Source of the DNA: a virus
Strand: one strand, 5' to 3'
Virus record (IMG/VR): IMGVR_UViG_3300048589_001057
Span: 1 to 64,000 of that record
DNA: 64,000 nt
How positions within the stretch are numbered: position 1 is the stretch's first letter; each line of letters begins with the position of its first letter. Shown in pieces: positions 1 to 64,000 of this stretch. The position numbers were made by a program, and so were the translations under genes. The notes below the pieces were generated by a model. It ran no database searches. It saw nothing but the letters and a program-made list of their open reading frames with translations, and was not told the DNA's origin.

Positions 1-40
1 ATTAGCACAAATTTTGTTTAATTTTTAACTTTTTTTAATT

Positions 41-208
41 ATGAACAAAAGGATTAAAATTTCCGAAAATTTATTCATTGAACGTAAAAACAACGATATA
101 CGTTCCGATGAGCAAATAAAAAAAGATTGGCTGAAAAATTGCCATAACTCAAAACTAAGTCTTAAAAGTAAGTTACAGAATTTAAAATTCGTAACTGAAA
201 TAATTTAA
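41..208 (+). CDS. small hypothetical protein (55 aa), AT-rich region
   Basis: Manually translated ORF MNKRIKISENLF...FVTEII*. Preceded by the same TTTAATTTTTAACTTT leader as the ORF at 234. Confidence 0.45.
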   Translation: MNKRIKISENLFIERKNNDIRSDEQIKKDWLKNCHNSKLSLKSKLQNLKFVTEII

Positions 209-233
209 TTTTTAACTTTAAAAACTCAAAACC

Positions 234-608
234 ATGAAAGATTCAACGAATGACAAGGAAATTAAAAAAACTTTGATTATCCTAACAAAAGAGCAAATTG
301 CCGATTTAAAAAATGAAAGCGCAGCAGTTTTTAAATCTTCAGATAATTCGGAATATAATTATTCCAAAATTGCTGAAAATTTGCGTACTGTTTGTGATAT
401 TTTGCAAATTAATTTATCCAATGAGTTTGAAAATCAGATTCAAAAGGATAAAAATAATTTCATTACTTGTAAAACTAAACCCCAGCTTTCTAATTATCCA
501 GAATACTCTCGATTAAAAGGGAAGATTCGCAAACAGGTGAGGTTATTCCTTTTCAACAAAAAGATAAGCGATAACAGCAAAAGCTTATTAAAAAAACTTA
601 TCTTCTAA
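234..608 (+). CDS. hypothetical protein
   Basis: 124-aa ORF with an A-rich leader, followed by an inverted repeat. Confidence 0.6.
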   Translation: MKDSTNDKEIKKTLIILTKEQIADLKNESAAVFKSSDNSEYNYSKIAENLRTVCDILQINLSNEFENQIQKDKNNFITCKTKPQLSNYPEYSRLKGKIRKQVRLFLFNKKISDNSKSLLKKLIF

Positions 609-633
609 ATAAGTTGTAAAACAGTTTTTTTTT

Positions 634-670
634 ATATCTTTTTTTAACTGAAAATAAAAAAAGATATTTT
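634..670 (+). terminator. AT-rich inverted repeat, possible terminator
   Basis: 13-bp arms ATATCTTTTTTTA / TAAAAAAAGATAT, then a T-run. Confidence 0.4.
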
Positions 671-701
671 TTATTTACTCACTTTTCAAACACTCAAAAA
701 C

Positions 702-1016
702 ATGGAAACAAATATCGACTTTAACAACAATTTATTATTTGATGTTGTAATTTCTATAAACAATTTAAAATTGTTTGTAAAAAAAGAAAATATGAATAAA
801 GGAATGAAAATTGCTTTATTGAAAGCAATAAATAAAATAAATAAAAGATACGATGCATATTTAGATTGTAACTCAATTCAAACAACAATAGATTTAAAAA
901 GTGAATTATATATTTTAAATTTATTATTGGAAGCGATAAAAAAATATCAAAGTTTCAATATGCCTGAAATATCAAAATTTTCAAATTTACAAAAAGGATT
1001 AAATAATATTTTATAA
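702..1016 (+). CDS. hypothetical protein
   Basis: 104-aa ORF. Leader ACTCAAAAAC resembles that of ORF 234. Confidence 0.6.
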   Translation: METNIDFNNNLLFDVVISINNLKLFVKKENMNKGMKIALLKAINKINKRYDAYLDCNSIQTTIDLKSELYILNLLLEAIKKYQSFNMPEISKFSNLQKGLNNIL

Positions 1017-1061
1017 AATTAAAAAATGTACATATGTCCCCCATGTACATTTTTTAATTTT
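1015..1061. repeat. perfect 19-bp inverted repeat at a compositional boundary
   Basis: AAAATTAAAAAATGTACAT-N9-ATGTACATTTTTTAATTTT. Confidence 0.9.
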
Positions 1062-1111
1062 GCATATTTAGGATACCGACCAAGCATGTCCCAGCCACCA
1101 CTTTTGGGCCC

Positions 1112-1190
1112 AAACCTGTCCCCTTGAGGCCTGAAACCTGTCCCCTTGAGGCCTGAAACCTAAACCAAGAAGACGTAGTGAAGACGTAGT
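1112..1190. repeat. tandem direct repeats (22 bp x2 plus partial; 11 bp x2)
   Basis: AAACCTGTCCCCTTGAGGCCTG at 1112 and 1134, partial at 1156. GAAGACGTAGT at 1169 and 1180. Confidence 0.9.
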
Positions 1191-1297
1191 TAAGCCTCAG
1201 ACTAGAAGTTCCCAACCCCTCTAAACATAAAAAATTTTGGGGAATTTTACCCATATACTTACCAATTCAAGACCCATATTAGCTTGGATCCCACACC

Positions 1298-1319
1298 AAA
1301 AGGCCCCAGTAAAGGGGCC
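1298..1319 (-). terminator. intrinsic terminator of the minus-strand operon
   Basis: GGCCCC-N6-GGGGCC hairpin followed by TTTT on the minus strand, downstream of ORF 1346-1684. Confidence 0.55.
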
Positions 1320-1345
1320 AATTAGCAACCAACATCTTCTATGGT

Positions 1346-1684
1346 TTAAATCATCCTTCTACCTGAAGGTTTAGGTCCGGGCCCTGAAGGATCCCAAAAT
1401 GGCCCATCTAAGGGTATGGGTGCTGACCCATGATTAACCTTGGCTTCAGCTGACTTTACCAGATTATCCCAGACCCCCTGAAAGCCCCCATTCAAGATTT
1501 CCTCAGAGTCCCTACGAGAGATTTCAAAAGCTTCAAGGTTAGCCCTAACCTCATCAATCCGTTCACTTCTAGCCATCATTAGCCTATCCAAAAAACCTGC
1601 TAATACCTGGTTTTGATCATCAAAGCTCATATCCCAAACCATACTTAGCATACTCTCAATCACCTCTAGTTTTCTTTTTTCCAT
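1346..1684 (-). CDS. hypothetical protein
   Basis: 112-aa ORF tightly packed in the operon. Confidence 0.65.
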   Translation of the reverse strand: MEKRKLEVIESMLSMVWDMSFDDQNQVLAGFLDRLMMARSERIDEVRANLEAFEISRRDSEEILNGGFQGVWDNLVKSAEAKVNHGSAPIPLDGPFWDPSGPGPKPSGRRMI

Positions 1685-1687
1685 GGT

Positions 1688-2191
1688 TCAATCCTTTATT
1701 ATGTGGTTGTAAAAATACTTAGTTAACTTAACCTGGGTTTCATATGGATTGTCAAATTTGTTAAACCCCCGGTAGCCAGACATCTGTATGCATCTATTGG
1801 CCAATTCAATACATGAGAACCTTTTGTCATTGTAAATACCCAGCCACCTGAAACCGGCTACCTTAAGGATATGGAATAGGAAGTTGCTGAATTCATAGCC
1901 TTTACCCACTGAGGATTCCAAATAGTTTACCACCTCTTCATAGGCTATGTCATTTAGCAACAGTACCCATTCCCGTACGTATTCATGGCTCTCAACTGAG
2001 TAGGGTCTCCTTACTACCCCTTTACCAATAGCCTCATATTCCATGAGGCTATCCGGTAGCACCACAGACCAGTGGTTGCAACACTTAATAGGGGGTAAGT
2101 GGTTAGCCTTTGCGTAGAGCCACATGAATAATTGAATGGCTCTGGGAAGGAAAGCCTTAGACCTGATCCCCTGAATTACTAACTTTTTCAT
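1688..2191 (-). CDS. permuted papain-like (NlpC/P60, YaeF/YiiX-like) protein
   Basis: His near the N-terminus (NHWSVV), EA..GV, GKGYEF, and Cys near the C-terminus (RFSCIEL). Confidence 0.65.
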   Translation of the reverse strand: MKKLVIQGIRSKAFLPRAIQLFMWLYAKANHLPPIKCCNHWSVVLPDSLMEYEAIGKGVVRRPYSVESHEYVREWVLLLNDIAYEEVVNYLESSVGKGYEFSNFLFHILKVAGFRWLGIYNDKRFSCIELANRCIQMSGYRGFNKFDNPYETQVKLTKYFYNHIIKD

Positions 2192-2208
2192 AATATTGGA
2201 TTTGTTGG

Positions 2209-2421
2209 TTAATTGTCCCTATCTAAAGTAGATCTTTGGTAGCTACTAGGCATACTCAGCTCTTTTTCTAGTAAAGCTTTGTTCTGCTCTATATATAATC
2301 TTAGCTTTCCCATCGGATTTCCTTTTTCTAGAAGCCAAAGTAAGTAATATGCGGGTACTTCCCCTATGGGTTTACCCTTAAATACCCCAAATGGCACTAT
2401 GTAATTATCATCTACTTTCAT
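2209..2421 (-). CDS. DUF3820/QSregVF_b-like small protein
   Basis: PFGVFKGKPIGEVPAYYLLWL motif. Confidence 0.75.
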   Translation of the reverse strand: MKVDDNYIVPFGVFKGKPIGEVPAYYLLWLLEKGNPMGKLRLYIEQNKALLEKELSMPSSYQRSTLDRDN

Positions 2422-2435
2422 GGTATTAAGATTTG

Positions 2436-2571
2436 TGATTGGGCTGGGACTCGAACCCAGACTACTTCAACGGATTGTAATATGCTATACACCAGGGGCC
2501 CCTGGCAGCTAGGTTATGTCATCCTCGGTAATCCCAAAAAGGGACGTGTCTACCAATTCCACCACCCAATC
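2436..2571 (-). ncRNA. tRNA-like RNA (Leu-type D arm, canonical T arm and acceptor stem) with a non-canonical, elongated central region
   Basis: Minus strand: GATTGGG TG GTGGAATTGGTAGACAC G ... CTGGG TTCGAGT CCCAG CCCAATC A. No 5-bp/7-nt anticodon arm and no encoded CCA. Confidence 0.7.
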
Positions 2572-2575
2572 TGGT

Positions 2576-3100
2576 TTATTCTTTAAGGTATTTCCTTACT
2601 CTACCTAAAATATAGGTATTTTTTACTGGGGCACTATCAAAGGGAATCTGGGTTTGAAATGAGTCCCCATGATCTAGGAATAAATTGGTTGGGTCCCCAT
2701 GAACCTCCATAACCTCATCTTTCCATTTATTCAAGGCTATGCTCCATTCGTACATTGCCAAGCCCCATTCATAAAGTTCATTAAGAAGTGATACAGCTTC
2801 CCTTGGATCCTTAGCTTCGGGAGTTTCAACCATGAAAATACCTGATTCCCGGATGAGGTCATATTCTACCCCTTCCACTTCGATCTTAACGCAATCATCC
2901 CCCCTGTAGTGTACGATATCACCAGGGACTACGCGGTCATCAAAATCTTCCCCAACAGCCATTACATAGCCTCTAGTTTGAGGAATATCCTCAGATCCAA
3001 ATGGTAAAAGAATCCCACCTTGGGACATCCTTTCTTGGATGGGCATTAATAAAACCCTATCTTGAAGCAGGGTTATTTTCGGGTATTTGAGTTTTTCCAT
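2576..3100 (-). CDS. groES: co-chaperonin GroES homolog with C-terminal extension
   Basis: LQDRVLL..., SQGGILLP, VMAVG, PGDIVHY, IEVEGVEYDLIRES. Confidence 0.85.
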   Translation of the reverse strand: MEKLKYPKITLLQDRVLLMPIQERMSQGGILLPFGSEDIPQTRGYVMAVGEDFDDRVVPGDIVHYRGDDCVKIEVEGVEYDLIRESGIFMVETPEAKDPREAVSLLNELYEWGLAMYEWSIALNKWKDEVMEVHGDPTNLFLDHGDSFQTQIPFDSAPVKNTYILGRVRKYLKE

Positions 3101-3294
3101 TTTTTAAAAATATTTGGTATTGCCAATAAAATTAAAAAGACAGCGGCTAATGGCCATGCTATAATTGAGAACTTCAGAAACATCCTATCTCGGATTCTCT
3201 CTGCTTCAAAATATCCTACCCCTTTGGCTAAAAACCAAAGATAGGTAGTAAACAATATATAGCCTATGGCTAAAATGATTAGTATTTTGGCCAT
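3073..3294 (-). CDS. small membrane protein (2 TM)
   Basis: Two hydrophobic segments; directly downstream of the amidase. Confidence 0.6.
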   Translation of the reverse strand: MAKILIILAIGYILFTTYLWFLAKGVGYFEAERIRDRMFLKFSIIAWPLAAVFLILLAIPNIFKKWKNSNTRK

Positions 3295-3902
3295 GGGTTT
3301 ATTGATTTATAACAAGTAACAATTTCTCTTGACATCATTTCAATTAATAAATCGAAGTTATCTTGGTATGCCGCTACATCTTGGGGATTAGTTACAAACC
3401 CAATTTCTACAAGGATTGAAGTTCCAACTCCCAATCCACCTAAAAGAGCTAGAATTGGGTGCTGGGATTCATCCTCAGTTTTTACTCCAGGGAAAGCCAA
3501 TTTACCCTTTCTCTTTGGAGTTCCCAATACTTCGCTTACTGTATTAACCATGGCAATACCAAAATTAAGATTAGTATCTGAGTATTTCTTTGGTATAAAT
3601 ACCTCAGTCCCCCGAGCAGATTCCTTATGAAAGGCATTGAAATGGATATCCACTAAAATATCATTTGAGGATAAAATTGTCCGAATATTCTTAGCTACTG
3701 TCCTTAAACTCCAAGTTGGCATATCTCGGAATACTTCATAGGGACTGTATTTTTTTAGCCAATTATATATACCCTGGGCTATCTTTTCTGCCTCAATGGC
3801 CTCATCAATAATGCCAATGGCACCAGTACCTTTGTTGTGGATTATGGAATGCCCAGCTGTTATGATAATCTGAGGGTCATTTTTTAAAAGAGGCTGTCTC
3901 AT
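3279..3902 (-). CDS. N-acetylmuramoyl-L-alanine amidase (Amidase_3), probable endolysin
   Basis: Zn-amidase motifs AGH...E, IHFNA, GTEVF, LVEIGFVTN..D. Confidence 0.9.
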   Translation of the reverse strand: MRQPLLKNDPQIIITAGHSIIHNKGTGAIGIIDEAIEAEKIAQGIYNWLKKYSPYEVFRDMPTWSLRTVAKNIRTILSSNDILVDIHFNAFHKESARGTEVFIPKKYSDTNLNFGIAMVNTVSEVLGTPKRKGKLAFPGVKTEDESQHPILALLGGLGVGTSILVEIGFVTNPQDVAAYQDNFDLLIEMMSREIVTCYKSINPWPKY

Positions 3903-4098
3903 TTCTTTCTGGTTTAGCCCCGGAATAATTTTCCAGGATATTAATAGCTTGGTCGTATTCCTTAATGGATAAAACCAAGTGGTCTATTACTTTACGGTTA
4001 TCCATCTTGGATTTTTCTAGGGTATCTAAGCTAATTTTAAGCTTAGCCCTATTCAATGCTAGGCAATTTAAAACTTCTTGCATAATTAAACGGGCCAA
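3877..4098 (-). CDS. hypothetical protein
   Basis: 73-aa ORF overlapping both neighbours in the operon. Confidence 0.55.
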   Translation of the reverse strand: MARLIMQEVLNCLALNRAKLKISLDTLEKSKMDNRKVIDHLVLSIKEYDQAINILENYSGAKPERNETASFKK

Positions 4099-4622
4099 AT
4101 ATATGGTAAATTAAAATTGTTTGTCCAATTGTTAATCCGGGAGATTTTATCATAGTGCCTGAATATATCTCTTTGTACTCGAGCACTTCCAACCCTTTCA
4201 TTTATTAATAGTTCATGGGATTTTTTTAAAGCTAGATTGGCTTTTCGCATGAGATTAGATTGATGTGCTCTATGAAAATCTTCATTCCCAAACCATGGGG
4301 GATATATCCCATGTTCTAATTGGTAAGCTAATTCACCTGGTGTATAAAATAGGGGCATAGTATTATTGTAACCCCTATCTATCCATTCCAATATAGCCAC
4401 ATCGTGGTAGGCTTTAAGCATAGAAGAATAATCCCTCCACATTTGAGTAGCAGGGTGATTGGCCCAGGGTATTGTAAAAGAGTAGCCATATCTATCCTGA
4501 TAATCCAGTTTTTCAAGGGCATTCAGGATTTGTTTGGCTTCCACTCGTTGTTTACCGAGTCTCATGAAGTCTAGGCATTTCATACTTAAAATAAAATCTG
4601 GGTGAGGTAAGAATGTTTGCAT
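4086..4622 (-). CDS. pyrimidine-dimer DNA glycosylase / endonuclease V-like (MSMEG_6728 family)
   Basis: MQTFLP..DF...LD..RLGKQRVEA.QIL, WANHPA..MW, PPWFG...H..HQSNL. Confidence 0.85.
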   Translation of the reverse strand: MQTFLPHPDFILSMKCLDFMRLGKQRVEAKQILNALEKLDYQDRYGYSFTIPWANHPATQMWRDYSSMLKAYHDVAILEWIDRGYNNTMPLFYTPGELAYQLEHGIYPPWFGNEDFHRAHQSNLMRKANLALKKSHELLINERVGSARVQRDIFRHYDKISRINNWTNNFNLPYIWPV

Positions 4623-4630
4623 ATGGGTAT

Positions 4631-4644
4631 TTATTATTAATAGT
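4631..4644 (-). promoter_or_regulatory. phage promoter-like motif ACTATTAATAATAA
   Basis: Exact copy 8 nt upstream of the ATG at 4622; recurs across the window. Confidence 0.7.
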
Positions 4645-4711
4645 ATCTAGTGTAGAAAAAATCTACAGGGACTATTATATATTATACAAAGTATAATATA
4701 AAAAACCCAAG

Positions 4712-5710
4712 ATGAAGAACAAAAACTTGAAAGTAATAGCCATTTGTGGGGGAAATGGGGTAATTTGCCACCCATTTAAGAAAAACCTAGTCGCAAATAT
4801 AGAGCCAAGACCTATATTTAAGACTCCCATGAATATCCAATGGACATTGAACTTTGGGGAAATACCCCTATTTAACAAGCTAGAGGCATTTATCAAAGAA
4901 TTCTCTACTAAACCCGAAGTGGACTTAGTAGTTGGCGCTCCTGATTGTGGCCATAGTTCTATCCTATCATACTCAAGGTCAAAGAGTTTACATAATCCAA
5001 GGGATAATTCCAGCCTTACCCTATTTCTACAGGCCACTAAGATGTTTGGGCCAAAGGTATTCATTATGGAAAACCTACCTGCAATGCTTAAGTCAATCTC
5101 TCGCAGTGAGTTACGAGAATACTTTGGGGATTACCGATTGAAATTTATAGAACAGCCGGTGACATTCTGGGGGAATTCTCAAAAAACCAGGATCCGTTTA
5201 CTTATTATAGGGGTAAAGAGAGGATCCGGGTATAGTCTGAAAGATCTGATTGGGGGTATTGAGGATTTCACGCCTAAAACAGCTGGGGAGCTATTGGAAG
5301 GGTTAGTATATGGGGAAAATGGACATTTCCGGGAGGACATAAAAACCAGAATTACCCTGTATGCTGGTAAGAAAATGAGTTTAGAGGATATCCGGGATGA
5401 ATGGCTTAGGAGGGGGGTTTCACGTTGGGAAGTTACTGACCGGAGGTTCTTTACAGCCCCTGGGGTATATCTAAATTTAAAAGACCGTCACCCGGCAACA
5501 GCCCGTAAGGCTAACCGCCAATTCAACCATGAGGGATTGACTATGAGCCCCAGGGAATTAGCCAGAATTCAGGGAGTTCCTGATACTTTTCATATATGGA
5601 TGGATGAGTCCCGGATAGGGTATTGCATAAATAAAGGTAGGACTACAGTGACAAAGACTCCCCCGTATGAAATTGGGCAATGGATTGCTAAGAAATTGGA
5701 CATGGATTAA
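4712..5710 (+). CDS. divergent DNA (cytosine-5) methyltransferase
   Basis: Motif I ICGGNG, motif IV GAPDCGHSS, motif VI MENL, motif VIII QKTRIR, motif IX SPRELARIQGVPD. Confidence 0.8.
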   Translation: MKNKNLKVIAICGGNGVICHPFKKNLVANIEPRPIFKTPMNIQWTLNFGEIPLFNKLEAFIKEFSTKPEVDLVVGAPDCGHSSILSYSRSKSLHNPRDNSSLTLFLQATKMFGPKVFIMENLPAMLKSISRSELREYFGDYRLKFIEQPVTFWGNSQKTRIRLLIIGVKRGSGYSLKDLIGGIEDFTPKTAGELLEGLVYGENGHFREDIKTRITLYAGKKMSLEDIRDEWLRRGVSRWEVTDRRFFTAPGVYLNLKDRHPATARKANRQFNHEGLTMSPRELARIQGVPDTFHIWMDESRIGYCINKGRTTVTKTPPYEIGQWIAKKLDMD

Positions 5711-5753
5711 GCTTCCCTCGCGTATGCGTATGCGCGTATAAGAAAACCCATAT

Positions 5754-5796
5754 AGGGGTATATTTTATATACTTAAGTATATATAAAATATCCCCT
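5754..5796. repeat. long AT-rich quasi-palindrome upstream of the packaging operon
   Basis: AGGGGTATATTTTATATACTTAAGTATATATAAAATATCCCCT, with a perfect core TATATACTTAAGTATATA. Confidence 0.7.
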
Positions 5797-5825
5797 CTAT
5801 TATTGAACCTAACTAAGATAAAACC

Positions 5826-6524
5826 ATGAAAAAACTGACATCTATTTTGCTTTGTTTGGGAGTATTAATTCTAGGCTTAGCTATTGGCTACTGGCTTACT
5901 AGGAATGAGGTAGTACCTCCAGAACCTTTGAATGATTATAAGGTAGACACTATATACCTCACTTATCCAGGTATACCCCCACCATTAAATACAAATATTA
6001 AGCCTAAGACACTTATAATCTATTCAGGCTTAGTAGACAGCCTTAAGTTGATAAGAGTTAATGACTCTCTTCAAGCAGTCATTGATTCCATAAAGAAAGA
6101 TACTGTTTTCATAAAGGATAAATTCTTAACCCTATTTCCTCAGTATCCAAAACTTATCTCTATGGATTTAAAACTAGATTCATTAAGCTTAACCCTATTG
6201 GGGATTGATGCCAAATTAAAAGGCTATATCTTTCCTCTTCAGTTAAACCATTACCAATACCGGTGGGGGATTGAGGGATTGTCTGCTTCACCCATCCCAC
6301 CTAAAGGAATACCAAGTAAGTCAAGGATATCTTCAGAATTAATGGGCTATGCCGGATATCAATTCTTTTCTCATGATCCCATAGTTGGCTTAATCCAAAC
6401 TGTAGAGTTTTCAAGAATTTCCTTTAGTGGGGATTTAAGTATGACTATTAGCAATAAACCAAGCCTAGAATTTCAAATAATCGGGGGTATCCCAATAAAA
6501 ACATGGGGCAAAGGCCAGAAATAA
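5826..6524 (+). CDS. membrane-anchored protein, possible spanin-like lysis protein
   Basis: N-terminal TM helix, DTIY/DTVF motifs and beta-rich C-terminus. Function inferred only. Confidence 0.5.
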   Translation: MKKLTSILLCLGVLILGLAIGYWLTRNEVVPPEPLNDYKVDTIYLTYPGIPPPLNTNIKPKTLIIYSGLVDSLKLIRVNDSLQAVIDSIKKDTVFIKDKFLTLFPQYPKLISMDLKLDSLSLTLLGIDAKLKGYIFPLQLNHYQYRWGIEGLSASPIPPKGIPSKSRISSELMGYAGYQFFSHDPIVGLIQTVEFSRISFSGDLSMTISNKPSLEFQIIGGIPIKTWGKGQK

Positions 6525-7996
6525 AGAATTACACTAAAGCGGATTTTGCTATGCTGCAAAAAGCCGCAGTAAACGTGTTCTATTTTGCTTCACTAGCTTT
6601 TATCAGACACCCAGTAAAAGGAAGAGTTAATTTCAAACTCTACCCATACCAGATTAAAGTGTTATGGTATTTCTTAACTCAACGCTTCAACATAGTCCTA
6701 AAATTTAGGCAAGCTGGTTTAACAGAACTTATTGCCTTGTATGTTTTATGGTTCGCTTTATTCCATCCAAACAAGAACATCCAGATTATTTCAATCAAGG
6801 ACCGTGTAGCTAAGAGAGTATTAGGTAGAATCAAATACATATACCGAAATCTTCCACCAATCCTTCAAACTCCAGTGATTAATGGTAGACCCGGGGATTT
6901 AGGTACTAATACTGAAATGGAATTCAGTAATGGTTCTATCATTACTTCCATACCCACCACGGAAGATGCGGGTAGGTCTGAAGCTGTTTCCCTATTGGTA
7001 ATAGATGAAGCTGCCATGGTAAGGTGGGCTACTAAAATCTGGGCAGCTGCCTTCCCAACCCTATCCACAGGGGGTTCTTCAATTATCAACAGTACCCCAT
7101 ATGGAGTTGGTGGATGGTACCATCAAACCTGGGTAGAAGCTCTATCTGGTGGTAATGGATTCAATCCAATTCGTTTAAGGTGGGAGATGCACCCCGAGAG
7201 GGATGACGCATGGTATCAAACCATGCGATCAGTATTAGGGCCAAAAAGAACTGCCCAGGAAATAGATGGTGACTTCTTATCATCTGGAGATTCAGTGTTC
7301 GATCTTCTAGACATCCGAGCTATTGAAGATAGCCTAGATGATTCTACAGTTACAAGAAAACTAAATGGTAATCTTCTTATCTTCAAAGCCGCTCGTAGGA
7401 ATCAAAAATGTTTCATTGGGGCAGACGTTGCCTCAGGAAGATCACGAGATTATTCTAGCTTTAGTATAATGGATAGAACGGGGGATGAATTGGCTTGTTT
7501 TAAGGGTAAAATACCCCCCGATAGGTTTGCCGATCTCCTAATGCATTGGGGGCGGGAGTATAACTACGCTCAAATTGCCCCAGAAGCAAATTCCATTGGT
7601 TTAGCTACTGTTTCTAGAGTGGCTAATGAGGGTTATCCCAATCTATACTACAGTACCTCCATCCTTAAAGAAAAGGGGAAGAGGAAACCCAAAGTAGAAA
7701 AAATCCCCGGTTGGCTTACTACTTCTAAGAATAGGCCTGTAATCATCGATGAATTGGAATCTGATATTCGTAATGATCAAGTAAACATCAAAAACCCATT
7801 TTTCGTATCCGAAGCATATACCTTTATCTATGATGGTGCCAATAGGCCAGTAGCTATGGGAAAAGATAAGAAAAGGGGATCCCAAGATGAAGAACTGGAA
7901 GATGACTCTTTTTCTGATGATGCAATATTTGGAGAATGTATCACTAATTTTACCCGAAAAGGGAAAATCAACACAATAATTATAGCCCCCCAATAA
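6503..7996 (+). CDS. terL: terminase large subunit
   Basis: LYPYQ, KFRQAGLTE (Walker A), LLVIDEAA (Walker B), STPYG, nuclease IGADVASG...DYS...DDA. Confidence 0.95.
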   Translation: MGQRPEIKNYTKADFAMLQKAAVNVFYFASLAFIRHPVKGRVNFKLYPYQIKVLWYFLTQRFNIVLKFRQAGLTELIALYVLWFALFHPNKNIQIISIKDRVAKRVLGRIKYIYRNLPPILQTPVINGRPGDLGTNTEMEFSNGSIITSIPTTEDAGRSEAVSLLVIDEAAMVRWATKIWAAAFPTLSTGGSSIINSTPYGVGGWYHQTWVEALSGGNGFNPIRLRWEMHPERDDAWYQTMRSVLGPKRTAQEIDGDFLSSGDSVFDLLDIRAIEDSLDDSTVTRKLNGNLLIFKAARRNQKCFIGADVASGRSRDYSSFSIMDRTGDELACFKGKIPPDRFADLLMHWGREYNYAQIAPEANSIGLATVSRVANEGYPNLYYSTSILKEKGKRKPKVEKIPGWLTTSKNRPVIIDELESDIRNDQVNIKNPFFVSEAYTFIYDGANRPVAMGKDKKRGSQDEELEDDSFSDDAIFGECITNFTRKGKINTIIIAPQ

Positions 7997-7997
7997 C

Positions 7998-9458
7998 ATG
8001 GCAATATCAGATTGGTTCAAAAGTAATCCCATAACCCCACTCAAACAGAGAGTTACTAGGCCCGATGTAAAGGTAGCTCCACCAGGTAGGGTGAGCCAAG
8101 TTGACTTGCCCAATATGATGGCTAGCTTTGAAAAAGAAGCGGCACAACTTGCCCCAGAGAAATACCTAAAACTAATACCCTTAATCCGTAAAAGCTACCC
8201 TTTTATCCAGAACTTGGCTTTGGCCATTCAGGACATGGTTCAGCTTACTAATACTGGCCATAAAGTTTATTTTGATAATTCTACTAAACCAGAATTGGTT
8301 AAAGAGATGAGAGATGAACTTATAGCTTCAGGTAAATCCTGGTTGGTTGGTGGGGCCGGAGTAGAAACTTTGGTTAATAAAATGATTACCCAGATATACA
8401 TTGGAGGGGCTATATCCACAGAATGGGTTCCATCTGAAAATCTCGATGGTATTGAAACAATTGGATTTATCAACCCAGAAACTGTAGTAGTAGAGGTTAA
8501 TAGTAAAGGTAAATTTACTTTTTTCCAACAACCCGCCAATTATTCACTAAACATCCTTAAGTCCCCCAATTTATTAATAGCTCTTAATCCCTTAACCTAT
8601 AAGTATATTGGTATGTCTGGGGATACAGATGATCCAAGGGGTATCCCACCACTGGTATCAGCCCTAGAGGATTTAGGTATCCAAAGGGATATGATGAAAA
8701 ACATTAAATTCATAGTTGAACAACTCGGTATTTTAGGTTTTATTGAGTTGCTAATGGAAAAACCCCCTCAAAACAGAGATGAGAATCCATCTACCTATAA
8801 GAAAAGATTGGAAAACCTATTGATAGAGGCTAAAACTAATCTACTTAAGGGAACTAAAGAAGGTATGTTAGTTGGTTATGATGGGGATCATGAATTTGAA
8901 TTTCATTCTACAACTAACAATATTTCTGGGCTGGATAAAATCTATGCCCTTAACCAAAAGATGGTGGCCAATGGCTTAAAGTATTCCGGTAGCTTCATGG
9001 GTACTACAGAGTCCACCGATACAAATATAAGCATCATCTTCACCAAGATGTTATCTCAATTACATAATGTCCAACTATTCTTACAGGAGGCCTTATCATT
9101 TGGGTATACTTTACATCTTCGGTTAAAGGGGTATGAATTTAAAAACTTAACAGTTGAATTTAATCCATCTACTATTTCTGATGACCTTAAATTACAACAG
9201 GCCACAGAAATAAAGATCCGTAACCAACGGATACTTTATGCCGATGGTATAATCAGTTTACAAACGTATGCCGATAATCTGAACTACGAAAGACCCGACC
9301 AAGCTGAACCCAGAGCTCCAATAGACCCAGATGGGACAATAGCTAAGGAGAAATCCAGGCAAGAAAGGGAAAAGAAAAAGGATGACTCTGACCGTAGAGT
9401 TAGGGATAAAAATAACCCCCAACCCAAGAGAAGAGATAACGAATCAAAAACACCATAA
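7998..9458 (+). CDS. portal protein
   Basis: Directly after terL, 486 aa, PRGIPPL motif. Confidence 0.8.
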   Translation: MAISDWFKSNPITPLKQRVTRPDVKVAPPGRVSQVDLPNMMASFEKEAAQLAPEKYLKLIPLIRKSYPFIQNLALAIQDMVQLTNTGHKVYFDNSTKPELVKEMRDELIASGKSWLVGGAGVETLVNKMITQIYIGGAISTEWVPSENLDGIETIGFINPETVVVEVNSKGKFTFFQQPANYSLNILKSPNLLIALNPLTYKYIGMSGDTDDPRGIPPLVSALEDLGIQRDMMKNIKFIVEQLGILGFIELLMEKPPQNRDENPSTYKKRLENLLIEAKTNLLKGTKEGMLVGYDGDHEFEFHSTTNNISGLDKIYALNQKMVANGLKYSGSFMGTTESTDTNISIIFTKMLSQLHNVQLFLQEALSFGYTLHLRLKGYEFKNLTVEFNPSTISDDLKLQQATEIKIRNQRILYADGIISLQTYADNLNYERPDQAEPRAPIDPDGTIAKEKSRQEREKKKDDSDRRVRDKNNPQPKRRDNESKTP

Positions 9459-9460
9459 CC

Positions 9461-10933
9461 ATGCCATTTGAAATACTCGAAATGAGAGGCTCTCATGCAA
9501 TGATCCTCCCCCACTTACCTACTTCAATCCCTATGGAAGGAGTTGATAAAGTAATGCACTCAGCTAAGGAAGATAGTTTAGAGAAGTTGGGCCTATTTGA
9601 TTCCGGCTCTCCCAATTATTATACCTATTATCCCGAGGTTACTCAGGCGGATATGCAGCCGGAGGATGGGGATTTTATTTATCCAGTATTTAGGCTGTTA
9701 TCTAAAATCATAATAGCCCCCAAACAAATGGCTGTAGATTTTACCTCTAAGGATGTTCTTAAGAATTCTATGGATTTACTGGTAGGCCAATCCATATTCT
9801 TGGATCATGAGAGTATAACAGGGAGTGTAATGGGTGTAGTTCAATCCGTTCATTGGCAAGAGTCCTACAAAATTGGTGGTGTTACTATTCCTGCCGGTAT
9901 TAATGGGGTACTCAAAATAGATGCTAAATCAAACCCCAGGGTTGTACGGGCTATTATGATGGATCCCCCAAGTATCCACTCTTGCTCAGTAACTATCAAT
10001 TTCCACTGGGTAAAATCCCATGACTTACCGGATAATGAATTCTATAGTAAGTTAGGGACTTTTGATAATTCAGGAAAAAGAATAAGAAAAGTGGTAGATG
10101 ATATTAACCTCTACTTCGAATTATCCCTGGTTCCTCATGGGGCTGACCCATTTGCCAAAAAACTCACAGGAGGTAAGATAGTAATGGCAAAACAAGCAAG
10201 TAAGCACTACCAGCTATCTCTATCAGCAAACCAGGTGAATAGAGAACCCTATATGTCTGTAACTGGTACTGGTGATTTAGTACCCTACCAGTCAGCCACT
10301 CTCAACTTTCGGCAGATTAACCTTTTCGATACTAATTCTTTTAATATTAACAACCTTAATAACGACGAAATGAAATTTACAGACCTCCTCCTAAGCTTAG
10401 GCCTCACTATTGAGCAAATCCCTGATGAAGAAGCTTTGATAGCTCACTTCCAAAGTAATGCCTCCAGGATAACCGATCTGGAATCAGAGGTATCTACGCT
10501 TACTTCAGAAAATGAAAACCTAACCGGTGAAGTATCTACTCTCACTAATTCTATTGAAGAGTTGAATACCCAAATTGCCACCCTCACCGATAACCAAGCT
10601 ACACCAGAAGTTCTGGCTATGCGAGATGCTGGTTTAGCTCATCTTATGCAAGTAAGGTCACAGGCTTTATCCTTTTATAAACTTCTTAAAGGAGATAAGG
10701 CTTCAGAGGTTATTGTTAATTCCATTAACTCTGCAGACCTCGAAGCGGCCTTAGCATTTGCCCAAAACTTCAAGGAAGAATACGAAGCTGCTGTACCTTT
10801 ATCCTGTGGAAAATGTGGTAGTACCAATGTATCTCGGAAAACTCCCAAAGTACCATTCAATTCCACCGAAGGCCGTAAGGGCTACTTGGATAAGGCCAGC
10901 AAAAAGGAAACTGAAAGCTTCTTAAGCAAGTAA
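9461..10933 (+). CDS. prohead protease / scaffold fusion
   Basis: Position after portal. Protease-like FLDHE and ELSLVPHGADP. C-terminal coiled coil and CxxC. Confidence 0.7.
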   Translation: MPFEILEMRGSHAMILPHLPTSIPMEGVDKVMHSAKEDSLEKLGLFDSGSPNYYTYYPEVTQADMQPEDGDFIYPVFRLLSKIIIAPKQMAVDFTSKDVLKNSMDLLVGQSIFLDHESITGSVMGVVQSVHWQESYKIGGVTIPAGINGVLKIDAKSNPRVVRAIMMDPPSIHSCSVTINFHWVKSHDLPDNEFYSKLGTFDNSGKRIRKVVDDINLYFELSLVPHGADPFAKKLTGGKIVMAKQASKHYQLSLSANQVNREPYMSVTGTGDLVPYQSATLNFRQINLFDTNSFNINNLNNDEMKFTDLLLSLGLTIEQIPDEEALIAHFQSNASRITDLESEVSTLTSENENLTGEVSTLTNSIEELNTQIATLTDNQATPEVLAMRDAGLAHLMQVRSQALSFYKLLKGDKASEVIVNSINSADLEAALAFAQNFKEEYEAAVPLSCGKCGSTNVSRKTPKVPFNSTEGRKGYLDKASKKETESFLSK

Positions 10934-10935
10934 TC

Positions 10936-11340
10936 ATGTGGTACTCAGACAAAAACTTAAACTTATTAGTCTGGGTTTTAGTTGCTTTCCTCATGGTATT
11001 TCAGAATGCCTATACAATGAGGTGGGGCATGGCTTACAGGGACATGCCTAAAAGGTGGTATAAAACCTGGAAAACTATATCATTCTGGATTAGGGTTATG
11101 CCATTCCCCATCATCTGGTTTCAGCATAGCTTGGCATGGGCTTTAATCTATGGGATCATAGTCTCAGTATTTTATACTCTAATAGAAAACCTCTTTCTCG
11201 GTAAAGGATTTTTTAAAAGCCCAATCCCACAGGGTAATCCCACGCAATTAGTTAACATATTATTTCATGAGGCTTTAGTAGTAACCTTCAAACTTTGTGT
11301 AGTGGTTCTTCTATTCATAGCCATAATATTTAACTGGTAA
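10936..11340 (+). CDS. multi-TM membrane protein (paralog of 17642-18007)
   Basis: Hydrophobic segments; shared NAY...WG and W..I.F.IR pattern. Confidence 0.7.
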   Translation: MWYSDKNLNLLVWVLVAFLMVFQNAYTMRWGMAYRDMPKRWYKTWKTISFWIRVMPFPIIWFQHSLAWALIYGIIVSVFYTLIENLFLGKGFFKSPIPQGNPTQLVNILFHEALVVTFKLCVVVLLFIAIIFNW

Positions 11341-11994
11341 ATGAAACTCCAGAAATTTTCCCGGCGGTTAGGTAATTCTGAACTTCTTAATACCTCCTTA
11401 ATCCTATCAATCAATCCCCTGGGTAGCGATACAGTAATATCCTATAAATACTTTGAGAAGGTTATAAATATAGTTCTAACTGGCACAGTTAGCGAGATTT
11501 TATCCACCCTATCAACAAATCGTAAGTATTCTATAGATTTACTGGTACTACATGTTATCTCTATTGATGGCCTTGTAAAAAACCAGGATATGCCAATCAA
11601 TTTATCCTCTGTAATTCGGGGGGTAACCCGGGGAAGCCATAGTCTCTTATATTGTGATGCCTCATACTTTAACAGGGACACTAAGAGTGTTTCTATTGAA
11701 GTATCAGAAACTCTGGATCAAATAGTTACCGATCAATTATTTACATTTGAAGCAGGTACTGGGCCCACTAGCTTAGCTCTAAGTGGGGTCGACTTGATAG
11801 ATGGAGATACTTTGATTACCCATGATATGGGTACTAGTCTTATGGGGGTATTCATCCAAATTGATGGCATATGGCAGCCATGGTCATTCCACTATGGGCA
11901 AGATGAAAGTGAATTAACCCCAAGTGAACAACTCATTTCAGTATATATTCCTTTCTCGGAATCCAAAACAGTAAACTTAAACCTAATATTCTAA
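11341..11994 (+). CDS. hypothetical protein; N-terminal domain paralogous to 18070-19164
   Basis: MKL.KF......EL.N, RG......LLYC, V.ET.D.I. Confidence 0.7.
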   Translation: MKLQKFSRRLGNSELLNTSLILSINPLGSDTVISYKYFEKVINIVLTGTVSEILSTLSTNRKYSIDLLVLHVISIDGLVKNQDMPINLSSVIRGVTRGSHSLLYCDASYFNRDTKSVSIEVSETLDQIVTDQLFTFEAGTGPTSLALSGVDLIDGDTLITHDMGTSLMGVFIQIDGIWQPWSFHYGQDESELTPSEQLISVYIPFSESKTVNLNLIF

Positions 11995-11996
11995 GT

Positions 11997-14900
11997 ATGC
12001 CTAAAATATTTGCTTTATACATTCTACTCCTAGTTTCCCCCTTACTGGGTTGGTCTCAAGTGGCTTTAACCCGTACACCCGGAGATTATCAAGTAACTCG
12101 GGGGCTAAAGATTGGGAATTCCACTTGGGTTACTCCGGGCCTTATAAAATACACCAGTAATACTTGGTGGGGGTATAATGGCTCATCCTGGGTTGATCTT
12201 GGTAATATCACACCCCAAACTCTAACCCTAAGTAATGACACCATTTATCTTACTAATGGGGGATTTGTTGTATTACCCGAGAGCTCAAATTTTGATGGCC
12301 AATACAGTAGTTTATCGGGGGCTCCAACAAATGTAAGCTATTTTATTAATGACGCCGGATACCTTACCGAGGATACCGCTTTAAGCGAAGCTCAGGTAGA
12401 TTACTATGTATCTAATAATGGTTTTGTAACTGGTACCCCATGGTTATCTGAAGGTTTTATAACTGATGGGAATATCGGTTGGGATAATTCTTATGGTTTT
12501 ATAGTATCAGAAGTTGATGGGAGTGTTACTAATGAGATACAAGAACTCAGTTTAGAGGGGGATACAATTTCCCTAACTAATAGCCCAAGTATTGGAATCC
12601 CTATATCTAATTGGAATGATGCTTACTACCGAAGTAGGTATTTAGATTATGTACTAGATAGTACCATTATTCAAGGTACACCAGGATCATCCGGGCTAGG
12701 GATAGATAGTACTTACTATACTTTACCAACTTATTCTGGTACCACATATTATATTAATCCCACTCCTGGTACTCCCGCTGGGAGTGGTAGTTTTGAAAGC
12801 CCATATAACTCTTGGGCTGGGGTAACTTTTACTGAAGGTTGTACTTATCTACAATTGAGAGGTACAACCTATAACTCTGCTGGCTCTATAACCCCCGGGG
12901 CTTCAGGAGTTACTGTTGGTATAAAGATAGGGGCTTATGGGGATAGCACATTAGCTAAGCCTAAAATCATAGTCTCCAATACAGACCCAGTAATTAGGTT
13001 ATCCGGAGATAATATTTTTCTGGTTAAAGATTTAGAAATACAAGCTTCTAGGTATGGCTTAGGCATACGTCATGATGGCCCTGGAGAAGTTTGGGTTTAT
13101 AACTGTGATATACATGGTGGAACTCATAATTACTGGAAATATGGCCCAACCACATCCCAAGGTACTGTAAAATTACTATACTCCTCATTTCATGATTCCT
13201 GGACTGATAATATATATGGGGATGATATTGAAGAAATAGAAATAGGCCATTGTAACTTCTATGATTGTAACATGGCTTATTTTACTTATCCCGGTGATGA
13301 CGGTTCTTCAGCAGCTCCTGGGGATAACATACAATTAGCTACTGCCTATGGACCATTAACTTTTCATATTCATCATTCTGTAATAGATCACAGTTCTACT
13401 GGGCATAAATTTTGTTTCATAGCTTGGAATGGGTACACTTATGTTGATACCGCTTGGAATGCTATGAATGGTTTAGTAACAGATAATTTAATCATAGGTT
13501 CACGTAGCCAAGGCTTTCTAGGATCCAATGGCCTTGTATATCTAGGGGATATGCAGGCTAAAGATACAGTGATATTCGAAAGGAATATATTTACTGATGG
13601 TAGTGCCGCAGTATATGCAGAATCTTCTAACATACGCCTATCCTATAACCTCATCCACAATGTTAGTACAGGGGTGGTTTTATCCCAAGCCAGAGCTGCT
13701 CTAGTATTACATAATAATACTTTAGCTAATTACTCAAGCGCAGGGGTGGGAGCAATCTCTAGCACATCTGTAATTAGCCGTAATAACGCCTTTTCTTCTG
13801 GGGGAGCATATGCATATAATCCCAATGCTACTTATGACAGTGACTATAATTACTTTCAGGGTTACGTGTCAAGTGGGAGCACAACATTGGCATCATGGCA
13901 GGGGTCTAGTACCAATGATGATAACTCAGATACAGGGGACCCATTATTCAAAGGCGTAGACAGTGCGGATTATAGACCTAATACTGGTTCCCCCCTACTT
14001 GATAATGGGGTTCCTCTTGGGTATAGCTATGACTTAAGTAGAGATGCTATTACAAATCCCCCAAGTATTGGGGCTTACCAAAATACAGTAGCCCCACCTT
14101 CCGGGGAGTATATTCCTGGTACGCCAGATGAAATCTCAGTTGATTCAGCTTTATTAGTGGGTAATATTAAAGTTATCTTAGGGGATTACACCGGTGGGAA
14201 TTATGCTGAATTTAGTGATGGTAATTTACTATTCCATGGTGATGCTGATTTACAATTAGATTGGCGTAATACCCCCTTAGCTAGGGGAGAAACAGGGGAA
14301 ATCCAATTTAATGAAGTGGGGTTATTATCTACCGACAGCTTATTTCACTATGAACGGTCATCAAAGGTATTATCTGTACCATCATTACAGACCACCTCTA
14401 TCAAATTTGGGGATAACTCTATTATGACATCAGCTTCTACTGGTAGTGGCTCTGGTAATTTTCTAGTATCTACCATTCAACCTGGAGATACTCTACCCAT
14501 GCCCCCTCCAGATATTATTTATATGCCAGTAGACACTATCACGGATGATACTCAAGTAGATGTAACTATTCCAATGGGCTATGCCTTAACTTATGTTTAT
14601 TGGGATAATCTAACCACAGTATCAGAGATTAATGTCATAATAGGTGGTGGAGCAGATAACATACATGGGGGAATACTTACCCCAGCTAAGACCATACAAC
14701 CCATAACTGCTCCAAGTATAATGGCCACAGAAGTGAGCTTGGGTATTACAGGTAATGAGTCTCCTGGGATTATCCCAACTTTACGATTAGAAAAAACCCC
14801 ATTCTATACCTATGTTCCACCGGTACCCACTATACCTCCTTACCTAGATGGTAATACTAGTATGTGGATAGCCACTGATAGTACTGAATTTTATGACCTA

Positions 14901-15656
14901 ACCGATGACAATTACGTTAAGATACTTTTTGATAAGGCCAAAAGGAAGAACACCTCGGGGTCTGAAGTTTTACCCTTACCTTTAGATCTAACAGAGTCAC
15001 AATGGACTAAAACTGGTACTGTAACAGCCCATACGGCCAATACCTTTACCACGAGTAATCCTGGTGGGGCTTATAGGTTATTAACTATGCCCATGAGAGC
15101 TGTAATGAAAGCTAATATTACAGGTACTTCAACCAATACTCCTTTATCCATTTATAACAATAACAATGGGGTATCTGCCAATCTAATTGCAGAAGCCGGG
15201 GATGGTGATGCCTATTTCAGTTCTATTGGAAATTATTTCTACTTTAGGGTTAATTCCGCTGCTGATATTACCATTAGTAGTGCCACAGTAAAAAGGGTGG
15301 ATGGTAATCACTTATCCCATAGTACAACATCTATCAGACCAACTTTTGCGGATAATGCAGTAGAATTTAATGGTACTTCCCAATACCTTAAAACTGCCAC
15401 TGGTACTACTGTAACCTACCAACATGCTTTTATTATAGGTAGGAAGGGTTCTGGGGATTACCACCTATACACCTCCCTCACTGGCTTTGGGGAATTATCC
15501 TCTGGGGTATTAACATTGGGGGCTGATGGCGCTGCTACAACCTTCTATGATGTGGATGTAAAAGAATTGGTATTAAGAACAGATGATGACACCAGTATCA
15601 ACAATCAAATTAAGGCTTACTTAAAAGCAAAATATTCAGTAACAGAAGCACCATAA
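11997..15656 (+). CDS. large putative secreted or fibre protein with right-handed beta-helix (pectin-lyase-like) domain
   Basis: Signal-peptide-like N-terminus, beta-helix repeats, and GDPLF...DYRP...SPLLDNG...IGAYQ closing motif. Confidence 0.75.
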   Translation: MPKIFALYILLLVSPLLGWSQVALTRTPGDYQVTRGLKIGNSTWVTPGLIKYTSNTWWGYNGSSWVDLGNITPQTLTLSNDTIYLTNGGFVVLPESSNFDGQYSSLSGAPTNVSYFINDAGYLTEDTALSEAQVDYYVSNNGFVTGTPWLSEGFITDGNIGWDNSYGFIVSEVDGSVTNEIQELSLEGDTISLTNSPSIGIPISNWNDAYYRSRYLDYVLDSTIIQGTPGSSGLGIDSTYYTLPTYSGTTYYINPTPGTPAGSGSFESPYNSWAGVTFTEGCTYLQLRGTTYNSAGSITPGASGVTVGIKIGAYGDSTLAKPKIIVSNTDPVIRLSGDNIFLVKDLEIQASRYGLGIRHDGPGEVWVYNCDIHGGTHNYWKYGPTTSQGTVKLLYSSFHDSWTDNIYGDDIEEIEIGHCNFYDCNMAYFTYPGDDGSSAAPGDNIQLATAYGPLTFHIHHSVIDHSSTGHKFCFIAWNGYTYVDTAWNAMNGLVTDNLIIGSRSQGFLGSNGLVYLGDMQAKDTVIFERNIFTDGSAAVYAESSNIRLSYNLIHNVSTGVVLSQARAALVLHNNTLANYSSAGVGAISSTSVISRNNAFSSGGAYAYNPNATYDSDYNYFQGYVSSGSTTLASWQGSSTNDDNSDTGDPLFKGVDSADYRPNTGSPLLDNGVPLGYSYDLSRDAITNPPSIGAYQNTVAPPSGEYIPGTPDEISVDSALLVGNIKVILGDYTGGNYAEFSDGNLLFHGDADLQLDWRNTPLARGETGEIQFNEVGLLSTDSLFHYERSSKVLSVPSLQTTSIKFGDNSIMTSASTGSGSGNFLVSTIQPGDTLPMPPPDIIYMPVDTITDDTQVDVTIPMGYALTYVYWDNLTTVSEINVIIGGGADNIHGGILTPAKTIQPITAPSIMATEVSLGITGNESPGIIPTLRLEKTPFYTYVPPVPTIPPYLDGNTSMWIATDSTEFYDLTDDNYVKILFDKAKRKNTSGSEVLPLPLDLTESQWTKTGTVTAHTANTFTTSNPGGAYRLLTMPMRAVMKANITGTSTNTPLSIYNNNNGVSANLIAEAGDGDAYFSSIGNYFYFRVNSAADITISSATVKRVDGNHLSHSTTSIRPTFADNAVEFNGTSQYLKTATGTTVTYQHAFIIGRKGSGDYHLYTSLTGFGELSSGVLTLGADGAATTFYDVDVKELVLRTDDDTSINNQIKAYLKAKYSVTEAP

Positions 15657-15659
15657 ACC

Positions 15660-15941
15660 ATGGATAAAATCAAAACAAAATCTGGAGAATTAGCCATCAT
15701 ACAAGTTACACAAGGTGGCTTAGTAGTGGCAGAAGAAGATGGTACCTTTAATATAGGGGTCCCTTTTTCCTTAAAAAATGATGGGGAAGATGATGCCGAA
15801 TTGGTGGTGAGGTTGGCAGCTCAAGAGGTGGGGGAAACTTATCCCCTACTTCTTAGGGCTAACTCCTATTTCTCGGAAGAGCTCATTGGGGATATCATTA
15901 GTGGTATTCCCGCTACTCACTCTATAAAATGGGGTTGCTAA
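15660..15941 (+). CDS. small protein upstream of DGR target
   Basis: PFSLKNDG...KWG. Recalled resemblance to small genes preceding DGR targets in Bacteroidota phages. Confidence 0.6.
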   Translation: MDKIKTKSGELAIIQVTQGGLVVAEEDGTFNIGVPFSLKNDGEDDAELVVRLAAQEVGETYPLLLRANSYFSEELIGDIISGIPATHSIKWGC

Positions 15942-15942
15942 A

Positions 15943-17259
15943 ATGGGAACTATAGGATTAGGTATAAGAGTTGGAAAGGTTCACATTGGCTCAAATGTGA
16001 ACCAATGGTGGTATGGCATTGAATTTGACGAAACAGCAGCAGCAAGCACCATGACACGCATCGCAAGCAGTGAAGATGCAATGTCTTTACATGCAAGTTT
16101 ACCTATACAATCAAGGCAAAGAAGATGTATACTAAGCAATGCAGGAATAGTACAATATTACTTAGATAATAATGATAGCACTAAGAAAGCAGATGGTAGT
16201 GCAGCAGCATTAGATGGTTCGGCAGGTCATGTCATGGTTGAGATACCTCAATTTTATTATAAAATCGAGCGATCAGGAAATATAGCAAGAATGAAAATCA
16301 GTGATTATAACTTACCTGATTTTACATTTAGTCCTAAAATGTACCTGGGCGCTTTCGAGGGGGCAGTTAAGCGCTCAACATCTCAGCTCATGAGCGTAAT
16401 TAACGCAACTGCTGACTTTCGGGGCGGCAATAACAACGCCTCTTGGGATGCTCAGCCCAACAGCCTGCTTGGCAAACCAGCCACTGCAATCAGCCTTACA
16501 AACTTTCGCGCATTTGCCCACAATAACGGGTCAAAATGGTCTGCAAGGTCATACATGTCTCGCGCAAAGATGAACATGCTCTATATGGTTGAGTATGCAA
16601 ACAGGCACGTTCAGGCGGCTTACAATGAGGCTTTGACAGCACAGGGGTATAAGCAAGGCGGGCTTGGAGACGGCGTTTCAAACGTTAACGGTACAAACTG
16701 GGGTACCTTTTCAGGCTACTATCCGTTTGTTCCATGCGGCAGAACCACTGCGCTAGGCAATAAGTCAGGCTTTGTTAACTACGTAGTTGCAGGATTCACC
16801 GGTGGTGATATTACCGTCCCGGTGCCAACATACCGCGGAGTTGAGCACCCTTATGGGCACATTTGGGAATGGGAGGACGGAATACTATATAACATTCAGG
16901 CTAATGATGCAGGCGGGCAATCTCAGGTATTTATATGTGATAACCCCGCAAATTATGCCGATGTACTCACAAACTACAGGCAGGTTGGCTTGCTCCCACG
17001 AAATGAAGGTTACATAACCAGGTGTCTGCTTGATGAGGGGCTTACAATTCCAACTGAGGCGACCGGAGGCAGCTCAACAACGCGCTACTCGGATTATTTC
17101 TATACATCAATACCCGGCTCTGGTAGTGCTATTAGAGGGTCTCTGGTGTCTGCGAATGCGAGTGCTGGCGCGGATGCGGGCCTCTTTTGCCTGAATACGC
17201 TTCACGTTCCGGCGAAGACGAATGCGACCTTCGGGTCTCGGCCTTGCTTCATTCCGTAG
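15943..17259 (+). CDS. DGR target protein (C-terminal CLec/FGE-like variable domain), likely adhesin
   Basis: YRGVEHPYGHIWEWEDG motif; C-terminal VR ending GSRPCFIP that matches the downstream TR. Confidence 0.9.
   Translation: MGTIGLGIRVGKVHIGSNVNQWWYGIEFDETAAASTMTRIASSEDAMSLHASLPIQSRQRRCILSNAGIVQYYLDNNDSTKKADGSAAALDGSAGHVMVEIPQFYYKIERSGNIARMKISDYNLPDFTFSPKMYLGAFEGAVKRSTSQLMSVINATADFRGGNNNASWDAQPNSLLGKPATAISLTNFRAFAHNNGSKWSARSYMSRAKMNMLYMVEYANRHVQAAYNEALTAQGYKQGGLGDGVSNVNGTNWGTFSGYYPFVPCGRTTALGNKSGFVNYVVAGFTGGDITVPVPTYRGVEHPYGHIWEWEDGILYNIQANDAGGQSQVFICDNPANYADVLTNYRQVGLLPRNEGYITRCLLDEGLTIPTEATGGSSTTRYSDYFYTSIPGSGSAIRGSLVSANASAGADAGLFCLNTLHVPAKTNATFGSRPCFIP
17135..17249 (+). repeat. DGR variable repeat (VR)
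   Basis: 115-nt ungapped match to 17336-17450; 14 of 15 mismatches are at TR adenines. Confidence 0.95.
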
Positions 17260-17264
17260 AACGA

Positions 17265-17292
17265 GGCGCGATCGCCGAAGGCCGAAAAACGG
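17265..17292 (+). promoter_or_regulatory. GC-rich hairpins downstream of the VR (candidate DGR homing hairpin)
   Basis: GGCG-CGAT-CGCC (17265-17276) and CCG-AAAAA-CGG (17282-17292). Confidence 0.5.
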
Positions 17293-17335
17293 AGCACGGG
17301 GCGATTTTAGTTCTTTGATTAAGGTTGTAGTTGGT

Positions 17336-17450
17336 GAGGGTATCTGGTGTCTGCGAATGCGAATAATGGCGCGAATGCGGGCCTCTTTTACCTGAATACG
17401 AATAACGTTCCGGCGAATACGAATGCGAACATCGGGTCTCAGCCAAGCTT
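17336..17450 (+). ncRNA. DGR template repeat (TR)
   Basis: AAT/AAC-rich copy of the VR, followed by a spacer hairpin TGCCA-CT-TGGCA. Confidence 0.95.
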
Positions 17451-17563
17451 TTTAATTAATTGATTTCACCGACTAAACCCTGCCACTTGGCAAAAAATGA
17501 CAATTTTAAACCGCTTTATGGTAGTCACATGGCGAAGTATAGCGGCTTAACAGAAGCAAAACT

Positions 17564-17638
17564 ATGAAACGAATTTCACATCTGTACGAAAAATTATGCA
17601 GCATGGATAACCTCATCCTGGCTGATGCTAATGCTTAA
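17564..17638 (+). pseudogene. truncated DGR reverse transcriptase (24-aa N-terminal stub)
   Basis: MKRISHLYEKLCSMDNLILADANA* matches the typical DGR-RT N-terminus (MKR...LY..I.S.ENL..A) at the expected position. No YxDD core follows. Confidence 0.8.
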
Positions 17639-17641
17639 AAC

Positions 17642-18007
17642 ATGGAAACAACAAACTTATTAATATTACTTTTTATAGGGTTGTTTTTAGCCTTATGGAA
17701 CGCTTACGTAATTGAATGGGGACTATCTACTAATTTAGTTTATCGTAGCAATATGAGTAAACTTTGGCATAGGATAGGTTTCCTTATTCGGGCTGCACTT
17801 GCTTGTTATGTTACGGCTTCATACGGATTGTTCTATGGATGGTTATCAGTAATAGTCCTTTGGCAGCTTTACGATGTGATAATCAATTTAGCACGTAAAA
17901 TGCCAGCCTTCTATGTTGACGAAAAGACCCGTAAAAGCAAGATGTCCACAGTAACGTGGATAGCCAAAGCAGGCTGGTTTTTAGGTGGATTAGCTTTCTT
18001 ATTTTAG
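17642..18007 (+). CDS. multi-TM membrane protein (paralog of 10936-11340)
   Basis: NAYVIEWG...KLWHRIGFLIR. Confidence 0.7.
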   Translation: METTNLLILLFIGLFLALWNAYVIEWGLSTNLVYRSNMSKLWHRIGFLIRAALACYVTASYGLFYGWLSVIVLWQLYDVIINLARKMPAFYVDEKTRKSKMSTVTWIAKAGWFLGGLAFLF

Positions 18008-18069
18008 TTCACCTTTGAAACAATTGGAACAAAAAACCCATTAATTAACCCTTAATTCCGGAGATCACC

Positions 18070-19164
18070 ATGAAGCTATTAAAATTTACTCCCATAGGGA
18101 AAAGCCCTGAACTATTTAATATTGATAATATTAAGTTTTCTTATCCCGATGGCTCTGGTACAAAGTTTACTTACGACTACTTTGGTAAACTTAAGCCCAC
18201 CAGGGTATCAGAAAGTTATGAAACTTTCTTAGCTTCTATCCAGGAGAACCGGCCATTCAATATCGAAAATCTTGTGTTATCCATTTTGAACGTGGATTAC
18301 CGGGCATTTAATATACAGGCTAACTTACCCCTAAAATGGGTAGTAAGGGGAGAGCAAACTAGTAATGGTACTCTTCTGTATTGCCATGGCCAAGCCATCT
18401 CATTATCAGATGAACCTATAGTAGTAAGAGTAACTGAAACCATTGATGAGATTATATCCCTTCAAGCTTCACTAATTCCCTTATCCATATCATCCATAGG
18501 GGGGACTGAATATGAGTTAGTCATAAGTGATGCTGGCAAGTATTTACGATTTTTTAGCCCTAATCCAGTAAGTGTTTTTGTTCCTCCGCATGAAAACGTT
18601 CCGTTACCTATTGGTATACCCATTACTCTAGAACAAGCTGGTGAGGGAGTTATTACGGTAATGGCTAGTGAACTGCCAATCGCTACTATCAATGGGCTCC
18701 CTTGTTCTGGTGGGCAATATAAAACTCTTCAATTAATACAAGTCGAGGAAGATACTTGGACTTGCATAGGCGGGGTAACTCCAGAAATACAATGGGATTA
18801 TGAGGGGGTATTAGTAGCTGGCATGGTTGTTGAGGAAGAGGCTATAGTTACGGGTTATGCGGATACGCCTAATTTTGATACCTTAGGTACAATCAACCCC
18901 AGTCCAATTACTTTATCCAATAACCGGCAGGTTAATCTTCTAGTCCATGATAATGGGGGGGGAATGCTCGGGGTAGCAGGTTTACTAGCCCTTGAGGCTA
19001 CCGAATCCACTCCTGAAGCAGTAGGTTTTATACAGGTTTCCATTGACAATACTGTTTATGAAATTGGGGAATCCGGTATAGTAGAAATGGTGGAATCTCC
19101 ATTTACTGACGGCGTTGAATATAACATAAAAATTAGAGTTATGGAACAACCTTCAAATACCTAA
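18070..19164 (+). CDS. putative structural protein; N-domain paralog of 11341, fibre-like middle domain
   Basis: Shared N-terminal motifs; YELVISDAGK...Q.G.G...GQY..L......W..IG module seen in phage fibre proteins. Confidence 0.65.
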   Translation: MKLLKFTPIGKSPELFNIDNIKFSYPDGSGTKFTYDYFGKLKPTRVSESYETFLASIQENRPFNIENLVLSILNVDYRAFNIQANLPLKWVVRGEQTSNGTLLYCHGQAISLSDEPIVVRVTETIDEIISLQASLIPLSISSIGGTEYELVISDAGKYLRFFSPNPVSVFVPPHENVPLPIGIPITLEQAGEGVITVMASELPIATINGLPCSGGQYKTLQLIQVEEDTWTCIGGVTPEIQWDYEGVLVAGMVVEEEAIVTGYADTPNFDTLGTINPSPITLSNNRQVNLLVHDNGGGMLGVAGLLALEATESTPEAVGFIQVSIDNTVYEIGESGIVEMVESPFTDGVEYNIKIRVMEQPSNT

Positions 19165-19167
19165 ACC

Positions 19168-19380
19168 ATGTACACCGACCTCTTCTTCATTCTCTTCCTA
19201 TCAGTCACCGGATATTATCTGGCTGAATATATTAGGACTCTTATCACTAAGGACATAAGAAACCTTACTAAGTATTTAAGGTATTCACCAATCATTATGA
19301 TGGTCCTAGCTGTTCTTCTATTTCTAGCCCTCCTTGCTGATGGCACTTTGTTTAATACTCCAGTAACTAATTATTTCTAA
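19168..19380 (+). CDS. small 2-TM membrane protein
   Basis: Two hydrophobic segments. Confidence 0.6.
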   Translation: MYTDLFFILFLSVTGYYLAEYIRTLITKDIRNLTKYLRYSPIIMMVLAVLLFLALLADGTLFNTPVTNYF

Positions 19381-19382
19381 CC

Positions 19383-19721
19383 ATGAAACCATTTATCAAA
19401 GAATCCCTGACTGATACCAGAGGGTACCCTTCATCAACCCGGGTAATTGCCTACAGGCTGGCTCTGTGGTTTTTCCCCTTGTTTAATCTCCTATACATAG
19501 GGTTGCTTACCCTTATTATATATATGGTACTACGCCAAGGGAAAAGCATTGATGATGTGGTAGTTAGCTTTACCCTAACCACTTCAGGCTTTATACTTAG
19601 CCTTGATACCTTACTGTTGGGGTATGTGTTTGCCTCAAAGAGGACTGGCAAGTTAGCTGAAACTTCTGAGATAATTGAAATTGCCAAGGCCACTAATGCC
19701 GATCCATTGGTAGAAAAATAA
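19383..19721 (+). CDS. putative holin
   Basis: N-terminal SSTR motif, two TM helices and a charged C-terminus. Confidence 0.55.
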   Translation: MKPFIKESLTDTRGYPSSTRVIAYRLALWFFPLFNLLYIGLLTLIIYMVLRQGKSIDDVVVSFTLTTSGFILSLDTLLLGYVFASKRTGKLAETSEIIEIAKATNADPLVEK

Positions 19722-19785
19722 TTACAAGATTGGTATGTATTTATTATAACATAATGAACAAACAACAAACTTAAAAAAGACGGCC

Positions 19786-20511
19786 ATGCCTACATACTTA
19801 GGAAACAAAACAAAGGCTATATTTCTAAACACAGAAAGCCATAAGTTAGCTTTGGAATTTGAAGCTATCGGAAAAATTGGAGTGATCACAGTATCTGCTG
19901 ATTTAGTAGCTGCCGATGTGGTTGCCACCACTATCAACGGCCAAACTGCCACTGTTACCTGGGGCACAAGTCACCTTGCCACTATGACAGCTTTGGCTGT
20001 AGCCATTAAAGCTTTATCCGGAGTATCTTATGCTAAAGTACATGGGGCCACTAGCAGGATAATTTCTTTCCTCATGGCTGATGATTCTGTTATACCCGTT
20101 ATCACCAATACCTCAGTTACCAATGGGGGAGCAGGTACCGCAACTGTAATTACCAGTGTAATGGATGCTACTATTAATATAGGTACTCCAGTAATCCTAA
20201 TTGGGGTTGGTGAAAAAGTAGCCCCTGCGGCTTTGTATGACCATTTCGGCTTAACTTCGGCTATTGTCAACTTGATAGGTATTAGTATGCATTCTCCTGG
20301 ACCTGGAGAACTCCTAACCGTAATTATGAAGGGTTATGCCGTTATTTTCGCACAGGCTTCCTCAGGCGTAGCAGTTGGTCCAGTGGATTACAGCGGCCAT
20401 GATTCTACCACCGGGTATGATACCTATATAACCGGGACTTCATCGGCTTTGGGCTTTGCCCTTGATGCCGGGTCTGATGGGGATGTCATTAGGGTATTAC
20501 TCTGTAAATAA
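19786..20511 (+). CDS. capsid decoration / cement-like protein
   Basis: Immediately upstream of the MCP; ends GFALDAGSDGDVIRVL, typical of cement proteins. Confidence 0.65.
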   Translation: MPTYLGNKTKAIFLNTESHKLALEFEAIGKIGVITVSADLVAADVVATTINGQTATVTWGTSHLATMTALAVAIKALSGVSYAKVHGATSRIISFLMADDSVIPVITNTSVTNGGAGTATVITSVMDATINIGTPVILIGVGEKVAPAALYDHFGLTSAIVNLIGISMHSPGPGELLTVIMKGYAVIFAQASSGVAVGPVDYSGHDSTTGYDTYITGTSSALGFALDAGSDGDVIRVLLCK

Positions 20512-20557
20512 GCTCAAGCTCAGTTCATTTTAAATAAAGCAATTAACAAACTCTACC

Positions 20558-21661
20558 ATGGATATCACAAAATACGAACAATCCGAGTTCAGAGGTAAAA
20601 TCGAGGAAGCCGTAAGGTTCGGCTTAAACATCCGAAGTGATGCAAACCATCCCAAGGATATTTCATTACCTGAAATTATCAAGGAAAAATTCAATCTGGG
20701 CCTCTCAGATTTCCTGTTTGAACTGGGGATTAATCCTTCCGAGGACACTCTCCATAATATCTACACTGCCGTTGACAATGACATAAGGTGGTTAGTACCT
20801 GAATTTTTCCGCGAAGCTCTTTTGCTGGGTTACCGGGCAGCTCCAATATGGCCTTCAATTATTGCTTCCGAGGAGAATACCACTGGGTTGAGTCAAATCA
20901 TGCCATGGTATAATATGTCCGATGTAGCTCCAAGGAAAGTTGGAGAGGGCGAAACTATCCCGGTTGGTACGGTTTCTTATGGGAGTAAGAAATTCAGTAT
21001 TTACAAAATTGGTAGGGGTATTAAAATTACCGATGAAGTATCTCAGTATTCCAGCTTAAAACTGGTTTCCATTTTCCTCCGGGATTTTGGGGTAAAGTTT
21101 GGGCATGCTGCTGATACCCTTGCTATCGACACCCTTATTAATGGGGAACAAACTGACGGCTCAGAATCAGCTCCAGTAATCGGGGTTACCGACACTGTTG
21201 CTGGTAAACAATACAAGGATCTTCTCCGCTTATGGATTCGCTTGGCACGTATTGGTCGTACACCAACAACCATTATCGGGGGTGAGGCCGCTGCCTTAAG
21301 CACCCTGGATATGGATGAATTTAAGAAAAGGGAATCCGGTACAACGGAGAAGACCTTAGTACTAAAGACTCCTGTCCCCTCCTCTACTAATTACTTTATC
21401 CATGGTAATGTACCGCCAAACCAGGAGATCATGGTTGACCCAATGTCTGCCCTTATCAAGTTTAATGCCCAACCATTGAAGGTAGAATCCGAAAGGATCG
21501 TATCAAATCAAACTGAGGCCTTCTACGCTACCCTCACTACTGGGTTTGCTAAACTATTCCGCGATGCTGCGATCATTATGGATAGCAGTGTACTATTCTC
21601 CAGTTATGGATTCCCATCTTACTTGGATGTTGACCCATACCAAAACGTAACCATCGAGTAA
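20558..21661 (+). CDS. major capsid protein (HK97 fold)
   Basis: 367 aa; VGEGETIP, K.GRGIKITDE. Followed by a terminator. Confidence 0.9.
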   Translation: MDITKYEQSEFRGKIEEAVRFGLNIRSDANHPKDISLPEIIKEKFNLGLSDFLFELGINPSEDTLHNIYTAVDNDIRWLVPEFFREALLLGYRAAPIWPSIIASEENTTGLSQIMPWYNMSDVAPRKVGEGETIPVGTVSYGSKKFSIYKIGRGIKITDEVSQYSSLKLVSIFLRDFGVKFGHAADTLAIDTLINGEQTDGSESAPVIGVTDTVAGKQYKDLLRLWIRLARIGRTPTTIIGGEAAALSTLDMDEFKKRESGTTEKTLVLKTPVPSSTNYFIHGNVPPNQEIMVDPMSALIKFNAQPLKVESERIVSNQTEAFYATLTTGFAKLFRDAAIIMDSSVLFSSYGFPSYLDVDPYQNVTIE

Positions 21662-21669
21662 TGACTAGC

Positions 21670-21691
21670 GGGGGTTAACACCCCCACTTTT
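21670..21691 (+). terminator. intrinsic terminator after MCP
   Basis: GGGGG-TTAACA-CCCCC then ACTTTT. Confidence 0.6.
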
Positions 21692-21696
21692 CAAGT

Positions 21697-21710
21697 ACTA
21701 TTATTAATAA
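21697..21710 (+). promoter_or_regulatory. phage promoter-like motif (1 mismatch)
   Basis: ACTATTATTAATAA, 9 nt before the ATG at 21720. Confidence 0.6.
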
Positions 21711-21719
21711 ACCTACCAT

Positions 21720-22142
21720 ATGGAATATTTTAAATTAGGAGAAAAAGCCTCTATCTTTTATGACCCAAGTACCCAGGTACTTATTCGCCAGGGAGAAGTT
21801 CAGGCTTTTAAATCTTTACCGAAAAGCAAAAAGGTTGGGCTTGCTCGTCGTAATGGCCATATTACCTCAGCCTCTGAGGAAGAGTATAACAACTATTTGG
21901 CTACTCTGGATAATCCTGAAGATGCCCCGATAGTTGTTCCCTCTAAGCCAAAAACCAAGGATAAGGACAAGGATCTTTATGAGTACAATCCGGAACTTCT
22001 TACCCTAACCCCAGACCAGTTCCGTAAAAAACTGGCTGAGGAATCGGGATTCCTAGATGAGGACTTGGACCAGTTCGAGAAACTCAAAGACATCAAGAAA
22101 ATGATCAAACTCTTTGATGAGATCAACAAAGAATACCAGTAA
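21720..22142 (+). CDS. hypothetical virion-associated protein
   Basis: Position after MCP, with its own promoter motif and terminator. Confidence 0.65.
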   Translation: MEYFKLGEKASIFYDPSTQVLIRQGEVQAFKSLPKSKKVGLARRNGHITSASEEEYNNYLATLDNPEDAPIVVPSKPKTKDKDKDLYEYNPELLTLTPDQFRKKLAEESGFLDEDLDQFEKLKDIKKMIKLFDEINKEYQ

Positions 22143-22167
22143 CTTCAGTTTCCCATTACCAGCAAGG

Positions 22168-22199
22168 AAAGCCCTACCCTAAATGGGTGGGCTTTTTTT
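22168..22199 (+). terminator. intrinsic terminator
   Basis: AAAGCCC...GGGCTTT hairpin followed by a T-run. Confidence 0.75.
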
Positions 22200-22245
22200 A
22201 TGTTAAAGCCATGGCATACACTCCTCATTAGAACCCTCCACAAGT

Positions 22246-22755
22246 ATGGACATACTAGCCACTATTGCCTCACGGATTCCCAGTGACCTTTTACCAGATT
22301 CATCGGTATTATCCGACTACCTTACTAAGTGGAAACTATTCATAGCTCCATTGCTAGACCCAGAAATTCCAATCGACCTCATATTTGATGACAGTAGCTG
22401 GCCATTACTAGCCGCTGAGTTATTGGTTAGTTTGGTTATATATGAGGTATTGGATATTTCAATAAAGGCTTACCTTCTATCAGCTGTGGGTTCTACTACC
22501 TCATCTACAGGAAGTACAGGAATTGTTAAGAAGGTAGTTACTGGGCCAACCGAAGCTGAATTCTTTTCCCCAAAAGAAACCATGTCAGAAGTTATTAAGC
22601 CTGGGGGATTATTCTACATTACTAAAGATACAGTCTGTATGCTGGCAAGTAGGTTGAATATAACCCTATATATTTGCCCAGATTTAAATCGCCCAGTAAT
22701 TGCTCCTGATGTTCATAAGAAGCCTCATAAAAGACACCTACATTTCCCTAACTAA
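22246..22755 (+). CDS. putative head-tail adaptor
   Basis: Synteny and size. Confidence 0.55.
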   Translation: MDILATIASRIPSDLLPDSSVLSDYLTKWKLFIAPLLDPEIPIDLIFDDSSWPLLAAELLVSLVIYEVLDISIKAYLLSAVGSTTSSTGSTGIVKKVVTGPTEAEFFSPKETMSEVIKPGGLFYITKDTVCMLASRLNITLYICPDLNRPVIAPDVHKKPHKRHLHFPN

Positions 22756-22761
22756 TATACT

Positions 22762-23250
22762 ATGCTAACTAATGCTCAATGGGCTGCGTACAGGCAGGTA
22801 ATCAATGCAGCTAGTTTATCTTTTAATCAAGAAGTTATTATTTGGAATAGAGCTAGTATAAAACTAGACAGGGATGGGGATGACACTATTAAACCCACAT
22901 TTTTCCAACAGCCCCTAAATGCTTTAATCCAATATAACGTAGCCCGGACATGGCCCATCGATAAGTCTACTGATACAGGTTTAATCGACAACCAGTCTGT
23001 GGCTATCATCCTGAATAAGGATTATCTTGCAGGATTAGGATTTATTAACCCATCCAACAATTTTGACTTCGACCCTGGATTTGACTACTTCACAGTACAG
23101 GGGGTAAACTATAAAAAAATGGGGGATACCCCAGCTGCACAAGCCGGTGATGACCCCTTATTAGTATACCTCATATGCGAAAGGATGAGAGTTGAATCCG
23201 CTCAACCCCACTATGGGCCAGCTAGTGGTATTACCCCTGAAGTAGATTAA
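22762..23250 (+). CDS. putative head closure protein
   Basis: Synteny and size. Confidence 0.5.
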   Translation: MLTNAQWAAYRQVINAASLSFNQEVIIWNRASIKLDRDGDDTIKPTFFQQPLNALIQYNVARTWPIDKSTDTGLIDNQSVAIILNKDYLAGLGFINPSNNFDFDPGFDYFTVQGVNYKKMGDTPAAQAGDDPLLVYLICERMRVESAQPHYGPASGITPEVD

Positions 23251-23252
23251 CC

Positions 23253-23843
23253 ATGGCAGTACAAGTTGGCCAGAGTAAATACAAGGAAGGCGTAATAGGG
23301 GATTTCTATACCCGTAATATTACTGCTAACACCAAAATTGAATGGCTGGGTAATTGGGATAGGGTAGCTAGGATATTTAATGGGTTACCACAAGATATTA
23401 AGATTGTAACCCACCAAGCAATCCTAGAATACGCCAATAAGTACTACCATTCAGTAATCGGGGCTATTAATAACAATGGTGGTAGTGCTGTTAAATGGAA
23501 ACCTTATTCAAGGGGGTATGCTGCGGCAAAGAGAAAAAAAGGGTTACATGGGTTCCCATCCTTCTATAGACTAAAGGGAATGTTAGTGAAAGCTATAAAG
23601 GTTGAAACCCACGTACGGGGCCAGGTTAGAGTCACCATAAATAAAAACGCCCAGATGAGCAATTCTGATACTTCCCTTAATGCCTCTCAACTAATGAATA
23701 TCCTGGAACATGGTTCAGTATCTCGGGGTATTAGTAAGCGGCCTTTATTCGGGCCAGTATGGTCTAGTATGGGTGGGAATAAGGCCTTATCCAAGTTTGT
23801 ATCAGAACGTATAGGACGTAAAATCATAACTTACAGAAGCTAA
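23253..23843 (+). CDS. putative neck / tail completion protein
   Basis: LEHGS......RPLF.P motif, basic, synteny. Confidence 0.65.
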   Translation: MAVQVGQSKYKEGVIGDFYTRNITANTKIEWLGNWDRVARIFNGLPQDIKIVTHQAILEYANKYYHSVIGAINNNGGSAVKWKPYSRGYAAAKRKKGLHGFPSFYRLKGMLVKAIKVETHVRGQVRVTINKNAQMSNSDTSLNASQLMNILEHGSVSRGISKRPLFGPVWSSMGGNKALSKFVSERIGRKIITYRS

Positions 23844-23844
23844 G

Positions 23845-24540
23845 ATGTCAGACTTACCCCTTATTGATTTACAAGAGGTTATAGAAGTAACCATATTTAA
23901 AACTATCTTAGCTGAATTAGTGGATAAGGGTTATACTCCAGATATAACAGATATATCCACTTATCCAGATTCAGTTGCTGGACAAGCCGCATATAATGCT
24001 AGTAAAGCCAGTATCATAAGTACCAAGGGTTTTTGTGTGGATTTATTCAATATGAGTAACCCAGATTATAAAGGCTTAAAGGACTTACCCAGGATAGTTT
24101 TAATATTCGATGATCCTGTTCCAGGAGATATTGGGTTGGACCAAAAAATAGACTCAGCCCCATCAGGATTAAGCTTTTCTGTTAAACGCCCTCCAGAAAT
24201 TTTTGATCTCCCATTCTCAGTTTACCTAATCTCTAATAACTCAAAACAGAGAAGGGTTTTAATTGGTATACTAGCTAATTCCCTACCAACTAAGGGGTAC
24301 ATACCCATATATCCCAGGTACTCTTATAGGGGGTTTAATATATTCATTGACCAGCTTAATACTAGTACCATACCCTCAGCTATAGATGGATTAATGGAAA
24401 GAGCTTATGCCTATATAGTGAAGGACCTTTTACTGATAGAATATGAGAAAGCTTTTGATGATTTCGGTATTCTATCACAAATTACAGTTGACATGGAAAT
24501 CCAACAAAGGCTGACTTCCTTTCAAGTTAGAGATGCTTAG
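23845..24540 (+). CDS. putative tail terminator
   Basis: Directly upstream of the sheath; LPRI motif. Confidence 0.5.
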   Translation: MSDLPLIDLQEVIEVTIFKTILAELVDKGYTPDITDISTYPDSVAGQAAYNASKASIISTKGFCVDLFNMSNPDYKGLKDLPRIVLIFDDPVPGDIGLDQKIDSAPSGLSFSVKRPPEIFDLPFSVYLISNNSKQRRVLIGILANSLPTKGYIPIYPRYSYRGFNIFIDQLNTSTIPSAIDGLMERAYAYIVKDLLLIEYEKAFDDFGILSQITVDMEIQQRLTSFQVRDA

Positions 24541-24602
24541 AGTCCAATACTATCAGGCATATCACCACAAGATTAATTCTTATACAATAAAGATTAATAG
24601 AG

Positions 24603-26126
24603 ATGAACGTAACTAGCCAGATTAAATTCAACCTCCTAAATGAGGCTGTTGGTGTTTCTTCCCCTTCTCAAGGTATTATCTTCGTTGAAGGTCTTACTTT
24701 AAGGGGCCCAATAAATGATCCCTCAGAAATCATCACATCCCCCAAAAGATTCAGGGCTTTATTTGGGGATACAAATATAGCTTCTTTATTTCCAGTTATC
24801 TGTATGGGTATGCTGGAGAGAGGGGCTTATCTTAGGGTTAATCGCATAGCCACTGGTACTCCGGTTACCGCTACTGCCACTGCTTTTACAGACGGGGCAA
24901 TACCGGTATTTCAGATTTTGGCTAAATACCCTGGGGTTGACTACAATAATATAAAGGTTACTGTAGGTGATGCCACTAATGGGGATGCCAATTCCTTTAA
25001 CTTAACAGTTGAGCACTTGGTAGATACTACCATGGTAGAGAAATATGAGAATTTAAAAATTCCAGGAGTACCTACTGTGGCTGGTTCTGAGTACCTTAAG
25101 AAAGTAACCGCTAATTCATCTTTGGTTACTGTTGTATATTCAGACCTCTCCGCTCAAACTGCCCCTATCAGACCGGACAATGCTAATAAGACTTTAAGTA
25201 CTGGAAGTGATGGTAGTACCCCAGCAGTAGCAGATTATATTGGTACTAAAGCTTTACAAACTGGCTTTTATGCTTTTGATCCTTATGATGACTCATATGC
25301 TCTGGTATGCCCAGCAGTAAGTGAAGGGGATTTAGAGGGGTTAACCGCGGGGGGCGATAGCTATGCCGATAATCGCCAAGATCTAGTTTACTATGCTCAC
25401 TTAGGCTTGGATAATATCAGTACTACTGCTTTACTTGCAGAGAAGCCGGCTATCAACAATATGTATACAATGATTACTTCCGGGGGTTTATATCAAACTC
25501 ACCCAACTAGTGGTGAAGTTATTGAAATACCCGAGATTGGTTATGCCTTAGCAAGAATGGCTAAAGTTCATCGGGAATATGGTGAATGGTATTCATTCTT
25601 CGGCCCATCTCTTGGGGATATTTCCGGTACCTTGGGAGCCGTCAATAACTTCGGTAGTTCCGCCCTGCTTGCAGACTTAAACCTACTGGCTCAACGCCAA
25701 ATCAATATGATGGTTACCCGGAATGGGTTAACCTATCTAGCTGATGCTTATACATCTGAAGTGGATGAAAGCCCAGTTAACCATGTTTCAATAGTTAACC
25801 TGATCCTGTTTATTAAGAAATCCCTAAAGCCAACATTGGAAAGGTTCATTGGTTTACCTTTAGATTTTACTCTAATCCAGTCAATATTCTATACTGTAAA
25901 ACCCCTATTTGATTCTTTGGTAGCCGGTAGAGCATTATTCGACTATGCCTGGGAGGGTGACCAATATGCTAGTTCCTTAAGTGATTTACAGGTAAACGAT
26001 CCCATAGATTTTGGTATGGGTAGGTACAAGGTTAACCTAAGGATTATCCCAATTTCTCCTTTGAAAGAAATCACCATCAATATTATCCTCACATCTGCTG
26101 GGGTAGAGTTAACTACTAATAATTAA
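24603..26126 (+). CDS. contractile tail sheath protein
   Basis: G.T.RGPINDP..ITS...F..LFG, AKYPG..YN, sheath-like C-terminus. Confidence 0.9.
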   Translation: MNVTSQIKFNLLNEAVGVSSPSQGIIFVEGLTLRGPINDPSEIITSPKRFRALFGDTNIASLFPVICMGMLERGAYLRVNRIATGTPVTATATAFTDGAIPVFQILAKYPGVDYNNIKVTVGDATNGDANSFNLTVEHLVDTTMVEKYENLKIPGVPTVAGSEYLKKVTANSSLVTVVYSDLSAQTAPIRPDNANKTLSTGSDGSTPAVADYIGTKALQTGFYAFDPYDDSYALVCPAVSEGDLEGLTAGGDSYADNRQDLVYYAHLGLDNISTTALLAEKPAINNMYTMITSGGLYQTHPTSGEVIEIPEIGYALARMAKVHREYGEWYSFFGPSLGDISGTLGAVNNFGSSALLADLNLLAQRQINMMVTRNGLTYLADAYTSEVDESPVNHVSIVNLILFIKKSLKPTLERFIGLPLDFTLIQSIFYTVKPLFDSLVAGRALFDYAWEGDQYASSLSDLQVNDPIDFGMGRYKVNLRIIPISPLKEITINIILTSAGVELTTNN

Positions 26127-26130
26127 AAAA

Positions 26131-26601
26131 ATGGCAAAGATATCAAATCCCCGGAAGGGCTTTAATTTCAGCATTTCTTTTCCCCAACTATATATCAATC
26201 CTTTCCTGTTTCAACAGGTAGACTTACCGGATTCTGAAGTTGAGGTAGTAGAACATGCCGATAGCAATTTCGATGTAAAAACTGGTGGCCGTAGGAAAAT
26301 TGGCAATATCACTTTGGAAAAGCTCCTAACAACTAATCGTGGGAGCGAGGGTAATTATTTTTGGGATTGGCATGATTCCATTGCTAATGCCCATCTAGGA
26401 GGTGGTCTACCACCAATAGAATATTGGAGAACCATGATAGTCGAGGAATTGGCTGAAGATGGAGTAACCCCAATCGCCAGGTGGGTATGCGAGAATGTAT
26501 GGCCACACAAGATAGATGGCCAAAGCCATGCCCGTAAGAGTTCAGATAATACAATTGAAAAAATCGAGATGTCAGTGGAGAAAGTAAGTAAAATATATTA
26601 A
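26131..26601 (+). CDS. tail tube protein (T4 gp19-like)
   Basis: NPRKGFNF, GNITLEK, W...NVWP.K, IEKIEMSVE. Confidence 0.9.
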   Translation: MAKISNPRKGFNFSISFPQLYINPFLFQQVDLPDSEVEVVEHADSNFDVKTGGRRKIGNITLEKLLTTNRGSEGNYFWDWHDSIANAHLGGGLPPIEYWRTMIVEELAEDGVTPIARWVCENVWPHKIDGQSHARKSSDNTIEKIEMSVEKVSKIY

Positions 26602-26623
26602 TCCACACTACTTCTTAAATGCC

Positions 26624-26660
26624 GGGGAACTATTAATAATAAAAGTAGTTCCCCTTATTT
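26624..26660 (+). terminator. terminator-like hairpin overlapping the ACTATTAATAATAA motif
   Basis: GGGGAACTA-N13-TAGTTCCCC TTATTT; motif at 26629-26642. Confidence 0.65.
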
Positions 26661-26681
26661 ATTTACCCTAACCCCAAAACA

Positions 26682-27476
26682 ATGGAACAGTCAATTTTAG
26701 TAGAATTGGTTAAGCAGTATGGCCAAGTAAAAGACATGATACTACCTTCAGGTATTGAGGTAGTTATCCGTGAACAAAATGGTGAGGATGAATCCTTACT
26801 ATCTAACGTGGCTTTAAGTAAAAGCAGTGACTCCCTGAATTCATTCATCAGAGCCATGATAGTTTACCTTCCTACAGCAGTTAATCCTAATAGCCCTACC
26901 CTAGATGAGATAATGGTACGGCCATTGAATGATAAGTATTTCATCTTAATAGCCTCCAGGATTTTCTCTCTCGGGTCAACCCTCGAGTTCAATTACTCTT
27001 GGGGAAAAGACACTGAGCCAGTAGCTTATAAAGAAGACCTTGAACAATACATCTGGGATTATTCTAAGCCATTACCCAAACTGGGTGAGCCTGATTATTT
27101 TGAACAACGTATACCAAAATACGAATCCATTGACTCACATCACATGTTAACCCTGTCTAGTGGTAAGGTAGTTAGGTACAAACCCCTTGATTCTTATGGG
27201 GAGAAATACCTTCTAAAACTACCTGATACAGAAAAACACATAAATCAAAAAGTCCTTGCCAGGGGATTGGAAATAAAGGTAAATGGTGAATTCACTCCAG
27301 TGGAATCCTTCGCTAATTTCAAATCCCGGGAGATGGCGGAAATCAGGGATCATATTGATAAGCATGACCCAGAATTTGCTGGTTTAACTGAATTAGAAAA
27401 CCCCTATAATGCTGGGGAAATCGAGGTAATATCCATTATCCAGATACAGGATTTTTTCTTTCCACGGGGGATGTAG
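26682..27476 (+). CDS. tail assembly chaperone
   Basis: Between tube and tape measure; slippery T TTT TTC near the 3' end. Confidence 0.75.
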   Translation: MEQSILVELVKQYGQVKDMILPSGIEVVIREQNGEDESLLSNVALSKSSDSLNSFIRAMIVYLPTAVNPNSPTLDEIMVRPLNDKYFILIASRIFSLGSTLEFNYSWGKDTEPVAYKEDLEQYIWDYSKPLPKLGEPDYFEQRIPKYESIDSHHMLTLSSGKVVRYKPLDSYGEKYLLKLPDTEKHINQKVLARGLEIKVNGEFTPVESFANFKSREMAEIRDHIDKHDPEFAGLTELENPYNAGEIEVISIIQIQDFFFPRGM

Positions 27477-27613
27477 AATGGGAGTTTTTCTTTTTATCCC
27501 AATTCAATATGCACATTCCTCTAAAAGAGTTAAGGTTACTCCCTCTCTCTACCAGAAAAAAACTTCTAGGCTGGGCTAAAATAGAGAATGAGAAGTACAA
27601 AAAACTCCTTTAA
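27452..27613 (+). other. -1 frameshift site and chaperone extension (gpG/GT-like)
   Basis: TTTTTTC at 27452-27458; the -1 frame stays open to TAA at 27611-27613, just before the TMP start. Confidence 0.7.
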
Positions 27614-27615
27614 CT

Positions 27616-29643
27616 ATGCTCCTATATAACAGTTCCAACTTAAATCTTGGCCTCCGGATTTCCCTGATAGATAACTTCTCAGGTCCGGCTGCCAGGATTA
27701 GTGGAGCCTTCAAAAATCTCAAGAATGAGAAAAGCCTGTTCGAAGCTAATGCTAGAGCAGGCAGAGATATGTATAGGAGTTTGGCTATGGCTGGTACTGC
27801 CGCTACATTAGGTATGGGTGCTGCCTATAATAGAGGAGCTAAATTTGAATACATCATCCGTGGAGTTTCCGCTGCTGCTGAGGCTACTTCAGAGGAATTT
27901 GAGCAATTAAAAAAGACAGCTAATGCCTTGGGTGGTACTACAATGTTTACCCCCACAGAGGTTGGTACTGCTATGGAAATGCTGGCTAAAGCTGGCTATA
28001 CTGCTAACCAAGTATTAAGTGCAACCTCCCCCATAGTTAACTTGGCTGGGGCCGCTATGGAAGATATCGGGCTATCAGCTGATATCGCGGTAAGCACCAT
28101 GTACCAGTTTGGTATGGAAGCTTCCAACATGACCTACATTACTGACTTGCTAACCCAAGCTGCCTTGAAATCTAATGTGGGTCTTAAGGACTTGGGGGAA
28201 TCCTTAAAGTACGCTTCAGCCACAGCTGTTGACCTTGGTCAAGATTTACCAACCGTATTGTCACTGATCATGACTTTGGGTAATGCCGGTATGAAAGGTT
28301 CTATGGCTGGGGTGGGGATTGAAAATATGTATAGGTATATGGCTTTAGGTTTGGGCCAGTTCCGTAAACTGGGTAGATCAGAAGCCTGGGAGAAAGCTGG
28401 CCTAGATCCCACCAAGTTAGTAGATGCCAAGGGGAACTTAGTACCCATAATCAATATCCTAGAACAATTATCCAATGCTCTTTCAAAGTTTGGGGACGTT
28501 GACCAGCAAAATTTATTATTCCAGATATTTGGAGTAAGGGGAAAAAGACCCCCATCAAAGTTCATCCAAGACCTTAGCCAAATACGCGGCCATATGAACT
28601 CTTTAGAGATGGCTGGAGGTAAAGCTGCTAATATGATGAAATTCATGATGGAGGGACCCCGGGGAGAATGGCTAAAACTACTTGCTGCCATGGAGTCTAT
28701 GGCTAATGCCTTCGCTGAAGCCCTCGCTCCAGTTGTAATACCCATAATGTGGGGGCTTAACAAGATATTTACTGGTATATCTTGGTTTATGAACTCCATA
28801 GTAGGTTCAGGTATAACCCGCATATTGGCAGTTGGTATAGTACTTAAAACCGTAGTATGGGGAGTTAAATCCGCTATCTTTGGAGTTAGTCTAGCCTTAT
28901 CTAGTTTGGGGGGTACTCTCCTGGGGATTAAAACCGCATGGGTAACTTCCATGGCTCAGATGAAGGCGGCTACTGCCCAGCTTGCTGGAGCCACAGCTAT
29001 AACCGGTGCAGGGGGGGCAATAATGGGATATGGTAGAAGAGTAACTAATCCTAATATACGCCAAACTTCCAATGGTAGATTCTATCAGGTATTCCCAGGT
29101 ACTGGTAGGGGTGCTAGATTCATTAGTACCGCTGAAGCTACTCGCCTAAAAACCGGTAAGAATGCCCTTTTAAGAACCATGTTCTCAGGAGCTGGCTTGG
29201 CTAGTATGGGCCGTGGTGTTATGGCTTTCCTCGGTGGCCCCGTTGGAATGGGCATTATGGGGATAAGCTTAGTATTGCCTTTAATCTTACGTGGCTTAAA
29301 TAAAAATACCGAGGCTACAGAAGAATCCAACCAAGTTATCCAGGATGGTGCTAGGGAAAGTAGAAAATTAATTAGTATGATGGCTAATGAATTTTCTGGC
29401 TTAAAAAATACATATATAAGACAACTATATAATTCTTCAGGGTATGGCTCAGACAACACTGACTTCATATTAGCTAGAAGGTTAAATGAATATAAACAAT
29501 CCCCCAATTTATTTGGTAAGAGGGAATTCTATGATTACAGTAACCCAGATAGGATTGATATATACCTTGATGGTAATCTGACAAAAACCATAGAGAGGAA
29601 AATTAATCGGAACATTAATACCCAACTAAACATAGGTCTATAA
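27616..29643 (+). CDS. tail tape measure protein (TP901-like core)
   Basis: Ala/Gly-rich helical sequence; T.FT..EV..AME.LAKAG, LGESLKY, G.KGSMAG. Confidence 0.92.
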   Translation: MLLYNSSNLNLGLRISLIDNFSGPAARISGAFKNLKNEKSLFEANARAGRDMYRSLAMAGTAATLGMGAAYNRGAKFEYIIRGVSAAAEATSEEFEQLKKTANALGGTTMFTPTEVGTAMEMLAKAGYTANQVLSATSPIVNLAGAAMEDIGLSADIAVSTMYQFGMEASNMTYITDLLTQAALKSNVGLKDLGESLKYASATAVDLGQDLPTVLSLIMTLGNAGMKGSMAGVGIENMYRYMALGLGQFRKLGRSEAWEKAGLDPTKLVDAKGNLVPIINILEQLSNALSKFGDVDQQNLLFQIFGVRGKRPPSKFIQDLSQIRGHMNSLEMAGGKAANMMKFMMEGPRGEWLKLLAAMESMANAFAEALAPVVIPIMWGLNKIFTGISWFMNSIVGSGITRILAVGIVLKTVVWGVKSAIFGVSLALSSLGGTLLGIKTAWVTSMAQMKAATAQLAGATAITGAGGAIMGYGRRVTNPNIRQTSNGRFYQVFPGTGRGARFISTAEATRLKTGKNALLRTMFSGAGLASMGRGVMAFLGGPVGMGIMGISLVLPLILRGLNKNTEATEESNQVIQDGARESRKLISMMANEFSGLKNTYIRQLYNSSGYGSDNTDFILARRLNEYKQSPNLFGKREFYDYSNPDRIDIYLDGNLTKTIERKINRNINTQLNIGL

Positions 29644-30344
29644 TGGCTACCTACAATCTCCAAGACTTACTTCCAAAAGGTTTGTTATTAACTAACCGGA
29701 TAATAGCTGAAGCCAGACCTGGTACGTTAACTCATGATACAAACTCATCTGAGTTTACTAAAAAAATTAAAGCCAACCGCGAAGCTGGGTCAGTTTTAGC
29801 CTGGGAAAAAGAAACCCCAAAATCAGCCGTAGACTCCATTATTTTAGTGGACATGGATTTTGTAAAGGATGATAATAGGCATGGTAGATATTATGACACT
29901 TTAACCATCCCTACTATCCCCCGGGAAATCTCCTATGACCCTATGCCGAGCTGGTCTACAATAGCCTCTATAGGTAGGAATGCCCCTTTTTACAATTACT
30001 CTGGGTCAGAAGATACCCTCACCTTCGAGATCGATTGGTTCTCAAAAGCTGATGATCGTTCATACGTACTCTATGCCTGTAGATGGGTAGAAGCTCTTAC
30101 TAAAGCCAATGGCTACAATGGAGACCCACATAGGCTAAAACTCATATGGGGTAAAGATGCCCTACTATTTAAAGATGTGGTATGGGTAGTTCATAAAGCC
30201 AGCTACAGACTATCCCAGTTCCATAAGGGCAAGTCCATGCTACCCCAGCAGGCTTACCAAGAAATAATTTTAAAGAAGGTATTGGATAAAAACTCAACAG
30301 ATGAGGATATATTCGGAACTTCCTTTAACTACCGCAACTTATGA
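29643..30344 (+). CDS. tail tube initiator / baseplate protein
   Basis: IGRNAPFYNYSGSEDTLTFEIDW; position after TMP. Confidence 0.65.
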   Translation: MATYNLQDLLPKGLLLTNRIIAEARPGTLTHDTNSSEFTKKIKANREAGSVLAWEKETPKSAVDSIILVDMDFVKDDNRHGRYYDTLTIPTIPREISYDPMPSWSTIASIGRNAPFYNYSGSEDTLTFEIDWFSKADDRSYVLYACRWVEALTKANGYNGDPHRLKLIWGKDALLFKDVVWVVHKASYRLSQFHKGKSMLPQQAYQEIILKKVLDKNSTDEDIFGTSFNYRNL

Positions 30345-30592
30345 CAGAACTTTATAAAGACCTATATATCTGGGAATTCTCAGACGGTTCAAAGATGGCC
30401 CTTGAGGCTAACTCTATTGTTGTGGGTAGCCCATTAACCCATGTTGCTAGTAAGTGGGATACTCTATGGGGTATATCCTTTAGATACTACGGAACTCATA
30501 AGTTATGGTTTGTTATAGCAGAGGCTAATGACCTGATTGACCCTTTTCAGGACCTCAGTAATATGAACCTAATCATACCTAACAATGGCTAA
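30341..30592 (+). CDS. LysM-domain baseplate protein (P2 gpX-like)
   Basis: DTLWGISFRYYG...LWFVIAEAN. Confidence 0.85.
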   Translation: MTELYKDLYIWEFSDGSKMALEANSIVVGSPLTHVASKWDTLWGISFRYYGTHKLWFVIAEANDLIDPFQDLSNMNLIIPNNG

Positions 30593-32570
30593 TATAGTAT
30601 CTCCTGAAAAACCCTTATTCCCTGGGTATGGGACTCCATTTTTAAGTATCTACGACCGAGATAAAAAGCTCATCTTGGATAAGATCACCCTAGATGATGG
30701 AACTGATAGGCCTTTGGCTTTATCAGATTTTTCATATACCTTTAATGAGACTGAAGATGATATGGGGAGTATTACCCTTCATAGTGATTCCCCAGCCTTC
30801 ATGGATAACTTCAGATTTAGGCATAAAGGTGTTCTGTATATCCAATGGGGTTGGTTGAATGGTGATAAAAGGCCTTTACTTAGGGTACTGATACGTAATT
30901 TCAAGGAGACCTATAATAGTAGTGGGTATTCTTTAAACCTGTCTATATCGGATAATTATGCCCCAGCCAAAAACTCAAAATCCCCAACTCGGGCAAAACT
31001 TGAACAAACCCTGTCTGCATTAACTGGTATATTGAAAGATCCTAGCAAAGAGATCGAAATTGAGAGGTTCCTAAACCCTCTAACAGGGGCTAACATGGAT
31101 TCAATAAGCTTGCCATTAAATACAGATATCCTAGAAATTGACAAGCCGGATTCAACAGCTTGGAAAATAGACTTTAGTATCCCACCCCCTAAAGAAAAAA
31201 CCGGGCTTTTGGATGATGCTACTCTTCGTTTCTTTGAAAGCTTGGGGTATGCTCCGGGGACAGTACCCGAAGGTTATGATGTTGAGAATAAGCAATGGAA
31301 AGAAGGTGAGGAGCCTAAAAGTAAAGATCAGGGTACTGTATACACTGGTACTAATATGAACAACCTAACCCAGGACTTCATTGATAAGACCTCGGAAGAA
31401 CCCACAGTAGTTAGTGGTAGTGATGGGGAAGTTAAGATATTCAAACGTAGGAGAGTTTCATTGTTCCCTCCAATAACAGAATATACCTTTAGGGGGGGTG
31501 ATGGTAGGTTACTGGAATTCAACTATGATTCAGATGCCACTTATGATGATGATGATAGTGTTCTACGTACTCTTAGTGTTAATCCTGAAACAGGGGCAGT
31601 ACAAGTAACAGACTATGCCAATTCGGTTAGACGTATAGCTGATGCCTATGACCCATTTCAATATGAGGGATTAAAATTCGATGCCAAAGCTTATGAGGCT
31701 GCCATGGAACTAGCTTTAAATGGAAGACCCATAAATGAACTAGGTATTGATAGACAGGCTCCTGTAACCGACGCCATATCAAAACCCATGTTAATCCAGT
31801 GGGGTACCACAGAGAATGCCTCTGGGGGGATAAACGTTGCCCGGGATAATACCGCTGTGGTAACTCAATTCCGTTCAGTACCCCTTAGTCAAACAGCAGA
31901 GGCAATTGATATAATAGAAAATGAACTAAAGAACCTCAAAGCTGAGGACGCCTTTAGGACCAGAGCTACAGCTAAGACCTTGGGTGATCCCTCTATATCC
32001 AATGGTGTTAATATCCTCATCAAGGGTTTATCCAAAGCCAGGCAAGGCACTTACCATATCACCTCTTGTACCCATACAATTGGGAGTTCAGGTTATACTA
32101 ATTCCTATGAGATGTATAAAGTAAGTGATATCCCTAGTTCAGTGGATGTCATCAAATCTGGTAAAACCTCTACAGAGATAAACAAGGAAATATCTGATAA
32201 AGATAACACCCTGAAGAGCCAAGCTAGGTATCAATCCCTAATGGAAAGCCAGGGTTATATTCCAATATACGAGATAGTTAATACTGACTACTACGAGGAA
32301 ATGAATAAGTTAGATAAGGATTGGGTTACCAAAGTAGGCTATACTGATTATGAGATTATCTATGATATCCCCAATTTCAAAGGTACAGGGGAAAAACTCG
32401 TGGGGGCAAGAATGGTTATAAGAGTGCCTAATAATCCCACTTCTCTTACCCATGGTAAAACCCTGGATAGCATATTGGGTTTTGATGATCTCTATAGGGT
32501 TATAGGTGCCCGAGCTTTAAATGCCACAGTAATCAAAACTAAAACCATAAAAGGTAACAACGTATTATAA
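30585..32570 (+). CDS. baseplate hub protein (gpD/gp27-like)
   Basis: GDPSI..G..I.I.GL....G.Y.I....HTI...GY. Confidence 0.75.
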   Translation: MANIVSPEKPLFPGYGTPFLSIYDRDKKLILDKITLDDGTDRPLALSDFSYTFNETEDDMGSITLHSDSPAFMDNFRFRHKGVLYIQWGWLNGDKRPLLRVLIRNFKETYNSSGYSLNLSISDNYAPAKNSKSPTRAKLEQTLSALTGILKDPSKEIEIERFLNPLTGANMDSISLPLNTDILEIDKPDSTAWKIDFSIPPPKEKTGLLDDATLRFFESLGYAPGTVPEGYDVENKQWKEGEEPKSKDQGTVYTGTNMNNLTQDFIDKTSEEPTVVSGSDGEVKIFKRRRVSLFPPITEYTFRGGDGRLLEFNYDSDATYDDDDSVLRTLSVNPETGAVQVTDYANSVRRIADAYDPFQYEGLKFDAKAYEAAMELALNGRPINELGIDRQAPVTDAISKPMLIQWGTTENASGGINVARDNTAVVTQFRSVPLSQTAEAIDIIENELKNLKAEDAFRTRATAKTLGDPSISNGVNILIKGLSKARQGTYHITSCTHTIGSSGYTNSYEMYKVSDIPSSVDVIKSGKTSTEINKEISDKDNTLKSQARYQSLMESQGYIPIYEIVNTDYYEEMNKLDKDWVTKVGYTDYEIIYDIPNFKGTGEKLVGARMVIRVPNNPTSLTHGKTLDSILGFDDLYRVIGARALNATVIKTKTIKGNNVL

Positions 32571-33310
32571 TGGAAGGCCTACAAAGCATACTTAAGAAAG
32601 TCCGTAAGTTTGGGTTAGAGTTTATAGGTTTATACTATTCCTCTTACCCTGCTTATGTTGTAAGTAGCCTAGACCCTCTTGGGCAAAACCGTTTACAAGT
32701 TATAATCCCAACTATCTTCGGGTATCCATCTTTACCCATGTGGGTTAGTTCAAAAGGGCTATCCCCAAGAGTACACAACTTACCCGGTATTGGGGAGTTA
32801 GTTTGGGTGGAATTCCTCCATGGCCGTTTAGAGAGTGGTATATGGTCATACTCTGGTCCCCTCAAAGGGGCTAAGCCAGAAGAATTTAAATCCGAAAAAG
32901 TATACGGCTTTAAATCACCAGGGGGTTATATGGTACTCATTGATGAAATAGATGAGACTATGTCCATGACCCACCCTTCAGGCCAATCGGTCATAATAAC
33001 TAAGGAATTTACTAAGATCACTTCTGAGGATATCCGCCTTACCCAGGAGGAAGTTGAAGAGAAAAGCCCTTTGGGGAATAGCCTAGACAATGATATCAAA
33101 TCCGCCCTTAGCAAATTGGAATCCCTACTGGGTGATTTAAGTACTTTTTCAACCACTCAAGCTGCCGTATCGGCAGGGCCACTAGAACCTTACAAGGTTG
33201 GCTATACTACTCTAAACACCAAAGCTCAATCCCTAAAATCCCAACTATCAAAAATCATCACCAAGTTCGAAGATGGCAGCCACCTATCTGATAAGGTAAA
33301 ACTGTCTTGA
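32570..33310 (+). CDS. baseplate spike (gpV/gp5 OB-fold)
   Basis: DPLGQNRLQVIIP, PGIGELVWVEFLHG. Confidence 0.85.
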   Translation: MEGLQSILKKVRKFGLEFIGLYYSSYPAYVVSSLDPLGQNRLQVIIPTIFGYPSLPMWVSSKGLSPRVHNLPGIGELVWVEFLHGRLESGIWSYSGPLKGAKPEEFKSEKVYGFKSPGGYMVLIDEIDETMSMTHPSGQSVIITKEFTKITSEDIRLTQEEVEEKSPLGNSLDNDIKSALSKLESLLGDLSTFSTTQAAVSAGPLEPYKVGYTTLNTKAQSLKSQLSKIITKFEDGSHLSDKVKLS

Positions 33311-33332
33311 ACAAGATTACCTCCTTAATAAT

Positions 33333-33725
33333 ATGCAAGCAACTAGTTTCTTAGGTAAAGGTTTAAGTTTCCCAGTGGTATTGGAAAATGGCAGTGCAAA
33401 GCTATCAGACCATTACATATTAATTGAGAGTTCCATAAAGACTATCCTATCTTGGCCTTTATACCAAAGATTCTTTAATCCTTACTTTGGGTCAAGGTTA
33501 TGGCAGTTACTTGGAGAGCCAAATGACTTAGTCCTGCATTCTCTAGTAAATACGTTTATAATAGAAGCACTTTCTTATTGGGAGAAACGTATTACTATAC
33601 TAGAATCTTCAATAGCTAGCCTAGAGGCAGATAAACTTATAGTTAATATAAGTTATAAAATAAAGAAATCTTCCGAGCTAAGGGAATTGGCATACACCTT
33701 TTACTTAAACACCTATGAATATTAA
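33333..33725 (+). CDS. baseplate wedge gp25/gpW-like
   Basis: LGKGLSFP, R.FNPYFGSRL...EPND, WEKRI. Confidence 0.9.
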   Translation: MQATSFLGKGLSFPVVLENGSAKLSDHYILIESSIKTILSWPLYQRFFNPYFGSRLWQLLGEPNDLVLHSLVNTFIIEALSYWEKRITILESSIASLEADKLIVNISYKIKKSSELRELAYTFYLNTYEY

Positions 33726-35415
33726 CAACCCTTGGGTAGGCTACCTCGATAGGTCCTTTTCAAATATCAAAGCCTCCGTACTTAAGCGACTCCGGGTATT
33801 AGCCCCAGAGATTACTGACTACTCAGAAAGTAACCCCCTGGTTATCCTAGTAAGTATTTTTTCTGGCATTACCGAAATGCTAAATTACTACATTGATAGC
33901 CAAGCCAGGGAAGTATTCTTGGCAACTGCCAGAAAGTTTGATTCCCTTATTAAACTGTCCAGGCTGGTAAATTACAGGATAAAAGCCAGTATATCGGCTT
34001 CAGTAGATTTAACCTTCACCACTTATGATAGTGATGGAGAAACTATAGTAGTTAATTCTACTCCCATAGTAATACCCATGAACACAGCCATAGCCACTTC
34101 CTCTGGGATTCAATACCTTACAACTAGAGAAGCTAAGATACTTCCTGGATTCTTTAATGTATCGGTCCCAGCAAGGCAAAGAGTAATTCATGGTATAACC
34201 AGTTTAGGGGTATCTACCGGTGCTGCAGATCAACAAATAGCCTTACCATTAGACTTTGAAGATGGGACTCTATATGTACAGGTTGGAGGCGTAACCTGGG
34301 ACTACAAAGAACATTTCGGGTTTTCATTACCAACCTCCCAACACTTCACGGTTATCATAGGGTTATCATATTCCCCATACTTATTGTTTGGGGATAATAT
34401 TCATGGGGCTATCCCAACAGCTGGAGCCACTATAGAAATCGCCTACCGGTCCACATCTGGTATTCGGGGTAGAGTACCGGCTCAGACATTAACTGAGATA
34501 GTTAGTACCTTAACCATCCCCTCGGGGGAGACCCAGATAGCTGAGATAGGGGTAACGAATATAAATGCCTCTGCTAGTGGCCTAGATGTTGAGTCTACTG
34601 AGTTACTCCGGAAGTCAATACCATTATCTATACGTACCTTGGACAGGGCAGTAACAGAACAAGATTATAATGATATTGCCAAGCTAGCACCTTCAGTGGA
34701 TAAAGCTAAAGTCTTTTTCAACTGTGGTAAGAAAGTAAAAATATATGTTGCCCCAATTGGTGGTGGTATAGCTTCGCTCCCTATGATGGCAGATATACTA
34801 GCTTTTATGAATGTAAGGAAGATGATCACTACTTTCATTGATATCCAAGCTGCCGGGGAAACTTATATTGGCATGGATATAGTGGCTACTTCTAGGTTTA
34901 GGATTAACACTCAGCTGACTGTATTGGATATGCAAAAAGCCTTGGTGGATGCCTACTCATCAGTTAATTCGGATATAAATAAGGCTATAAGAATATCCGA
35001 TATATATGCCTTACTCGATAATTTAGAGAGGGTAGATTACCTACAATTGGTAAACATATATTGGGTACCTTATGCTAGGCCTTATGATAGTGATCTTCAA
35101 CTAGATTGGGATAGAAAAACTTTACTTGGTTCTACCACTAAAATACTATGGCAATTGGTATACAATGGGTCAACCTTCCAATTATTCAGGGCTGGAGTAT
35201 TCATCACAGCTATAGCCATTGGAGTTCAGTACACCCACGAGAATTTACTGGAGATAACAATTAATTCATTACCTGCAGGAATAGCCTCAGGTAATAGATG
35301 GACTTTTTATACTTACCCTGTAAATCAGGATTTACAATTGGATGACTACACTGTCCCCAGGGTTTCTCCAGATTTACAATACATTGACATTTTAGTTAAC
35401 GAAGGAAATGGTTAA
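33715..35415 (+). CDS. baseplate J / wedge protein
   Basis: DRSF..IK...APEITDYSESNP, RAVTEQDY. Confidence 0.9.
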   Translation: MNINNPWVGYLDRSFSNIKASVLKRLRVLAPEITDYSESNPLVILVSIFSGITEMLNYYIDSQAREVFLATARKFDSLIKLSRLVNYRIKASISASVDLTFTTYDSDGETIVVNSTPIVIPMNTAIATSSGIQYLTTREAKILPGFFNVSVPARQRVIHGITSLGVSTGAADQQIALPLDFEDGTLYVQVGGVTWDYKEHFGFSLPTSQHFTVIIGLSYSPYLLFGDNIHGAIPTAGATIEIAYRSTSGIRGRVPAQTLTEIVSTLTIPSGETQIAEIGVTNINASASGLDVESTELLRKSIPLSIRTLDRAVTEQDYNDIAKLAPSVDKAKVFFNCGKKVKIYVAPIGGGIASLPMMADILAFMNVRKMITTFIDIQAAGETYIGMDIVATSRFRINTQLTVLDMQKALVDAYSSVNSDINKAIRISDIYALLDNLERVDYLQLVNIYWVPYARPYDSDLQLDWDRKTLLGSTTKILWQLVYNGSTFQLFRAGVFITAIAIGVQYTHENLLEITINSLPAGIASGNRWTFYTYPVNQDLQLDDYTVPRVSPDLQYIDILVNEGNG

Positions 35416-38188
35416 TTTTCAGGATTGGATATTTGAACAATTACCAGCTAGGTTTAAAGCCGAAGATACTTATGTGATTGGAGGTAAAGGTCTATTTCAG
35501 AGGTTCATAGAAGCTCATGGCTATTACCTTGATACCTATGTAACTCCAAAGATTGATAGCTTACTAGATTTGAATGATGTTATCACTACAGATTCAGCCT
35601 ACCTTGCATATATAGCTTGGTTTCTGGGTAATCCTCCAGATACCATTTACAATGAGGAACATTACCGCAGGTTACTAAGGTATATCATGGATATCAATAA
35701 GGTAAAGGGCACAGCTTTAGGCTATGAACTTTTCTTCCGTATCATGGGTATAGAGGTTACAGTTAATGAATTATCAGCTGATGGTTCTACATATGACTCG
35801 GGCCTTATTTATGATGATGGCCATTATTATGATAATAATTGCCCTCCATGTTCTGGCTATACCCTGGATATAGTTGACCCCAATGGTATTCTTGCTGACT
35901 TAGATACTGACCCTTTAATAACAGCTATGTTCTGGGCCATCATAAAATATCTTGAACCCATTAACGCCAGGCTAATCTCCTGGACTTACGGTAGTGGAAA
36001 TGAGCCTTTTTTAGCTACCTTAAGGATTGGGGAATACTATACTACTTCTCCCATAACAATAGGGAATAGCTCATATACCTACTACGATGAGGAATATAAT
36101 GAATTAACTTTACCTATGGAGGGAACCATAGATTGGGGTGACGGTTCTCCCGAGGAAGAATTAACTCCTTATATCTCCCACCAATACACTGAAGAGGGGG
36201 ATTTCCAGATAGCCATAAGGGGCCTTTGTCCACAGCTGGGAAGTACTCCCCAGATGCGTGATTGCCTGATAAGTGTTGATGATTTTGGGGATGTGGGTTT
36301 TAGGCAACTAGACTTTTCTGGATGCTATCTATTAGCTACTATCCCTAATCAAGCTGGGAAGTTGAAAGAAGCAGAATACCTAGCGGGTTTATTCGCTTGG
36401 TGCGAAGCTTTAGTAGGCCCAATTCCCGTGGGATTATTCCAGGGTTCTACTAAAGTACAAAACGGCCATGCTATTTTTTGGGGTTGCTCTAGTCTAACCG
36501 GAACTATCCCAGCTGACTTATTTAAAGATATGCCCTTATTGAATGATGCCCTTAATATGTTCTCTTTTTGTTCTAGTTTAACTGGTAGTATACCTGAAGA
36601 TTTGTTTAGGTATAATCCCTTAATCGTGTCATTTCCTGAAGCTTTCTCTGGTTGTTCTGGTTTAACTGGTTCTATACCTGCTGATTTGTTTAGATATAAT
36701 ACCTTAGTGGGAGATTCTGCATTTACTGGTACCTTCTATGGTTGTTCAGGTCTAACTGGCTCTATACCTGCTGATCTGTTTAGATATAATACATTAGCTA
36801 GGAGTATGAATGCCACTTTCTACGGCTGTTCAGGTTTAACCGGGAGTATACCTGAAGACCTCTTTAGGTATACTACTCAAATACAGGATTACCCTTTTTA
36901 TATCTTAGATGGGGATTATCACTATGCCGCCGGTTTCGCCGCCACTTTCCACGGCTGTTCAGGTTTAACGGGGAGTATACCAGTGGGGTTATTTAGATAT
37001 AATACTCTAGTAAATGTTCTAGCATTTTATGGTACATTCAATGGCTGTTCTGGTTTAACTGGTTCTATTCCAGTTGACTTATTCAGATATAATACCGGGG
37101 CTTCCCTTTGGGCGTTCAGGGAAACTTTTTCTGGGTGCTCAAGTTTAACTGGGGCTATACCTGAAGACTTATTCCTATATAATACTCTGGCTAGTGAATA
37201 TGGCTTTGCCAATACCTTCTATGGGTGCTCAAGTTTAACTGGGGCTATACCTGAGGGCTTATTTACGGCTAATACCCTAGTAAGTAATTGGGGTTTTTAT
37301 AGTACCTTCTATGGGTGCTCAAGTTTAACTGGGGGTATACCTGAAGGTCTGTTTAGGTATAATACCTTAGTAAGTGCTAATGGTTTTAGCCAAACTTTCA
37401 TGAACTGTAGTGGTTTAACTGGCTCTATACCTACTGACCTCTTTAGATATAATGTAAAAGCTGCGGCTAATGCTTTTCAGAGTACATTCCGGACTTGCTC
37501 AGGGTTAACAGGCTCAATCCCAGAAACTTTATTTAAAGACTGCACCTTAGCTAGTTCTGCGGCATTTCACACTACATTCCATGGCTGTTCTGGTTTAACT
37601 GGTAGTATCCCTGAAGACCTATTTAGGTATAACCCTCTTGGTACTGTTAGGGCATTCCATAGTACATTTTCCAGTTGTACTGGTTTAACAGGTTCTATAC
37701 CAGAAGGCCTCTTTAGGTATAATACTGGGGTATCTGCCGATGGGTTTAGAGAAACCTTCTATGGTTGTACTGGTTTAACAGGAACTATACCAGCTGACTT
37801 ATTTAGGTATAATACTCAGGTTAGTACTGGTGGCTTCTACCGAACTTTCTATGGTTGTACAGGTTTAACAGAGGCAGCTAATGGGTTATTTTATTATAAC
37901 TATTTGGTCACTTCTTTCTTTGGGGTCTTCAATGGATGTACTTCTCTCAAATTAAATTCAAACGTCTTTTTCCCACCAGGCCAAGAAAGTGTTTTCTTCT
38001 TGGGACGGGCGATGAACTTCTCTAATATGGTAAACCGGAGCACTTACTCTGGTGCCCCAGGGGTAGCCCCAGCATTATGGAATTGTTCCTTTAACCAAAC
38101 TATCATCACTACCGGCTGCTATGGTGGGGATGGTAACAACTCAACTTCCTTATCCAATTACGGTGACATCCCAGTGGGGTGGAAATAA
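35408..38188 (+). CDS. baseplate gpI-like protein fused to a PKD-like domain and LRR solenoid (putative receptor-binding protein)
   Basis: N-terminal YLAYIAW.LG...KGT..G; IDWGDG; about 17 repeats of F.GCSGLTGSIP.DLFRYNT. Confidence 0.8.
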   Translation: MVNFQDWIFEQLPARFKAEDTYVIGGKGLFQRFIEAHGYYLDTYVTPKIDSLLDLNDVITTDSAYLAYIAWFLGNPPDTIYNEEHYRRLLRYIMDINKVKGTALGYELFFRIMGIEVTVNELSADGSTYDSGLIYDDGHYYDNNCPPCSGYTLDIVDPNGILADLDTDPLITAMFWAIIKYLEPINARLISWTYGSGNEPFLATLRIGEYYTTSPITIGNSSYTYYDEEYNELTLPMEGTIDWGDGSPEEELTPYISHQYTEEGDFQIAIRGLCPQLGSTPQMRDCLISVDDFGDVGFRQLDFSGCYLLATIPNQAGKLKEAEYLAGLFAWCEALVGPIPVGLFQGSTKVQNGHAIFWGCSSLTGTIPADLFKDMPLLNDALNMFSFCSSLTGSIPEDLFRYNPLIVSFPEAFSGCSGLTGSIPADLFRYNTLVGDSAFTGTFYGCSGLTGSIPADLFRYNTLARSMNATFYGCSGLTGSIPEDLFRYTTQIQDYPFYILDGDYHYAAGFAATFHGCSGLTGSIPVGLFRYNTLVNVLAFYGTFNGCSGLTGSIPVDLFRYNTGASLWAFRETFSGCSSLTGAIPEDLFLYNTLASEYGFANTFYGCSSLTGAIPEGLFTANTLVSNWGFYSTFYGCSSLTGGIPEGLFRYNTLVSANGFSQTFMNCSGLTGSIPTDLFRYNVKAAANAFQSTFRTCSGLTGSIPETLFKDCTLASSAAFHTTFHGCSGLTGSIPEDLFRYNPLGTVRAFHSTFSSCTGLTGSIPEGLFRYNTGVSADGFRETFYGCTGLTGTIPADLFRYNTQVSTGGFYRTFYGCTGLTEAANGLFYYNYLVTSFFGVFNGCTSLKLNSNVFFPPGQESVFFLGRAMNFSNMVNRSTYSGAPGVAPALWNCSFNQTIITTGCYGGDGNNSTSLSNYGDIPVGWK
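36400..37950 (+). repeat. LRR-coding tandem repeats (mostly 84-90 bp units)
   Basis: Recurrent GGTTTAACTGG..CTATACC....TTTAG.TATAAT DNA framework; boundaries approximate. Confidence 0.85.
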
Positions 38189-38433
38189 TAGCCTACGCCT
38201 ACATGCCTTCTTCGACTACGGAATTTCTAGTTTACTTTTCTATTAAGGAACTCTATGCTATAGTACTGGCCATCATAGGGTATACCTTTTTACTACTACA
38301 GTCCTATTTTAAGATTACGGCTACCATAAGAGCTTTGGCTAAAGCCCTTGAAATCCAGGCTGAGGATATTAGGGTTCTAGAACTTAAAGTAAGGGATTTA
38401 GAGCTAGCTTCGGCTAAAAATCACACAAAATAA
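38179..38433 (+). CDS. small TM plus coiled-coil protein (holin-like)
   Basis: One TM helix followed by a heptad pattern. Confidence 0.5.
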   Translation: MEIIAYAYMPSSTTEFLVYFSIKELYAIVLAIIGYTFLLLQSYFKITATIRALAKALEIQAEDIRVLELKVRDLELASAKNHTK

Positions 38434-38437
38434 CATT

Positions 38438-39802
38438 ATGAAACAGTTCACTTCTTTTCAAGCAGGCATTAATTCATTCCCTTTAAGCGAGGCTAGAATA
38501 GGCTTATTTAAAGCCGGTAGATATACGGGTTTTGACAGTATAATAGCTGGCCCAGCTGGGGCGGGTATCCCAATAACTTTGGGCCATTCAAGTGGGACTT
38601 TACCTTTCGTAGATTCCGATAACCTTATTGGTACTAGTCATGGGGTAGTATTAACCCCACAGGGGATAGTACTTAAAACTCCAGACACCTTTAATTTCAA
38701 TCTATCCTCCAACACTAACCTACCTATTAGGTATGATATACTGTATCTACAATATGACTGGTCAGAGGATGTAATGGGTGGGGCTTCTTTGCTGGGGGTA
38801 GTAGAGGGCACGGTATCAGGGGTAATACCGGCCCTCACTTCTCCAGCTACTCAGGTTATATTGGGGATAGTAACGGTACCAGAAGATGCCACCTTTGCTA
38901 ACCTAACCTATACCCCAGCCAGAGTCCCTCTCCCAGGTGGTGTAAACATAATAAATAATTTCCCCGAACTCGATGGAAGATACGCAAGATTAGCAGGGGG
39001 TAATCATTTCACAGGGGCTCAATCAGTTCAGGTACAAAACATTGGCTTAAACATAAGTAGCGGTAACCTTATCCTTACTGATTACTATCAAGGTAATACC
39101 TGGGTGGTTACTGGTGATAGTGTATCCACGTACCAGATATACGGGATTCTTGCCCATATATCTGGTACTAAGTTTGCTGTGGGAACCCGGTTAACTATCG
39201 TATTCAAGGCTATAGGCAACTCCCTGCTTTACCACGATACCTCTACACCAGCTGGACCTAAGTTTGACCTATCATTACTTCACCCAACAATATCTCCAGG
39301 CCAGGCTCTTAACATCAGGGCTGAACAGGTATATGAGTTTGAGCAAATGTCAACTGATAGGTGGGTATTAACTAATGCCGCCTCATTCATTACATCTAGT
39401 ATACAAACTCTAACCAATTCTGTATATCTATTACAACAATCTACTTATAAAAGTGGGGGTATAATAGACAGAGAGTTTGGAGTAACTTTATCAAACTTAG
39501 ACTATGAGCCATATGTCTTAAAAATTAATGGTATAGTCTATGTCCAGGTTTCCGTGGTATATGATGTTACGGTAGCACCTCCTAATGCTACTCCAATAGG
39601 GGTTGTCCCCGTAGGTTTTAGGCCATTATGGGAAGTACAGGGATTCGCTAAAGGTGAGACTTCCATGAATGAGTATATATTAATTGAGTATACCATTAAT
39701 CATACTGATGGCATACTCAAGGTTATCAATCGTACCTCAATAAATGACACTGGCCCAATAACCATACAATTCAATACCTCTTACCCATCAGTGGGATACT
39801 AA
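38438..39802 (+). CDS. tail fibre protein
   Basis: Last gene of the tail module; RYDILY...Y N-domain, YARLAGGNHFTG, C-terminal P.GFRP. Confidence 0.7.
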   Translation: MKQFTSFQAGINSFPLSEARIGLFKAGRYTGFDSIIAGPAGAGIPITLGHSSGTLPFVDSDNLIGTSHGVVLTPQGIVLKTPDTFNFNLSSNTNLPIRYDILYLQYDWSEDVMGGASLLGVVEGTVSGVIPALTSPATQVILGIVTVPEDATFANLTYTPARVPLPGGVNIINNFPELDGRYARLAGGNHFTGAQSVQVQNIGLNISSGNLILTDYYQGNTWVVTGDSVSTYQIYGILAHISGTKFAVGTRLTIVFKAIGNSLLYHDTSTPAGPKFDLSLLHPTISPGQALNIRAEQVYEFEQMSTDRWVLTNAASFITSSIQTLTNSVYLLQQSTYKSGGIIDREFGVTLSNLDYEPYVLKINGIVYVQVSVVYDVTVAPPNATPIGVVPVGFRPLWEVQGFAKGETSMNEYILIEYTINHTDGILKVINRTSINDTGPITIQFNTSYPSVGY

Positions 39803-39815
39803 CTTAAAACACAAA

Positions 39816-39839
39816 AATGCCCGGGAAAACCCGGGCATT
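39816..39839. terminator. hairpin between convergent genes, probable terminator
   Basis: AATGCCCGGG-AAAA-CCCGGGCATT. Confidence 0.75.
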
Positions 39840-39845
39840 AATGTG

Positions 39846-40481
39846 TTAGGATAAAGCTAACTCCTTAAAATTTTCTCTGGCCATATCAATGGCTTGCTTA
39901 ATCTCATTTCTGATATCCCTGATAAGATTACGGTTACTCGGGGTTACCTCTTCACCCAGGAATTGCAATATCAAATCCCCAGGTATCCTAGAATCTCGAT
40001 TCTTAAGTTTGGATAAAATAAAGAGGGGTGGATTTAATTGGATTTGAAGCAATTCCCAAGCTTCCCGGGAAAGAGTTTTTTGTAGGAATTCCATTGCTAG
40101 ATTAAAAAGTAATTCCTGGTTATCATCCCGATAATCCTCAGTGATATTAAACATAGATAGGTCTTCCAAATTAATGGTGTTAAGAGCAATAGCATTGTTA
40201 GCTTGATAGGATCTCCTTAATACCTTAAGCTTAAAGGTTTTTAAAGAGTTAATAATATAACCAAGTAATACCTGGTTATCCAGTTTACCAAAGTACTTGT
40301 TGAAAACAAAAATAAATTTGTCATCAAACCAACTTCGAAGTTCATCTTTGGTAACTCCAAAGCGGGACTCATCTATTTGGTAGATTAGTGATTCCCTTAG
40401 GTTGTGGGTTTTTTTGTAGAGTTCATTGAAGAGGGCTTGGTCATAGCCTTCTTGCATGGGGGTTAATCGATGAAGTTCCAT
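39846..40481 (-). CDS. putative sigma-factor-like transcription regulator
   Basis: Region-2-like pattern (LFNELYKK...DELRSWF...GYIINSL); stand-alone gene with a host-type promoter. Confidence 0.45.
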   Translation of the reverse strand: MELHRLTPMQEGYDQALFNELYKKTHNLRESLIYQIDESRFGVTKDELRSWFDDKFIFVFNKYFGKLDNQVLLGYIINSLKTFKLKVLRRSYQANNAIALNTINLEDLSMFNITEDYRDDNQELLFNLAMEFLQKTLSREAWELLQIQLNPPLFILSKLKNRDSRIPGDLILQFLGEEVTPSNRNLIRDIRNEIKQAIDMARENFKELALS

Positions 40482-40508
40482 GTTTTGGGAGGATTTAGGT
40501 TGTAACTA

Positions 40509-40530
40509 TTAATTAATAATGCAAATATAA
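40509..40530 (-). promoter_or_regulatory. Bacteroidota sigmaA-type promoter (-7 TAnnTTTG)
   Basis: Minus strand TTATATTTGCATTATTAATTAA, identical to 63936-63957. Confidence 0.7.
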
Positions 40531-40612
40531 ATAAATAAATGCATAAAATATACCCCATAGTAAAAAAGTTATTAACAAAGGCCTTAGTTAATATACTTAA
40601 AGCACTTGGTAA

Positions 40613-40626
40613 ACTATTAATAATTA
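40613..40626 (+). promoter_or_regulatory. phage promoter-like motif (1 mismatch)
   Basis: ACTATTAATAATTA upstream of the helicase ATG. Confidence 0.6.
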
Positions 40627-40638
40627 ATACTTTGGACT

Positions 40639-42030
40639 ATGGTTAAAGAAAAATTTACCTTTACCCCTGAATGGCAACTAGACTTGATCAACTATATTAC
40701 CTTAGACAGGGATGGGGCTAAAGCTTTAGAATTGATTATACCCGATTACTTTACTTTATTAGACCATGCCATCATAGTTCAAGCTTTGAAGGATTTCTAT
40801 AAAGTAGAGAAGAGGGTTCCCGGAAAAACCTTTTTAAAAGAGGAAGTACTTAAACTCCTAAGAACCCAGGACTACGTAAATACTTTTAATACCCAAGAGA
40901 AAAAGGATATCATAGATATCATCAATCACCTATACCAACCCATCAGGGATGGGGATATCATTCTGAGGGATACTGCCAAGTGGGCTTCTTATGTGGAATT
41001 AAAATCCGAGATTGAATCGGTTAACCTAATGAACTTCGAGGAGCATCAAGCTTTTTCTTCTCGGGTAATGAAAGCCATAAGTATAGGCAATCTACAGAAC
41101 CAATCCGCTACCGGGACTTTTCTTATCAAAGATATTGAGGAGAGACAACTTGCTAGGGCTAGTAATGAGATAGTCATCCCAACTCCTTTCCGACAAATTA
41201 ATAGGTTAACTAATGCTGGTGGGTACGAAAAGGGCAGTATCATAGTAATTCTGGATAGGCCTAAGAAAGCTAAGACAACTGTACTGGTGAATGTTGCTAA
41301 GGGCTACCTGAAGAGGAAAAAGAAAATATTTGTAGTTGACTTGGAGAATGGCCAAGACAGCTTAGCAATGAGGTTTGAGCAGTCTGTAGCTGGCATCTCT
41401 AAGTCAGAACTACTCTCCTCTAAGTATGATAAGTATGTAAAGAAGGTATTACGAAAATACCGTAGGCTAGGGGGAGAAATCTACATCCGAAGATTTCCAG
41501 CTTTCACCACAACTACCGCCCACCTGCAAGCTGAGATGGACTTAATGTACCAACTTCATGGTATAGTATTCACCGACCTGATTATTGATTATCCTGGTCT
41601 AATGGGGTCAATGTCGAAGAAGTCAGATGATACAGAGAGGATATCTGATGTATACGTGGACCTCACTAACCTCATCCTGGCTAATGGTATTGACCATACC
41701 TGGGTTGCCCACCATGTAGTAAGGGCTGCTGAGAAACGCATGGCCACAGTATACCAAGAAAATGATATCGCCAAATGTATTGATATAGTCAGGCACGTAC
41801 ATGCCCTTTATGGCTTAAACCGTAATGAAAGGGAAGAGGAAGAGGGGATATTGAGGATGGAGTTAATAGCTCAAAGGGATGGTCTCCCTCATGGAAGAGC
41901 CCTATTTAATTCCGACCTTACTACCCAAAGGGTGGATGAAATGACCAATGAGGAAGTAAGGAATTACCACCAGGTGAATGAGGAGTTAATTAAGAATATT
42001 GAAGAAGGCCAATATAAGGGGGATATGTAA
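40639..42030 (+). CDS. replicative DnaB-like (SF4) helicase
   Basis: IPTPF..IN....GG, Walker A variant DRPKKAKTT, DLEN, IIDYPGLM, RDG. Confidence 0.85.
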   Translation: MVKEKFTFTPEWQLDLINYITLDRDGAKALELIIPDYFTLLDHAIIVQALKDFYKVEKRVPGKTFLKEEVLKLLRTQDYVNTFNTQEKKDIIDIINHLYQPIRDGDIILRDTAKWASYVELKSEIESVNLMNFEEHQAFSSRVMKAISIGNLQNQSATGTFLIKDIEERQLARASNEIVIPTPFRQINRLTNAGGYEKGSIIVILDRPKKAKTTVLVNVAKGYLKRKKKIFVVDLENGQDSLAMRFEQSVAGISKSELLSSKYDKYVKKVLRKYRRLGGEIYIRRFPAFTTTTAHLQAEMDLMYQLHGIVFTDLIIDYPGLMGSMSKKSDDTERISDVYVDLTNLILANGIDHTWVAHHVVRAAEKRMATVYQENDIAKCIDIVRHVHALYGLNRNEREEEEGILRMELIAQRDGLPHGRALFNSDLTTQRVDEMTNEEVRNYHQVNEELIKNIEEGQYKGDM

Positions 42031-42987
42031 ATGACTATAAAAGACAACCTACTAAACTACTTCATCAATCGCTGGGGTATGTATGAATATACTCGGGGTT
42101 GGCTAAAAGGCGACTGTCCCTATTGTGGTAGAGAGGATAAATTTGGGGTACATATTGGACAAAATCGGTCACATTGTTTTGTATGTGATGGTGGGGAAAG
42201 GCCCCTAAAGGTTGTGGCTAGGATTGAGAAAGTCAATATCAAGGAGGCTTTAAAGTTAATCGGTACTTTCGAGGGGCTTAAGTTTAAGGAAAGCGAAGTA
42301 GTTGAGTACGAGAAGAAGCCTGTTATCCTACCCGAGGGTTTTGTACCCTTAAATTTAGGTCAAGGGCAATTGGGTAAATCCGCTAGAGCCTACATAGTTA
42401 ATAAAAGGAAGCTAGACCCCCAAGTATTAGCCAGTAAGGGTTTTGGTTATTGCGAATCAGGGCCTCTATTTGGGTATATTATTATGCCCTACTATATCCG
42501 GGGAGTTTTAGTATATTATCAAACTCGTAACTTCATGGGTACTGGCCCTAAATTTAATAATCCTAAGATAGAGGATTTTGGGATAGGCAAAAGCTCCCTG
42601 ATATATAACCAGGATAGCTTATGGGTGTATAAAAGTACTCATATAGTGGAGTCCATATTCAATGCCGAAACTATCGGAGATAATGCCATAGCTATAGCTG
42701 GGAAATCCCTATCTAATATCCAGTGGTCTACCATAGTTTCCTCACCAGTGGAACGTATCACCATTGCACTAGATCCAGATGCCTTTTATACTAAGGCTTT
42801 ACCCCTGGCTTTCAGTTTAATCCCCCATAAACAAGTAAAATTACTTAGACTACCAAATAATCAAGATGTTAATTCAATAGGAAGAACTAGCACTATGCAA
42901 TTGAAACGCAGGGCAGCCTATTTAAGCTATGCAGAACTATTAAAAATCAAACATAATTATGAAAGAGAAGCCTACTATGAAACGTGA
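42031..42987 (+). CDS. DNA primase (Zn-finger plus TOPRIM)
   Basis: CPYC...HCFVC, VESIFNA, LDPDA, QDVN. Confidence 0.85.
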   Translation: MTIKDNLLNYFINRWGMYEYTRGWLKGDCPYCGREDKFGVHIGQNRSHCFVCDGGERPLKVVARIEKVNIKEALKLIGTFEGLKFKESEVVEYEKKPVILPEGFVPLNLGQGQLGKSARAYIVNKRKLDPQVLASKGFGYCESGPLFGYIIMPYYIRGVLVYYQTRNFMGTGPKFNNPKIEDFGIGKSSLIYNQDSLWVYKSTHIVESIFNAETIGDNAIAIAGKSLSNIQWSTIVSSPVERITIALDPDAFYTKALPLAFSLIPHKQVKLLRLPNNQDVNSIGRTSTMQLKRRAAYLSYAELLKIKHNYEREAYYET

Positions 42988-43759
42988 TCCAAGCATACAC
43001 ATAAAGCTGTCGGATTTCGAAGATATCCTTCTTAAGGTTTTACCATTCACTTTGCCTAAAGATATTCCAGGTATTGCTCGAGCAATCCTTAAATTGTCCA
43101 GGCCTCATGCTGTCAATACCCGTATGATTTCAGTAACCACTGAACGCCTGGAAAAGAAAGTAAATAAAATCCTTACTTCAACAACTAAGGATGCCGATCT
43201 TATGGCTAGAATGATTTATGCTGCAAGGATTAGGGCTAAGCATAGGGGGGTACAACAAATTAAACCCTCCACCCGTGATTGGGGGATGGTTAAAGAGATT
43301 GCCAATTTAGCCAATGCCTTTTGTATGGATTTCAACATGGGGAAAAAAGAGGGGTACTTACGGTACATAGAGTTAGCCGCCCAGAAAATGAAAAGCTTTA
43401 ACATATCCCGTATATCAAGTATGCACGAATCTATATGTAGGACTCATGAGGCTCTATTCGAGATTGCCAAGGACCCCTACCCGGAGTTTACTGAACAGGT
43501 ACATCAATACTACAGAGTGAAGGTTGCCAAGAAAACTGGTATCATTAATAACTTTAGGGGAGAGCCAGATAAATATGTGTTCTTCGTAAGGGCCTCAGCC
43601 CTAATCAAACAACTAACCGTACCAATCATACATTTCATTGATGCCCAATTCGAGGCAATGGAATACCGAAATTCAATGCCAGAACCAGCTCAGCTAATTG
43701 GGCAGAAGGCCAAAGAGAGATTAAACAAATATCTCTATGAGAGGAGTATCAGAATATGA
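42959..43759 (+). CDS. hypothetical replication-module protein
   Basis: 266-aa ORF overlapping both primase and helicase. Confidence 0.7.
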   Translation: MKEKPTMKRDPSIHIKLSDFEDILLKVLPFTLPKDIPGIARAILKLSRPHAVNTRMISVTTERLEKKVNKILTSTTKDADLMARMIYAARIRAKHRGVQQIKPSTRDWGMVKEIANLANAFCMDFNMGKKEGYLRYIELAAQKMKSFNISRISSMHESICRTHEALFEIAKDPYPEFTEQVHQYYRVKVAKKTGIINNFRGEPDKYVFFVRASALIKQLTVPIIHFIDAQFEAMEYRNSMPEPAQLIGQKAKERLNKYLYERSIRI

Positions 43760-45195
43760 TAACAATAGAATTAACTAATATTTCAATGTTCCTTTCAGGC
43801 CCTCTAAGGGTAATGAATCCCCTATATGAGGCTTTCAAATACAGGCATCCACAGGCTTTTTACCTTAAGAAAGCTATGAAAGGTAGGTATTGGGATGGGT
43901 ATGTGGAACAAATTAAACCCTCTGGTAATGCCCAGGCTGGATTACTACCTAAAGTAATTGAATATCTGGTGGATAAGAGTATACCTTATCAAATAGAGGA
44001 TAACCGAAAACCCGTAGAGCTTCAAGCTATACCAAGGCATATTCAAAAAAATTTATTAAGGCCATATCAACTGGAGGCCATAAAAGCTGTAGTTAATAAT
44101 TATGTAGGGGGAGTTTACTATCCCCGAGGCATAATCAGTGCAGCTACTAATGCTGGTAAAACTCTGATGATGGCTGGAATATTTTTGGCCTATGAAAAAG
44201 CTAAAGGCCTGATACTTCTAAGTGATAGCCATCTTTACAACCAGTTTTTGGTGGATATGCCCAAGATATTTGGGAATAAGTGGGGATATTGCCGGGGTAA
44301 AGAAATTAAATTTGGTAACATCACTGTAGCTATGGCTCAAACCCTAGTAAGACATTTACCCCAATATAAAAAAGAGCTATTTGGATTGGATGTTTTACTA
44401 GTGGATGAATGTGATTTATCTACCAGTAAGACCTATACCAAGATAATCAAGTACATTCCTAATGCCCAAGTAAGGGTGGGGTTATCCGGTACAGTGTTTA
44501 TCCGAAACCTTGCTAAGGATCGCGTAAAGAATAATACAATCATAGGCCTTTATGGCCAAGAGCTTTTCAGAATTAAAAACATAGAACTTATGGAACAGGG
44601 TTATTCAACTCCAATTGTTATTAAAATCAACCAGGGTAATTCCAGGATGGTAAGGACTAATGACTATGATGAGGAATACAAAAAGGGTATTTCTACAAAC
44701 ATAGATAGAGCAAGGGTGGCTGTAGATAGGACTAAGTTTTACTTATCCCGGGGAGTCTACCCTATACTCATAGTTTGTAAACTACATGAACATGTAGAAT
44801 TGGTTGCTGACTTATTTCAGAGGCATTTTGGGACAAAGTACAAAGTGGCTTATGTACATAATGATGTCAAAAACAAAACCCAAGTTATCGAGGAATTTAG
44901 GGTGGGAGAAATAGATATCCTAGTGTCCTCCTTATTAATAAAAAGGGGGCAGAACTTACCCCTTATCCAAGCTATCATTAATTTAGCTGGGGGGGAAGGC
45001 CCAGAGGGTCCTCTCCAGGTAATAGGTAGGGGAACTCGTACTGATGAAAGTAAGTCCAAGTTTTATTATGAGGATTTCTATGATGCTGGTCAATATCTTG
45101 AACGTCACAGTAAACGCAGGATTTCTTATTATAAAAATGAGGGCTTTAAAGTTCTCCTACTGGGTACGCTTAAAAAGCGGCCTAGAAAAAAGTAA
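43756..45195 (+). CDS. SF2 DNA helicase (UvsW-like)
   Basis: LRPYQ, ATNAGKT, DECD, GLSGT, QVIGRGTR. Confidence 0.92.
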   Translation: MITIELTNISMFLSGPLRVMNPLYEAFKYRHPQAFYLKKAMKGRYWDGYVEQIKPSGNAQAGLLPKVIEYLVDKSIPYQIEDNRKPVELQAIPRHIQKNLLRPYQLEAIKAVVNNYVGGVYYPRGIISAATNAGKTLMMAGIFLAYEKAKGLILLSDSHLYNQFLVDMPKIFGNKWGYCRGKEIKFGNITVAMAQTLVRHLPQYKKELFGLDVLLVDECDLSTSKTYTKIIKYIPNAQVRVGLSGTVFIRNLAKDRVKNNTIIGLYGQELFRIKNIELMEQGYSTPIVIKINQGNSRMVRTNDYDEEYKKGISTNIDRARVAVDRTKFYLSRGVYPILIVCKLHEHVELVADLFQRHFGTKYKVAYVHNDVKNKTQVIEEFRVGEIDILVSSLLIKRGQNLPLIQAIINLAGGEGPEGPLQVIGRGTRTDESKSKFYYEDFYDAGQYLERHSKRRISYYKNEGFKVLLLGTLKKRPRKK

Positions 45196-45206
45196 TTACT
45201 TCAAAA

Positions 45207-45220
45207 ACTATTAATAATAA
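45207..45220 (+). promoter_or_regulatory. phage promoter-like motif ACTATTAATAATAA
   Basis: Exact copy 7 nt before the ATG at 45228. Confidence 0.7.
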
Positions 45221-45227
45221 ATCCACT

Positions 45228-45608
45228 ATGGAAAATATCAAACGAGAATCCCGTGATTCTAAAATATCTCCAGAGGCTTACTTAAAACCCTTTGATGTTA
45301 CTAAATTTGGGGGAGAAGAGGATCCCTGTTTTGGGAAAGAATATGATTTAACTGCGCCAGAATGTGGGATATGTGGGGATATTGAGGCTTGCTCAATAGC
45401 ATTTATGCATAATACAACCCGGGTACGTACTCAACTTGAAGCTGAGAATAAGTACAAAGACTTAGAAGAGGCTGATATGATAAGGAAAAAACGTATAAGG
45501 GATTTCGTTAAATCCAAGAGAATGAAAGGGTGGGGTGATACCAGAATCATCACTGTCCTAAAAAGAAGATATTCACTAACCCGGGCAGCTGCCCATAATT
45601 TTTTGTAA
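45228..45608 (+). CDS. hypothetical protein with a 4-Cys metal-binding motif
   Basis: CFGKEYDLTAPECGICGDIEAC. Confidence 0.7.
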   Translation: MENIKRESRDSKISPEAYLKPFDVTKFGGEEDPCFGKEYDLTAPECGICGDIEACSIAFMHNTTRVRTQLEAENKYKDLEEADMIRKKRIRDFVKSKRMKGWGDTRIITVLKRRYSLTRAAAHNFL

Positions 45609-45610
45609 AC

Positions 45611-46399
45611 ATGGATATACGAGATGTACTTCCAGTGGAAGAAGCCCCAAAGGATTCAACCATTGAAACCATTTTTAATAAGCAAGAGGAGTTGTTATCG
45701 GCCTATCTGAATATTGAAAAGCTGGAGCCTTGGCCATATGACTTAAACTCACCTAGCCACCAGATAATTCTTAAAGATTTTATAGCTAGAGTGGTGGAGG
45801 AATTGGGGGAAGGCTATGAATCATACGAGGCTTTGGTGAATCTACATATCAATGGGCAATCAGAAAATTCCAATATGATTCCCCTGTTATTTAACTTCAG
45901 TGAGGAGTTAGCAGATGCCTTGCATTTTTTGATTGAAACTTTTATCGTTTGTGGTATAACTATAAACGATATAAGGGAATACATAATCAACCAGGCTTTC
46001 CCCAACCTAGTTAACTCCCATAATACCTATAAGCTACTGGCTGGATCGAGTTATCTCATAAAGGTTAGTCATCCTGGAATAATGCATAATCTAGGAGATC
46101 CTATTGTTGATTCCATTCTAGGGGGGAAATGGGTTGATAAATCTCAACTAAGGGAATTAGCTATACTTTCATGGGAAGTAACTTATAAGTTGCAGTTAGC
46201 CAGGAACTCTCTCAAAAATAAACCCTGGAAACAATCCCACATGGGAAGCGATAAACCCAGATTTACTAGGTACCTAATTGAATCCCTGAAGGCTTTTATT
46301 GTACTAACTAGAGCCATGGGGATTACCGAGGATGGGCTATTCCAACTTTACTCGGCCAAAAACCAAATAAACCAATTCCGCATAAGGAGTAAGTATTAA
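45611..46399 (+). CDS. all-alpha dNTP pyrophosphatase (dimeric dUTPase/dCTPase-like)
   Basis: EELGE, EELADALHF, KNKPWK, Y..KN.IN.FR....Y. Confidence 0.8.
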   Translation: MDIRDVLPVEEAPKDSTIETIFNKQEELLSAYLNIEKLEPWPYDLNSPSHQIILKDFIARVVEELGEGYESYEALVNLHINGQSENSNMIPLLFNFSEELADALHFLIETFIVCGITINDIREYIINQAFPNLVNSHNTYKLLAGSSYLIKVSHPGIMHNLGDPIVDSILGGKWVDKSQLRELAILSWEVTYKLQLARNSLKNKPWKQSHMGSDKPRFTRYLIESLKAFIVLTRAMGITEDGLFQLYSAKNQINQFRIRSKY

Positions 46400-46400
46400 T

Positions 46401-47177
46401 ATGGAAACCTTCAAGATTCTAGAATTCGCTACTTCCCAGGAAGCCTGGGAAGGTATTAATGAGTACTTCTTATTGTCCCCAGAGGATATAATCAAACGCA
46501 ATGGTACAAGCAGTAGTAGCCTACTTATTGCATATGATACCATAGTGAAGATTCGAAAACTCCGGGTGGACCCAGAATTTGACTTCAGTAGAACCTTCAA
46601 CTACAGGAAGCAAAAATGGAATACCTTAGTGAGTAATTACGTGGACTTAAATCTACTGGATTTGGTAAAGACTGAGGTACAGAAGAGGGAAGCAAAGCGG
46701 GATTCCAATTACAATATCTCCTTCCTATTTGATAACACCCATATATCCGGTAAGGGTTGTCTACTAAGTATAACTTTTTCAAGAAGGAACTATGCTGACC
46801 AGCCTACCATGATAGTTTCCATGAGGTCATCAGAAATAGTTAAGAGGCTTAATTTTGATTTTCTCTTAGTACAAAGGATAGCTGAATACGTATATGGTAC
46901 AAGAACCCATGTAGGAGCTAACTTCTACATACCAAATATGTATACAATACCTGAGGTGTCCGCTATGTATCACAAACACCGGGATTTAAAAATTCTATTC
47001 GAAGGGGTAGGAAAATTAACCCCCTTCCAATCAAGGACTTTAGCTACCATTGATAAGTTCAGGGATATTGATATTGAAAAGATATCCTATAAGATACATC
47101 AAAGAGCGGCAAAAGTATTACAAGGCCATGGGGAAGGTAAACCTTTATTGGCCAGGGATTTACAATTAACCAAGTAG
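46401..47177 (+). CDS. divergent thymidylate-synthase-fold protein
   Basis: GKGCLLSITF (catalytic Cys position) and MRSSEIVKRLNFD. Confidence 0.65.
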   Translation: METFKILEFATSQEAWEGINEYFLLSPEDIIKRNGTSSSSLLIAYDTIVKIRKLRVDPEFDFSRTFNYRKQKWNTLVSNYVDLNLLDLVKTEVQKREAKRDSNYNISFLFDNTHISGKGCLLSITFSRRNYADQPTMIVSMRSSEIVKRLNFDFLLVQRIAEYVYGTRTHVGANFYIPNMYTIPEVSAMYHKHRDLKILFEGVGKLTPFQSRTLATIDKFRDIDIEKISYKIHQRAAKVLQGHGEGKPLLARDLQLTK

Positions 47178-47191
47178 ACTATTAATAATAA
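47178..47191 (+). promoter_or_regulatory. phage promoter-like motif ACTATTAATAATAA
   Basis: Exact copy between the two TS-like genes. Confidence 0.7.
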
Positions 47192-47202
47192 ACACCCATA
47201 AA

Positions 47203-47916
47203 ATGAGAACATACCAAAATTGCTACGAACTGATCTCTGAAATTGCCAGGGAGGTTCTAGAGATGGGAATAAGGGTTCATCCAAACTCCATGCAAAATAA
47301 AGTGGTTAAGGGAGATGACAACTATTCTACTCTAGAAATCACCAATTACTCCTATTGCCTATTGAGTTTAGATAAAGTAGAATCCCTATTTACTAGTGAC
47401 CCAAGATCAAAAGATTGGGTACTGGCTGAGTTCTTAGAAAGGATCAATTCCAGGGAGGTAAACCCAGGAGATGCCTATAAAATCCGAGAAGATGTCTGGT
47501 CACAATTCTTGGTGGATGGTAAGTTTGATTACTCCTATTCAGAAAGGATGAACTTCAACAATAACCTAAATAGGTTGTTAGTGGAGGCATCCAACAACAT
47601 AGACTCCAGGCAATTAATACTGCCTATATTCCATGCTACGGATGTGGAAAACATTGGGGGATATAAGCGAGTACCATGTTCCATTTACTACCAATTCTTA
47701 ATTCGAAATGGCCAAGTGGATATAGTATATGCCCAGCGTAGTGCAGATGTATTTACTCACTTTGGCAACGATGTGTTCCTAGCTTGGAGGTTAATGGTCT
47801 ACTTTGCTACTCAATTAAAGCTAAAGCCTGGCTACCTATATCATAATATTGGCTCCCTGCACGTTTACAACAAAGACACCGAAAACTTAAGGAAATGCCT
47901 GAAAGAAAGGTTATAA
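47203..47916 (+). CDS. thymidylate synthase / dCMP hydroxymethylase-like protein
   Basis: DSRQ, VPCSIYYQFLIR, QRSADVFTHFGND, IGSLHVY. Confidence 0.88.
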   Translation: MRTYQNCYELISEIAREVLEMGIRVHPNSMQNKVVKGDDNYSTLEITNYSYCLLSLDKVESLFTSDPRSKDWVLAEFLERINSREVNPGDAYKIREDVWSQFLVDGKFDYSYSERMNFNNNLNRLLVEASNNIDSRQLILPIFHATDVENIGGYKRVPCSIYYQFLIRNGQVDIVYAQRSADVFTHFGNDVFLAWRLMVYFATQLKLKPGYLYHNIGSLHVYNKDTENLRKCLKERL

Positions 47917-48230
47917 AAAATGAGGTGGCTATCCAAGAGGCTTATATTGAGGCTTTTGGTAAAAACCATATATTGCTGAAGCTAGCTGAGGAGGCAAGTG
48001 AGCTTACCCAAATTTGCCTAAAGCTAGTTGATAAAGATAACTTGAACTTACCTATATCCCCAGATTTAATTGGACATTTCTGGGAGGAGATGGCTCATTT
48101 AAAGCTATTCTGGGATATGGGTAAGAAAGTTATAAACCATGAGTATTTACTTCAGGATCACAGTACAGAGAGATTAAACAGGTTACAGGTAAAGTTAACA
48201 GAAAGGAAAAACCAACATGAAACATTCTAG
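47895..48230 (+). CDS. MazG-like NTP pyrophosphohydrolase fold protein
   Basis: KLAEEASELTQ...K...EEMAH (His where Asp is usual). Confidence 0.6.
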   Translation: MPERKVIKNEVAIQEAYIEAFGKNHILLKLAEEASELTQICLKLVDKDNLNLPISPDLIGHFWEEMAHLKLFWDMGKKVINHEYLLQDHSTERLNRLQVKLTERKNQHETF

Positions 48231-48681
48231 CTTAAATAGGATAAATCGAATTACCCTTTATCTCGAAACAGCCCGTCTCAATTCCAGACGGGCTACTTGT
48301 TTACGGGGTCAAGTAGGGGCTGTATTAGTAAGGGACAAACGGATTATAGCTTCTGGTTACAATGGGCCAGCTAAAGGGCAGGACCATTGTAATAGTACCA
48401 CTTGTGACTTATCTAAGCCATGTACTCACGCTATTCATGCAGAGGCTAATCTTATTGCCTATTGTGCAAAGCAGGGGATCGCTACAGATAAAGCTATCTT
48501 GATAGTCACAACTTGCCCATGCCAAAAATGCTCGGAAATCATTATCCAATCTGGTATAAACCGGATAGTTTATGATGGGGAATATAGAAATGAAGATGGG
48601 CTATCACTATTACTTCAGGCTAAAATTACAATAGTTAAGTACGAACCCAATATACATTTCCCAGATGATTTCTTCATATAA
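48217..48681 (+). CDS. dCMP deaminase
   Basis: C.R.QVGAV, GYNG, HAEAN, PCQKC. Confidence 0.93.
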   Translation: MKHSSLNRINRITLYLETARLNSRRATCLRGQVGAVLVRDKRIIASGYNGPAKGQDHCNSTTCDLSKPCTHAIHAEANLIAYCAKQGIATDKAILIVTTCPCQKCSEIIIQSGINRIVYDGEYRNEDGLSLLLQAKITIVKYEPNIHFPDDFFI

Positions 48682-50776
48682 AATATGCTTAATTCTAGAG
48701 GATATCTATGAGTTAATTGGGTATATCTACCAAACTGGCTATGCCTGTATAGATTTTGAAACATCCTCATTGGAATATTATGAAGAATCTGAATACCCAA
48801 CTATACTTGGTATATCATTTCAACCGGGTTCTGGGTGGATAATTCCTCTGGGTCATTATGAATCTCCATGGAGGGATACTTACCCTGAAATCATAAGGCT
48901 TTTAAAGCCAGTACTGGAAGACCCTAATATAGTCAAGATAGCATGGAATGCTAAATATGAATACAAATGGCTATTGCGATATGGGATTGAGCCTATGGGT
49001 AGGTTCTTCGATGCTATGCTATTAAAATACCTTCTTAAAGAGGATAGGCCCCATGACCTTAAGAGTATGGTAGATACCTACTTACCGGACTTCGGGGGTT
49101 ATGCTCTGAAGGGTAGTAACCGGGGTAACTTTGATTGGCGGAAAGTTCCCCTAAAGGAATTAAGTAAGTACTGTGCTTTAGATACAGATAACACATTGAG
49201 GTTATTCTTATTCTTAGAACCTAAAGTAATTGACCTGGGATTTTACTCCTTATTTAGGAACCTATTTTCCATGTTGGTTAGGGTTTTGGGTAAATGTGAG
49301 CACTTTGGTATGAAGGTAGATAAGAAATACCTATCAACTTTGGTCGCCAAGTATTCCAACCTCATCCAAGATAATGAATTGGCCTTACGTAACTCTAAAA
49401 AGGTAAAAAGGTATGAAAGGAAGAGATTAAAGAGCATAAAAGAAAAACTCATTGAGGAATTGGAAGAAGAGATTGAGGAATTGGAATCTAGGGGAGCTAG
49501 CCAACTTCAAATATCCAACAGGGTATCCAAGATCACCGCTATTAGAAGTGGGGGTAAAACCACCAAAAATATAGAAAAGCTTTTAGCCCCCATTAATTTT
49601 GGCAGCCCTAAACAAATGGCCGAGTTCTTATATGAAAGCCCATATGGGTTGGAATTACCCATATTAGATTACACTGACTCTGGGGCACCCTCTTCTGCTG
49701 AAGAAACTTTATTAAAACTTAAAGAACAGGATTCCTCCGGATTCATAGATAGATTATTAAAATCCCGGGAATTGGAAAAACTTAATTCCACCTACATCAC
49801 AGGTATATGGGAAAAACTATCATCTTCAGACCGGATTCATAGTTCTTATAAAATCAATGGTACTGTTACAGGTAGGTTAAGTTCAACCTCCCCTAACATG
49901 CAAAATGTTCCCCGGGTAACTACTAATCCAGATATTAAACCCATGTTTACAGCTCCCTCTGGGTATGCTTTGGTGGAATTAGATTATTCTCAAGCAGAGT
50001 TAAGAATCGTAGCAGAGCTGGCTAAAGAAAAACAAATGATTGAATGGTTCCAACAGGGCCATAATATTCACGTAGCTGTAGCAGCTAAAGTAGCTGGTGT
50101 TCCCTATGAAACAGCTTACCCCATAACCAAGGATGAAAATCACCCGGAACATAAAGAGTGGACTAAACGTAAAAAGAGAGCAAAGACGATTAACTTTGGA
50201 ATCCTATATGAGCAAGGCCCATCTAAGTTGGCTGTTACTCTTAAGTGTACTAAAGAAGAGGCAGCTAAGTTTAAGCAAGAGTGGCTAGAAACTTTCCCAG
50301 CTATAAGTAAATGGATTAACCGCCAACATAAACTAGCCCGTAAACATGGGTTCGTATATAATATGTGGGGTTTTAAAAGACGTCTACCAGAAATCTATTC
50401 CAGCAATAAGGGTAAACAAATGGAAGCTGAACGCCAATCAGTTAATGCCCCTATTCAGGGTGCCGCTTCATTCTTCACCCTATTCAGCGCCATCGTAATT
50501 GAAGAGATGAGACTTACGGGACAAATACCATTGGACTTCCCAATGGTATACACTGTACATGACTCTCTGGGTTTTTATGTTAGGCTGGATAAAATCCATG
50601 AATTTGCCAAGATAGCTGTACCAGTTATGGCAAACCCCCAAACTCAGGAGTTCTTTGGGTTCCAGATGAAATACGTTCCTATGAAAGCTTCCATGGAACT
50701 GGGTTTAAACTGGGGATCCTATCACGATTATTCACCAACTGAAGATTACACAAAATGGGCTTTAATAAACACTTAA
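48665..50776 (+). CDS. polA: family A DNA polymerase with 3'-5' exonuclease
   Basis: DFET, YCALD, TGRLSS..PNMQN, DYSQAELR, KTINFGILY, VHDS. Confidence 0.95.
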   Translation: MISSYKICLILEDIYELIGYIYQTGYACIDFETSSLEYYEESEYPTILGISFQPGSGWIIPLGHYESPWRDTYPEIIRLLKPVLEDPNIVKIAWNAKYEYKWLLRYGIEPMGRFFDAMLLKYLLKEDRPHDLKSMVDTYLPDFGGYALKGSNRGNFDWRKVPLKELSKYCALDTDNTLRLFLFLEPKVIDLGFYSLFRNLFSMLVRVLGKCEHFGMKVDKKYLSTLVAKYSNLIQDNELALRNSKKVKRYERKRLKSIKEKLIEELEEEIEELESRGASQLQISNRVSKITAIRSGGKTTKNIEKLLAPINFGSPKQMAEFLYESPYGLELPILDYTDSGAPSSAEETLLKLKEQDSSGFIDRLLKSRELEKLNSTYITGIWEKLSSSDRIHSSYKINGTVTGRLSSTSPNMQNVPRVTTNPDIKPMFTAPSGYALVELDYSQAELRIVAELAKEKQMIEWFQQGHNIHVAVAAKVAGVPYETAYPITKDENHPEHKEWTKRKKRAKTINFGILYEQGPSKLAVTLKCTKEEAAKFKQEWLETFPAISKWINRQHKLARKHGFVYNMWGFKRRLPEIYSSNKGKQMEAERQSVNAPIQGAASFFTLFSAIVIEEMRLTGQIPLDFPMVYTVHDSLGFYVRLDKIHEFAKIAVPVMANPQTQEFFGFQMKYVPMKASMELGLNWGSYHDYSPTEDYTKWALINT

Positions 50777-51405
50777 TCCTTAAATCATCTGAACCTATGA
50801 CAAATTACAGAATCGCCTTATGTGGCCCCAGTGGTAGTGGGAAATCTACTTTAGCAAATGCCATAGCAACTCATTTGCAAATACCCTACAAAGAAAACAG
50901 CGCAGGACTCCTCCTCCCTAAGGAAGACCAGGATTTTCTGATCTCCAATTTTGGCTGGAAAAAATCTGGCCATTCTGATGTAATAGCTTTATCTCATACC
51001 AACCCGGCTTTTGGGTGGGAGTTCCAAACTCGCTTACTAGCTGCCAGGTCCAAGTTCATGCAGTCAAATGCCAATTACATCATTGACAGGAGTCCAGTGG
51101 ATAACCTGGTTTATTTTTTAATGCAAACGGCTTTACACTATCCACAGGAATCAGCAAAGTATTTCATTGAAGCTGCCCAATTGGCCGCCAGGAATTTAAC
51201 CCACCTTATTTTTATCCCCACCATGTTAACCGGGGAAATAGAGAATAATGGTTCTAGGGTAGCTAACTATTACTACCAACAGATGGTAACATCCATATTC
51301 GCCCACGTAATCCATACTTACTTCCAAGGAGTTAAATTCTTGGAGCTACCCACAAGTAATTTTGAGTTAAGGCGTAGTGCCACTCTTAAATTCTTGCACA
51401 CTTAA
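50755..51405 (+). CDS. P-loop nucleotide monophosphate kinase-like protein
   Basis: GPSGSGKST, IIDRSPVD. Confidence 0.8.
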   Translation: MGFNKHLILKSSEPMTNYRIALCGPSGSGKSTLANAIATHLQIPYKENSAGLLLPKEDQDFLISNFGWKKSGHSDVIALSHTNPAFGWEFQTRLLAARSKFMQSNANYIIDRSPVDNLVYFLMQTALHYPQESAKYFIEAAQLAARNLTHLIFIPTMLTGEIENNGSRVANYYYQQMVTSIFAHVIHTYFQGVKFLELPTSNFELRRSATLKFLHT

Positions 51406-51430
51406 AACTATTAATTAGTAAATACCACAT

Positions 51431-51889
51431 ATGAAGAAACTACAAAAATATGCCAAAGCTTCCAGCTTAATGGATATAACTATTGTCCTGGATAATGGGG
51501 AGAAATTCAAGTTTAACCTATACCGAGAATTAGAAATTTCTGAAGAGAGGTTAAACTTTGAAGCCATGGAACAGCCATCATCATATGCTTTTCTAAGCAC
51601 CCTTTATCAGAAACTCATCAAAGTGGTAGATGATCGTAAGTTAGAAGCTTCTAAAGCTTGGGCTAAATACTATATCGCAGTAAAAGCAGATATTAATCCC
51701 AACACAGGGAGGAATTATGCAGATGACTTGGCTAAAGCCATGGCTGATGACAGTGATGAGTATGCTGAGGCAATGGAAGCTTATAGTACAGCAAAATACA
51801 AAGCTGGCTTACTACAAACATGTGTTTCTTCCTTTGAATCAAGAGCTAATTTAATCCAAACAATTTCAGCAAACAATCGTAAACATTAA
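51431..51889 (+). CDS. UvsY-like recombination mediator
   Basis: Helical 152-aa protein upstream of SSB and RecA. Confidence 0.55.
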   Translation: MKKLQKYAKASSLMDITIVLDNGEKFKFNLYRELEISEERLNFEAMEQPSSYAFLSTLYQKLIKVVDDRKLEASKAWAKYYIAVKADINPNTGRNYADDLAKAMADDSDEYAEAMEAYSTAKYKAGLLQTCVSSFESRANLIQTISANNRKH

Positions 51890-51892
51890 AAC

Positions 51893-52642
51893 ATGGGAAC
51901 AAAAAAGAAAGAGTCAGTAAAAGAAAGACTGGCCAAGAAAAGAAAAGAAATCGCCTCCAGGGGAAAGGGGCTAGATTTTATAATCCTTAAGGAAGGTACT
52001 TTAAGGGTTAGGCCCCTACCAGTAGGGGAGGACGAAGAATTCGGATTTGAAATAACCCAATTCTATTTGGGTGGTACTATCAAGGGGGTTATAAGCCCCT
52101 CCTCAGTTGGTCTGCCTTGTGCTCTTATGGAAAAGTACCTTGAATTAAAAGATTCAAAGGATGCTGGGGATAAGTCTTTAGCCAAAGCCCTTTCTCCAAA
52201 GAAAAAAACAGTTGTCCCAGTAATTGTATATGCAGATACTAAAGGGAAAACAGTAGACACTGAGAAGTCTACCGAAAATGGTAAACTGTTCTTAATTACC
52301 TCCGGAGTATATGCTAGTATGATTGATAGCTACCTGGATGAGGATGACTGGGGAGATTTTACCGATCCAATTAATGGCTACGACTTTAAAGTTACCCGTA
52401 CTGGCTCTGGTAGGTTCGATACTGAATACTCCTGCGTACCATGCCCAAAATCTCCTTTACCAAAACCCTACAAGAATAAGGTTATAAACCTCAAGGAGAT
52501 GGTCATGAATATTTTACCCACCTACGAGGAGACTCTGGAGAAACTTAATGAATTCCTTAATGAAGCCCCTCAGGATCAAGAGGAAGAGGAAGAAAGACCA
52601 GCCAGATTAAAAAAGAAAAAATCCCGTAAAAGCGATATCTAA
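51893..52642 (+). CDS. single-stranded DNA-binding protein (gp32-like)
   Basis: RVRPLP, DFTDP.NGYDFKVTRTGSG..TEY, charged tail. Confidence 0.8.
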   Translation: MGTKKKESVKERLAKKRKEIASRGKGLDFIILKEGTLRVRPLPVGEDEEFGFEITQFYLGGTIKGVISPSSVGLPCALMEKYLELKDSKDAGDKSLAKALSPKKKTVVPVIVYADTKGKTVDTEKSTENGKLFLITSGVYASMIDSYLDEDDWGDFTDPINGYDFKVTRTGSGRFDTEYSCVPCPKSPLPKPYKNKVINLKEMVMNILPTYEETLEKLNEFLNEAPQDQEEEEERPARLKKKKSRKSDI

Positions 52643-52644
52643 AT

Positions 52645-54855
52645 ATGGCTAAGAAGTCAAAAAAGGGGGGTATTTTATCCCCCTTACAAATCCAGAAAAA
52701 ATACCCTGGTTCTGGTATAGCTACATCTATAGCCATACCATCCCTGGACACTCTTTGGATCCCCTCTCGGTGCTTACCCCTTAATTATGCCACTGGTGGG
52801 GGTATCCCCTACGGTAAAATCCTAGAAATCTATGGCCAGGAAAGCTCGGGTAAAACTCTAGCCGCTTTAGACTTTGGGTCGGTAGTTCAGGCTTTGGGTG
52901 GGGAGATTATGTACAATGATGCAGAGATGGCATTCACTATTGACTGGGCTATAAAAAATGGCCTAGACCCCAATAAAATACACCTTTACCCAGAAACTTC
53001 GGTGGAACTAATATCCGACTGGATAATGGATACAGCCATATCCATTAGGGCTAGGTTAGTAAAAAATGAGCCAATACTATTCATCCAAGATTCCATTGCC
53101 GCTTTAGATTGTATGGCCAATATCAATTCTTCCCAGACTGATTCCAAAGCTGAGATGGGTAATAGGGCTAAAGCTATCTATAAAATGGTAAGGATTAGGA
53201 ATCAAATGCTGGCTGAGATGGGAGTAACCTCAATTTTTATAAACCAGATAAGAAGTAATATCAAAGCCTCTACAAGCCGGTTCTCTGGGGTCGACCCCGA
53301 CTGCCTCCACTACAATACCCTAGTCCATCTTGTGGACGGTAGAACTTTACCCATTGGGGAAATCGTAAGGGGGAAAATTGCCGGTGAGGTTTGGAGTTAT
53401 AATGAAACTACTTTATCCGTAGAACCCAAGCCTATCATCGGCTGGGTGGAAAAAGAGAAGCTTGAACCCGGAGAAAAATGGCTATCCATCGTAACCAATG
53501 GGCCTGGAAGTAAAGGGGGGAAATTTGGTATTGTCTGTACGGAAAAACACGGTATATTCACTGCTTTTAAGGGTTGGGTTAATGCCCGAGATTTAAAGGT
53601 TGGGGATATGGTATTAACCTATGCCCCCTATAAAATCAATGGTACCCTCAGGGACTTCTTAGAGGGCTCGGCGATAGGGGATTCTTCCATTAGAGTAAGG
53701 GATACCAGTACGGCTAGGTATAGGCTACAAGATTCAGAACAGCCAGAATACCTACAGTGGAAGTTGAATTTACTATCCGAACATTACTCTTTTAAAGCCG
53801 AATACGATAGTCAATTGAATATCCGGTTTACCACTGATTACTCTACGGAGTGGGCTATCTTCGGGGCAAAATTCCCTAATCGTAATCCCTCAGCTTTATT
53901 CTGTAATACCCCTAATGCCTTAACCATGGCAGTTTGGTATATGGATGATGGACATCTATCCGACTCAGGGATTATAAGCATAGCCATATCCCCAAAGAGA
54001 GTTGACTTGCAGGAATTGGCGGAATGGTTGTCGGGGTATGGGTATATATGTAAACCCTATAAAAAGGGGATAAGGTTTAGTAATGACGGGGGTAAAAGAT
54101 TACACCGGCTTATTGCTAAATACGTCCCTGAATGCATGGCCCATAAACTTAAACCCGAATATCAGGGAATGCATGAGCCATTTGGGTTAACCTGCCACCC
54201 AGAAATTACCCCCCTACCCACTAAAGTGGTAAGTATCAATGGGGCTGGGGAAAGGCATTACCGGAAACTCCATAAGTACGACCTTACTATCCAAGATAAC
54301 CATAGCTTCTTCGCTGGCAGTGTTGGCCCAGGTTTCCTGGTACATAACACTACCCCTGGGGGTCAAGCCATGAAGTTTTTTGCCAGTATTAGGTTGGGTA
54401 TATATGCTGGTAGACAAATTAAGGAGAAGGTAGGGGGTTATGAAGACCGAGTGGGATCTGAAACTTCAGTAAGGGTTAAGAAGAATAAGGTAGCTCCCCC
54501 AAAGCCAACTTTTAAAGCCAAGATGTATTTTAATCCTGACTATGAGGCTAAGCCTCTTGGATTTGACAGGTATTTTGGATTAGGGGAATTACTTATTCGA
54601 ACTAATGTACTAAGCCGTAAGCCAAATAGCAGTATGATATACCTGGATGGTACTTTGATTGCCAGAGGTGAAAAGAGCTTAGATTTAAAACTGGCTAAAG
54701 ATGCTAAATTACGTAGAGCTTTGATAAAGGCTTCATCGATTAATACCGTATCCAAAACACGGAATAAACTCAATGGGTTATCCCATAATTTATACCCAGT
54801 AAAAACCAAGAAGTTCATCTCCCAATTAAATGATGAGGAAAATGAAGATGAGTAA
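52645..54855 (+). CDS. recA: RecA/UvsX recombinase containing an intein
   Basis: GGGIPYGKILEIYGQESSGKT, DSIAAL, INQIR, TPGG.AMKFFAS.R, KNKVAPP. Confidence 0.95.
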   Translation: MAKKSKKGGILSPLQIQKKYPGSGIATSIAIPSLDTLWIPSRCLPLNYATGGGIPYGKILEIYGQESSGKTLAALDFGSVVQALGGEIMYNDAEMAFTIDWAIKNGLDPNKIHLYPETSVELISDWIMDTAISIRARLVKNEPILFIQDSIAALDCMANINSSQTDSKAEMGNRAKAIYKMVRIRNQMLAEMGVTSIFINQIRSNIKASTSRFSGVDPDCLHYNTLVHLVDGRTLPIGEIVRGKIAGEVWSYNETTLSVEPKPIIGWVEKEKLEPGEKWLSIVTNGPGSKGGKFGIVCTEKHGIFTAFKGWVNARDLKVGDMVLTYAPYKINGTLRDFLEGSAIGDSSIRVRDTSTARYRLQDSEQPEYLQWKLNLLSEHYSFKAEYDSQLNIRFTTDYSTEWAIFGAKFPNRNPSALFCNTPNALTMAVWYMDDGHLSDSGIISIAISPKRVDLQELAEWLSGYGYICKPYKKGIRFSNDGGKRLHRLIAKYVPECMAHKLKPEYQGMHEPFGLTCHPEITPLPTKVVSINGAGERHYRKLHKYDLTIQDNHSFFAGSVGPGFLVHNTTPGGQAMKFFASIRLGIYAGRQIKEKVGGYEDRVGSETSVRVKKNKVAPPKPTFKAKMYFNPDYEAKPLGFDRYFGLGELLIRTNVLSRKPNSSMIYLDGTLIARGEKSLDLKLAKDAKLRRALIKASSINTVSKTRNKLNGLSHNLYPVKTKKFISQLNDEENEDE
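53302..54348 (+). mobile_element. intein (349 aa) with LAGLIDADG homing endonuclease
   Basis: Starts CLHYNTLV, ends FLVHN before Thr; LEGSAIGDSS and AVWYMDDG motifs. Confidence 0.93.
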
Positions 54856-55732
54856 AATATTAATCATTGATGGAGATAATGCTCTTCACCGGGCTTATCA
54901 TAAATACGGGGGGTTTACCAATATATCAGGTAAACCCTCTTCCATTATATTTGGTTTCCCCTACATAGTTAGGTCAGCTATCGTTAGAATTAAACCCACT
55001 AAAGTATATGTAGTATTCGATGGTGGCCGTTCTGAGCATAGGTTAGCTTTACTACCTACTTACAAAGAAAGGGAACAAAAACTGGGGTTTGATTATGAAA
55101 ACTTCCAATCCCAAAAAGCCATAGCTATGAAGATAACGATGGACCTTGGGATAAGGGTAGTACATGGTAAAAGCTATGAAGCCGATGACCTTATTTATGG
55201 CTTATGCCGTAAGCATAATAAAAGCCATATTTGTATTCTCTCAGGAGACAAGGATTTTCACCAGCTAATATCCTCCACTATCAGTGTATATTCACCTCAC
55301 AAGGAAATAGAACTTACCCATAAGAATCTCCATAGGTATTTCCCTTACCATGCTGAAGAGGTAGTAGATTACCTTTGCTTAATAGGGGATAAGTCTGATA
55401 AGATTCCTGGCTATGGGGGCATTGGTGAAAAAAGGGCTAGGCAATTCCTGGATAAGTTTGGGTCTATCAAAAATTTTTTAAAATCATATAACCCAAGTAT
55501 GGGTAAAGCTCCAGACCCTATTAAGATGGCTTCCCTTTATAAGCTAAACCGGCAGTTAATTGACCTGCGTTTATTCTACCGTAAATTCCTGTTGGGTAAA
55601 ATGAAGTTGCCAATAAAAAACCCATACCCATTATTCCAACTACCAGCTGTTGCTCAAGTAGCTCGGGAATATGAAGTAAAAACTCTCCTGAAATCCGAGT
55701 TTATTCAAACTTTCAAAGACCTAGCCAAGTGA
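54848..55732 (+). CDS. 5'-3' exonuclease / flap endonuclease
   Basis: IIDG..., VFDG, YEADD, SGDKDFHQL, GDKSDKIPG..GIGEK. Start placed at MSK rather than 54830. Confidence 0.93.
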   Translation: MSKILIIDGDNALHRAYHKYGGFTNISGKPSSIIFGFPYIVRSAIVRIKPTKVYVVFDGGRSEHRLALLPTYKEREQKLGFDYENFQSQKAIAMKITMDLGIRVVHGKSYEADDLIYGLCRKHNKSHICILSGDKDFHQLISSTISVYSPHKEIELTHKNLHRYFPYHAEEVVDYLCLIGDKSDKIPGYGGIGEKRARQFLDKFGSIKNFLKSYNPSMGKAPDPIKMASLYKLNRQLIDLRLFYRKFLLGKMKLPIKNPYPLFQLPAVAQVAREYEVKTLLKSEFIQTFKDLAK

Positions 55733-56709
55733 AGAACAAGAAAATAATAGCCTTATCAATCTCAGATATCCATATACACAAATGGAAATCCCATAATGAG
55801 GGAATGAAACGGACTAAGGATACCATGAAGATACTACAATACGTTTCGAATAAGGCCGAGGAATTATCGGTCCCCGTATTATGCCCGGGAGATTTATTCC
55901 ATGGGGAGGTAGGTCCAATACTATTATCCTTTGTTGAAGATCACTGGCCTTCCTACTTCAGGGAAAACTTCTTTGCCATTAGTGGTAATCATGATCAGGA
56001 AGAAAAATCATTTGTGGATAGTCAGCAACCCTCTATGGTTACCTACTTCCATAAAAAAGGTCTTCTTCAATGCCTAGACTTTGAGTATAGGGTATTACCT
56101 GATTTCTTTACTTATGGGATACCATATCTAACCTACAACAAGGGCCTACTACAAGCTATTGAAAACCTGGCAGTATCCACTTCAGATAACTACTACAAAA
56201 TATTAATGATACACACCGATTTATATGGGGCTAAAGAAAGTGATGGGCGTGAAGTGGGTACTGTTGAGGGTTTACCAAGGGATATGGGAAAACTTTTTGA
56301 ACCCTTCGATTTGGTGTTATGTGGCCATATTCATAAACCCCAGGAAATAATTCCCGGTAAGGTTATAATGGTTGGGGCTCCTCAACAACAAAGGAAGTCA
56401 GATGCGGATGGGGAGTTTGGTTACTGGGAAATATACTCAGACTTCTCCTATAAGTTTGTACCCCTAGACTGGCCCAGTAAATTCATGTTTTATAATGAAG
56501 GGGATATACCGGGAGATGATTATAACTATTGGATTATGAACCGAGCTGAGGGTGTTGGGGTGGTTGATGAAGACACCCTTGAATTTTCAAGTAAATCCAG
56601 TACTACCCACTTAGCAAAGGCCTTTCTAACGGCTACCGGAGAGAAAAGGTATTCCTATAAGAAGGCATTGATTAACACATTAAAGGAAGCTGATGATGAT
56701 ACATTTTAA
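55729..56709 (+). CDS. SbcD/Mre11-like nuclease
   Basis: SDIH, GDLF, GNHD, GHIHKPQ. Confidence 0.9.
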   Translation: MKNKKIIALSISDIHIHKWKSHNEGMKRTKDTMKILQYVSNKAEELSVPVLCPGDLFHGEVGPILLSFVEDHWPSYFRENFFAISGNHDQEEKSFVDSQQPSMVTYFHKKGLLQCLDFEYRVLPDFFTYGIPYLTYNKGLLQAIENLAVSTSDNYYKILMIHTDLYGAKESDGREVGTVEGLPRDMGKLFEPFDLVLCGHIHKPQEIIPGKVIMVGAPQQQRKSDADGEFGYWEIYSDFSYKFVPLDWPSKFMFYNEGDIPGDDYNYWIMNRAEGVGVVDEDTLEFSSKSSTTHLAKAFLTATGEKRYSYKKALINTLKEADDDTF

Positions 56710-58543
56710 TACTCTAGAGATTACAGGCTTTGGTTCGATGATAGAGCCATACACCTTGGATTTCACTAATCATGGTTTAGTATTAATTAAGGGGGAAAAC
56801 GGTGCGGGTAAAACTACTGGGTTCTCAGCCTTATTTTGGGTACTCTATGGGGAAACTCTTAAAAATAAATCCACAGTTAATACTTGGGAACACCTAAGGC
56901 CTAAAAATTACTTAGGTACAAAGGTAAGCCTAACTTTTAATCGCAAGGGTAAAAACCTACAGGTCATAAGGTGCCAGGAATACAAGGGGGATATAGTACC
57001 GGGAATCAAGGGGGCTAATCGTCTAATGGTATTGGATGAACATGGGAAAGAATTATTTCAGAACAAATCAAAGCCGGAATTGCAAAAGAAATTAACCCAG
57101 TTAATTGGCCTATCCCCGGACTTATTCAAATCATCCATTATCTTCGGCCAAAAGATGAAGAGGTTGGTTGACGAGGATGGGCCTACTAAAAAGAAAATAT
57201 TCGAAGAGGCCTTCGGTGTGGATTATATTAATCTGGCCAAGGATATAGCCTATAAGAAATTTAAGGCTTTAGAATCTGAACTTATACCCATGGATAGAGC
57301 TTTATTCGGTAAGCAATCTGCCAGGGAAACTCAGGTAGAGAATATAGAAAAGATTAAAGAGAGGATGGCTAACCATGAAACCACCAAGGCTACCCAGCTG
57401 GATAATTTAAAAAGCCAACTTAAGGCTATAAAAAAATCCCTGGAAGATTGTACTATGGGTAAGGAAGAATTCCTTATTCAGGATAAGAGTTTATCGGAAT
57501 TAAAAAATAAACTAGTAAAATCCAAACTGGCTTTTGATAAGTCCAAGTATACCCAATTATCTACCCAAGTAACTAAGGATGAGTATAAGATTAAAGAATA
57601 CGAAAAAGCCATACTTGAATACCAAAAGAACTTGGCCGGCCTATCAGAAACCGGACTTTGCCCATTCTGTGGAGCTAAAGTAAAGCCAAAGGAATTGGCT
57701 AATCACCAAGAAGAGATTACCTCTAAAATAACCCAATATGATATTGCATTACAAGAAGTCAAAAAGGCATCAAATGGGCATAAAAAGGAGTTAGCTAGTT
57801 TAATCAAACGGTTAAATAACATAGAATTAACTGAAAATAAAATTGATAGACTAGCATCGGATATATCCAAGCTATACAACTACCATCCGGAAAAAGAAAA
57901 GGCTTTACAAACTCAGATAAAAAATAAGAGGGGGGAAATAGCCTCTCTAAGGAAGTCAGTTATAAATTTTGGGCTGGAAGATGCTATAGGCGAACTCTCT
58001 AGATTAGAAAGTGAAACCAAAGTATTAGATAAGCAAGTAAAAGGGTTAAGAAGGAAATACCAAGTACAGGAATGGCTATATTCCAAGGCCCTATCCAACT
58101 CTGGGCTAAAAGCCTTCATTTTTAATCAAATGCTAAATAGCCTAAATATCATCTTGGAGAATTACGCCAAACAATTTGGTATTCGCCCATATTTCATGGT
58201 AGATATGGCTTCTGCCCGTAAGGACATAGTTTCATTTGCCTACATCAATGGTGCACCAGTATCATTTGCTGACCTTTCCGGTGGACAAGCACAATTAGCC
58301 AATATCATTACCGCTTTTGCAGCCCATGATTTAATTGCAAAAGGTAGATTTAATATCATGGTATTGGATGAGGTATTTGAATCTCTTAGCGCAACCAACG
58401 TTGAAATAGTCACGGAACTAATATCCAGTAAGGCCTTAAATCAACAAGTATTCCTAATCACCCATAATAAAGACTTCAAACCAACAGGTGCCCGTACACT
58501 AGAATTTACATTACAAGATGGGGTAACCAGGCCACTATTATAA
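56693..58543 (+). CDS. SbcC/Rad50-like ATPase
   Basis: GENGAGKT, coiled coil with CPFC hook, LSGGQ, LDEVF, ITH. Confidence 0.93.
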   Translation: MMIHFNTLEITGFGSMIEPYTLDFTNHGLVLIKGENGAGKTTGFSALFWVLYGETLKNKSTVNTWEHLRPKNYLGTKVSLTFNRKGKNLQVIRCQEYKGDIVPGIKGANRLMVLDEHGKELFQNKSKPELQKKLTQLIGLSPDLFKSSIIFGQKMKRLVDEDGPTKKKIFEEAFGVDYINLAKDIAYKKFKALESELIPMDRALFGKQSARETQVENIEKIKERMANHETTKATQLDNLKSQLKAIKKSLEDCTMGKEEFLIQDKSLSELKNKLVKSKLAFDKSKYTQLSTQVTKDEYKIKEYEKAILEYQKNLAGLSETGLCPFCGAKVKPKELANHQEEITSKITQYDIALQEVKKASNGHKKELASLIKRLNNIELTENKIDRLASDISKLYNYHPEKEKALQTQIKNKRGEIASLRKSVINFGLEDAIGELSRLESETKVLDKQVKGLRRKYQVQEWLYSKALSNSGLKAFIFNQMLNSLNIILENYAKQFGIRPYFMVDMASARKDIVSFAYINGAPVSFADLSGGQAQLANIITAFAAHDLIAKGRFNIMVLDEVFESLSATNVEIVTELISSKALNQQVFLITHNKDFKPTGARTLEFTLQDGVTRPLL

Positions 58544-58550
58544 AATAAAA

Positions 58551-59087
58551 ATGATTAACTCAAGACGGAAGGGTTCTAAGTCAGAGAGAATGGTTTCAAA
58601 GCTTTTTCAGGAATGGACTGGGTATGAATTTGCTAGAACCCCTGGATCAGGGGGAATGCAATGGCATAATAGGTCTCAGGTATCTGGAGATATAGTTTGC
58701 ACCGATGCCCTACATGCAACCAGGTTTGGATTTTCAGTTGAGACTAAATTCCACAAGGAAATAAATTTTGAACACCTTATTATGGGTTTGAAGGGGTCTT
58801 CTATACACAGCTTTTGGAATCAGGCTAACCGGGATGCACAAAGGGCTAAAAAAATTCCCATGCTTCTAATGAGGTACAATAGGATGCCAAAAAACTTACA
58901 TTTTATTTGTCTTCCTCAACCCTTTTTCTTGATGATTAAGGAACACCTAACTCTAGAGAATGAATACCTGATCTATTCAGGCCTAGATAGGATAGTAATA
59001 TTAAACTCCTGGGATTTTTTTAAATCTGATTACAAGATAATCCACAAACTTGCTAAAACCTTTTTAAAAAATGGGAAACTATCATAA
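58551..59087 (+). CDS. Holliday junction resolvase (PD-(D/E)xK)
   Basis: NSRRKG...ER, RTPGSGG, GDI, VETK, WNQA..DA. Confidence 0.85.
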   Translation: MINSRRKGSKSERMVSKLFQEWTGYEFARTPGSGGMQWHNRSQVSGDIVCTDALHATRFGFSVETKFHKEINFEHLIMGLKGSSIHSFWNQANRDAQRAKKIPMLLMRYNRMPKNLHFICLPQPFFLMIKEHLTLENEYLIYSGLDRIVILNSWDFFKSDYKIIHKLAKTFLKNGKLS

Positions 59088-59784
59088 ATATGTTTGGTGC
59101 GTAGCCTACATCAATAGGCCCTTTTTATCCACCATTACTCGGGATTTAGAAAAATTCGGGTATACCCAAGTAAAATCCTATATTCCAACTGTAAGGGTAC
59201 TTAGAAAACAATTTAAAAACCAGAAACATTTCGAAGAGGTACCCCTACTATTTAATTATGGGTTCTTCAGGCTAACATTTGAAGATGCCTGTAACAAGGA
59301 TTTTCTTATGCGTATGAAAGTCTCAATCCAAGGTATATATGGGTGGCTATATACCAATGAAAGTCCGGAAGTGGATGAAGATACTGGAATGTACTTTAAT
59401 AAGTTGGAAGTGGCAACTGTTAGGATAAAAGAAATAATAATGTTAAAACGGGCTTGCTTACTAAACTCTATATACTCATCTGATGATCTAAGTGGGATAT
59501 GTAAGGATGACTTTATTATTCTAAAGGGTTACCCATTTGAGAATATCCCCGCTCAGATAGTATCTATTAATGCAAAGAAGGAGCAGGTAAGAGTAAGGTT
59601 GGAATTAGGCAATGGCTCTATTTTTAATGAGGTTACGGTTGACTTTTCAAACGTATTCTATTCCATATACTCTAACTTTGATGACCCAACCTTGACTGAT
59701 ACTACATTAGAAGGCTTAAAAGATAGGTCACCAAGAGAATTCTACAAGGCTATACATAACACCCCTACTGACCATGAAAATTAA
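59071..59784 (+). CDS. NusG-family transcription factor (NGN plus KOW)
   Basis: W.VAY, YIPT.....K......EVPLLFNYGF; KOW-like DDFIILKGYPFENIPAQIVSIN. Confidence 0.8.
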   Translation: MGNYHKYVWCVAYINRPFLSTITRDLEKFGYTQVKSYIPTVRVLRKQFKNQKHFEEVPLLFNYGFFRLTFEDACNKDFLMRMKVSIQGIYGWLYTNESPEVDEDTGMYFNKLEVATVRIKEIIMLKRACLLNSIYSSDDLSGICKDDFIILKGYPFENIPAQIVSINAKKEQVRVRLELGNGSIFNEVTVDFSNVFYSIYSNFDDPTLTDTTLEGLKDRSPREFYKAIHNTPTDHEN

Positions 59785-60739
59785 TCCAGATGCCTGGGCG
59801 ATACTCAATCAGGATGAAAAACTAAGTATAAGCCTTTCTTTAGGCCATAATAAGTCTAGTTGGGAATCCGGGGAAATCATGAGTAAGTCCCATTATAAAT
59901 ACCTGGAGATAAAAGCCAGGGCCGAAAGATTTTTGAGAATGTTCACAGAGTACTTCCAAAAATACGGTGGGCTTTTCCCAGAAAAGAATAAGTCGGACCA
60001 ATTCTTCAGGGATTACTTTGAAATGTTGATTATCCAAAGGATGTCATTAAAGGCCACCATAGGAAGTATTCAGCATAGTGGGTATAAGATAAGCGGAAAA
60101 AGGGAAGTAATCCTAGAAAGCGAGATGGTTAAACTTAAATCTTCCAAGTACGCTGGGGATAGGGAACTATTTGATGTTCTACTGGAATTTGATAGGTGGA
60201 ATAATTTCAGGGTGTTACCCAAGGTACTACAACAACCCTCCGCTTTTAAAAGGAGAAACAAAACTAGGGAATTAAAACACTTAAAGAGCATAACTAATAT
60301 CCATAGCTATTCCATCAAGAAAATTCATGAAAGGTTCGCCACTAACAAATCTAATGGGGTATGTTTCTTTACCCTACTAGGAGATAACCTACCTGGTAAC
60401 TTCAAGGTGATTAAAATGGTTAACCGTTCTAAAGAGATAAAACAGATATCCAGCTTAGGATTCTTTATTTTTGAAGAAGAGGTGCAAGCTATTACTTTAG
60501 GTAAACTGGTATCAGCTTACCTATTTCCTAAGATGTCTATGGGGTTTAGCCCAGTTATTAAGGGTTTACAATTTTGGTCCAACTATAGGGAGCTAATCAG
60601 CAAGGCTATAAATTACTTAGCTGTATATAACATAATCCCAAATAGGAAATACGTTGAGGATGCCCTAATAGAACAGCAATTAAAGAAAAAGAGGATTCAA
60701 AGGGTAAAATCAGAAATTAAGGAGTTGCTAAATGATTAA
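59774..60739 (+). CDS. hypothetical protein with an N-terminal sigma region-4-like HTH
   Basis: LNQDEKLSISLSLGHNKSSWESGEIMSKS...IKARA. Confidence 0.55.
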   Translation: MKINPDAWAILNQDEKLSISLSLGHNKSSWESGEIMSKSHYKYLEIKARAERFLRMFTEYFQKYGGLFPEKNKSDQFFRDYFEMLIIQRMSLKATIGSIQHSGYKISGKREVILESEMVKLKSSKYAGDRELFDVLLEFDRWNNFRVLPKVLQQPSAFKRRNKTRELKHLKSITNIHSYSIKKIHERFATNKSNGVCFFTLLGDNLPGNFKVIKMVNRSKEIKQISSLGFFIFEEEVQAITLGKLVSAYLFPKMSMGFSPVIKGLQFWSNYRELISKAINYLAVYNIIPNRKYVEDALIEQQLKKKRIQRVKSEIKELLND

Positions 60740-60795
60740 AACGCTATTATATTTGCATAATTAATTAAATGCATAAATAATTATGGCAAACACCA
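60734..60795 (+). promoter_or_regulatory. 62-bp repeated promoter/leader cassette, copy 1
   Basis: 59/62 identical to 63923-63984; contains TATATTTG and ATGGCAAACACC. Confidence 0.85.
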
Positions 60796-60980
60796 AACCC
60801 ATACAATTGCCCAAGGGCCACTACAATTGCCCAACTTGTGGGTATCTTCCCTTACCCTCGGATTCTATCCGAAAAGAGGGGATGTACTACGATCCTGATA
60901 AAAATTCTTATCATTGGAAGGAAGTAGTGGATTGTAAAAAATGCCACACGTTATTTTCTTTTAAAAATTCAGACCAATGA
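60783..60980 (+). CDS. small zinc-ribbon protein
   Basis: CPTC...CKKC. Confidence 0.65.
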   Translation: MANTKPIQLPKGHYNCPTCGYLPLPSDSIRKEGMYYDPDKNSYHWKEVVDCKKCHTLFSFKNSDQ

Positions 60981-62158
60981 GACAGTTCACTAACCAAAAG
61001 GAAGTCTATAAGCTATCCAAAAATGGTAAAATCCAGGTACATAGGTTAGCCACCTTAGAATTGCCCAATGGGGAAGCCCAACTATATACCCAATATGGTT
61101 ACATCGATGGGGCTATGCAGGAGGATATCAAGCATTTCTCAAGGGGTAAAAATATTGGTAGAGCTAATGAAACCTCCGCTTTAGAACAGGCATTATCTGA
61201 ATTAAATTCCAAGCTAAACAAGCTATTAGATAAGGGTTATAAAAGGGATAACACTAATGGGGCTGATTTATTGGGCTTCTTAAAATCCCAGGAGGGTACA
61301 GATGCCACTGGAAGCCTAAAGCCTATGCTTGCCCAAAAAGATAAGGATAAAATCAAACTCCCAGGATACGTCCAGAGAAAGTACGATGGGGTACGGTGTT
61401 TCACATTTATAGAAAATGCCCAAATAAGGAAGGTATCACGTAATGGGAAACCTTTCCAACATTTAGGGCACTTGGATAAGGAACTTAAGGAATTAATGGA
61501 CTTAAGCCCCGGGGACTTACCCTACAAATCTTGGATAATCGATGGTGAACTATATTCCCATGAGTTATCATTCCAGCAAATAATCTCTGCCATAAAACGT
61601 GAACAGCCATCAAATGAACTCATCCAATACCGTATATATGACATGATTCCCATAGCTGATATGCGTATGGGGCAAGGTTATAGGATGAAGATAATACGCT
61701 CATGCCGGTCGGAATTTACAACCTCTGGGATATTTAAGTATCTTGAATTTAGCCCAACTCTCTGGGTTAGAACCTGGGCTAAATTTCAGGAAACATTTTC
61801 TAGGTACATACGAGAAGGTTTTGAGGGGATCATGTTTAGATCAGAGGACGGTATTTATGAATTTGGGCGTAGATCTTACTCCCTCATTAAATATAAAGAA
61901 TTCGATGAGGGGGAATTTGAAATCATGGGTGCCGAAGAGGCCACTGGTAGGGATGCAGGTACTGCTGTATTTTTATTAAAAACCGAATCCGGCCAATGGT
62001 TCAGTGCTAGGCCATTAGGTACCAGGGAAGAACGTAGAGACTATTATAATAAAAGGGCGGAATATATTGGGAAGATGGGTACTGTTAAATACCAAGGCTT
62101 ATCCGATACTGGTATTCCCAGGTTCCCAGTATTTAAAGCCATAAGAGATTACGAATAA
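60977..62158 (+). CDS. ATP-dependent DNA ligase
   Basis: PMLA, KYDGVR, DGELY, EGIMFR, KYK, G.PRFP. Confidence 0.95.
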   Translation: MRQFTNQKEVYKLSKNGKIQVHRLATLELPNGEAQLYTQYGYIDGAMQEDIKHFSRGKNIGRANETSALEQALSELNSKLNKLLDKGYKRDNTNGADLLGFLKSQEGTDATGSLKPMLAQKDKDKIKLPGYVQRKYDGVRCFTFIENAQIRKVSRNGKPFQHLGHLDKELKELMDLSPGDLPYKSWIIDGELYSHELSFQQIISAIKREQPSNELIQYRIYDMIPIADMRMGQGYRMKIIRSCRSEFTTSGIFKYLEFSPTLWVRTWAKFQETFSRYIREGFEGIMFRSEDGIYEFGRRSYSLIKYKEFDEGEFEIMGAEEATGRDAGTAVFLLKTESGQWFSARPLGTREERRDYYNKRAEYIGKMGTVKYQGLSDTGIPRFPVFKAIRDYE

Positions 62159-62175
62159 AACCAAAACCCCATAAT

Positions 62176-62694
62176 ATGGCAAGAGTACCTGAATCAGCAA
62201 TAAAAATGGTAGAGAACCTTAATTTACAGGACCTTAAAAGATCTTGCATTATCCGAGGAATCCCATTTGAAGATGTTTGTGATAAATCTGTTCTAGGATT
62301 ACAAAGCTGGTATTTGAGTCATTATGACTATCCGGTTAATCACAGTTTGCTAGAAGCCTACGACATCTGGAGTGAAGCTCTTTTACGGGAAAGGGGGGTT
62401 GACCCAACTATGATATCCCCTTACTTTAGGCTATCGGCTATTGGCATTAGAAATGCCAATGGGGAGGTAGTAAAAAGAAAGCGAGTAAAATCCTTAACCC
62501 CAAAATTCAAGCGTAAAAAGGCTAGGACTCAAGAGGGGTTATTTCAAGGAACTAAAAAGGCTTTAACTTATGCCCTTTGTAAAGAGGGCTTAGCTAAAGA
62601 AGAAGTTATAGCCAAGGTCATAGAACAATTCCCAGATGCCAAGCCAAAGAGTATTGGCATATGGTATAACCGGTCTAAAAAATCAAAGAAATAA
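62176..62694 (+). CDS. hypothetical basic protein
   Basis: 172-aa ORF in the operon. Confidence 0.7.
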   Translation: MARVPESAIKMVENLNLQDLKRSCIIRGIPFEDVCDKSVLGLQSWYLSHYDYPVNHSLLEAYDIWSEALLRERGVDPTMISPYFRLSAIGIRNANGEVVKRKRVKSLTPKFKRKKARTQEGLFQGTKKALTYALCKEGLAKEEVIAKVIEQFPDAKPKSIGIWYNRSKKSKK

Positions 62695-63170
62695 TGGCTA
62701 AAGCTACTATAAAGATCAACCTAAAACAATGGTACTTAGTGTACCTAAAACACCCAAAGGATCCCCAAGCTTTTAGAAAATCCTTTTTATTCTATGAATT
62801 AGCTGAGGAGGCAGTACGAAGACACTTTCCTCATTTGGCATTCGTAGAAATAGTGTCTGGGAAAACCCTCTTGGATGAGGGCATAAGGGTATTACCTTCA
62901 GCCTCTAATATCTGGGGAATCAGTATTACTAAATATGATTTTGGGGAAAACCTAACCCGTCGCCAAAAGGGCAGTTTAAGGCTTAAGTACCGTAGGCAAA
63001 GACGTAGGAATAAGATAAGAGAGGTATTTGATGGCCCTTTAATATTAAGTTGGAGGGAAGTGGTAAGTAGAGAGCTTGGAAAACCCATATCAGATATCCC
63101 AAAGAAGGAACTGGAAAGAATATTAAAAAGAAAAACTAAGATTTTTTACCGGGAGTTTGATGACCTCTAG
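62694..63170 (+). CDS. hypothetical basic protein
   Basis: 158-aa ORF, translationally coupled (TAATG). Confidence 0.65.
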   Translation: MAKATIKINLKQWYLVYLKHPKDPQAFRKSFLFYELAEEAVRRHFPHLAFVEIVSGKTLLDEGIRVLPSASNIWGISITKYDFGENLTRRQKGSLRLKYRRQRRRNKIREVFDGPLILSWREVVSRELGKPISDIPKKELERILKRKTKIFYREFDDL

Positions 63171-63182
63171 AACACCCCTCAA

Positions 63183-63196
63183 ACTATTAATAATAA
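63183..63196 (+). promoter_or_regulatory. phage promoter-like motif ACTATTAATAATAA
   Basis: Exact copy; implies a start at ATG 63220 for the acidic protein. Confidence 0.7.
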
Positions 63197-63219
63197 ATAA
63201 ACAACCTAAATTTAACACC

Positions 63220-63831
63220 ATGAACTTAACAAAAAAAACCATTGCCGAACAAGAAGACCTTAAAACAGGTTTTTTTAAATTAACTTTCACAGATGGCTCT
63301 TCCATCATTTGCCTCATAGCCTTGGCTGAAGAGGAGGAGGAAGAAGAGGAAGAAGTTCCGGCCAAAGCCAAAGCCAAAGCTCCTAAGGATGAGGATGAAG
63401 TCCCAGCCAAATCCAAAGCCAAAGCCAAAGCTCCTAAGGATGAGGATGAGGAAGAAGAGGAAGAAGAAGAGGATGAGGATGAGGATGAGGAAGAAGAGGA
63501 AGAAGAAGAGGATGAGGAAGAAGAGGAAGAAGAAGAGGAAGAAGAAGAGGATGAGGAGGATGAAGAAGAGGAAGAGGATGAAGAAGAAGAGGAGGAAGAA
63601 GAAGAGGAGGAAGAAGAAGAAGAGGAAGAAGAAGAAGAAGAGGATGAGGATATAACTTGGGATGATCTCAAAGGTATGGACTCTGATGAGCTCGAGGATA
63701 TCATTGATGAAGAAGATCTCTCAGTTGATCCCGAAGATTACGAGGATGATGAGGATGGCTTAAGGAAAGCTGTAGCTAAGGCTATGAAAATTGAGATTCC
63801 TGCCAAAAAGGCAAAAAAATCTAAAAAATAA
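63220..63831 (+). CDS. extremely acidic (poly-Glu/Asp) protein
   Basis: Long E/D tract, small helical C-domain and Lys tail. Start reassigned from 63157 because the promoter motif lies inside the longer ORF. Confidence 0.75.
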   Translation: MNLTKKTIAEQEDLKTGFFKLTFTDGSSIICLIALAEEEEEEEEEVPAKAKAKAPKDEDEVPAKSKAKAKAPKDEDEEEEEEEEDEDEDEEEEEEEEDEEEEEEEEEEEEDEEDEEEEEDEEEEEEEEEEEEEEEEEEEEEDEDITWDDLKGMDSDELEDIIDEEDLSVDPEDYEDDEDGLRKAVAKAMKIEIPAKKAKKSKK

Positions 63832-63848
63832 TCCCATCTACTCCCTCT

Positions 63849-63884
63849 ATAAGGGGGCCTTCCAAGGTCCCCTTATTTCTTTTT
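63849..63884 (+). terminator. intrinsic terminator
   Basis: ATAAGGGG...CCCCTTAT then TTCTTTTT. Confidence 0.75.
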
Positions 63885-63922
63885 AGGGTTCGGAAATTAA
63901 AGAAATTAAAAGGTTGCATGGG

Positions 63923-63984
63923 GATTAAAACGCCCTTATATTTGCATTATTAATTAAATGCATAAATAATTATGGCAAACACCA
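63923..63984 (+). promoter_or_regulatory. 62-bp repeated promoter/leader cassette, copy 2
   Basis: Near-identical to 60734-60795; leads into an ORF starting at 63972 that runs off the window. Confidence 0.85.
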
Positions 63985-64000
63985 CCAAAAACTCCATTAA

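Follow-up and report, generated by a model that had tools for sequence, protein, structure and literature searches.

The 64,000-nucleotide stretch of viral DNA analyzed here (positions 1 to 64,000 of IMG/VR record IMGVR_UViG_3300048589_001057, hereafter the window) carries a tail-fibre DGR that has probably been disabled only recently: its reverse transcriptase (RT) is cut after codon 24, and its variable repeat (VR) is most likely frozen. Degenerate DGR loci have been published, and the locus is thus of a kind already known. The features on which this reading is built are collected in Table 1.

Table 1. Features of the DGR cassette and its surroundings (positions of the window)
Feature	Position	Strand	Basis
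DGR target gene, 438-aa tail protein	15943..17259	+	PHROG phrog_5302 'tail protein', E 2.6e-108
G+C-rich segment with nucleotide-level match to DGR cassettes of other temperate, Bacteroidota-associated phages	16186..17634	+	blastn, G+C, difference gradient
Variable repeat (VR)	17135..17249	+	115-nt ungapped match to TR
Window-specific VR T>G, codon 425 AAT>AAG, Asn>Lys	17217 (TR position 83)	+	T in 6/6 TRs and five other VRs
VR 3' end, differing from TR at 106, 110 and 111 alike in all six cassettes	17231..17249	+	six-cassette comparison
GC hairpin GGCG-CGAT-CGCC, 4-bp stem, 4-nt loop	17265..17276	+	centroid fold, downstream of VR
Template repeat (TR), 29 adenines mostly in AAT/AAC codons	17336..17450	+	match to VR
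Window-specific TR C>A, TR position 7	17342	+	C in other five TRs and all six VRs
TR-RT spacer RNA element, RT-17-like	17476..17563	+	Rfam RF03020, 36.4 bits, E 3.8e-5
RT stub, 24 codons plus TAA made at the breakpoint	17564..17638	+	residues 1-24 of relatives' 331-aa RTs
Breakpoint, DGR cassette homology left, unrelated phage DNA right	17634..17635	.	comparison with relatives and contigs of three studies
Right flank outside the DGR, 121-aa membrane protein and 364-aa protein with shared N-domain	17642..19164	+	paralogy to 10936-11994

Target Gene and Repeats

The VR codes for the last ~41 codons of the target gene (residues 398-436 of 438). Pfam and PDB sequence searches with the target protein found nothing. 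Its AlphaFold2 model has a pLDDT of 93.6 (an earlier model, from a 9-sequence alignment, had reached 32), and the target domain family comprises 2763 representatives. The best Foldseek fold matches of the target were TaqVP (5VF4; E 8e-9, probability 1.0), FGE and Mtd (1YU0-4). We conclude from the model that the target has a predicted C-type-lectin/FGE domain resembling TaqVP and Mtd, which places the VR at the 3' end of an ORF with a C-type-lectin fold, as in other DGRs. What a first, sequence-only reading of the window had called an adhesin is a phage tail protein with a predicted lectin fold.

Realignment of VR and TR returned the coordinates and the ungapped 115 nt given by that reading, with 15 mismatches, 14 of them at TR adenines and one T>G; the hypergeometric probability of at least 14 of 15 mismatches falling on 29 adenines is 2.8e-9. 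The 14 adenine mismatches had been taken together as the hallmark of mutagenic retrohoming. About ten of them are truly variable sites (VR positions 28, 30, 31, 39, 55, 66, 67, 69, 94 and 96), and these still lie far past chance (P 2.5e-6), but three (TR positions 106, 110 and 111) are constant across all six VRs of the family and one is a change in the TR. The fixed differences at the 3' end are IMH/IMH*-like and not hypervariable sites; by comparison with phage BPP-1 (PMC3240598), they may have the corresponding function. The genome contains a single VR-like site: scanning it for further VRs or for a distant target of the TR gave no hit. Hairpins had also been described after the VR and after the TR. 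A 4-bp GC stem does exist downstream of the VR, but it is weak, and the folding energies of both spacers are not distinguishable from those of shuffled sequences (z = 0.06 for the region of the VR hairpin and 0.45 for the other); in L001-L003 another, longer GC-rich stem occupies the VR-hairpin site.

Two changes set the window apart from its relatives. The G at 17217 cannot be reached by adenine mutagenesis and is therefore not of DGR type; relatives' contigs from runs X1-X3 likewise have T there. The second is the A at TR position 7. Among 89 VR/TR mismatches in the five relatives, not one is a non-DGR-type change; the window has these two. A sibling allele of the target, P0013, also codes for Ser (TCT-type) at the codon of TR position 7. 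Both known VR alleles of the lineage have C where the window's own TR has A, which suggests that this TR has probably gone unused since its position-7 mutation.

The spacer RNA element sits directly upstream of the RT start. Its score falls below the RF03020 gathering score of 40.4 bits, and it is therefore not filed as an RT-17 member; the corresponding elements of L001, L003 and L004 score 33.9-35.3 bits. A search of IMG/VR with a conserved 28-mer of the spacer returned only four contigs, all already known.

A Truncated Reverse Transcriptase

The peptide of the 24-codon ORF, which is as the sequence-only reading wrote it, matches residues 1-24 of the relatives' intact RTs with 87.5% identity, and this match identifies it as the true N terminus of a DGR RT. 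Intact 331-aa RTs stand at the position equivalent to 17564 in four related cassettes (L001, L002, L004 and L038), with an RVT_1 domain (E 1e-18 to 1e-19), the motif IGNYLSQ and a YADD box. The pattern [LIV]GxxxSQ is a mark of DGR RTs. Of a DGR-clade RT, the window's element retains codons 1-24. The window had been said to hold no RT core, and the same proved true of the rest of the genome: a six-frame search that read through stops across all 80,518 bp of the record detected no RVT_1 domain, and tblastn with the relatives' RT against the genome matched only the stub. An RT split by an insertion, with its remainder downstream, was considered and rejected; the genome contains neither an RT remainder nor the relatives' downstream genes.

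Homology of the window to all five related cassettes stops at 17634/17635. Past this point, relatives and contigs from three studies read CCGCAAAGGCAAGC... into the RT, whereas the window reads TTAAAACATG into the 121-aa gene; an RT-bearing sequence across the junction would read ...GCTAATGC-CCGCAAAGG. An exact 26-mer spanning the junction had no match in IMG/VR or JGI metagenome contigs.

The membrane gene at 17642 is indeed unrelated to the DGR: it encodes a full-length 121-aa membrane protein with homologues of its own (121-aa proteins, 67-93% identical, on short Logan/ENA contigs in the protein database). Together with the 364-aa gene it forms a second copy of a paralogous two-gene module, the first lying at 10936-11994 (29% identity, E 0.001, and 30% over 132 aa, E 2e-17). 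The 364-aa protein has no relative in IMG/VR, and the 121-aa protein has none in IMG/VR or the JGI metagenomes. No source of the parent sequence of this right-hand side was recovered in IMG/VR or JGI. Scanning for sigma-70 promoters and terminators revealed no terminator-like site in the interval that separates the target gene from the gene after it.

As the earlier reading stated, no Avd gene was found in the window, but this is not a loss. The ORFs flanking the RT in L001, L004 and L038, including the two downstream of it, have no Pfam or NCBIfam match, Avd included, and by this comparison the lack of Avd characterizes the cassette family as such. Not every DGR has an Avd (PMC5758913).

Origin and Recency of the Cassette

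The carrier is a contractile-tailed phage whose 80,518-bp genome is a complete record with terminal repeats; megablast against GenBank phages gave no match. The cassette segment forms a GC island (47.8% G+C compared with 39.9% for the genome). Both an RT and a homologue of the target are missing from five complete backbone relatives. The protease homologue was located in 23 backbone relatives, and none of these has the 8.8-kb block (10936-19721) between it and the scaffold/capsid genes. These absences, with the GC island, indicate that the cassette is foreign to the carrier's lineage, and its nucleotide-level matches point to DGR-bearing temperate phages of Bacteroidota as the source. In blastn, the segment 16186..17634 matched L001-L004 at 82-84% and L038 at 90%, every match ending at 17634.

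The cassette L038, which has an RT, lies on a 145.6-kb scaffold from a Bacteroidetes MAG, and its relation to the window is a mosaic: identity is ~87% up to ~17091 and ~99.5% from 17092. The body of the target gene is 13% diverged. From 17092 to 17634, in contrast, there are only three non-adenine differences, two of which are the window-specific changes. The TRs are identical at 114 of 115 positions. The loss of the RT looks very recent, since the window differs from this RT-bearing cassette at 2 of 385 nt over 17250-17634, 17451-17563 is 113/113 identical and the stub is identical at 71 of 71 nt.

Other members of the family show what the intact form does. Over 10,307 nt, L001 and L002 share 99.91% identity, and each of their nine differences falls at a TR-adenine site of the VR. 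Polymorphism confined to these sites indicates that the RT-bearing form of the cassette is active in nature. In L003 a separate deletion of 879 bp, with 4-nt microhomology, has removed the RT; comparison of the two deletions marks RT loss as a recurrent and independent event in the family. Closer to the window, P0013 is a second VR allele on a 1002-nt JGI contig, with 183 of 183 upstream target residues identical and nine VR-codon changes. Diversification in the window's own lineage was thus very recent, and this is compatible with its having occurred before or after the RT loss.

Sequencing runs were searched as Logan contigs, not raw reads, and the best run contains at most 22% of the words. 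Contigs from four runs represent relatives' cassettes that continue into the RT. Two contigs of depth 2 from wastewater run X6 are identical to the window's allele; they end at 17147 and 17619, so that VR polymorphism and the junction lie outside them.

Discussion

The reading that we judge the most probable is as follows. A DGR of tail-fibre type would have been acquired from DGR-bearing temperate Bacteroidota phages; a deletion or illegitimate recombination at 17634/17635 would then have severed the RT after codon 24 and placed the cassette next to a two-gene tail module unrelated to it. The truncation may have taken place at the capture of the cassette or afterwards. The non-enzymatic parts (C-type-lectin target, 3'-end VR, TR and TR-RT spacer RNA) are all present, and the VR would be fixed at one variant and now altered by ordinary point mutation alone. 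With no RT anywhere in the genome, the cassette is not autonomous; the present stasis of the VR is our inference. Three observations speak against a freshly disabled DGR: P0013 is a second allele on an otherwise identical gene background, the cis elements lack the decay that proof of disuse would require, and both the junction and an apparently uniform VR are taken from the assembled sequence.

The sequence-only reading had posed a choice between a frozen and a trans-served DGR with an RT stub. The cassette is genuine and the RT loss recent, as that choice supposed; between its two branches, the evidence leans toward a frozen VR, through the window-specific, non-DGR-type changes in VR and TR, and stops short of deciding. 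A non-autonomous DGR, in which the RT of an L038-like prophage resident in the infected cell diversifies the phage VR in trans, is plausible on sequence grounds, and we rate it as possible but rather unlikely. With similarly modest probability, the template for this RT could be TR RNA made by the phage itself or the nearly identical TR RNA of the prophage, giving hypervariability without the cost of the enzyme. In TR, spacer RNA and RT 5' end, the window is 99-100% identical to the RT-bearing cassette in the Bacteroidetes MAG. Such near-identity implies recent DNA exchange and hence a shared host, and the L002 record is classed as a provirus. At position 7 the VR has the C of the L038 TR, unlike the window's own TR, and the P0013 allele on the same gene background would fit continued diversification, although it may derive from an RT-bearing sibling. 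There is precedent, too: avd-TR-brt function in trans from a plasmid (PMC5758913), and within-genome trans service has been proposed for degenerate Thiohalocapsa loci (PMC10907252). Against these points, IMG/VR and JGI contigs contain no sibling with the same junction, co-occurrence with a helper prophage is hypothetical, and the window-specific non-adenine change in the VR fits a static VR at least equally well. That a phage should keep the cis parts of a DGR alone and have its fibre tip rewritten by the RT of a resident prophage with a virtually identical TR-spacer module, much as a SINE depends on a LINE, seems to us unlikely.

We consider it very improbable that the population carries a full RT and that the contig joins two genomes at 17634/17635 or stems from a deletion mutant in a mixed population. 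It would fit this that the sequence was assembled from a metagenome, that G+C and homology both shift at the junction, and that the junction is seen at contig level. However, the left edge of the cassette is not sharp: the 438-aa ORF stays in frame through it, and protein homology of the target starts at residue 17. The right joint has no evident repeat long enough to mislead an assembler, and relatives share nothing past 17634. The stop of the stub and the start of the next gene fit tightly (TAA, 3 nt, ATG), and the two ends of the genome overlap by 127 bp, its completeness being rated at 100%. In addition, all six neighbouring proteins recur on two JGI contigs, the longer of 80,527 bp, in assemblies that are perhaps not independent. 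An old fossil, its RT lost long ago and its VR and TR slowly decaying, is least credible of all: the single non-adenine change in the VR and the one confined to the TR would suit it, but the window is only 2 differences in 385 nt away from an RT-bearing cassette, and its stub has an intact ATG and reading frame and no change even at synonymous sites, beside a target body diverged by 13%.

Surveys seeded with the RT systematically overlook RT-less cassettes, and the frequency with which DGRs are switched off is therefore hidden. In the present family, two of the six loci recovered (a count that includes both of the near-identical L001 and L002) are without the RT after clean and recent deletions that arose independently, and in both, the window and L003, all cis elements are intact. 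This suggests that the RT is shed readily once a useful fibre variant has become established. Complementation of a DGR across genomes could likewise be studied in the window as a well-defined case, with an L038-like prophage as the putative helper; if service in trans were true, the evolution of phage host range would depend on the prophage content of the host.

Comparison with Known DGRs

In Bordetella phage BPP-1 (mtd-VR, avd, TR, brt), as in the window, the VR lies at the 3' end of a tail-fibre target, the TR lies downstream, mismatches are adenine-specific in AAY codons and the 3' ends of VR and TR show constant differences; the target fold is related to Mtd. The two differ in the spacer RNA, which is RT-10 in BPP-1 (PMC5737381) and resembles RT-17 in the window, in the RT, which in the window ends at 24 codons, in the lack of an Avd match beside the RT in the window's cassette family, and in gene order, the window having VR, an 86-nt spacer and TR with no intervening gene.

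The degenerate loci of Thiohalocapsa PB-PSB1 (PNAS 2024, PMC10907252) likewise have a VR/TR or target with the RT missing or a pseudogene; for them, too, the alternatives are diversification in trans or before the disruption, and variants with an intact RT coexist (PMC10907252). Those loci, however, lie on the same bacterial chromosome as intact DGRs of their class. The whole genome of the window's phage is without an RT, and any helper must therefore be encoded elsewhere, by a prophage or by a phage infecting the same cell.

Hankyphage-type DGRs of temperate Bacteroides/Bacteroidota phages (PMC6199706) resemble the window in their C-type-lectin targets, in the probable phylum of the host and in the temperate or proviral setting of the window's intact relatives, but the carrier here is an 80.5-kb contractile-tailed phage whose backbone relatives have no DGR. 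TaqVP of Thermus aquaticus (PDB 5VF4), to which the modelled target is structurally closest, belongs to the DGR variable proteins and has a C-type-lectin/FGE-type fold; it differs in sequence (12-14% identity, TM 0.41-0.47) and in its context, which is cellular and not that of a phage tail.

RT Gene Truncation

The window covers the first 64 kb of an 80,518-bp IMG/VR virus record. This record carries terminal repeats (a 127-bp exact overlap between its ends), is rated 100% complete, and encodes a terminase, portal, prohead protease, major capsid protein, tail sheath, and tape measure. The short ORF downstream of the template repeat codes exactly for the peptide that a sequence-only reading had taken for an RT remnant. 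Using the target protein as query, we found the same cassette in four IMG/VR contigs (L001–L004, 82%–84% nucleotide identity); the relatives' RT as query led to L038, a 145.6-kb Bacteroidetes MAG scaffold (WSXX01000009.1, 90% identity). In L001, L002, L004, and L038, a 331-aa ORF begins at the stub position with MKRI(T/S)NLYE.LCSMDNL.LADANA, continues with RKGK..., and contains an RVT_1 domain (E = 1e-18 to 1e-19), an IGNYLSQ motif, and a YADD box. By this comparison, the stub is a genuine RT N terminus.

In every relative, nucleotide similarity to the window stops at 17634. In runs X1, X2, and X3, which belong to three separate studies, contigs match up to this position and then proceed with CCGCAAAGGCAAGC..., the RT continuation. 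Past the breakpoint, the window reads TTAAAAC-ATG, i.e., a stop codon, 3 nt, and the initiation codon of a full-length gene for a 121-aa membrane protein. The reported lack of an RT core was confirmed across 80.5 kb by a six-frame RVT_1 search and by tblastn with the relatives' RT, and none of the genes located downstream of RT in the relatives was found in this genome.

Adenine-Directed Variation and a Second VR Allele

VR and TR align without gaps over 115 nt, as originally described, and the VR encodes residues 398–436 of the 438-aa target. The mismatch counts also stood: 14 of 15 fall on the 29 TR adenines (hypergeometric P = 2.8e-9), one is T>G, and the codons changed are mostly AAT or AAC in the TR. 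However, a comparison across six cassettes (the window and five relatives) showed that several of these sites are not hypervariable. TR positions 106, 110, and 111 carry the same VR-TR difference in all six cassettes and appear to be constant 3'-end differences of the IMH/IMH* kind. TR position 7 (17342) is A in the window only; the five remaining TRs and each of the six VRs have C, so the window's TR has acquired a point mutation here. At 17217, the T>G is confined to the window's VR; it converts AAT to AAG (Asn to Lys) and is out of reach of adenine mutagenesis. About ten truly variable sites are left in the window, still far above chance (2.5e-6).

A 224-aa protein fragment encoded on a 1002-nt JGI contig (P0013) represents a second allele. 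Its 183 residues ahead of the VR all match the window's target, and nine VR codons differ (398, 407, 408, 411, 420, 425, 427, 429, and 430), eight of them attainable from the TR via adenine changes, the exception being Lys420 (from AAT). To judge from this pattern, P0013 shows very recent diversification on exactly the window's gene background. Each known allele of the lineage has one Lys at an AAT template codon (420 in P0013, 425 in the window), a residue not attainable from AAT by adenine mutagenesis; in the five related cassettes, 89/89 VR/TR mismatches are at adenines. The Lys codons could reflect a point mutation selected for Lys or a less specific RT. Both alleles retain the C-type Ser at TR position 7, where the window's TR has A; the template for both probably had C at this position. 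The source of P0013, whose contig ends short of 17634, may be a sibling that bears RT or a genome sharing the deletion.

Recency of the RT Loss

Recency was gauged against L038, in which the RT is intact.

Features of the cassette and its surroundings, with divergence from L038
Feature	Position	Observation
Prohead protease	9461-10933	left flank of block
Tail-fibre-type block	10936-19721	8.8 kb, inside head module
First two-gene module	10936-11994	
Target gene	15943-17259 (+)	438 aa
Target gene body	16336-17134	13% diverged; 75 synonymous + 21 non-synonymous codon differences
Segment up to breakpoint	17092-17634	three non-adenine differences only: 17217, 17335, 17342
VR	17135-17249	
Post-VR segment	17250-17634	2 differences in 385 nt
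TR	17336-17450	
TR-RT spacer		113/113 identical
Spacer element	17476-17563 (+)	
RT stub	17564-17638	71/71 identical
Second two-gene module	17642-19164	
Scaffold/capsid genes	19786-21661	right flank of block

With VR adenine sites excluded, the number of differences from L038 per 100 nt drops sharply, from 9–25 before about 17035 to about 0.5 after 17092.

The derived state is found in L038 at 17335 and in the window at 17217 and 17342. A 675-nt contig from run X3 matches the window at every base of 17378–17634 and then runs into RT. The near-identity to L038, together with this contig, therefore indicates that truncated and working cassettes share a very recent ancestor. The cassette as a whole is a mosaic of an older fibre body and a young TR-RT module, which suggests that such modules are exchanged between cassettes through recombination near the VR.

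Activity and RT Loss in Related Cassettes

L001 (UViG_3300038335_000025) and L002 (UViG_3300029821_000150), separate IMG/VR records, are 99.91% identical over 10,307 nt; their nine differences are confined to VR sites that correspond to TR adenines (positions 7135–7174). This snapshot provides direct evidence of natural diversification by the RT-bearing form. L003 (IMGVR_UViG_3300040971_000062), 94%–95% identical to L001 on both sides of a deletion, is missing 879 bp inside RT (affected region, L003:7547-8161), and the joint shows 4-nt microhomology; the deletion fuses 12 RT codons, out of frame, to the 3' end of RT and from there to the downstream 180-aa ORF. No RT was found in the 35.6 kb of this record that were searched, and 21/21 VR/TR mismatches are still at adenines. 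With this independent deletion and that in the window, RT was thus lost at least twice among six loci, of which L001 and L002 are near-duplicates of a single cassette. Both losses left VR, TR, and spacer intact.

Of the hairpins proposed earlier, a 4-bp stem does follow the VR, but the structures are weak, with folding energies no better than those of shuffles. The reported absence of an Avd gene is correct but is not a loss, since no Avd-like gene was detected beside RT in the relatives.

Predicted Fold of the Target Protein

Sequence searches with the target protein against Pfam and PDB gave no matches; PHROGs labels it a tail protein. For AlphaFold2, 48 sequences were aligned out of a family with 2763 representatives, and the resulting model reached a pLDDT of 93.6. 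Its best fold matches were the DGR variable protein TaqVP (5VF4, E = 8e-9), formylglycine-generating enzymes (FGE), and BPP-1 Mtd, and the predicted fold is of the C-type-lectin/FGE kind typical of DGR targets.

In L001, L004, and L038, the target domain forms the C-terminal portion of a single long protein (about 1000 aa); the L038 ORF extends beyond its locus, its visible part amounting to at least 847 aa. The N-terminal half in L001 and L004 is a beta-helix region homologous (31%–33%) to a separate 1219-aa protein of the window. In the window and L003, the domain stands alone as a protein of about 438 aa, and family-wide it is joined to N termini of many lengths.

Origin of the Cassette

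The cassette lies in a block of tail-fibre-type genes inside the head module, between prohead protease and scaffold/capsid genes. Among backbone relatives (capsid protein 47%–68% identical), the protease homologue, where found, lies within about 150–700 bp of the scaffold/capsid genes in 23/23 cases, and neither RT nor target homologues occur in five complete relatives of about 80 kb. The block contains two diverged copies of a module comprising a membrane protein (134 and 121 aa, 29% identical) and a protein (217 and 364 aa) with a common 132-aa N-domain (30% identity, E = 2e-17), an old duplication; for the 364-aa protein, there is a weak match to a PHROG of minor tail proteins. After the first copy come the 1219-aa beta-helix protein, a protein of 93 aa, and the DGR target, and the RT stub adjoins the second.

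G+C content is 47.8% in 16186–17634 versus 39.9% genome-wide. The RT-bearing relatives belong to another lineage, without a capsid homologue; one is classed as a provirus, and the closest is in the Bacteroidetes MAG. Because of this, the G+C contrast, and the absence from backbone relatives, we conclude that the cassette was imported by tail-fibre recombination. RT was cut either by the right-hand crossover itself or by a later deletion; a search for the parent of the right-hand side did not recover it.

Interpretation and Comparison with Known Systems

We consider it probable that the cassette was disabled recently, leaving the fibre tip frozen; the two non-DGR changes, one in VR and one in TR, would then be the earliest traces of ordinary drift or selection. 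Trans service by an L038-like prophage is mechanistically plausible, as DGR components work in trans when on a plasmid (PMC5758913) and the putative helper's TR, spacer, and RT start are essentially those of the window; we nevertheless regard it as less likely. An assembly artefact is very improbable, and an old fossil, contradicted by the near-identity to working cassettes, is slightly less credible still.

The spacer element resembles Rfam RT-17 but, at 36.4 bits (E = 3.8e-5), does not reach the gathering score of 40.4 bits; in the relatives it scores 34–35 bits. RT motifs were reported upstream of RT genes; in phage BPP-1, the element between TR and brt is RT-10 (PMC5737381), whereas in the window it is this sub-threshold, RT-17-like one. 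RT-less or "degenerate" DGR loci have been published for a bacterium, together with a proposal of trans service inside a single genome (PMC10907252); the literature searched, coverage of which was incomplete, contained no description of RT-deleted phage DGRs as such. Compared with these systems, the window's cassette is distinguished by the cleanness and recency of its enzyme loss and offers a concrete test case for cross-genome complementation.
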